A program made the position numbers and the translations under genes. Source: a virus (lineage: Duplodnaviria; Caudoviricetes). From it: DNA of 28,172 nucleotides. The notes under the pieces were generated by a model, which was not told where the DNA came from, did no database searches, and was given only the letters and a program-made list of their open reading frames with translations. The stretch is taken from positions 1-28,172 of IMG/VR virus record IMGVR_UViG_3300044624_001154; one strand, 5' to 3'. Numbering within the stretch: the stretch's first letter is position 1; each line of letters starts with the position of its first letter. This document shows, in pieces, positions 1 through 28,172 of this stretch.

Positions 1-1838
1 ATTTCTGGGTAGCGGGTAGACTCCGCCAGAATCAGGGCTTCCACTTCTTCCAGCGGCATGCCCGTAGACTCTGCGATTTTCTTGGCCCCGGCACCGTATG
101 CACGCTGGAACGAGAAGACCTTAGCCGTAGTGCGCTTCTTGTCCCACTCGGGGTCAGCGTCAACCCACGTGCCGTCCTCTGCCTTGTAGCCCTTGCACAG
201 CTTGAGCACTTCGTCATAAGGCATGCCCTCTTTCTGGGACACGCGGACGCAGTGCATGTCCAAGCCTGCACGCAAGTCGAGGATCAGCTGCTCGCAGCGG
301 GTAAGGATGGCCTGGACGTACACTTCCAGCGCAGTGAAGTCGGACTGGCAGATAACGCCGTCGGCGCCAAACCGGCTGACGAACGTGCGCTTGATCTGCG
401 AACCCTTCTGCTTTCCGGTAAGCTCGTCGTAGCTGCCCTTGCTGATGTTTTGCAAGTTCGGATCGCTACTACTGAACCGTCCCGTGACTGTGTTCGTGTG
501 GTTAATCCGGTGATGGATCAGACCGTGCTCGTCAACAAGCGCCAGCATACCCTTGGACTTACCCGTCTCTGGGTCGGTCACAATGTAGTACGTGCTGAGG
601 TCCTTGGTCATAGTCTGGAGTTCAGCCATGACGGTAAGGAACGGGATACCCCGCTTGCCCAACTCTTCGATCACATCAGAAGCCGTGCTGTACACGCCGG
701 GCGTACTGCTCTCCCACTTACGCTCAGCCCAGGTAAAGCCCGGCAGAGTGTAAGTGTCCTTACCCATACGGGACTTGGGCTTGCTGAGATCAGGGCACTT
801 GACCTTCTTGGTCTTGATCTCTCCGGTGTTCTTGCCGCTGGCGTAGCGCACAACCCGGATGCCCAGAGTACGGGCGGCGTCTACGGGCATGAGGTCGCCA
901 GCACCTTCGTTGCCGCGGTAGTTCTCCGCAGCTTCGCACATGACCACATCCATCTGGCTATATGCCTGATCCGGGTGGCCTTCCTCGAAGGTGTATTCTC
1001 CAGTGGTCAGCAGGTACTCACGCCTGTCGTAGCTGACAGTACCGCCAAAGATCAGCGCGGACTTCTGAATTGGGCTTGTCCACTTGAACTCGAACGGTAG
1101 GTCTTCTGGTAGGAACTTCTCAAGCTCCAGCCGCACTATGTCGATCTTCTTGCGCAGTTCTTCTGCAAGGTGTAGCGCTAGTGGCATGTCCACAAACATG
1201 CCGTTACGTTCCATTTCGATGGAGCAGATAAGGCTGCCCATGTTGAGGAACACGCTGCGCAGTTGGCCAGCTTCTTTGGCCCGTGCCAGCTGGCCAAGAG
1301 CGATGCGGCGGGTGTTGCCAATGTCGCCCTCTTGGAAGTCACCGTTCTCGTCGGGACCGCCAATGAGATAGCGTGACAGCAGCGCGGGCTCAATGTCGGC
1401 GGTGTCTACGCCTGCCGCCCACAGAACCTTAACCTCGTCTACCTTCAGGTTGCCGCCGTAGCGCGGGGCTACCTCGTCCAGCGTCAGCATGTGCTCACGT
1501 GGGCCCATGCCGTTAAGCAGGTACTCGGCAAGCTGGGTGTCCCACACCATGCCGCCACCAGCCACAAACTCCATCCACGCCTCAAGGTTTTCCTTGTCTT
1601 GCAGTGCGTGCAGCAAGTCGAACTTGATGTTGTGACCAGCAAGCAGTCGGGCACCCTCAAGCACAGGCTTAAGCCAGCCTGGACCAGGGCGTTGCTTACC
1701 GAACCAGTATTCCGTGGGCTTACCCTCTACCTCGAAGGCGTGGGTTACTACCCAGTTCTCGGGATGGAACGGCGAGGCAAGGCGCTTGTTAAGCGTCTTG
1801 GTCGTAGTCTCCGTGTCCCATGCGCGGAGTCCTTTCAT
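1..1838 (-). CDS. Family A DNA polymerase, phiKMV-like; 3' end lies outside the window
   Basis: Not in the ORF track; segments translated by hand. The ATG at 1838 overlaps the upstream stop (ATGA). The N-terminus MKGLRAWDTETTTKTLNKRLASPFHPENWVV has the ExoI DxE motif. Later motifs are TGRFSSSDPNLQN, motif A (SDFTALEV) and motif B (AKVFSFQRAYGAG). The same frame is still coding at base 1. Confidence 0.95.
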   Translation of the reverse strand, partial: MKGLRAWDTETTTKTLNKRLASPFHPENWVVTHAFEVEGKPTEYWFGKQRPGPGWLKPVLEGARLLAGHNIKFDLLHALQDKENLEAWMEFVAGGGMVWDTQLAEYLLNGMGPREHMLTLDEVAPRYGGNLKVDEVKVLWAAGVDTADIEPALLSRYLIGGPDENGDFQEGDIGNTRRIALGQLARAKEAGQLRSVFLNMGSLICSIEMERNGMFVDMPLALHLAEELRKKIDIVRLELEKFLPEDLPFEFKWTSPIQKSALIFGGTVSYDRREYLLTTGEYTFEEGHPDQAYSQMDVVMCEAAENYRGNEGAGDLMPVDAARTLGIRVVRYASGKNTGEIKTKKVKCPDLSKPKSRMGKDTYTLPGFTWAERKWESSTPGVYSTASDVIEELGKRGIPFLTVMAELQTMTKDLSTYYIVTDPETGKSKGMLALVDEHGLIHHRINHTNTVTGRFSSSDPNLQNISKGSYDELTGKQKGSQIKRTFVSRFGADGVICQSDFTALEVYVQAILTRCEQLILDLRAGLDMHCVRVSQKEGMPYDEVLKLCKGYKAEDGTWVDADPEWDKKRTTAKVFSFQRAYGAGAKKIAESTGMPLEEVEALILAESTRYPE

Positions 1839-2047
1839 GCTTGCTTGAGCACCCAGATGGACATACCATCACGGGCCCCTACGGTACCGACCATGCAGTT
1901 ATGGTCGCCGATCAAGCAATCGGTGGTGTGGCGCATGTCGCACCCCTCGCACCAGTTAGAGGTGTCGCCTTTAATGGGAGCACGTTCGTATGACTTCCCT
2001 GTGTATGGGCTTGTGTACTCGTCGGTGTAGTTGGCTTCAGTGGCCAC
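1835..2047 (-). CDS. Small Cys-containing hypothetical protein
   Basis: 70 aa ORF with GAGGA upstream; its stop overlaps the polymerase start. Confidence 0.7.
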   Translation of the reverse strand: MATEANYTDEYTSPYTGKSYERAPIKGDTSNWCEGCDMRHTTDCLIGDHNCMVGTVGARDGMSIWVLKQA

Positions 2048-2297
2048 GAGATTTCCTCAAGTAAGTGTGTAGCCGCATGGCGGCGATGCAGCCAAGTCCT
2101 GCACCCAAGCCCAGCGGGATCGCTAGGGCTAGGCCGGTCTTGACCAGCTGCGTGACAATCGTTATCTCGCACACCGCCATTAGCATGCTAGTAGGCATGA
2201 CCCACCAGTAGCGGCTGTGCTGGACATTGAGTTGCTGAAATGCGCGCAGTGCGACGAACGCAAAACTAACGCAAAAGGTTAGGGCAAATGCCTGCAT
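2037..2297 (-). CDS. Small membrane protein with about 3 TM segments
   Basis: Start reassigned to ATG 2297 (AAGGA RBS). MQAFALTFCVSFAFVALRAFQQLNV... has hydrophobic segments and a GxGxGxG motif. Confidence 0.75.
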   Translation of the reverse strand: MQAFALTFCVSFAFVALRAFQQLNVQHSRYWWVMPTSMLMAVCEITIVTQLVKTGLALAIPLGLGAGLGCIAAMRLHTYLRKSRGH

Positions 2298-2490
2298 GTA
2301 AGTCCTTGTCGAACAGTATCTCTCCGGTGTCGGCACACACTACTCGCTGTACGTTGCGCCACGCGAACGTGCGGGCTTCCCCGCGCAGCTTGCAGTACGC
2401 CTTAAACACGGTGTCGGTAGCGCTGCACATAAGCACAGCGCGGTCACTTCGGGTACCGTCAGGCTTAACGTACCGCACCAAGAGGTTCAC
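2266..2490 (-). CDS. Stand-alone WYL-like domain protein
   Basis: Y-x(3)-G-x-R-S-x-R followed by AYCKLRGEARTF matches the WYL domain pattern. AAGGA RBS precedes the GTG. Confidence 0.7.
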   Translation of the reverse strand: MNLLVRYVKPDGTRSDRAVLMCSATDTVFKAYCKLRGEARTFAWRNVQRVVCADTGEILFDKDLHAGICPNLLR

Positions 2491-2499
2491 CGTTAATCC

Positions 2500-2613
2500 T
2501 TACTGGAGATTTCCGTTAAGGTGGACAAGGTTTAAGTAGGCTTCTGTGGCGTTGTAACCGTAGCACGTCACTTGACGGTACCATGGGCCTGCCCAAGAGG
2601 TACTCGCCCTCAC
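2500..2613 (-). CDS. Small ORF (37 aa), possibly the frameshifted C-terminal half of the upstream gene
   Basis: Hand translation MRASTSWAGPWYRQVTCYGYNATEAYLNLVHLNGNLQ; fills the gap between its neighbours. Confidence 0.4.
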   Translation of the reverse strand: MRASTSWAGPWYRQVTCYGYNATEAYLNLVHLNGNLQ

Positions 2614-2614
2614 T

Positions 2615-2839
2615 TTACCAGTACACTCCCAACGTCCCGCGTTTAACCAGATGCGGCTTGTGCTTCAGCGGTAGGACAGGCACCGGCCCGGGCGGGTCTC
2701 GTTCATCGCAGCACGCCTCACACAGAGGCCCCAAATCGCTACCGCCCGGATCTTTCGGCGGCAGATAAATCGAGTCCTCATTGCACCGACCTGTCGGCTG
2801 ATCGCAAGCGACGCAGCGTTGAATATTCTGTATACTCAC
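2615..2839 (-). CDS. Small Zn-finger-like hypothetical protein
   Basis: Two CxxC motifs (CVAC, CEAC); GTG start overlaps the upstream stop. Confidence 0.65.
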   Translation of the reverse strand: MSIQNIQRCVACDQPTGRCNEDSIYLPPKDPGGSDLGPLCEACCDERDPPGPVPVLPLKHKPHLVKRGTLGVYW

Positions 2840-2973
2840 GGCGTCTTACCGCCACGCAAACACACCCAGATGGTGCAGCATGGCAACAGGTTAACGCACA
2901 GGCGCCTGTTGTGCTTGCTCCAGTGAGCACCCACCCACAGGCCGCCCGGCTGAAAGAGTACGCCGAATTTCAC
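2836..2973 (-). CDS. Small hypothetical protein (45 aa)
   Basis: Hand translation MKFGVLFQPGGLWVGAHWSKHNRRLCVNLLPCCTIWVCLRGGKTP; GTGA overlaps at both ends. Confidence 0.7.
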   Translation of the reverse strand: MKFGVLFQPGGLWVGAHWSKHNRRLCVNLLPCCTIWVCLRGGKTP

Positions 2974-3077
2974 CGGTCACCGTCCTTGAACAAGAAGTGC
3001 AGAATCAGCGCTGCTATGATACCGCCCGCCGGCACGGCCAGCACTGTCAACAGCGCGCTTAGATCGCCCGTGCTCAT
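2970..3077 (-). CDS. Small single-pass membrane protein (35 aa)
   Basis: Hand translation MSTGDLSALLTVLAVPAGGIIAALILHFLFKDGDR; start and stop overlap both neighbours. Confidence 0.65.
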   Translation of the reverse strand: MSTGDLSALLTVLAVPAGGIIAALILHFLFKDGDR

Positions 3078-3307
3078 GTCAGGTCCAGGTACATACCATT
3101 GTCGCCAGAGTACACACGGTACCCGTAGCTTTCCAGCAAGCGCTTCATGCGCGGAAGATCGTTACCGTCAAAGAAGGCCACGCCACGCTTACCCATCTTC
3201 TTGCTGATAACGTCAGCGTTAAGGGCAACGTGCGTTTTGAATCGCTCTTCTTGCTGGTCGTTGTAGAATTTCGCTTGCGCTTCTTTGAAGGTGACTAGCG
3301 GACTCAC
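3074..3307 (-). CDS. Hypothetical protein
   Basis: 77 aa ORF coupled to the helicase stop (GTGA), with GGAG upstream. Confidence 0.7.
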   Translation of the reverse strand: MSPLVTFKEAQAKFYNDQQEERFKTHVALNADVISKKMGKRGVAFFDGNDLPRMKRLLESYGYRVYSGDNGMYLDLT

Positions 3308-4587
3308 TTTGCAAACTCCACGTAACGTCCTCGGTTACCGTCGAAGAGGACTTCTGCTTGCGGGGACGCTGGCACACCGGTACGCACCTTCTTGTTCTTG
3401 GTGGTACCGATGTAACGGCTGTTGGCCAGCACTGGATCATTGACTGCGCCCAACGTAATGATAACGTCAGCCGCGCCTTGCTTGCCGGTCTTGCTGTCTT
3501 TCAGCATGGGCAGCGTTGGGTATTGCAGGCCGTCGCCGTCGGCGCTGATCTGCGACGTAGCGATAACGGCACAGTCATGCTTAACGCCACGCACACGGGC
3601 CCACTGATACATGGCTTCCAGCAACTGGTCGGTACGTTGGCCGTTGTTGTTGACCTCGCCACCGAACTTGATGTTGTCCACCATGTCGAACAGCACTGCC
3701 GCCGGGCGGTGCAGTTTCATCAGGTCTTCGACTTCGTGGTTCCACATATCGTGAATGTCGAAGATGCGCAGCGTACCGCCACGGCCACCGAGAGCAGCGG
3801 CGTACTCGTCCCGGATGGTGCCTGCGTTGGCCTTAGCCACAAGCTCTTCGGTCGTAGCGTTTAGCGCCGCCTGGAAGCAGCGCGTTACGATACGCTTGCC
3901 TGGGCCCTCGTTGTTGAACCACAGGATGCTGCGCCGTTCGCCAGGGTACAGGGCATCCACCTGACTGGCCATGAACGTAAGCTCACTGGCCGCAAAGGTA
4001 GTCTTGCCCTTGTCTGGGCGTGCTGCCACTACTACGAAGTCGCCAGCGCGCAACGGCTTGATGTGCCGGTTAAGGCAGGGCAGGCGCCAGTGCAGGCCGG
4101 TGTCGTCCTCTTCTTCCTTGAGCAGGTCTTCGATGGCGTCGAGAACCTGCGGGTTCTTCACCTTACGGTCGATCTGTTGATCGTAGGCGTCGAGGTAGGA
4201 CGTTAGGCCCTGCCGCAGGTCCACTTCCTCGCCAGCTTGGAAGCGTTCGATCATGCTGGCAACGTCGTAGGCCGTGGCCGTCTCTACCAGCCGCTTCATC
4301 AAGCCCTCTGCAATGTCCTCGCTAACGTCTTCCTGAATGTCCAGGAACAGCTGGTCGTACACTGCAAAGTCTTCGTCGCTGAGCTTTGGATGGATGCTCT
4401 TGAAGAAGATATTGAAAGGCTCTCGGTGAATCCGGGAGCTTTGCGGGAACTCCTTGAAGTACCGACCGTAGTCGGTAAGGAGGATTTGCGTGCGCGTGTC
4501 AAGCGCTTTGCGTGGGAGGGCACGCGCCAAGTTCTCGTACCGTTCCCGGTACTTGAGCAGGCGCAGCGTGGTAAGGTCAAGGCTCAT
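3304..4587 (-). CDS. DnaB-like (SF4) replicative helicase
   Basis: Walker A AARPDKGKT and motifs SQISA and DSKTGKQGAADVI. Start reassigned to ATG 4587, which overlaps the primase stop. Confidence 0.95.
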   Translation of the reverse strand: MSLDLTTLRLLKYRERYENLARALPRKALDTRTQILLTDYGRYFKEFPQSSRIHREPFNIFFKSIHPKLSDEDFAVYDQLFLDIQEDVSEDIAEGLMKRLVETATAYDVASMIERFQAGEEVDLRQGLTSYLDAYDQQIDRKVKNPQVLDAIEDLLKEEEDDTGLHWRLPCLNRHIKPLRAGDFVVVAARPDKGKTTFAASELTFMASQVDALYPGERRSILWFNNEGPGKRIVTRCFQAALNATTEELVAKANAGTIRDEYAAALGGRGGTLRIFDIHDMWNHEVEDLMKLHRPAAVLFDMVDNIKFGGEVNNNGQRTDQLLEAMYQWARVRGVKHDCAVIATSQISADGDGLQYPTLPMLKDSKTGKQGAADVIITLGAVNDPVLANSRYIGTTKNKKVRTGVPASPQAEVLFDGNRGRYVEFAK

Positions 4588-5390
4588 ATTGCTGAGTGCA
4601 GTGTCGCACGAATTTCCTCGATGGTGTGCAGCTTTGGGTCTTTCTCTGAGCGTATGTCTATTACGGTCAGGCCGTAGGCCCGCAGCTGCTTGGTGTATCT
4701 TGCAGCAGCCTTGCGGCCGGGCCCGTCGGGGTCCAGCCACACGGCTACTGGCCTACGCCTACGCATGAACTCTGCAACGTAAGCGTCGGGGACGTTGGTT
4801 CCCATTGCGGGCCAGCCTTCGCCCACTAAGCCTATCTTGTAGGCGCTGAGAATGTCCTCGGTCAAAACGGGAAAAGGCCCCGAGCCATAGGACACTAGCA
4901 TGTCCTTGGGTCGGGGTGTCGGTGCCAGGTACTTAGGCTTGCGTCCGTCTACCGCCCTGGCTTGGTAGTAGATGGGTCCTAGCGATGGGTCGCTGCGGAC
5001 TGGTATAACAACCCGTGCCGTTGCGCGGTGCCAATAGGCCCCAAGCCGCCCAATGTCTGCGTTGCTGAGTCCGGCTTTGTAGAACCAGAGCTTAGCTCCA
5101 ACAGGCCAATCGTGTACAGCATACACAGCCGGTCCTGGGAAATCCCGTAGGCCCGTGCAAACAACATCTTCTTCAGAAAGTTTTGCAAGGCTGGCGACAA
5201 GTTCTGAAAAGTCTTGCTTGACTGGGAGGAAGCCCGGTTCACTGCAACGAAAGCACCAAGCCGAGTAACCCCGCGCGTTACGGGAAACACGGAGCTTACG
5301 TCCATCCCCGCAGTTGTGCTCAACATCCTTGAGTTCTCCTATCTCTAGGCCGGTAGCGTGATGCTCCCACGAGCCTTTGTCTAGGCTCAT
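4584..5390 (-). CDS. DNA primase (Zn finger plus TOPRIM)
   Basis: N-terminal HNC...CFRC, YQAR and KPKY motifs, TOPRIM motifs TEDILS and WLDPDGPG; directly upstream of the helicase. Confidence 0.92.
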   Translation of the reverse strand: MSLDKGSWEHHATGLEIGELKDVEHNCGDGRKLRVSRNARGYSAWCFRCSEPGFLPVKQDFSELVASLAKLSEEDVVCTGLRDFPGPAVYAVHDWPVGAKLWFYKAGLSNADIGRLGAYWHRATARVVIPVRSDPSLGPIYYQARAVDGRKPKYLAPTPRPKDMLVSYGSGPFPVLTEDILSAYKIGLVGEGWPAMGTNVPDAYVAEFMRRRRPVAVWLDPDGPGRKAAARYTKQLRAYGLTVIDIRSEKDPKLHTIEEIRATLHSAI

Positions 5391-5503
5391 GGGAGCGGCT
5401 TGATGATGCGGCGGAAGCCGTAGACAAAGTCGTAACGTGTTGTGTCAACGACTGTAAGCCATCGGCGTCCGCCTATTGTCAGGACTTCAAACTGTCGTAG
5501 CAT
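5387..5503 (-). CDS. Small hypothetical protein (38 aa)
   Basis: Hand translation MLRQFEVLTIGGRRWLTVVDTTRYDFVYGFRRIIKPLP; stop overlaps the primase ATG; no clear RBS. Confidence 0.45.
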   Translation of the reverse strand: MLRQFEVLTIGGRRWLTVVDTTRYDFVYGFRRIIKPLP

Positions 5504-5997
5504 TGCCGCAGCTGCGCCTGAGCCATTCCCCGCAAGCGGGGATCTCCACGGGTCATGGCCTTCAGCAGTGCATCTTTCTCCGCCAAGTACACCACAGCAA
5601 ACTTCGGGTCATGCTTAACAATGTCCCGTGTGTTGCTGATAAGATCAGCGTACTTGATGGTTTGGACTGCCGGGTGTGCCCGGTATAGTCTCACACGGTC
5701 TTTGTTCTTACGGTAAGTCCGGTTTTCCGGTCCCTCGTAATTGGTCAGCTGCTCGACCATGTGCGCAACCGCAGGCCCAAACCGAAAGTTGAGTTCTTCT
5801 TCGGTAACGCCCTGATCTTCCATGCTGTCGTGCAAATAGGCAGCTTGCACCATGCTGTTCAGATGAACGGCAGGCGCAACGCTAGCCACTAGCCCGGCAA
5901 CTTCGGTAAGGTGCGTGATGTAGGGCAACCCGGTGTACTTACGGACTTGATGCCTGTGTACACTGGTTGCAAACTCAAGCGCTTCGTAGTTGTTCAT
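5479..5997 (-). CDS. HD-domain phosphohydrolase, MESH1/SpoT (small alarmone hydrolase)-like
   Basis: Motifs HRHQVRKYTGLPYITH, AAYLHDSMED and IKYADLISN. Confidence 0.88.
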   Translation of the reverse strand: MNNYEALEFATSVHRHQVRKYTGLPYITHLTEVAGLVASVAPAVHLNSMVQAAYLHDSMEDQGVTEEELNFRFGPAVAHMVEQLTNYEGPENRTYRKNKDRVRLYRAHPAVQTIKYADLISNTRDIVKHDPKFAVVYLAEKDALLKAMTRGDPRLRGMAQAQLRQCYDSLKS

Positions 5998-6295
5998 TGT
6001 CGCCCGTTCCTGGCCATGCCCAAGGGCACCGAGACCGGCGCGACACAGCCGGGTCGAAGTTCAAGCCGCGCCAGCGCTTTCCCGCTACGAGGGAATAAAA
6101 ATCCCGCTCATAGTAGCTTACGGCATCCGCGGTTTTGTTCCCGTAGGAAGACCGGTACCACCTGTTACCGTCCCAATAGCCCAGCACGCAACTACCTAGG
6201 CTGCTCTCACGCTCCCACAGCCCCGGACAAGGGGGATTACCCTCTTGCCACGGGGTCTTGTCTGAGTCGGGAAGCTCAGAGGTCTTGTAGGGCAC
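5975..6295 (-). CDS. Hypothetical Trp-rich protein
   Basis: 106 aa ORF tightly packed between its neighbours (TPW...PGLWER...YWDGNRW). Confidence 0.65.
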   Translation of the reverse strand: MPYKTSELPDSDKTPWQEGNPPCPGLWERESSLGSCVLGYWDGNRWYRSSYGNKTADAVSYYERDFYSLVAGKRWRGLNFDPAVSRRSRCPWAWPGTGDNEQLRSA

Positions 6296-6297
6296 TG

Positions 6298-6540
6298 TTA
6301 CGCCTTGCTGTCGTACTGGACCAGCTGCTTGTCTTCAACGCGCAGCATCAGGCCCAGGTTCTCTTTCCAGAACCGGGCGCGCAGCGCCAGCATCAAGGGC
6401 GACACGAACGGCGGCACCTTGAGGAAGACGGCCTTGTGCCAGCGGCCGTAACGCTGGCCGCGCTCATGGGTACCGGCTTCGATGGCGGCCAGCTTTGCGC
6501 TGCTGGCCATCTTGCGCCATGCCTTTTGCTTGTTGCGCAT
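6298..6540 (-). CDS. Basic hypothetical protein
   Basis: 80 aa ORF starting 1 nt after the upstream stop. Confidence 0.65.
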   Translation of the reverse strand: MRNKQKAWRKMASSAKLAAIEAGTHERGQRYGRWHKAVFLKVPPFVSPLMLALRARFWKENLGLMLRVEDKQLVQYDSKA

Positions 6541-6541
6541 G

Positions 6542-6868
6542 TTAGACGCCCACCTTGTTCACAGCTTCGGCCAGGGCCGATTCTTTGGCGATGTGCTTGG
6601 CCGTCTCTTCGCGGTGCAGGTCCATCAGGTTGACGACTTGCTCACGCAGGGATTGCGCTTGCTGCTCCAGGGCAAGGGCGTGCTCCTTGGCCTCTTCGGC
6701 TTGCTTGTAGATTTCGTCCTCGGCGCGCAGGTTCTTGCTGCGTTCGGCTTCAATGACAGCATTGCGGGCAACCTGGGTGCTCTTACGAGCGGCACGGGCA
6801 GCGCGGTACGCCAGATCGGTGATGTAGGCAGCGAGGCGCAGACGGAAGAATTGGATTTGCGTGTTCAT
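6542..6868 (-). CDS. Coiled-coil hypothetical protein
   Basis: ATG 6868 with GGAG RBS; rich in Ala, Glu and Gln. Confidence 0.75.
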   Translation of the reverse strand: MNTQIQFFRLRLAAYITDLAYRAARAARKSTQVARNAVIEAERSKNLRAEDEIYKQAEEAKEHALALEQQAQSLREQVVNLMDLHREETAKHIAKESALAEAVNKVGV

Positions 6869-6887
6869 TGGGTACTCCATACAGTGC

Positions 6888-6933
6888 TCAGCGCACTCGG
6901 AAGCCCTCCGTAGAGGGCAACCGGCTACGCTGA
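6888..6933 (-). promoter_or_regulatory. Intergenic stem-loop with internal loops; putative RNase III site
   Basis: 46 nt hairpin sharing CGGAAGCCCT...AGGGCAACCGGCT (plus strand) with 7334-7379. Confidence 0.6.
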
Positions 6934-7287
6934 TTAGCCTTGCGTGCTCAGCGCTTCGTCGGCGCTGATGCCGGTGCTGTCGGCCTCGTCGGCGCCGACC
7001 ACACGGATCACGTTGGCCAGGGCCACGGTGATGATGGTAGCATCGAAGCCTTCGCCGGCCTGGACACGCAGCACGTCACCACCCTTGGGCTGCGACTTGC
7101 GAGCGATCACGGTGCCGATGTAGGTGCGGACCTTCTCGGCGCGGCCGAACTTCACTTCGACGCGGACACCGGGCTGCACCACCGAAGTGTCGAACTCGTT
7201 GGCGGCAGCGGCTTCCAGTTCGGGCAGCTTGGCTTGCAGCTTGGCGATGGCGTCGATGGTGGCTTGCAGTTTGGCTTTTGCGGACAT
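6934..7287 (-). CDS. Hypothetical protein: N-terminal helix plus SH3-like beta domain
   Basis: ATG 7287 with AGGAG RBS; beta-rich segment PGVRVEVK...YIGTVIARK. Confidence 0.8.
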   Translation of the reverse strand: MSAKAKLQATIDAIAKLQAKLPELEAAAANEFDTSVVQPGVRVEVKFGRAEKVRTYIGTVIARKSQPKGGDVLRVQAGEGFDATIITVALANVIRVVGADEADSTGISADEALSTQG

Positions 7288-7333
7288 AGGAACTCCTAAG
7301 TAATTGTCCAGGGCAACATTGCCCATAGTGCGA

Positions 7334-7379
7334 TGATCGCACCCGGAAGCCCTGCACGCAGGGCAACCGGCTGGGATCA
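7334..7379 (-). promoter_or_regulatory. Intergenic stem-loop with internal loops; putative RNase III site
   Basis: Second copy of the 46 nt hairpin, with compensatory stem changes. Confidence 0.6.
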
Positions 7380-7793
7380 GTCTTGCCTGTATTCAGACAT
7401 GACCACGATGGAGTCTCCAGGCCGGAAACTCGGTCGTTTCTGGCCTTCCACAAGCCACGGCGCGATTTTGATGCGCAGGGAGTCCAGAACTGGCGAAGCG
7501 CCGGTAGTGATACCGGTGTAAGCCCGGATCAGCAGCAGTTCGTCGTAGGTAAGGGTCAAGGTGATTGGGCGCACTTCGTGCAGATTTGGCGTGAACACCG
7601 GACAGGTAAAGTTTCCTGCTTCCAGCGAGGCTATCGCTTGGGCCATGGCAATCACTGGCTGCTGGAGGGCGTGATTACGGCCCCTGGCCGCCAAGTATTG
7701 GCCATCGCTTCGCATGATGGCGAACAGGTTGTTGGTGCCAACACCCACCAGCATGTACTTGTGCTTGTGGTCGGTGGTCTTGGTTGGGTTCAT
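7377..7793 (-). CDS. Hypothetical protein
   Basis: 138 aa ORF with an ATGA overlap to the upstream gene. Confidence 0.7.
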   Translation of the reverse strand: MNPTKTTDHKHKYMLVGVGTNNLFAIMRSDGQYLAARGRNHALQQPVIAMAQAIASLEAGNFTCPVFTPNLHEVRPITLTLTYDELLLIRAYTGITTGASPVLDSLRIKIAPWLVEGQKRPSFRPGDSIVVMSEYRQD

Positions 7794-8020
7794 TGCGTCA
7801 CTTTCGATAGATCACGGGGTTGAGGAACGCCGCGCATTGGCGGCTTGTAAGGGACAAGCGGGCAAGGCCACACAGGGCCTTCCACTTTGAAGTTGGCGTC
7901 GTTCTGCTTAGCCAGTTGACCCGCAGCGCGGGCTCCCTGATCTACAGATGGGACCTCGAAGAGGCGCTCCCACTGGTTAGGGGCAACCTCTTCTTGCACG
8001 TACCACTTGGGCCCGGCCAT
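7790..8020 (-). CDS. Hypothetical protein
   Basis: Start reassigned to ATG 8020 (TAATG coupling): MAGPKWYVQEE... Confidence 0.65.
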   Translation of the reverse strand: MAGPKWYVQEEVAPNQWERLFEVPSVDQGARAAGQLAKQNDANFKVEGPVWPCPLVPYKPPMRGVPQPRDLSKVTQ

Positions 8021-8217
8021 TACATCGGCACACGGCAGCGGCGGGCGCTGTCGCTGATGCGGCGAATCCAGCGGGCGTTGCTGGTGGGCAAGGCCTTCAG
8101 GAACGCTGCGGCCAGCTTGCTGCGGTGCTTGCGAGTCTTGTTCTCTTCTTTGTTCATGGCCCACACTGCGGGGCGGGCTTCGGCATTGGCGGCGCGTTGT
8201 TCTTTGGTCAGTTGCAT
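8020..8217 (-). CDS. Small basic hypothetical protein
   Basis: Start reassigned to ATG 8217 with GAGGA RBS: MQLTKEQRAANAEAR... Confidence 0.7.
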   Translation of the reverse strand: MQLTKEQRAANAEARPAVWAMNKEENKTRKHRSKLAAAFLKALPTSNARWIRRISDSARRCRVPM

Positions 8218-8419
8218 GATGTGTCCTCGTTGGAACGTGCATAGCGCACGGCGCTGCACCCTGGGTGGAGTACCTATTGCCGGGGCCTCCACGGGCCACG
8301 ATAGTCGGTCCAAGATGCAGCGCCGTGCGGCCTAGTTAGGCGCAACTAGGCGGCGGCCCACCTATGTATTCAGTGGGTTAACGGCAGCAAGCTATGTGGG
8401 GCCGCTTGCTATGGCCTGC

Positions 8420-9064
8420 TTACGCCCAAGGATCAGTGATTACCCACTGACCGTCAGAGCGCAGCATGATGTTGTTGCGGTGCAAATCTGCACCGGCGCC
8501 AGGTGGAGCAAAACCACGAAGGGCTTTACCTATGGTGTATTCTTTGCGGTATTCTTCGTGTTTGCACATAGCCCCAGACAAGCCGAAGCTCAAACTCCAA
8601 TACCGACGGTCGAGGTCTAATCTTTCCTGCTCATTAAGTGTAACTTCCGCCCGGCACTCATCCAGCGTTGAGCCTAGCCGCTCTATCAGGCTGATGGTGC
8701 AGCCTGAAAACGACTCCAAGTACCCGACGTTTAGTAGGTAAGCGCTAATACCTGGGCAGTTGCGCTCAAGTTCTGCCTTGTGGATAAAGCAGATGTGGGC
8801 ATAGTGTGCCCAGAGATCTTCGCCCGGAACGATCTTGACGACCTTACCTTCAAGGCACGGGCTGCTCACGGCGATGCCAAAACAGCCAGTTCCAAGGACC
8901 TTAAATCCTGCCAAGCTCAGTTGCTTTTTCCACAAGTTGCGGTAACTGCCCGCAGAAGGTTGGTCGGGTACACTACAGCCTAGCATGGCGTACATCTTGT
9001 ACGTCGGCATTTTGAGCGCAATAGATTGCAGCAGGCCGATAACGGCACGCTCACTTTTATTCAT
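8420..9064 (-). CDS. Ser/Thr protein kinase, T7 gp0.7-like kinase domain
   Basis: Gly-rich loop LGTGCFG, VVKI, catalytic loop DLHRNNIM and ITDP. Start reassigned to ATG 9064 with GGAG RBS. Confidence 0.88.
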   Translation of the reverse strand: MNKSERAVIGLLQSIALKMPTYKMYAMLGCSVPDQPSAGSYRNLWKKQLSLAGFKVLGTGCFGIAVSSPCLEGKVVKIVPGEDLWAHYAHICFIHKAELERNCPGISAYLLNVGYLESFSGCTISLIERLGSTLDECRAEVTLNEQERLDLDRRYWSLSFGLSGAMCKHEEYRKEYTIGKALRGFAPPGAGADLHRNNIMLRSDGQWVITDPWA

Positions 9065-9069
9065 ACGAA

Positions 9070-9960
9070 CTCCACTTCGTAGGTTAAAGATGGTGTGCTG
9101 GATTATGCCCAACGCTTTCGGCGCCCACCCGCTCGGCACTGCTGTCGCAGCCGCTAGCAAAGGCACGGATTACGCTGGATCGTGTAGCAGTTAAGGGCTA
9201 TTGCCCAGCACACAAGCAAACACCTAGGCTAGGGGCTTGCTTGTGGGTAGGGTGTGCGGCATGGCCAGCGCGGTGACTAGCCCAAAGTTTCCGTAGTCAG
9301 CGGCGAGCGTCTGCCACACGTTGGCAGCCTCGACCATACCGCACTGTTAGTCACCCAACGTCCCGCCATCATAAGTTGGGCACGATTTTCCGGATTGGAT
9401 GACTAACAGTACGTCCGCTTGTTAGCAGATTTCCTGTCGTTGCGTTGGCACGTTAACGTCTAACCCAAGCATTGCGCAAATAGACGGCCTGCATAACAGG
9501 CTTGTGTGGCTAAGGAGTCTAGAACAAAGCCACAGGATAACGCTGTCGCTATCCTGTAGCCCCGCACTGCCGGCCGGACAGTGAAGAGTCTACACCGGCG
9601 TTAACGAGGCACGGACACGGGCAGGCCAACTGCCAGGGCTTTCACACAGTTTCCGGGGCATTAGTCCGGCGAAGCAACACACAGTCGCTTAAATGCTCTC
9701 CCATGATGCAACAAGTGTGCGGGAGGTCAGGGCTAGTCTGGTTACACCCGACATTCAGGTGCCCTACGCCTGTCAGCAGTAGGGATAGCGGCCACAGTCA
9801 CGGCCGCACGACTTATCGCCAAGTCATACTTAACATTGACTCATTATGGTTCAGGAGCTAGGGCGAGAAAACCCGCTAGGCGTGTGGCGTAAGTTACGGC
9901 ACACAGGTAAGCGCTCACAACAAGCGCTTAACCGTGTGGCCTAGCCTTGCGGCTAGGCTC
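9070..9960 (-). ncRNA. Candidate large structured non-coding RNA of unknown family
   Basis: About 890 nt with no credible ORF, tiled by helices of up to 14-18 bp that pair fully only through G-U pairs on the minus strand. Confidence 0.6.
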
Positions 9961-9964
9961 TTGG

Positions 9965-10492
9965 TCACATCGGGGCGGAACCGACACCGGCCAGGGCATC
10001 GCCGAAGCCGGCGGCATCGTCCACACCGGCCAGGGCTTCCACCTGGGCCATGAGGTCAACGTTCACGACCTGCTTGGCCTTGCTCTGCTTGCCCTTGGCC
10101 GACTTCAGGAACGCCAGCAGCGCCTTCTGGAAGTCGTAGACTTCCTCGACGGCGGGTTCCGGGGCGTACTCGTACCAGGGCTTCTTGGCCGCGGTTTCGA
10201 GGTTGTTCTTCTTCTCGGCGTCCTTGACGAAAGGCCGGGTCTTCTTGGTGCCTTCGTCGTCGTTGGCACGCAGGTGGCTGTTGCCCAGAATCCACTGGGC
10301 CATCGCGCTGGTCTTGGTGCCCTTGGGCATGGCCAGGAACAGGCGATTCATGAAGCCATCGTCGCCGCTGTCCACGATGTGTTGCAGCGCGGCCATCGCC
10401 AGCTTCTGGCCCTGGATCAGCCACTGCTTGCCGTCATGGCCCCACTTGTCAATGGCGGCATTGAGGGCAGAGGCACTCATTTTCTCATTCAT
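9965..10492 (-). CDS. Early hypothetical protein, probably highly expressed
   Basis: ATG 10492 with GGAG RBS; strongly GC-biased third codon positions. Confidence 0.85.
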   Translation of the reverse strand: MNEKMSASALNAAIDKWGHDGKQWLIQGQKLAMAALQHIVDSGDDGFMNRLFLAMPKGTKTSAMAQWILGNSHLRANDDEGTKKTRPFVKDAEKKNNLETAAKKPWYEYAPEPAVEEVYDFQKALLAFLKSAKGKQSKAKQVVNVDLMAQVEALAGVDDAAGFGDALAGVGSAPM

Positions 10493-10499
10493 GTTACAC

Positions 10500-10806
10500 A
10501 CTCCACAGAGTAACCTGCAAGGCGCAGGCCAAGGCCCACAGGGTGGGCTATGGTCTGAGTCTTACCTCAGTGCATGCGCCGCAGTGTCGGCGACACTTGG
10601 CGGCCCAGGCTGCTAATGTTGTCGGAATAGTCGATAACGGCATGAGGCACGCCGTCTGCCTGCTGGGCACGCTCGGCCAGGGATTGTGCCAGCTCCTTGT
10701 TAACGTTCAGGATGCAAGCCCCATCCCGGTACGTAAGAATGCAGCGGGTTTCAAGATTGGCAACAACGTACATTACAACTCCAGAGAGTAACCTGCAAGG
10801 CGCAGG
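10500..10806 (-). repeat. Two copies (10500-10528 and 10778-10806) of a 29 bp leader: hairpin plus RBS
   Basis: Minus strand CCTGCGCCTTGCAGGTTACTCT[G/C]TGGAGT, with one mismatch; each copy directly precedes an ATG. Confidence 0.85.
10567..10773 (-). CDS. First early gene, hypothetical protein
   Basis: Start reassigned to ATG 10773 after the repeated leader: MYVVANLETRC... Confidence 0.7.
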   Translation of the reverse strand: MYVVANLETRCILTYRDGACILNVNKELAQSLAERAQQADGVPHAVIDYSDNISSLGRQVSPTLRRMH

Positions 10807-11368
10807 GTTATAGATGCCACGTATAACGTACAGGGCATGATGGTTGATCCTGCTTTGCGCAGCAGCATCTATAACCCTACACCCAACAATGTTGGGGTAG
10901 TTCACTAACTAGCCGTCGTCCACAAGATAGCCGCCAACGACCAGCCACACTCGGCTAGATCGCAGCATCTAGGTGCTGCCACAAGGTTGGGTTCTCAGGG
11001 GATGGAGGGATAGTCGCAACGCTGCTTTCGGCGTCACTTCAGGGTCTTAGCCTGCCGCCTACACCTGCTCCGCTTTGGTTCAGTGGGTTACTAGCCCACC
11101 TACCGCACGTCTGCACCGTAGGGCTTGCCGTTTAGTCGCATGGTGGGTACTCACCATTGGTCTAGGCTGCATCCTGGGTGCTTCATACGGCCGCCCACCG
11201 TCAAGCCCTATCCGGGCCTATAACGGCATCCTGCCAATCCACACACCTATCCACAAACCGCGGGGTTGTTTGCCGCCCAGACAGGCTTGCGCCCATCCTG
11301 CTTCCCCTGTCACCAGACAGCCACTCTCGCCGCTGTCACGTAGGGCTTGCACCCTGCTGTCCTACTGA
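10800..11368 (-). ncRNA. Structured early 5' leader or candidate sRNA with multiple GGA motifs
   Basis: No credible minus-strand ORF; GNRA-capped hairpins; CAGGATG three times; a 21 bp helix at its 3' end. Confidence 0.45.
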
Positions 11369-11374
11369 GCCTGA

Positions 11375-11403
11375 ACTTTAGCACAGTCTCAGAACCTTGT
11401 CAA
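11375..11403 (-). promoter_or_regulatory. Host sigma70 early promoter
   Basis: TTGACA-17 nt-TAAAGT with an extended -10 TG. Confidence 0.88.
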
Positions 11404-11442
11404 CCCCCGGTCACTCGGTTGTTGTCTCAGTCCGTTGTCTGC

Positions 11443-11471
11443 ACTGTAGCACAGTCCCACCGGCTTGTCAA
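11443..11471 (-). promoter_or_regulatory. Host sigma70 early promoter
   Basis: TTGACA-17 nt-TACAGT with an extended -10 TG. Confidence 0.85.
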
Positions 11472-11515
11472 CCCCTAGCGGCTTGCGCTGCTCGGAGCCT
11501 GTCAACCTAGCCGAT

Positions 11516-11544
11516 ACTCTAGCACAGTCTTCGCTGTCTGTCAA
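11516..11544 (-). promoter_or_regulatory. Host sigma70 early promoter
   Basis: TTGACA-17 nt-TAGAGT with an extended -10 TG. Confidence 0.85.
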
Positions 11545-11641
11545 CCCCGCACCCGGAGGATGCAAGCGCTGGCAGCATGGATAGATACGGCAGGGTAGCC
11601 CAAATATAGCGGGCATAGCTGCGCCTATCCTCAGCTGGTGT

Positions 11642-11658
11642 GCTGTTATACCGGTACT
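11642..11658 (-). promoter_or_regulatory. Putative phage RNA polymerase promoter
   Basis: AGTACCGGTATAACAGC, identical to the intergenic copy at 19668-19684. Confidence 0.7.
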
Positions 11659-11686
11659 AGATCAATCGACCTAGCCGATGGCCTGA

Positions 11687-11715
11687 ACTATGGCACAGAC
11701 TGCGCCGCTTGTCAA
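11687..11715 (-). promoter_or_regulatory. Host sigma70 early promoter
   Basis: TTGACA-17 nt-CATAGT with an extended -10 TG. Confidence 0.75.
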
Positions 11716-11785
11716 GCCCTGTTAGCCGCTCCACCAGGGAGCGCCTACCGTAGCCGTAGCACCGAAGCGCTGTGGCATGGAACGA

Positions 11786-11814
11786 ACTGTGAGGCATGCC
11801 GGGCCCGCCGTCAA
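11786..11814 (-). promoter_or_regulatory. Weaker sigma70-like promoter
   Basis: TTGACG-17 nt-CACAGT. Confidence 0.5.
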
Positions 11815-11854
11815 TAGGGAAAACCCTTGTGGCGAAAAAGAGACAGATGCCGCC

Positions 11855-12150
11855 ACTGCACACGGCACCCGCCCGCCCACGCACCGCCGCCCCTGCGCCC
11901 CACGCACACACGCCCATGCAGGCCCCTGCGCGCCCGCTCCCGCGCCTTTCGCACGTGCCCGCACCTACGCCCCACCCACGCACGCACGGCCCGCCAGCGC
12001 CCGCCCAGGCACCCGCACGGGCCCGCGCCCACGGGCAGGCACGCACGCCTGCGCCCCTGCGTGCAAGCGCGTGCCTGCGCGCCCATGCGCCTACGCACGC
12101 CCCCGCGTTAGGCGCGCACGCATGGGCCCACGGGGGTATACGCGCGCGCT
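11855..12150. repeat. GC-rich low-complexity tract in the probable terminal repeat region
   Basis: Degenerate CACGC, CGCCC and CCTGCG units, very few T on the plus strand; lies at the late/early junction. Confidence 0.7.
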
Positions 12151-12216
12151 CAAGTCGGAGTTGCTCCCTCGCAATAGCGAATCAAATTTGACTCGTAACA
12201 CGTAGGGAGCTTACTC

Positions 12217-12450
12217 TCACGCTGACGCAGTAGGAAACGTAGCCCGCCGTGCGGGTGTCAAGATGCCTTTGCTGACCAGATAGTCCAAACCAGCAGCCAC
12301 GCTGGGGTTATCCCAGAGGAAGCCGGGAGTGGTTTGCACCTTCAGCACCAGCAGCTTAACACCGGGGTCGGTGCTTGTGACCATTGCGGTCAACTCTGCG
12401 TCGGTGAACATGCTACGGTACGCCTCCGAGGAAACGTAAAATGCGCTCAT
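12217..12450 (-). CDS. Hypothetical protein, last late gene
   Basis: 77 aa ORF with GGAGG RBS and TAATG coupling. Confidence 0.75.
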   Translation of the reverse strand: MSAFYVSSEAYRSMFTDAELTAMVTSTDPGVKLLVLKVQTTPGFLWDNPSVAAGLDYLVSKGILTPARRATFPTASA

Positions 12451-13151
12451 TAGTAAGCCTCCAAGGAGAACGTAAGCATAGAAACAACGTCAGCGCCAGT
12501 GTTGACGCTAGCATTGGGGCAGAAGTACAGGCCCGTGCTGGGCTGGATAGTCGTTTCCGGCATGGCCGAAGACGAGGTGCTAGCGGTGTCGCCAAACCAC
12601 GACAGGTGCAGTAGTGCGCGGTCGTTGTTAGTTACGATGATGTAGCCGTTGTTAGCCAGCCCGATTTGCGCAGCGGTCAACGTCCCGCCACTCATACCGA
12701 AAGATCCACCAGTGTCAGTCGGGGATGTGAACTGAGTGGAGCGAATGGTAACGCTTGCGCTGGCCGTGTTAGCCACGCCGGTCTTACGCCAGCGGCTGCG
12801 CACCTGCAACTGTGTGCGCGGAGCAAGCAACAGCCCGCGGATAAACCACTGCTGAGCGCTGAACAAGCGGTTGACGTTACCGGTATCGGTGAAAGTGACG
12901 GCAGTACCCAGGTGATCCACCCAAGACACCAGCGTTTGCCGACCAACCGGGCGCCAGTTGGTGCCGTCGGTGTACCACTCGGAGAGGTTAAGGTCAGTCA
13001 ACTGCGCCCGCGAATACTGCGGAACAGAGTTAGCGGCAGGCAAGCTAGCGCTAGTACCCTGGTACACAAAGCCGCCCGTGGTAAGCAGCCTGCCCACAGA
13101 GTCTACACGAAGCGAGGCCAGTTTGTTGTCGGGGTCTAGAACAGAAGTCAT
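12450..13151 (-). CDS. Putative beta-rich virion accessory or fibre protein
   Basis: 233 aa, rich in Thr, Ser and Gly; contains a fibre-like WYTDGTNWR motif. Confidence 0.65.
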   Translation of the reverse strand: MTSVLDPDNKLASLRVDSVGRLLTTGGFVYQGTSASLPAANSVPQYSRAQLTDLNLSEWYTDGTNWRPVGRQTLVSWVDHLGTAVTFTDTGNVNRLFSAQQWFIRGLLLAPRTQLQVRSRWRKTGVANTASASVTIRSTQFTSPTDTGGSFGMSGGTLTAAQIGLANNGYIIVTNNDRALLHLSWFGDTASTSSSAMPETTIQPSTGLYFCPNASVNTGADVVSMLTFSLEAY

Positions 13152-13303
13152 GGTGCGACAATGAGTTGGCCTTGCGCGTTGACCCGCAGCGAGGCTTGTT
13201 GAGGAACGGCGGGGACAGGCGTAGTCGAGCCAGTGGTCACCACACCTGCATTAGTCACTGGCACGGACACCAGTTTGTTGTCGGGGTTGAGTGCAAGCAG
13301 CAC
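13148..13303 (-). CDS. Small protein (51 aa) paralogous to the N-terminus of the downstream gene
   Basis: Hand translation MLLALNPDNKLVSVPVTNAGVVTTGSTTPVPAVPQQASLRVNAQGQLIVAP; GGAG RBS and ATGA overlap. Confidence 0.75.
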   Translation of the reverse strand: MLLALNPDNKLVSVPVTNAGVVTTGSTTPVPAVPQQASLRVNAQGQLIVAP

Positions 13304-13305
13304 GA

Positions 13306-13545
13306 TTACTTCTCCATCCACTCACGAAGAGCGGCTTTGTCGTTGTTGCATAGGGCCAGAGCGTGCTTGTAAGCAAGCAGCGTCTCCGCCATCTGACCGT
13401 TGGTAGCTACCCGCGTCACCGGAGCGTCGCAGTTAGCCGCTAGCCCGGAGGGAGGTAGCTCCCGTATGGTCTTGAGAGGGGCCTGGGCACAGGCTGCGAG
13501 TAGCAGAACCATGCCCAAGGTGATGTAGTTACGGAGCCAGGTCAC
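13306..13545 (-). CDS. Rz1: o-spanin (Rz1-like lipoprotein)
   Basis: Lipobox LLLAAC, Pro- and Cys-containing body, C-terminal ALALCNNDKAALREW; overlaps the end of Rz. Start codon uncertain. Confidence 0.8.
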   Translation of the reverse strand: MTWLRNYITLGMVLLLAACAQAPLKTIRELPPSGLAANCDAPVTRVATNGQMAETLLAYKHALALCNNDKAALREWMEK

Positions 13546-13840
13546 GCTGCACGCTCTCTGGCACAGGGGAATCGGCCCAGGACTGCGCCGCCGCCAGATT
13601 CTTGGCCAGGGAAGCACCCGCCGAGGCCGTTTTCCGGGCCGTGGCTGCGTTTCTTTGGGCCAGGGATACCAATGCAGCCTCCCGGCGTGCGTGGGCCAGG
13701 GTGGCCGCCCGCAGGCTCTCCGCGAGGGTGTCGTTTTTCTGCGACAACTCCGCGTTCTTTTGCATTTCCTGGCGCAAAAGGTAAGACCCGACCGCAATCA
13801 GCAGTACGCCGATGACGCACAGGCCGTAGATCATCTTCAT
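13529..13840 (-). CDS. Rz: i-spanin (Rz-like)
   Basis: N-terminal TM segment, coiled coil, C-terminal WADSPVP; ATG 13840 overlaps the upstream stop. Confidence 0.85.
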   Translation of the reverse strand: MKMIYGLCVIGVLLIAVGSYLLRQEMQKNAELSQKNDTLAESLRAATLAHARREAALVSLAQRNAATARKTASAGASLAKNLAAAQSWADSPVPESVQRDLAP

Positions 13841-14181
13841 ATCGTGAGTCCTGTCTCTACTTCGATAGGCGCACGCCACGCCGAGAAGGTCGGCCCGTGG
13901 TTTAGCGGCTGTCGGTGTTCGTGTTGGTACTGATGCACCATTTCGTGCAGCAGTGTGGCAAGAATCTCGCCCTTAGCCCTAGTCGCAGGGCTAATGTCTA
14001 TGCGTGTACGTCGTTGCGGTAGCGGCCACATCAGGCCCACTGCATTGTACGCAGCGCAGGACTGCACACGCAATTCGCAAGAAAGAAGGACACCGCCGAA
14101 AATCTCCCGGTTAAACCGGTGCCACCAGTACCGCAAAAGCGGGACGGTTGGCGTAATCGTGGTGCCCCCGTGTTGTCTCAT
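13837..14181 (-). CDS. SprT-like zinc metalloprotease domain protein
   Basis: Motifs FNREIFGG, TLLHEMVHQYQ and HGPTF; start at ATG 14181 coupled to the endolysin stop. Confidence 0.8.
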   Translation of the reverse strand: MRQHGGTTITPTVPLLRYWWHRFNREIFGGVLLSCELRVQSCAAYNAVGLMWPLPQRRTRIDISPATRAKGEILATLLHEMVHQYQHEHRQPLNHGPTFSAWRAPIEVETGLTI

Positions 14182-14690
14182 GTGGTCGGCTGACAGCCGC
14201 TTAGCCATAGGTTGCTCTCCCATTGGCGGCGAATCGTCAAGCCCGGAAGCACTACGCCCTTGGCCCGGTTCCACCGCAGGAACTCCCTACCAGCGCCGTA
14301 GCAATCGCGGGCATTGGCCTTGCGCAGAAGCGTACTTCCGGCAAGGTTGCCTGATCCTACGTTGAACGTGAAGGAAACGAGGGCATCGTACTGCGCTTGT
14401 GTTACCGGTACTGTAACGTACCTCTGGACTGCCCGTTCGGCAGCCTTAGTGTCAGAACGGAGTAGCTCCTGACACTGCTTGTCTGTGAAGTGCTTGCCAA
14501 CGTCGGCAAGACTAACGGTACCCGTGTGCCCAACGCAGACGGTAGGAATCTTTACCGGGTCCAGGTAGACGCGGTGGACAGTGCCTTCGTGTTCCTTTAT
14601 GCCTGTCAGCCCCGCTGCGCTAACTGTCAATGTGGCAGCAGCGTAGCGGAGCGCGGGCGAACGGGCCACCGCGAGGTGGGCCTTAACCAT
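14178..14690 (-). CDS. Endolysin (GH24 muramidase), possibly SAR-type
   Basis: Catalytic triad E-x8-D-x5-T (EGTVHRVYLDPVKIPT), motifs DALVSFTFNVG and LPGLTIRR; Ala-rich N-terminus. Confidence 0.93.
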   Translation of the reverse strand: MVKAHLAVARSPALRYAAATLTVSAAGLTGIKEHEGTVHRVYLDPVKIPTVCVGHTGTVSLADVGKHFTDKQCQELLRSDTKAAERAVQRYVTVPVTQAQYDALVSFTFNVGSGNLAGSTLLRKANARDCYGAGREFLRWNRAKGVVLPGLTIRRQWESNLWLSGCQPTT

Positions 14691-15175
14691 TACGCGACGA
14701 CGATGGCCTGGGCGGCGAACGTGGCCAGCAGGTTGCCGGCAGGGTCGCGCAGGGCGTTGGTACCAGGGGCGGTGTAGGCAATCGTGTTGCCGCTGGCCAG
14801 GGAGGCACCGGAGTAAGTAACCAGCAACTGGTTACCCTGCACTTCGATAGCCGTGATGGTACGCGCCGGGGCGGTCACAAACGAGGTCAGAGCCGGGATC
14901 ACCGTAGGGTCCAGGCCCTCGCTGGTGGTCAGGCGCACGACGTTGGCACCGGTGGTCTGGTTACGCGCAGTGACGGTAGGCACCACCAGATCGCGCATGG
15001 AGGCGACGGCAGCAGCGCAAGCGGTGAAGAAGCTGTGCAGCGAGTTGGCACCGCTAGTCACGCCACCGGAACGGCCAGCCGTGGTTTCGATGTTGCTGAT
15101 AGCGCGGGCAGCAGCCGCGCGCAGTTCGATGGAGTTGCTCAGCAGACCAGGAGAAGGGAGGGTTTCGATACGCAT
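14690..15175 (-). CDS. Putative virion decoration protein with an Ig-like/SwmB-repeat-like C-terminal domain
   Basis: Ala- and Thr-rich beta sequence ending in YTAPGTNALRDPAGN. Confidence 0.6.
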   Translation of the reverse strand: MRIETLPSPGLLSNSIELRAAAARAISNIETTAGRSGGVTSGANSLHSFFTACAAAVASMRDLVVPTVTARNQTTGANVVRLTTSEGLDPTVIPALTSFVTAPARTITAIEVQGNQLLVTYSGASLASGNTIAYTAPGTNALRDPAGNLLATFAAQAIVVA

Positions 15176-15215
15176 GGTTTAATCCTTGTGCGAGAGGCCA
15201 TAAGGCATGGCGAGG

Positions 15216-16985
15216 TTAGCGGCGATTACGCCGCAAATTGGTGAACCGTGCGCCCGGTTGTTGCCGGAAACGGTTGTGACCCAACGGGTCTTTGATCTTC
15301 TCGGCCCATTCCCGTTCACGCTGGGCAGCTAGCTGCTTGGCTTGGTCTTGGGCGAGTTGATGGTTGAAATGCCGCACTAGCGCCTCTACAGCGTCAGCAC
15401 GGTCATCGTGGGGCAGTGCGTTAGACACTGCGGACAGGGTGGCCAGCTGCTTGAACAGGCTGTAGCCACTACGTTGTGCGGCCGGGTAACGCTCACAGTC
15501 ACGGGCGTCTTCTTCCACAGCTTCTGGCGTAACGATCAGCGACCCGCGGCCCATTACTGGCGCCAGGGTGTTGATGATGCGCCGCTCCTTGTTACCGGTA
15601 ACGAGGTCTTCGTCAATCTGGCAAGCGATGTGCTTACGCAGGATCGGCGTGAACACAGCGGCAAAGGCACCATAGCCCATGTTCTTCTCGATGGTCACGC
15701 CGTCGATAGGGAACCGAGCAAGCCGCTTGGCCAACTCTTCGAGCTTGTCTTCCGTATAGCCGCCAGGAATACCGCCTACGCTGAGCAGGACGACCTTACC
15801 GTTCAGGAAGCCGCCGATAGCGTAAGCCGTCTCGTCGCCGTTAGCGCCACCCGCAGCAGGGTCAACAGTGGCCCAGATGCTCTGCAAGCGTGCAGTTTCC
15901 TGCGATACGTCTTGCGGGAGGGACAGCTTGTAGGCATAGTCGTGAACAGCCTTCTCTACGATGTGCGTGCTAAGCATGCCGCGCACGACCTCCAACGGGT
16001 ACCGCTCACCGCTACCGCGCATCAGCACGATAAGCTCAGGCTTCAACGGGTACCGCATGCTGTCCGACAGTTCGGTGTTCAGCATGTGTTGCAGTTGGAA
16101 GTACGCCTCGCCCTGGCTCAGTTCCTTAGCCTGTAGCTTCTCTTCGGGAAGCAGCACGGGGTCCAGGGGCTGGCCCTGATTACCGAGCAGACCACCACCG
16201 CTGTCCAGCGTAGGGTTAGCGGACAGCTTGCGCAGTATGTATGGGGCAAGCCGGGAGCCGTAGTAGAGCCGTTGCTTCTGAGTCGGGTAACGACCCGGCC
16301 AGATGCGAACAGTCACGCCACGGGCAGGCAGGGCGTTGTAGATGGACTCGTTGGTCTGCGGAGTACCCAGCCACAAGATGCGGCCGTTGGTAACGATAGA
16401 GTCGAAGTCCTTGGTCAGGTGCAGCAGCTTTGCGCGCTGCATCGGAGTCGCAGAGTTCTTAGAGGACTCAATATCGTCAGCGATAAGCAGGTCTGCCCGC
16501 TTACCTTGCAGGTTAGAGTCGATGCCCACGCAAGCCACAGACGGCGATTTGTCCAGGCCCTTGATGCTGTGATGCAGGTCGAACGCTTCCGTACTGGTGC
16601 GGTCGCCAGCCATGCGGTCAGGTCGCATGCAGGCCAGAACGTCCATCGTCATAATGATGCGGACGATCAGCGTGCTGATTTCGCTGGCCTGCGTACCGCC
16701 TGCTGACAGGATCAGGACGCGGTGCGACGGGCTGTGGATAAGGCACCATACCGCAAAGGCAGCGGCAATAGTAGTCTTGGCCTGAGAGCGCTGGGCCTGC
16801 ACCATAAGATACAGTGGACCGTGCTGCATGAACAGCCCGATGTCCTTCTGAATCTCGGTAGTGCTGAAGCCCAACTCCGTCATTACGTCCTCAAGGAACG
16901 GAACGAAGTCGGAGTAGTGGTTCTGGACAAGACGCAGCCGCGCCCAACGGGCTTCCGCTAGGGCGGCTGATTCTTGAGGCTTCAT
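15216..16985 (-). CDS. terL: Terminase large subunit (DNA maturase B)
   Basis: Motifs AQRSQAKT, GKRADLLIADDIE, LGTPQ, VDPAAGGANGDET and HDDRADA. Confidence 0.96.
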   Translation of the reverse strand: MKPQESAALAEARWARLRLVQNHYSDFVPFLEDVMTELGFSTTEIQKDIGLFMQHGPLYLMVQAQRSQAKTTIAAAFAVWCLIHSPSHRVLILSAGGTQASEISTLIVRIIMTMDVLACMRPDRMAGDRTSTEAFDLHHSIKGLDKSPSVACVGIDSNLQGKRADLLIADDIESSKNSATPMQRAKLLHLTKDFDSIVTNGRILWLGTPQTNESIYNALPARGVTVRIWPGRYPTQKQRLYYGSRLAPYILRKLSANPTLDSGGGLLGNQGQPLDPVLLPEEKLQAKELSQGEAYFQLQHMLNTELSDSMRYPLKPELIVLMRGSGERYPLEVVRGMLSTHIVEKAVHDYAYKLSLPQDVSQETARLQSIWATVDPAAGGANGDETAYAIGGFLNGKVVLLSVGGIPGGYTEDKLEELAKRLARFPIDGVTIEKNMGYGAFAAVFTPILRKHIACQIDEDLVTGNKERRIINTLAPVMGRGSLIVTPEAVEEDARDCERYPAAQRSGYSLFKQLATLSAVSNALPHDDRADAVEALVRHFNHQLAQDQAKQLAAQREREWAEKIKDPLGHNRFRQQPGARFTNLRRNRR

Positions 16986-17275
16986 TGCAGCCCGTTAGCC
17001 ATGTCGCCGTATTGACGCTGCATCAGGTCGTCCACCTGCCCGAGGTCGGCCTTAAGCCGTTCTTTGCCCTGAGCACGGCGCTGAGCCAGTTGCTTGTTAA
17101 GCTCGGCAAGCTCGGCGTTGTCCGTAGGCGACGCGGTGATGTTGTTGTTCTTGAGGAACGTAACGGCTACTGACAGCACCGCAGCAGAGCACTCTTCGCC
17201 GCTGATGGCCTGAGTGAGTACCTTTGCTACGGTAGCGTGTAGCGCACCAAGTTCCTTGTCACTTGCGGTTGTCAC
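16982..17275 (-). CDS. terS: Terminase small subunit (DNA maturase A)
   Basis: GTG 17275 with AAGGAG RBS; LGALH...FLKNNNIT pattern; directly upstream of terL. Confidence 0.85.
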   Translation of the reverse strand: MTTASDKELGALHATVAKVLTQAISGEECSAAVLSVAVTFLKNNNITASPTDNAELAELNKQLAQRRAQGKERLKADLGQVDDLMQRQYGDMANGLQ

Positions 17276-17492
17276 GCAGTTTCTCCTTGACCCACCGGTA
17301 GCCGTCACGGAAACGCACGACGATGGTGGGGAACTTGTCAATGATTAGGAAGATCGTCCAGACCACGGACGGAATCAGTAGCCAGGTTTCAACCGGGATA
17401 CCGAACAACAGGGCGCCACCCACCCCGACAGGCGGGGCGGCTTTGGCTACTTCGATAGCGGAAGCCGCTAGGTCGGGGTGGGGACTAGACAT
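17259..17492 (-). CDS. Holin
   Basis: 77 aa with hydrophobic segments and a basic C-terminus; T7-like position between tail fibre and terS. Confidence 0.8.
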   Translation of the reverse strand: MSSPHPDLAASAIEVAKAAPPVGVGGALLFGIPVETWLLIPSVVWTIFLIIDKFPTIVVRFRDGYRWVKEKLRDNRK

Positions 17493-18937
17493 TAGTAAGG
17501 TCCTGTAGGTACGATGAAGGAAGCGGTGTGCCGTGCGACACCCGATAGAACTTCTAGATGGTCGAGGTTACCGTGAAAGCCGGAAGTACCAGACAGCAGG
17601 ATTGCGGAGCCCACTGTCAGGCGGTTTGCCGAGGACGTATCCCCGTAGGTGATGTTGTGGTTACAGGCTGCCGTACCTACTAGCTGCCCGTCTATGAACA
17701 AGTACATGATTCCAGCAGCGCGGCTGGCTTCGATGTGGCTCCACTTCCCTAGGGTCAACGGCGTAGGTGAGTACACCCCGATGCCGCCCGTGTGGGTAGT
17801 GGCAATCTCAAAGCCCACGTGCCCGGATGGGAGTAGCTGTACGCCCCACGCTGGCCACGACAAGCCGAAGTTCCAATCCTTGCCGAAGATGGCGCGAGGA
17901 ACACCGAACGAGTCGGGACGCACGAACATGGAAAGGGTGAAGTCTCCAGTGCCAAAGCGCATTGCCGGGTTGTCTGGAATGTTCAGGACTGACGGCCCGT
18001 TCTCCTTACGGAGAGAGCCAACACCGAACACCTTGGGGTGATGCTGCTGTACAGGCGGGGCGTTAAATGGCGCCGCAGTTATTGGCAGGTTAAGTGGCCC
18101 ACTGTCCACAAACACGCTGCTGTTGTTACTACCGTCAAACTGCAAGAACAGTGTACGGTAATTGAGCAGCGGATCAGGCGTTGCAAAGTAGCACTGCCCG
18201 CGGGCAGCGTAGCCTTGCAGGGCAACTTCTGTGGGAGTCAGCGCTCTCGGGTACACAGCCAATTCGCTAAGGCGACCATTGAACGCCGTAGTGCTGGCGG
18301 CGACACCATTTAGGGTCGGGTGGCCAAACGACCACGGGAACCCGGTTGTCGGAACGCTGAACGTGATGAACGTCGAGGCCACCAGTTCGCCGTTAACGTA
18401 CAGCGCACACTGCCCTTGGGCGTTGTACGTCGCATGGATCATGTACGTTGTGCCCGATGTGAGCGGTTGCGTTTGCAGCGTGGTGAACGTGAAGAACGTC
18501 GTGCCAGGACTAATGCGGAACTCTACGCGGCGAGTGGCTGGAATGTATGCCAGCACCAACGGGAAGTCGGTTGGCGTACTGGCCGGGTAGTTACCCTTGA
18601 TGGCCAGATGACACAGGCCATCCGTCCCGTGCCCTGACGCCTCTGGCGTTACGAGCACAGCAACAGTGCAGGCGTCCACGTAGTTCGTAGTGCTGCCCAC
18701 TACCCGCCCTGGGTTACTTGCACCGCCAAATGCACCAGCGCGCCCACCGGGGACTGCACCGGCACCGGTCAGGTTTAGGGTAACGTTGGACACCGCGGCT
18801 ACACCGGCAGCACTACCGGAGTTAGCGTCTGACGCTAGGCGGTACCACAGGTCGGGTAAAGCTGTGCCTACTTCCACAGAGAAGGGCGGGCAGGCTGGCC
18901 CGCTGCTACCTCGAATAGCTGGACCAAGCCACCACAT
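17492..18937 (-). CDS. Tail fibre / receptor-binding protein with two LamG (ConA-like) domains
   Basis: Motifs LYVNG...FNGRLSELAVYPRALT and FGTGDFT...WSHI...LFIDG...GVARHTASF. Confidence 0.82.
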   Translation of the reverse strand: MWWLGPAIRGSSGPACPPFSVEVGTALPDLWYRLASDANSGSAAGVAAVSNVTLNLTGAGAVPGGRAGAFGGASNPGRVVGSTTNYVDACTVAVLVTPEASGHGTDGLCHLAIKGNYPASTPTDFPLVLAYIPATRRVEFRISPGTTFFTFTTLQTQPLTSGTTYMIHATYNAQGQCALYVNGELVASTFITFSVPTTGFPWSFGHPTLNGVAASTTAFNGRLSELAVYPRALTPTEVALQGYAARGQCYFATPDPLLNYRTLFLQFDGSNNSSVFVDSGPLNLPITAAPFNAPPVQQHHPKVFGVGSLRKENGPSVLNIPDNPAMRFGTGDFTLSMFVRPDSFGVPRAIFGKDWNFGLSWPAWGVQLLPSGHVGFEIATTHTGGIGVYSPTPLTLGKWSHIEASRAAGIMYLFIDGQLVGTAACNHNITYGDTSSANRLTVGSAILLSGTSGFHGNLDHLEVLSGVARHTASFIVPTGPY

Positions 18938-19644
18938 TAGCGGAAGTCCTTAAGCAGGCTGCATGCCCAAATGTCGAGGTCGTAGTTGTACTGTGCAACC
19001 AGCAAGTCCACTGCGCCAGCGTCCGTACTCAGTGCAGGGGGCACGCCGCCCGGCCACTTGTACTTACCGCTGTAGGTCAGAGATTTGCCACCACCGACAC
19101 CCTGCTTGATGAAGATGTTAATGACCATGCCATCCCGGCGGTTGTCGGGATTGTTCAGCAGGCGGTTTCCTTCCAGCGTTACCTGGAAGTTGTTGGACAA
19201 GGCTGCGTCAATGTCGATCTGCGCAGCGTCTGTAAGGGTAACCGTCCCAACGCTCTGGTTGCCTTGGAAGCTGTTGCCGCCAACAAGCTCTGCAAACCCC
19301 GAGGGTGCCACAATATCTTGCAGCTGGTCGAAGACTTCGCCGCAGAACAGCAGGGCCTGTCGAGCCGCTGTGTCTAGGGCTTTCTCGTCGTAGTTGGTGT
19401 CTTCAAGAAACTTGGTGAGGGTAACCTTGGGCGTTTCTCGCCGCACGGTTACGATAGCGCCGGCTACAGCCGTCACGGATACCGACCCAGCACTGGCCAG
19501 GGTGGCCGTGCTGGTGGTAACGTTGCCTGCAACCTCTACGTCAACCTTGATGTGAGCCGGGTCGAGATACCCGCCAACAAAGTTGAACGGATAGGTAACA
19601 GTACCCCCAGCGTGGAGGTACTGCACTTTGGTCAGATAAGTCAT
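18937..19644 (-). CDS. Short tail fibre adaptor with a T7 gp17-like N-terminal domain
   Basis: Motifs YPFNFVGGYLDPAHIKV, VTVRRETPK and LDTAARQAL; first gene after internal virion protein D. Confidence 0.85.
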   Translation of the reverse strand: MTYLTKVQYLHAGGTVTYPFNFVGGYLDPAHIKVDVEVAGNVTTSTATLASAGSVSVTAVAGAIVTVRRETPKVTLTKFLEDTNYDEKALDTAARQALLFCGEVFDQLQDIVAPSGFAELVGGNSFQGNQSVGTVTLTDAAQIDIDAALSNNFQVTLEGNRLLNNPDNRRDGMVINIFIKQGVGGGKSLTYSGKYKWPGGVPPALSTDAGAVDLLVAQYNYDLDIWACSLLKDFR

Positions 19645-19667
19645 GTTGTTCCTTGCCTGGCTTGCAG

Positions 19668-19684
19668 GCTGTTATACCGGTACT
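19668..19684 (-). promoter_or_regulatory. Putative phage RNA polymerase promoter
   Basis: Exact 17 bp match to 11642-11658; intergenic and upstream of the tail fibre, like T7 phi17. Confidence 0.7.
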
Positions 19685-19689
19685 GATAC

Positions 19690-22600
19690 TCAGTCGGCCA
19701 TGTGGTTTATGAGTACCTTGAACATAGGCAGGTTGGAGAAGGGCATAGCCTTCAGCAGCTGGTGCGGATCAGTGCCGTCACGGGTGTTTTGCACACCCTT
19801 CCAAACGTCATCGACCAGCCCAGCAGCCGGAAGCACTACGCTACCCACGAACTCTTGGCCACCACTATTGCGGCCACCTTGCGGAGCCCCTACGCCGCTG
19901 ACGGCAGAGAGGGCGTCGATAAAGTCACCAGCCAGACCAGACGTAGCGATGTAGTTCATGGACGCACGGCCCAGAACGTCCCACTCAGTCTGCTTCTTGA
20001 TGTACTCTTCGCGGTCAGGGCGACCGGCGCTCATGGCATACACCCGCGCCAAGTGGATCGGGATAGCAATGCTCATAGCGCCCAGCGTCATGGCCAGAGC
20101 CGTGTAGATGCCACGGCTGGCACGCTGGCGGCCCCATTGCTTCTCAACCGCAGTGATGCTAAACGTGCGGAACTGCGACAGTAGCCGCAGCCAACCGTCA
20201 TGTGCCCACTTGCCAGTCTCACCGATGAAGGTGCCCTGAATCATCTGAGCACTGCCGCGATGAACGGCCTCGATGAAGGCACGCCCATCGGCGGGGTCCA
20301 GCTTAGTAACGTCGAAACTGGCGAGCCTACCACCTTCCCAGGTGGCTGCCGTGTCAAGCTGCATCTGGATGCGGTTACGCAGCGCCTCATTGATCCCCAT
20401 GTCGTCCAGGGCCTTGCTCTCCGCACCGTCACGGATGTAGCGCAACGCCTTATGCACAATCTGCTCAGCGGCCCCGCGTTGCTGGACACTGTGGATAGTG
20501 CGCCAGAACGAGAGCTTGCCTTGCAGGTGGCTACCACCCCGCAGCAGGCGGTCAAACACCGTGATCGTGTCGCCGGTGTTGATCTGATACTGCAAGTCCG
20601 GACGGTCAAACGGGAAGACCATCTTGTACGCATCGGTACCGAACTCGGCGCCGCCCATAAACTCCAGACTGTTGAGGATGGGGTTGTCTACAGCCTGCCC
20701 TTTAGCCAGCGCCTTGACCTCCTTACGCAGCCGCATAGCGTCACCGATTGAGGATAGCGTGCGCCACGCCCCAACGTGCATTGCCATGTTGATGTACTCG
20801 GCAAACTGCGTAATGCCCATACCACCCAGCCGTGCCAGGGAGTTAAGCTGTTGCAGCCGGTCCATCGCCTTGTTAGCTTGGCCGAACGGGTCGCCCAGGA
20901 ACTCGGCAGCCACTTGGTCGAACGCCCCCACTTCTTTGGGCTGCACCTTGCCGTTAGTGTCACCGAAGTCGAGCGCCTTGCGTAGCACCTTCAGGCCGGG
21001 TCGGCCCATGATACCGTGACGCGCCAAGGCGACTTCCCCGCTAACCCGACCAACCTGCTGACGGACAAGGCCCAGCTGATCGGTTTCGTACAGGTCCAGC
21101 AAGCGGAATGTGCCGCCAGCGCCGTCGTTGTACTCCTTGAGCAGGTCCAAGTTGAGCCGCTTCTTGGTATGGCTTGCGCCACCCTTTGTGTAGCGGTTCA
21201 TCTGCGCGGCCACTTCGTCCTCCGACATTCCCATGTCTTCCAGAGCCCTGCGGATAAGCTCAGCAGCGCCGGTGTCCTGCGCCCCAAGCGGGGCGTTGTA
21301 ACCACCGTTTGCACGGGTGCGAATAGCGTCCAGGTACTTGGATGCAAGGTTAGCACTGAAGCTAAGGTCCCAGCCCTCTACCGTCACGAACTGGTCCACT
21401 AGCGCACTGTGGATGGCCTGCTCTTGCGGCTGCGTCAGGTTACGCAGCTTGGCAGGGCTCATGCGGTGCGGCATGTAGCCAGCGGACGTTTCCGGCAGGG
21501 CTGCATAGCCCAGGGTCTTGGCGTTGATCTGAGCATGGCGCATGCGCTCCCAGACGCCCTGCATGCGCAGTGCGGCGTTCTGAATATGCACGTTGTCGCT
21601 AGGCTGGCGGCCGGTGCGAATAGACTCGATGTGCTCGGCTACGGCTACGTTAAACCGGTCCCACGCTTCAGGCTTTAGCCAACGCTCATGCAGACTGTAC
21701 CCGGCAGCAGTTGCCCACTGACCAAAGTTGTCCTGCAACTCGTTGACGATGTTGCCCATCAGCTTGCGCTCAACCAAGTGCTTGGCCAGTGCAGCGGTGC
21801 TGTGACGACCGGTAGCGCCAGTAGTGCTTTCCAGCAGTTCGTGGGCGATCATGCGGGCCACAGGGTTCTGCGACTTCAGCAGCAGTAGGCCGGTAGACCC
21901 CAGCTGCACCAAGTTGTTGTCGGTGAGGCTACTGACAAACTTCGGGTCGATGTTGTTCCACGGGGCGTCAGCGTTACTTGCACGCTCGTAGAGTTCAATC
22001 ATCGCCTTCTTCTCTGCCCGCTGCATCGGCGTTGCTTCTGGCATCAGGTTGATACCATACCGAGATTCGTCAAAGCCGGTAGCTTGTGCCTCTCTCGTCA
22101 CAACCTCAATATCTCGGTCTGGGGCCAAGCCAGCAGCAACACGGGCTTGCTTAGTTTCCTCCGCACGGTTAACCTTTCGGATAGCCTCAAAGATTTCCAC
22201 CAGTCGCGTGTCAGGGGCGATCAAATCGTTCTTCATGGCGTAGTCGTAGATCGACTTAACCATCTTGAACATACGGTTCACAAAGTCTACCAGTGGGGCA
22301 GGCATGGCCACTGGGGCCCACTTCTTGTTGTTACCGCTAACGGAGGCTTCGATGTACTTGGCAAATCCCTCGGCCAGCATTTCATCGGCGTTGGGCGTAT
22401 ACGTGCGGGCAGATTTCTCGACTCTGCGCAGAGTCGGTGTGACCTTGTTACCAAGCTGGTCAAACGCACCGCGCATGATGTCAAACATCGTGGTGCCTGC
22501 CTTGTCAGCTGCGGGATTCCATACCACTTGGGGAGTGTAGGGCGAGGACACTGCGCCGCGCATAAGGGCAGCCTTCTTCGGGTCGCCTGCAACGTACAGT

Positions 22601-24486
22601 TCCCGGAACTCCTTAAGGAAGCTCTCCAAGCGTGCGCCCATGCGGTCTGCCACCTTGCCCCACTGAGTCATCATCACAGCGTGCCCGATTTCGTGTAGCA
22701 GCGTCTGCATTGCGCGGGGTTGGTTAACGTCTAGCTTCACCAAAACCGTGCCCTTGCCCAGGGGCGTAGCAGACCCGTAGATTCCCACATCCTTGGAGTC
22801 AGTCCGGGTCAGTAGGATTTGCATGTCCTTGCCGAACGTGCGTTGCAACCAGCCGGCGGTATCTACGAACTCCTTGGGAATGTCCACCGTAGTACGAATA
22901 CCGGGAACCCCGGCGCGTACCTCGTCAGGATCGAAGCCCAGGTACTTCAACTTATCGTCTACACGAACCTGCTCACCGTCCCAGCGAATAAGCCGTTCAC
23001 GGTCGAGGTCAAGAACACCGTAGCCGCCCGGCAGCATTTCTGGCGCGGTGTCGTCGGAGATACCATCAACCGCCGACTTGCGGGACACCACTTCGATTTC
23101 CCCGCTCAGTGCTGCGTTAACGTCTTCACTCAGGAGCCTACGGCTTGAGTCCACAGGGGCAGTAGACGTATTGATTTGACCTGCGATCTCTTCGGATTCT
23201 AGCCGGCTAATCTCAGCGCGCAGCTGCTCAGGCGTTGCCGCAGGGCCCAGGTTAGCTTCCGCTTGGCGGGCCATAGCAACTTGGCGCTCGATGGCAGCTG
23301 CACGGGTACGGACCTCCAGGGCGGTCGCAGCGTCCCGCAACTTGAACGGCGCGTCCAGTCCGAACGCCAGCGTACCGGCACCGGCAGCAAATGCGTAGTC
23401 CATAACAGACACTCGGTGCGTCAAGGCGTCTTCCAGCGCGGTGGTCAGGATGTTACCGCCAACGTTCTCCACCGCAGACAGTGCCACGGCGCGCTGGGTG
23501 TTGCCCGCCGCGGCTGCCATGCGGCTACCGTAACCGGCCAAGGACATAGTACGGGCAACTCCCGCACCAGTAACCACTGCCTCCGGCAAGCCAGCAAACA
23601 CGCCAGCAGCCAGGGCAAACCACGGCCCGTTAAGACCCGCCCGCCGCATGCTTTCCTTCTCGGCGTCTACCTCGAACAGGTAGCGCTCCATGTCTTTCTC
23701 GTTAGTTGCAGACAGTACATGAGCCGCCTGATCGACCGTAAGGCCCACCAGCTTTTCTTCAGGCACTTTGAAGCCTGGGGTAGGCGGGTTGCTCTCGCGG
23801 GTCAGCAGAGTCATGATGGCCGCGCTAAGCCCGGAACTCTGGAAGATTTCACGGCTAGTGTCGAGGAAGCCCGTTTCTTGGCGCTCCTTTTCGGCTGCCT
23901 GTGCGGTAGCCTGATCCTTTACTGCCTGTGCTTCAAACTCTCCCGGCGCTTGACCAGGGCCAGAAACAGACCGCAGAAACCCGATGGCGGTAGCCGCAGC
24001 TGCCGTCTTAGGCATGCCGCTACCGTCCCCCTTTCGTTCCAACTTGGCCGGCATCTTGCCGTCATCAGCCTGCAAGCCGGGCGTGTACTCCGGCACATCA
24101 GTAGCCAGCACCTTACTGGCGTAGGCTTGCGTCTCGGGGTTGTTCCAACGCTTGCGGTCTGGGCCTGCGTTGTATGCCCGCAGAGCGTCCGCGATGTTGC
24201 CTTCACGGGCCAGATCGTCCTTGATGTGTTCAGCGGACATAACCAGACTGTCGTAGAAGTTGGAGGCATCGAACTTGCGTCCGAGCTTCTTCTCCAGTAG
24301 TTGCTGCGTTGCGGGCATGATCTGGAAATCGCCCACAGCACCGGCGCGGGATGGGCCCTTATTCGTGCCCCGCCCAGACTCCACGCGCCAAATACCATCC
24401 AACACCGACGGGGGCACGCCAGCGTACTCTGCTGCTTTCTTGATGGCGTCAGCAGGGGCCAGTTTCTTGAGGTCGTCGATGTTCAT
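19690..24486 (-). CDS. Internal virion (ejectosome) protein D with an N-terminal lytic transglycosylase domain
   Basis: 1598 aa; SLT motifs VESG, GDFQIMP and AYNAG; C-terminal QFRTF; expected synteny. Confidence 0.92.
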   Translation of the reverse strand: MNIDDLKKLAPADAIKKAAEYAGVPPSVLDGIWRVESGRGTNKGPSRAGAVGDFQIMPATQQLLEKKLGRKFDASNFYDSLVMSAEHIKDDLAREGNIADALRAYNAGPDRKRWNNPETQAYASKVLATDVPEYTPGLQADDGKMPAKLERKGDGSGMPKTAAAATAIGFLRSVSGPGQAPGEFEAQAVKDQATAQAAEKERQETGFLDTSREIFQSSGLSAAIMTLLTRESNPPTPGFKVPEEKLVGLTVDQAAHVLSATNEKDMERYLFEVDAEKESMRRAGLNGPWFALAAGVFAGLPEAVVTGAGVARTMSLAGYGSRMAAAAGNTQRAVALSAVENVGGNILTTALEDALTHRVSVMDYAFAAGAGTLAFGLDAPFKLRDAATALEVRTRAAAIERQVAMARQAEANLGPAATPEQLRAEISRLESEEIAGQINTSTAPVDSSRRLLSEDVNAALSGEIEVVSRKSAVDGISDDTAPEMLPGGYGVLDLDRERLIRWDGEQVRVDDKLKYLGFDPDEVRAGVPGIRTTVDIPKEFVDTAGWLQRTFGKDMQILLTRTDSKDVGIYGSATPLGKGTVLVKLDVNQPRAMQTLLHEIGHAVMMTQWGKVADRMGARLESFLKEFRELYVAGDPKKAALMRGAVSSPYTPQVVWNPAADKAGTTMFDIMRGAFDQLGNKVTPTLRRVEKSARTYTPNADEMLAEGFAKYIEASVSGNNKKWAPVAMPAPLVDFVNRMFKMVKSIYDYAMKNDLIAPDTRLVEIFEAIRKVNRAEETKQARVAAGLAPDRDIEVVTREAQATGFDESRYGINLMPEATPMQRAEKKAMIELYERASNADAPWNNIDPKFVSSLTDNNLVQLGSTGLLLLKSQNPVARMIAHELLESTTGATGRHSTAALAKHLVERKLMGNIVNELQDNFGQWATAAGYSLHERWLKPEAWDRFNVAVAEHIESIRTGRQPSDNVHIQNAALRMQGVWERMRHAQINAKTLGYAALPETSAGYMPHRMSPAKLRNLTQPQEQAIHSALVDQFVTVEGWDLSFSANLASKYLDAIRTRANGGYNAPLGAQDTGAAELIRRALEDMGMSEDEVAAQMNRYTKGGASHTKKRLNLDLLKEYNDGAGGTFRLLDLYETDQLGLVRQQVGRVSGEVALARHGIMGRPGLKVLRKALDFGDTNGKVQPKEVGAFDQVAAEFLGDPFGQANKAMDRLQQLNSLARLGGMGITQFAEYINMAMHVGAWRTLSSIGDAMRLRKEVKALAKGQAVDNPILNSLEFMGGAEFGTDAYKMVFPFDRPDLQYQINTGDTITVFDRLLRGGSHLQGKLSFWRTIHSVQQRGAAEQIVHKALRYIRDGAESKALDDMGINEALRNRIQMQLDTAATWEGGRLASFDVTKLDPADGRAFIEAVHRGSAQMIQGTFIGETGKWAHDGWLRLLSQFRTFSITAVEKQWGRQRASRGIYTALAMTLGAMSIAIPIHLARVYAMSAGRPDREEYIKKQTEWDVLGRASMNYIATSGLAGDFIDALSAVSGVGAPQGGRNSGGQEFVGSVVLPAAGLVDDVWKGVQNTRDGTDPHQLLKAMPFSNLPMFKVLINHMAD

Positions 24487-24493
24487 AGTTTCC

Positions 24494-26782
24494 TTACTTG
24501 GTTGTGCCTGGAAGGTTACGCATAGCGTTCTTCCTGTTTTCCTTTATCTTCCGGTACGCCTCTGGCCGAGCTTTCTCTCGTTGCGCCAGAACTTTGGTAG
24601 CCACTACGTTGGCAATCTCGGGGACAGCCATACGCACTTCGACAGGGCGGTTGTTCTTGTCAACGCTAGTCAGTACCAGATAGTCTCCGTAGTCCACGAT
24701 TAGCGGATCACGTTCCGAACCTACAGACTTCGCACGGTCTGCGATGAAGTCGGCAAGGTACTGGTCAAACTCCGTCCCTTCGGGGATGGTAACGTCTTTG
24801 CGCACACCTTGCACACGGCTGCGGAACGTCCCCTCGTTAGGGTTATTCGCCATCCAAGCGTACCCACCATAGACTTGTAGCCCCGAAGCCCGCGCGCTAG
24901 CCAACGCCAAGTCGCCTAGCTCTACCATGTTCACCGTGGCTGTGTGGGCTGCGGCAAAGGGTTCCAGCACGCGCTGCAAGTGTTCTTTCTGACTCGGGCG
25001 CAGGTCGTACTGCGCCGGGTTCCAGAAAGTCAGGTTGCTGATAGCAGCACCCAACCACGCGCTGGTTTCTTCCTTAGAGAAGGAGCGAGGTTTGGCCTTG
25101 GAGTTAACACCGAATGACGAATCGAAAGCGGCGGTAACACCCTTGCTGCCAGCCATACCGTCAGGAGCCAGCATTGAGTACCGCTTGAATCGGTCATGCA
25201 AGTCCCCGTAAACTTTGGCTGCGGCCACAGGACTACGAGAATTGATCCCGCGCCATTGCGCATACGCAACGTCAAAGGCCGGTGTCGGCTTGCCCTCAAC
25301 AACACTGGCGTTGGCAACACGCACCAAAGATTCCCGAAGGCTCGGAGCAATCGTTTGATCGGACGTTCCGATATTTGCAATCATGTCAAAGCCGCGGACT
25401 GCCTCCTTAGAGGTTGGGTCAGCCAACACGCCTTTGGCTATTTCTAGCTGGAGCATGTCAACGTCATCCGAAGCGACGCCTTTGATCTGACTGGCCGCAA
25501 GCCGCGCCTTGTTCAGATTACCGGTAACAAGCAACTCCGAGATACCTGCCAACGCTACTTGGCGGGCAGCGGCCTCGTCAAGCCCGTCTGTCCGTGCTTT
25601 CGTGGTTCTGGCCAGCACATCGGCATTGTGCGCCTTAACGGCGTCGATGGCCTGTTGGGTGCGCTCCCCGTAAGACGCCACCAGTTCCGGCGGGATCAGA
25701 TCGCCCTTAACACCGAACCGCAGTTTGTAGCTGGTGTTGATGGCTTCTGCTTTGGCGATAGTTTCCTCTACGCCCCAGCCTTCCTGCGGGCGCTCGGCAT
25801 CGTTCTTCAACGAGTACAGCGCACCAATGTAGTCCTTACCCAGACGCACTCGATGCTGCGCTTCGTTGGCTTCCCGTACTCGGGTGTACTCCGCTTGTTG
25901 GGCGGCCGTTAGGTTCTGGACAATGCCCAGCTTCTCGAAGCTGTTGAGCGCGTGGAACTGCCCGCTTTCTGCCAAGAACTTGAAGTCTTGCAGGCGCTGG
26001 GTTTGCCAGCTTTCTAGCGGTTGTCCTTGGGCGCCTGTAGCAATGTCGGCAACTTCTGCCTCGACGGTGAGGTAGTCTTCTGTGGCCATAGTGCCACGTT
26101 GCCAGGACTCTGCTGCGGTTTGCACACGGGCAGCAGCAGATAGCACGGCTTCGGACTGCGCAGCGGCAGCGGTTTGTTGCATGAAAGCATACTGCTCCTT
26201 AACACGGGTCTTCTCGAACATCGGAAGAGAGCGCATGAACGACGATGCGATGGCTGCATCCGTAGCGGTGTGCCCGGTCATGGATGCTTGCAGGCGCTCC
26301 GAGTAGAACTTGTTAGCGTCTTCGACAGACAGCTGGCGGAGGTTGGGCATCTCACGTTCAAAGCCTGCGAACAGGTTTTGCACGTTAGCCTCTTGCTTGT
26401 ATGCCCGAGCGCCGGCCACAACATCAGCTTCCCCGAAGATGCGGGAGTACCAAGGCTGGTCGGCAGCAATGTCTTCCACTGCTTCGCCAGCCATAGCGCG
26501 CTGCACGCCGGTCAGGAAGTTGCGGGTTTGGGCATCCTTGCTGTACGCTTCGCCGGTGCGGGCCAGCGTCTTAGCAATGAACTGTGCCGTGGGGCTGCCC
26601 GTTTCCGAGGGCATGAACTGCGCTGGGCGCACGGCAGGACCAAAGCCACCGAGAACCTGAGCGCGGCTGCGCCCAGGGTCACCGGCCCCGCCAATAGACG
26701 GCGCTGCGTCTACCTGCGGGACGAAGGTAGGCGTCTGCCCCAAGCCTTCAGTTGGGGCGCCGAGAGTGTTGTCTTGCTCCAT
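24494..26782 (-). CDS. Internal virion protein (T7 gp15-like position)
   Basis: 762 aa, helical; called from synteny. Confidence 0.8.
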   Translation of the reverse strand: MEQDNTLGAPTEGLGQTPTFVPQVDAAPSIGGAGDPGRSRAQVLGGFGPAVRPAQFMPSETGSPTAQFIAKTLARTGEAYSKDAQTRNFLTGVQRAMAGEAVEDIAADQPWYSRIFGEADVVAGARAYKQEANVQNLFAGFEREMPNLRQLSVEDANKFYSERLQASMTGHTATDAAIASSFMRSLPMFEKTRVKEQYAFMQQTAAAAQSEAVLSAAARVQTAAESWQRGTMATEDYLTVEAEVADIATGAQGQPLESWQTQRLQDFKFLAESGQFHALNSFEKLGIVQNLTAAQQAEYTRVREANEAQHRVRLGKDYIGALYSLKNDAERPQEGWGVEETIAKAEAINTSYKLRFGVKGDLIPPELVASYGERTQQAIDAVKAHNADVLARTTKARTDGLDEAAARQVALAGISELLVTGNLNKARLAASQIKGVASDDVDMLQLEIAKGVLADPTSKEAVRGFDMIANIGTSDQTIAPSLRESLVRVANASVVEGKPTPAFDVAYAQWRGINSRSPVAAAKVYGDLHDRFKRYSMLAPDGMAGSKGVTAAFDSSFGVNSKAKPRSFSKEETSAWLGAAISNLTFWNPAQYDLRPSQKEHLQRVLEPFAAAHTATVNMVELGDLALASARASGLQVYGGYAWMANNPNEGTFRSRVQGVRKDVTIPEGTEFDQYLADFIADRAKSVGSERDPLIVDYGDYLVLTSVDKNNRPVEVRMAVPEIANVVATKVLAQREKARPEAYRKIKENRKNAMRNLPGTTK

Positions 26783-27660
26783 CAGAGCCCTCCGAAGTTA
26801 GAGTCAACGTTGAGATTGAACTTCACCTTACCACCATAGTCGATGGCGTAGGGATTGCTTTGCTCAGTAGCCACGATACCAAAGGTGTCGCTGCCGCCGC
26901 TGCCAAGCTGCGTGTCACGGCTAAAGCCGTAGTCGGTAGGCTCCGTGTAGCTAGACGCACGTTGCCGCACTCGCAAGTCAGCGTAGTCCTGCTGAGTAAC
27001 TTTGTACTGCTGCGGGGAGCCAGCGTTCTGTCCGTCGAACAAGTTAGCACCTTGGCCCATACCTTTTGCGAAGCCTCGCAGGGCGTTCTGGAAGTTGCTG
27101 TACTCTTGACGCACCAGGGCAACATCCTCGTTGTAGTCCATGTTGTCCAGAATAACGCTGCCATCAAGGGAGCGAGTCATCTGTGATGCAATGGTCTGGG
27201 CACGCAGGGCGATGCCATACGAAACATCAACCTTCTGCTGTGCTACGCCTTCCGCTACGATAGCGGCGCGCAATGCCGTGGCAGCGTTAACGTTGTCCAC
27301 TACCGACCCTCGCACGCCGAGGGCACCTTGTTGGGCAAACGCCCTACCGCTTTGCTCTGCGTAGGCAACTTGATCGAACAAGCCCTTACGCGACAGCTGT
27401 TCTTGGGCCTTAATACCAGCCCGCGTGTTCTCGTCTTGTGCCTTGCCAGCAGCTTGCATGCTCTCTTGGTTGTTCACCGAAAGCATGTAGCGGGCGAGGT
27501 TGCCGCGGGCGGAAGCCAGCGCATTGCTGGCCCTCCGCACACGGTTACTTGCTGAGGCGTTGGCTTGGCGGATACGGTTTTCTGCACGGGTGTTGGCCCG
27601 TACAGCGTTGCCTTCCATGTGCTCAGACGCGGCGCCGGCAATGCCGTTCCACCAAGTCAT
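26782..27660 (-). CDS. Internal virion protein (T7 gp14-like position)
   Basis: 292 aa, rich in Ala, Gln and Asn; AGGAG RBS; directly after the tail tube gene. Confidence 0.8.
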   Translation of the reverse strand: MTWWNGIAGAASEHMEGNAVRANTRAENRIRQANASASNRVRRASNALASARGNLARYMLSVNNQESMQAAGKAQDENTRAGIKAQEQLSRKGLFDQVAYAEQSGRAFAQQGALGVRGSVVDNVNAATALRAAIVAEGVAQQKVDVSYGIALRAQTIASQMTRSLDGSVILDNMDYNEDVALVRQEYSNFQNALRGFAKGMGQGANLFDGQNAGSPQQYKVTQQDYADLRVRQRASSYTEPTDYGFSRDTQLGSGGSDTFGIVATEQSNPYAIDYGGKVKFNLNVDSNFGGL

Positions 27661-27669
27661 AGGCTCTCC

Positions 27670-28172
27670 TTAGATGCGCTGTGCGCGGTTAAAGTATTGT
27701 CCGACATACTCGATGCCGGCCACGGTTAGTGGCAACCAACTAGCAGACGTTACGGACCACGTGTAGGAACGCGACTCCTTGCCAATAGGCACAGTAACCT
27801 GCTTGTCTCGCAGTACCACCGTGCCGATAGCATCGCCTTCCGTGATGCCGGTATGATCCACGATGTTGTTGTTCACTACCACCGTAAAGCGCTGCGTGTC
27901 TTCCACTGCCAGCAGATGCTTCGTCACCGTAAGGCGCCCCGTGGTGATGGCCTTGTCGTTCCTATCCCGGATGAAGGGGTTAGTAGGCGACACGCTGGCC
28001 GGGGACACAAAGCCTTGCCACAGCCCAGAGCTTCCGTACTGAGTAACCAGGGAGGTTAAGGACGCATCCCCGATATGCCCACCACGCAGCTGATAGCTTA
28101 CCGGACGGGCATAGGCAGCGTGAGCGTCCACAGCCCCGATTGCCGAACCTGCCACCGAAGTCCAGGGACGCG
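27670..28172 (-). CDS. Tail tubular protein B, C-terminal part
   Basis: Frame is open to the window edge; TTGRLTV and the C-terminus WLPLTVAGIEYVGQYFNR; expected synteny. Confidence 0.85.
   Translation of the reverse strand, partial: RPWTSVAGSAIGAVDAHAAYARPVSYQLRGGHIGDASLTSLVTQYGSSGLWQGFVSPASVSPTNPFIRDRNDKAITTGRLTVTKHLLAVEDTQRFTVVVNNNIVDHTGITEGDAIGTVVLRDKQVTVPIGKESRSYTWSVTSASWLPLTVAGIEYVGQYFNRAQRI

What the first reader, a model, noticed from the sequence alone, without database searches (positions are those of the whole stretch)
9070..9960. About 890 nt of ORF-free, densely base-paired sequence: candidate novel large phage ncRNA
Seen: most genes in this window abut or overlap, yet about 0.9 kb upstream of the kinase has no credible ORF and is tiled with helices. 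Examples are an 18 bp helix (9395-9412 with 9341-9358), a 14 bp hairpin (9529-9560), an 11 bp helix (9332-9342 with 9256-9266) closing a multibranch loop, and many shorter hairpins such as CACCUGA/UCGGGUG, AAGCGAC/GUUGCUU, GCGGCCGU/GUGGCCGC and CCCUAC/GUAGGG. The imperfect positions are repeatedly G-U pairs on the minus strand, which would be A-C mismatches on the plus strand. That points to selection on folded RNA in the direction of early transcription. Long bulged hairpins at 9899-9940 and 9203-9252 could be processing sites releasing a core of about 650-700 nt. I recognise no tmRNA, RNase P, group I/II intron or hammerhead core. Inference: a discrete early RNA acting as a scaffold, decoy or defence sponge, possibly linked to the adjacent kinase.
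Basis: partly seen in the sequence, partly recalled or inferred. Interest (0 to 1): 0.85.

Follow-up and report, generated by a model that had tools for sequence, protein, structure and literature searches.

The report
Phage RNA cassette array, new motifs
The gene-free 890 bases in this lake phage's early genes are not one giant RNA but a chain of swappable folded cassettes, two of which are uncatalogued RNA motifs kept by related phages, and they are likely cut out by a host enzyme and may act as decoys for host proteins.

Summary
In detail: the named helices are real, favour the minus (early-transcript) strand, the stretch has no credible ORF, and Rfam finds nothing. The reading as one 650-700-nt RNA does not hold: a 94%-identical relative lacks a 131-nt block, and only two short parts recur in more distant relatives (helicases about 53-76% identical). 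Motif 2 (9359-9394) is a roughly 36-nt core on a freely rewritten long helix. It occurs in 16 distinct sequences, with both-side changes in 15 of 16 pairs and a possible 3-4-bp pseudoknot. Motif 1 (9093-9213) is a closing stem with an invariant C-loop-like internal loop, found in 7 lineages including cultured Curvibacter phage P26059B. Both are patchy, even between sister phages, and motif 2 moves between positions. In all 8 carriers the first arm of motif 1 is also paired in an upstream hairpin, which in relatives resembles T7 early hairpins, so RNase III cutting likely frees it. The kinase link is not obligatory. Expression, cleavage and function are untested. Earlier scan notes describe similar mosaic arrays in other phages; none matched this DNA.

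The parts
11371..11719 (-). Four sigma-70-type promoters (37-nt repeat family), the likely source of the early transcript
   Evidence: (4 sites, 10 of 12 matches each), family D1
9965..10492 (-). Conserved early gene of unknown function (phrog_1448, 175 aa); synteny anchor upstream of the array
   Evidence: model pLDDT 90 with no clear PDB match
9900..9958 (-). 8-bp hairpin plus hairpin A (7+9 bp, one mismatch); candidate processing site at the 5' end
9420..9895 (-). 5' tract of local hairpins, including the 19-pair hairpin 9524-9565; found only in near-identical relatives
   Evidence: no distant homologue
9341..9412 (-). Helix B (18 bp), carrier of motif 2 and candidate RNase III substrate; rewritten with compensation in relatives
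   Evidence: L344 keeps the helix with a 4-bp swapped block
9359..9394 (-). Motif 2 core: 10-nt conserved bulge, 2-bp stem, bulged U, 4-bp stem, conserved 12-13-nt loop that tolerates inserted hairpins; possible 3-4-bp pseudoknot
9211..9341 (-). Optional 131-nt cassette: closing helix 9332-9344/9254-9266, two inner hairpins and hairpin C (9212-9244); absent in L007
9093..9213 (-). Motif 1: closing stem P1 (9205-9213/9093-9101), invariant C-loop-like internal loop (9199-9204 opposite 9102-9106), inner stem and variable cap
   Evidence: C-loop variants in PMC4551918
8420..9064 (-). T7 gp0.7-like Ser/Thr kinase gene (214 aa, ATG 9064 with Shine-Dalgarno)
   Evidence: (phrog_15752, E 4e-12)

Best explanation
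The stretch is a chain of separately inherited folded-RNA cassettes behind four host-type early promoters, and host RNase III likely cuts its long helices so that the freed ends refold into small stable RNA domains, which most likely bind host proteins as decoys. Shown: the helices, the strand bias, covariation of motifs 1 and 2, their patchy gain, loss and movement, and a 131-nt cassette lost with the next stem arm regenerated exactly. Predicted from folding: in all 8 carriers the first arm of motif 1 can pair either in the upstream hairpin or in its own closing stem. Inferred from T7: transcription by host polymerase, RNase III cleavage, and extra processing capacity from the gp0.7-like kinase. 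Inferred from distribution only: an accessory host-interaction (decoy) role, because the motifs come and go between sister phages as early accessory genes do.
For: Motif 2: 15 matches in 89 sources, 10 of them training sequences and 5 new, plus L344, giving 16 distinct sequences. 90% of cells paired, 15 of 16 pairs with both-side changes, 0 of 500 shuffles as high, slid controls 32-48% (model-fitted alignment); the MAFFT alignment gives 14 of 16, and RNAalifold predicts the same fold unprompted. Motif 1: 8 sequences in 7 lineages, 92% paired, 5 of 17 pairs with both-side changes. Pattern scans gave 119 and 41 matches; only the 6 and 6 from this phage group form the stem, and the rest listed have at most 5 pairs. 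Sister pairs differ on the helicase tree: L043/L048, L024/L025, L050/L052, L009/L010, L014/L022. 7-10 of the last 10 bases of the P1 arm are paired in the upstream hairpin in 8 of 8 carriers; those hairpins in L011, L013 and L014 share 16-17 of 22 bases with T7 early intergenic hairpins. [quoted passage not shown] Syntenic gaps fold with z of -3 or lower in 10 of 15 loci on the sense strand and 3 of 15 on the antisense strand (10 shuffles).
Against: No cleavage, expression or binding data exist here. The window's own hairpin C matches T7 hairpins at only 11-13 of 22 bases, which is chance level, and hairpins A (16 bp) and C (14 bp) are short. The 5' 480 nt has weak comparative support: of 26 substitutions examined in close relatives, 6 keep a predicted pair, 5 break one and 15 fall in weakly paired positions. 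In 8 of 16 carriers motif 2 lies within about 115 nt upstream of the phrog_1448 gene, and in this phage motif 1 runs straight into the kinase start, both of which fit cis control as well. Motif 1's pair count alone is only marginal against shuffles (23 of 500). No host partner was identified. The shuffle control ignores relatedness among the sequences.
Confidence: 0.5

Rival explanations
1. The motifs act in cis: after processing they are 5' leader elements that set stability or translation of the next early gene (motif 1 for the kinase, motif 2 usually for the phrog_1448 gene).
For: Motif 2 lies just upstream of the phrog_1448 start in 8 of 16 carriers. Motif 1 directly precedes a Shine-Dalgarno in this phage, L007 and L009. 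Short hairpins precede many early starts.
Against: The downstream gene differs among carriers. In L011, L013, L014, L024 and L025 motif 1 is followed by further structure before any start. Sister phages keep the same gene and carrier hairpin with or without motif 2 (L024/L025, L043/L048).
Confidence: 0.28
2. Motif 2 is a new small self-cleaving ribozyme that cuts the early transcript without host enzymes.
For: Compact size, invariant single-stranded bases, freely variable carrier helix and optional inserted hairpins. The possible pseudoknot holds 3 pairs in 16 of 16 sequences and gains a fourth pair or swaps G-U for A-U in 3.
Against: No Rfam ribozyme hit. The pseudoknot bases are nearly invariant, so they give little covariation. 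The motif sits on long helices that could already be RNase III substrates.
Confidence: 0.08
3. The region is one large ornate non-coding RNA of 650-700 nt.
For: Continuous structure over 900 nt with minus-strand bias.
Against: A 131-nt deletion and other replaced blocks in close relatives. No full-length homologue in 50,697 phage records or in the 87 loci then held. The conserved parts are unlinked across relatives. No sigma-70 promoter inside or just before it and no strong terminator.
Confidence: 0.06
4. The stems act as DNA (single-stranded hairpins, recombination or replication signals), not RNA.
For: Cassette ends share a short common tail that could guide recombination. No RNA data were available.
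Against: One-strand G-U use (26 against 5), location on the transcribed strand, one copy of motif 2 in this genome, and an RNA-type C-loop pattern in motif 1.
Confidence: 0.04

Closest known systems
RNase III processing hairpins of the T7 early transcript (PMC4858673, passages read)
   Same: Intergenic long hairpins behind several host promoters, beside a gp0.7-like kinase; relatives' hairpins share the upper stem, small internal loop and lower stem layout and up to 17 of 22 bases with T7 hairpins.
   Different: The T7 intergenic stretches folded here are about 55-105 nt with plain loops. Here 900 nt of non-coding cargo lies between and on top of the hairpins, with conserved loop motifs not found in the T7 early region (motif 1; motif 2 was not searched there).
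C-loop RNA 3D motif (PMC4551918, passages read)
   Same: Motif 1's invariant loop reads N-CAAU opposite A, one extra base, and a pairing base; the paper's accepted variants have this CAAU/A pattern and allow 0-2 bulged bases.
   Different: The closing pair is G-U and this exact variant is not among those I saw listed. A C-loop is a structural module, not a function.
Early intergenic non-coding RNAs of crAss-like phage phi14:2 (bioRxiv 10.1101/2020.03.07.982082, passages read)
   Same: Long gene-free stretches among early genes, of unknown function.
   Different: Different phage order; expression is shown there and not here; no sequence comparison was made.
Large ornate RNAs GOLLD, ROOL, OLE (Rfam)
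   Same: Size range and density of helices.
   Different: No Rfam match, no whole-length conservation, and internal blocks are dispensable.
Orphan structured RNA candidates of phages (PMC10690425; supplement search only)
   Same: Comparative-genomics motifs in phage intergenic regions without known function.
   Different: Motif strings were not found in the 4 supplementary files that could be searched; five other files (three zip archives, two PDFs) could not be read, so overlap is not excluded.

Membership tests
T7-type RNase III processing site | Long helix of roughly two turns, tolerating a small internal loop (recalled) | tested here: inconclusive
   Helix B has 18-20 pairs (met); A has 16 and C 14 pairs (borderline)
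T7-type RNase III processing site | Lies between genes of a host-polymerase early operon | tested here: met
   Four sigma-70-type promoters upstream on the same strand and no strong terminator between
T7-type RNase III processing site | Sequence likeness to T7 early hairpins | tested here: inconclusive
   16-17 of 22 bases for L011, L013, L014; 10-13 for L024, L025 and the window's hairpin C. The T7 record does not annotate the sites; their identity is recalled.
T7-type RNase III processing site | Pair preferences around the cut (PMC6212723) | not tested
   The scoring table is in a supplement that I did not fetch; section 27 read
T7-type RNase III processing site | Cleavage by RNase III | not testable with these tools
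   Needs in vitro cleavage or RNA end mapping
C-loop motif | CAAU strand opposite A plus 0-2 bulged bases between two flanking pairs | tested here: met
   Invariant in 8 of 8 sequences against variants listed in PMC4551918
C-loop motif | Crossing non-Watson-Crick pairs in 3D | not testable with these tools
   Needs JAR3D scoring or a solved structure
Large ornate ncRNA (GOLLD, ROOL, OLE) | Match to the family model | tested here: not met
   No such hit at E up to 1 (window) or up to 10 (region)
Large ornate ncRNA (GOLLD, ROOL, OLE) | Whole-length conservation as one unit | tested here: not met
Known self-cleaving ribozymes and riboswitches in Rfam | Match to a family model | tested here: not met
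   Window and 17 relative loci scanned, some being the same contig twice; only sub-threshold noise
Known self-cleaving ribozymes and riboswitches in Rfam | Self-cleavage or ligand binding | not testable with these tools
   Needs biochemistry
Type III antitoxin mimic arrays (recalled) | Tandem near-identical repeats | tested here: inconclusive
   No repeat family confined to 9070-9960 among the 20 largest of at least 60 shown; no dedicated tandem scan was run

The most novel reading that the evidence does not exclude
The array is an RNA-only counter-defence kit: a T7-like phage uses host RNase III, boosted by its own kinase, to release several small RNAs at the start of infection, and motif 2 is a new pseudoknotted fold that binds a host defence protein or signal, or cuts itself.
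Probability: 0.2. Interest if true: 0.85.

Novelty: new variant of a known kind. Interest (0 to 1): 0.55.

Why it matters
T7-like early regions are treated as strings of small proteins separated by plain processing hairpins. Here the hairpins carry conserved, mobile RNA cargo that turns over between sister phages like accessory genes. Two new covarying motifs are defined well enough to synthesise and test, and one is present in a cultured phage with a harmless culturable host (P26059B on Curvibacter sp. IMCC26059), so expression, cleavage and partner can be tested directly.

Tried and rejected
Rfam: beta_tmRNA (E 0.59, wrong strand), CC0196 (E 1.6) and mir-30 (E 0.076, helix only) are noise. 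blastn of the region against 50,697 phage records gave one 27-nt chance hit; the motif-2 helix gave 9 chance-level hits. Host mimicry: none of 85 bacterial or archaeal pattern matches is a motif-2 member (best E 0.048); 1 of 151 genomes of a betaproteobacterial order gave a weak hit that lacks the conserved loop. This is 'not found in those searched'. Antisense to 23S rRNA: the motif-2 loop has a perfect 8-nt complement next to a conserved 23S motif in 4 of 10 rRNA-like loci, 6 nt in 3 and none there in 3; too short and not universal, so kept only as a lead. Obligatory kinase link: rejected; my first tblastn missed divergent kinases, and the profile found them. Partner protein: the phrog_1448 model has no clear solved match (Foldseek best E 0.84; VIA best Z 5.2) and matches only uncharacterised phage proteins. 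Small ORFs: rejected for lack of a Shine-Dalgarno and single-base indels in relatives (the X18 and X19 contigs are low depth). Sequencing runs: no RNA holder listed among 20, which says nothing about expression; X15 and X16 gave no laid contigs. The H-type pseudoknot seen by eye in L011, L013 and L014 has no demonstrated counterpart in the window. Model R2 found no new members beyond its training set. A wider locus search with the 125-sequence phrog_1448 alignment could not run, so loci came from a helicase search and DNA patterns; the metagenome collection was searched only for the kinase. Not in print, as far as searched: nine paper searches listed no paper on these motifs, and the P26059B paper has 0 occurrences of non-coding, intergenic, promoter or RNase III.

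Full report
Context. The window is part of a T7-like (Autographiviridae) phage with its genes on the minus strand: DNA polymerase, helicase, primase, terminase and internal virion proteins. The closest cultured helicase is that of Curvibacter phage P26059B, at 64.5%. Runs holding the DNA are mostly lake-water or freshwater metagenomes. Four sigma-70-type promoters at 11371-11719 head the early region. The finding lies between a conserved early gene of unknown function (phrog_1448, 9965-10492) and a T7 gp0.7-like kinase whose start is the ATG at 9064.

Observation. The minus strand carries 8 uninterrupted stems of 10 bp or more against 2 on plus, with 26 against 5 G-U pairs; 2 of 60 control strand-windows reach 8. 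Global z is -4.9 against -2.8, and 150-nt windows at 9301-9600 reach -5.9 and -5.0. A control weakens the thermodynamic argument: with local folding the strands give -4.6 and -4.1, and 4 of 15 other windows do as well on minus. None of 6 small minus-strand ORFs has a Shine-Dalgarno. Rfam gives nothing real.

It is not one unit. Two viral contigs are identical over the region. A relative about 94% identical (L007) lacks exactly 9211-9341. Run X8 shows the same joint and may be the same DNA, so I count it once; a low-depth contig of X18 replaces 9214-9433 with 94 other letters. The L007 deletion joins the tail of helix B to the next cassette so that the closing-stem arm of motif 1 is regenerated base for base. 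Of 26 substitutions examined, 6 keep a predicted pair, 5 break one and 15 lie in weakly paired positions. I left out 10 of the 25 X8 substitutions: 3 in genes and 7 beside indels, where L007 carries a different small hairpin. The 5' 480 nt therefore rests on folding energy and strand bias, not on covariation; tiled searches found no distant homologue.

Relatives. A helicase search returned 243 relatives, of which 80 loci were kept. Many have a gene-free gap after the phrog_1448 gene; of 15 such gaps folded, 10 have sense-strand z of -3 or lower, against 3 on the antisense strand. P26059B has an unannotated 654-nt gap there.

Motif 2 (core 9359-9394, on helix B). It was found by tiling and extended by pattern scans: 11 of 15 matches were structured members of this phage group, and 13 of 85 were strong matches to the model. 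A covariance model gave 15 matches in 89 sources, 5 of them outside the training set; with L344 there are 16 distinct sequences. The fold is a long, fully rewritten carrier helix, a conserved 10-nt bulge, a 2-bp stem, a bulged U, a 4-bp stem and a conserved loop; L024 and L048 insert extra hairpins in the loop. Both-side changes occur in 14 of 16 pairs on the MAFFT alignment and 15 of 16 on the model-fitted one, with 0 of 500 shuffles as high and slid controls far lower; RNAalifold predicts the same fold. The bulge and loop can form 3 pairs in 16 of 16 sequences, with a fourth pair in 2 and a G-U to A-U change in 1; this pseudoknot is a prediction. There is one copy in this genome. It lies just upstream of the phrog_1448 gene in 8 carriers, 500-700 nt further upstream in 2, downstream in 5, and in 1 locus without a confident phrog_1448 hit. 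L344 has the same order as the window: phrog_1448 gene, motif-2 helix, kinase-like gene, with one extra gene after the first. No member was found among 85 bacterial or archaeal pattern matches or in 151 genomes of a betaproteobacterial order.

Motif 1 (9093-9213). A closing stem, an invariant internal loop and an inner stem enclose 88-127 variable bases. It occurs in 8 sequences from 7 lineages, always after the phrog_1448 gene; 92% of cells pair and 5 of 17 pairs change on both sides (23 of 500 shuffles reach that pair count, 0 of 500 the cell count). Pattern scans serve as a control: of 119 matches (scan stopped at 45 of 64 parts) and 41 matches, only 6 and 6 from this group form the stem. 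The loop fits the C-loop pattern listed in PMC4551918 (passages), though with a G-U closing pair. In 8 of 8 carriers, 7-10 of the last 10 bases of its first arm are also paired in an upstream hairpin, so the two folds exclude each other.

Distribution. On a helicase tree of 32 loci the motifs are patchy, and sister pairs differ (L043/L048, L024/L025, L050/L052 for motif 2; L014/L022 for motif 1; L009 has only motif 1 and L010 only motif 2). Kinase-like genes lie near 8 of 16 motif-2 carriers and 2 of 8 motif-1 carriers, and L018, L022 and L027 have a kinase without either motif; four motif-2 loci cover only 2.5 kb each side.

Mechanism. [quoted passage not shown] The hairpins before motif 1 in L011, L013 and L014 share 16-17 of 22 bases with T7 early intergenic hairpins; the window's hairpin C does not (11-13). 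The T7 record does not annotate the sites, so their identity is recalled. A cut in the 3' arm would free the short tail that begins each cassette, letting it close its own stem and give a protected RNA domain: the 9344-9254 cassette and motif 1 both begin this way. Conserved single-stranded bases on freely varying stems point to a binding surface, and rapid gain and loss point to an accessory role in host interaction, so I favour protein-binding decoys (0.5 for the whole chain; the modular RNA architecture alone about 0.85, RNase III cutting about 0.65). Cis control of the next gene (0.28), a new ribozyme (0.08), one large RNA (0.06) and a DNA element (0.04) are the rivals.

What is known. No Rfam family matches the window or 17 relative loci. 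Nine paper searches listed nothing on these motifs. For PMC10690425 I saw the listing and searched 4 supplementary files without a hit; five files were unreadable and may bear on novelty. Early intergenic RNAs of unknown function are reported for phi14:2 (passages), and 29 leader-derived RNA candidates for Pseudomonas phages, 2 of them in LUZ19 (bioRxiv 10.1101/2023.10.13.562163, passages). PMC6212723: passages and section 27 read; PMC5964084: full-text term search only. Earlier notes of this scan describe mosaic early RNA arrays in other phages, but none matched this DNA or protein by place or sequence; I had reached the cassette reading before seeing them and did not check their claims.

Verdict. 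Real, RNA-level and partly new: a T7-style processed early region carrying two uncatalogued, covarying and mobile RNA motifs, not a single large RNA. Function is untested. Interest 0.55.

Noticed in passing
window 6000-6043 and 10303-10346: A 44-nt inverted copy (93%) of part of the phrog_1448 gene sits at the end of ORF 5975-6295, so a transcript there would be antisense to the early mRNA. It is absent in L007, and no such self-match was found in the other 30 loci tested.
   Followed up: partly
window 10500-10528 and 10778-10806: A 29-nt direct repeat flanks the ORF in 10567-10776; L007 lacks the unit between them, another early cassette lost between repeats. The repeat forms a small hairpin before the ribosome-binding site, also seen in several relatives.
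   Followed up: partly
window 6877-6926 and 7323-7372: Two related intergenic hairpins with a small internal loop before early genes; one is nearly the same as the hairpin before motif 1 in L024. Candidate RNase III sites.
   Followed up: partly
window 10905-11400; relatives upstream of the phrog_1448 gene: A second gene-poor early leader; most relatives have 0.7-1.7 kb without a long ORF there. Not analysed for motifs of its own.
   Followed up: no
L011, L013, L014, about 20-170 nt after motif 1: A shared hairpin whose loop can pair with a downstream stretch (H-type pseudoknot seen by eye); a third candidate motif, not found in the window.
   Followed up: no
window 9816-9833; L043 and L048: 17 of 18 bases shared with a stretch at a short ORF start in L043 and L048 (E 0.09); may be chance or a gene remnant.
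   Followed up: no
window 9365-9373: The motif-2 loop is complementary over 8 nt to a 23S rRNA stretch in 4 of 10 rRNA-like loci tested; probably chance.
   Followed up: yes
window 11840-12150: Low-complexity G+C-rich repeats between the late and early regions, with many stems; probably the genome-end region.
   Followed up: no
window 9965-10492: The phrog_1448 protein is widespread (594 representatives), folds confidently (pLDDT 90) and has no clear solved relative.
   Followed up: partly
L344 1375-1713: An ORF with a PagP-like PHROG match (E 3e-9) lies between the phrog_1448 gene and the motif-2 gap.
   Followed up: no
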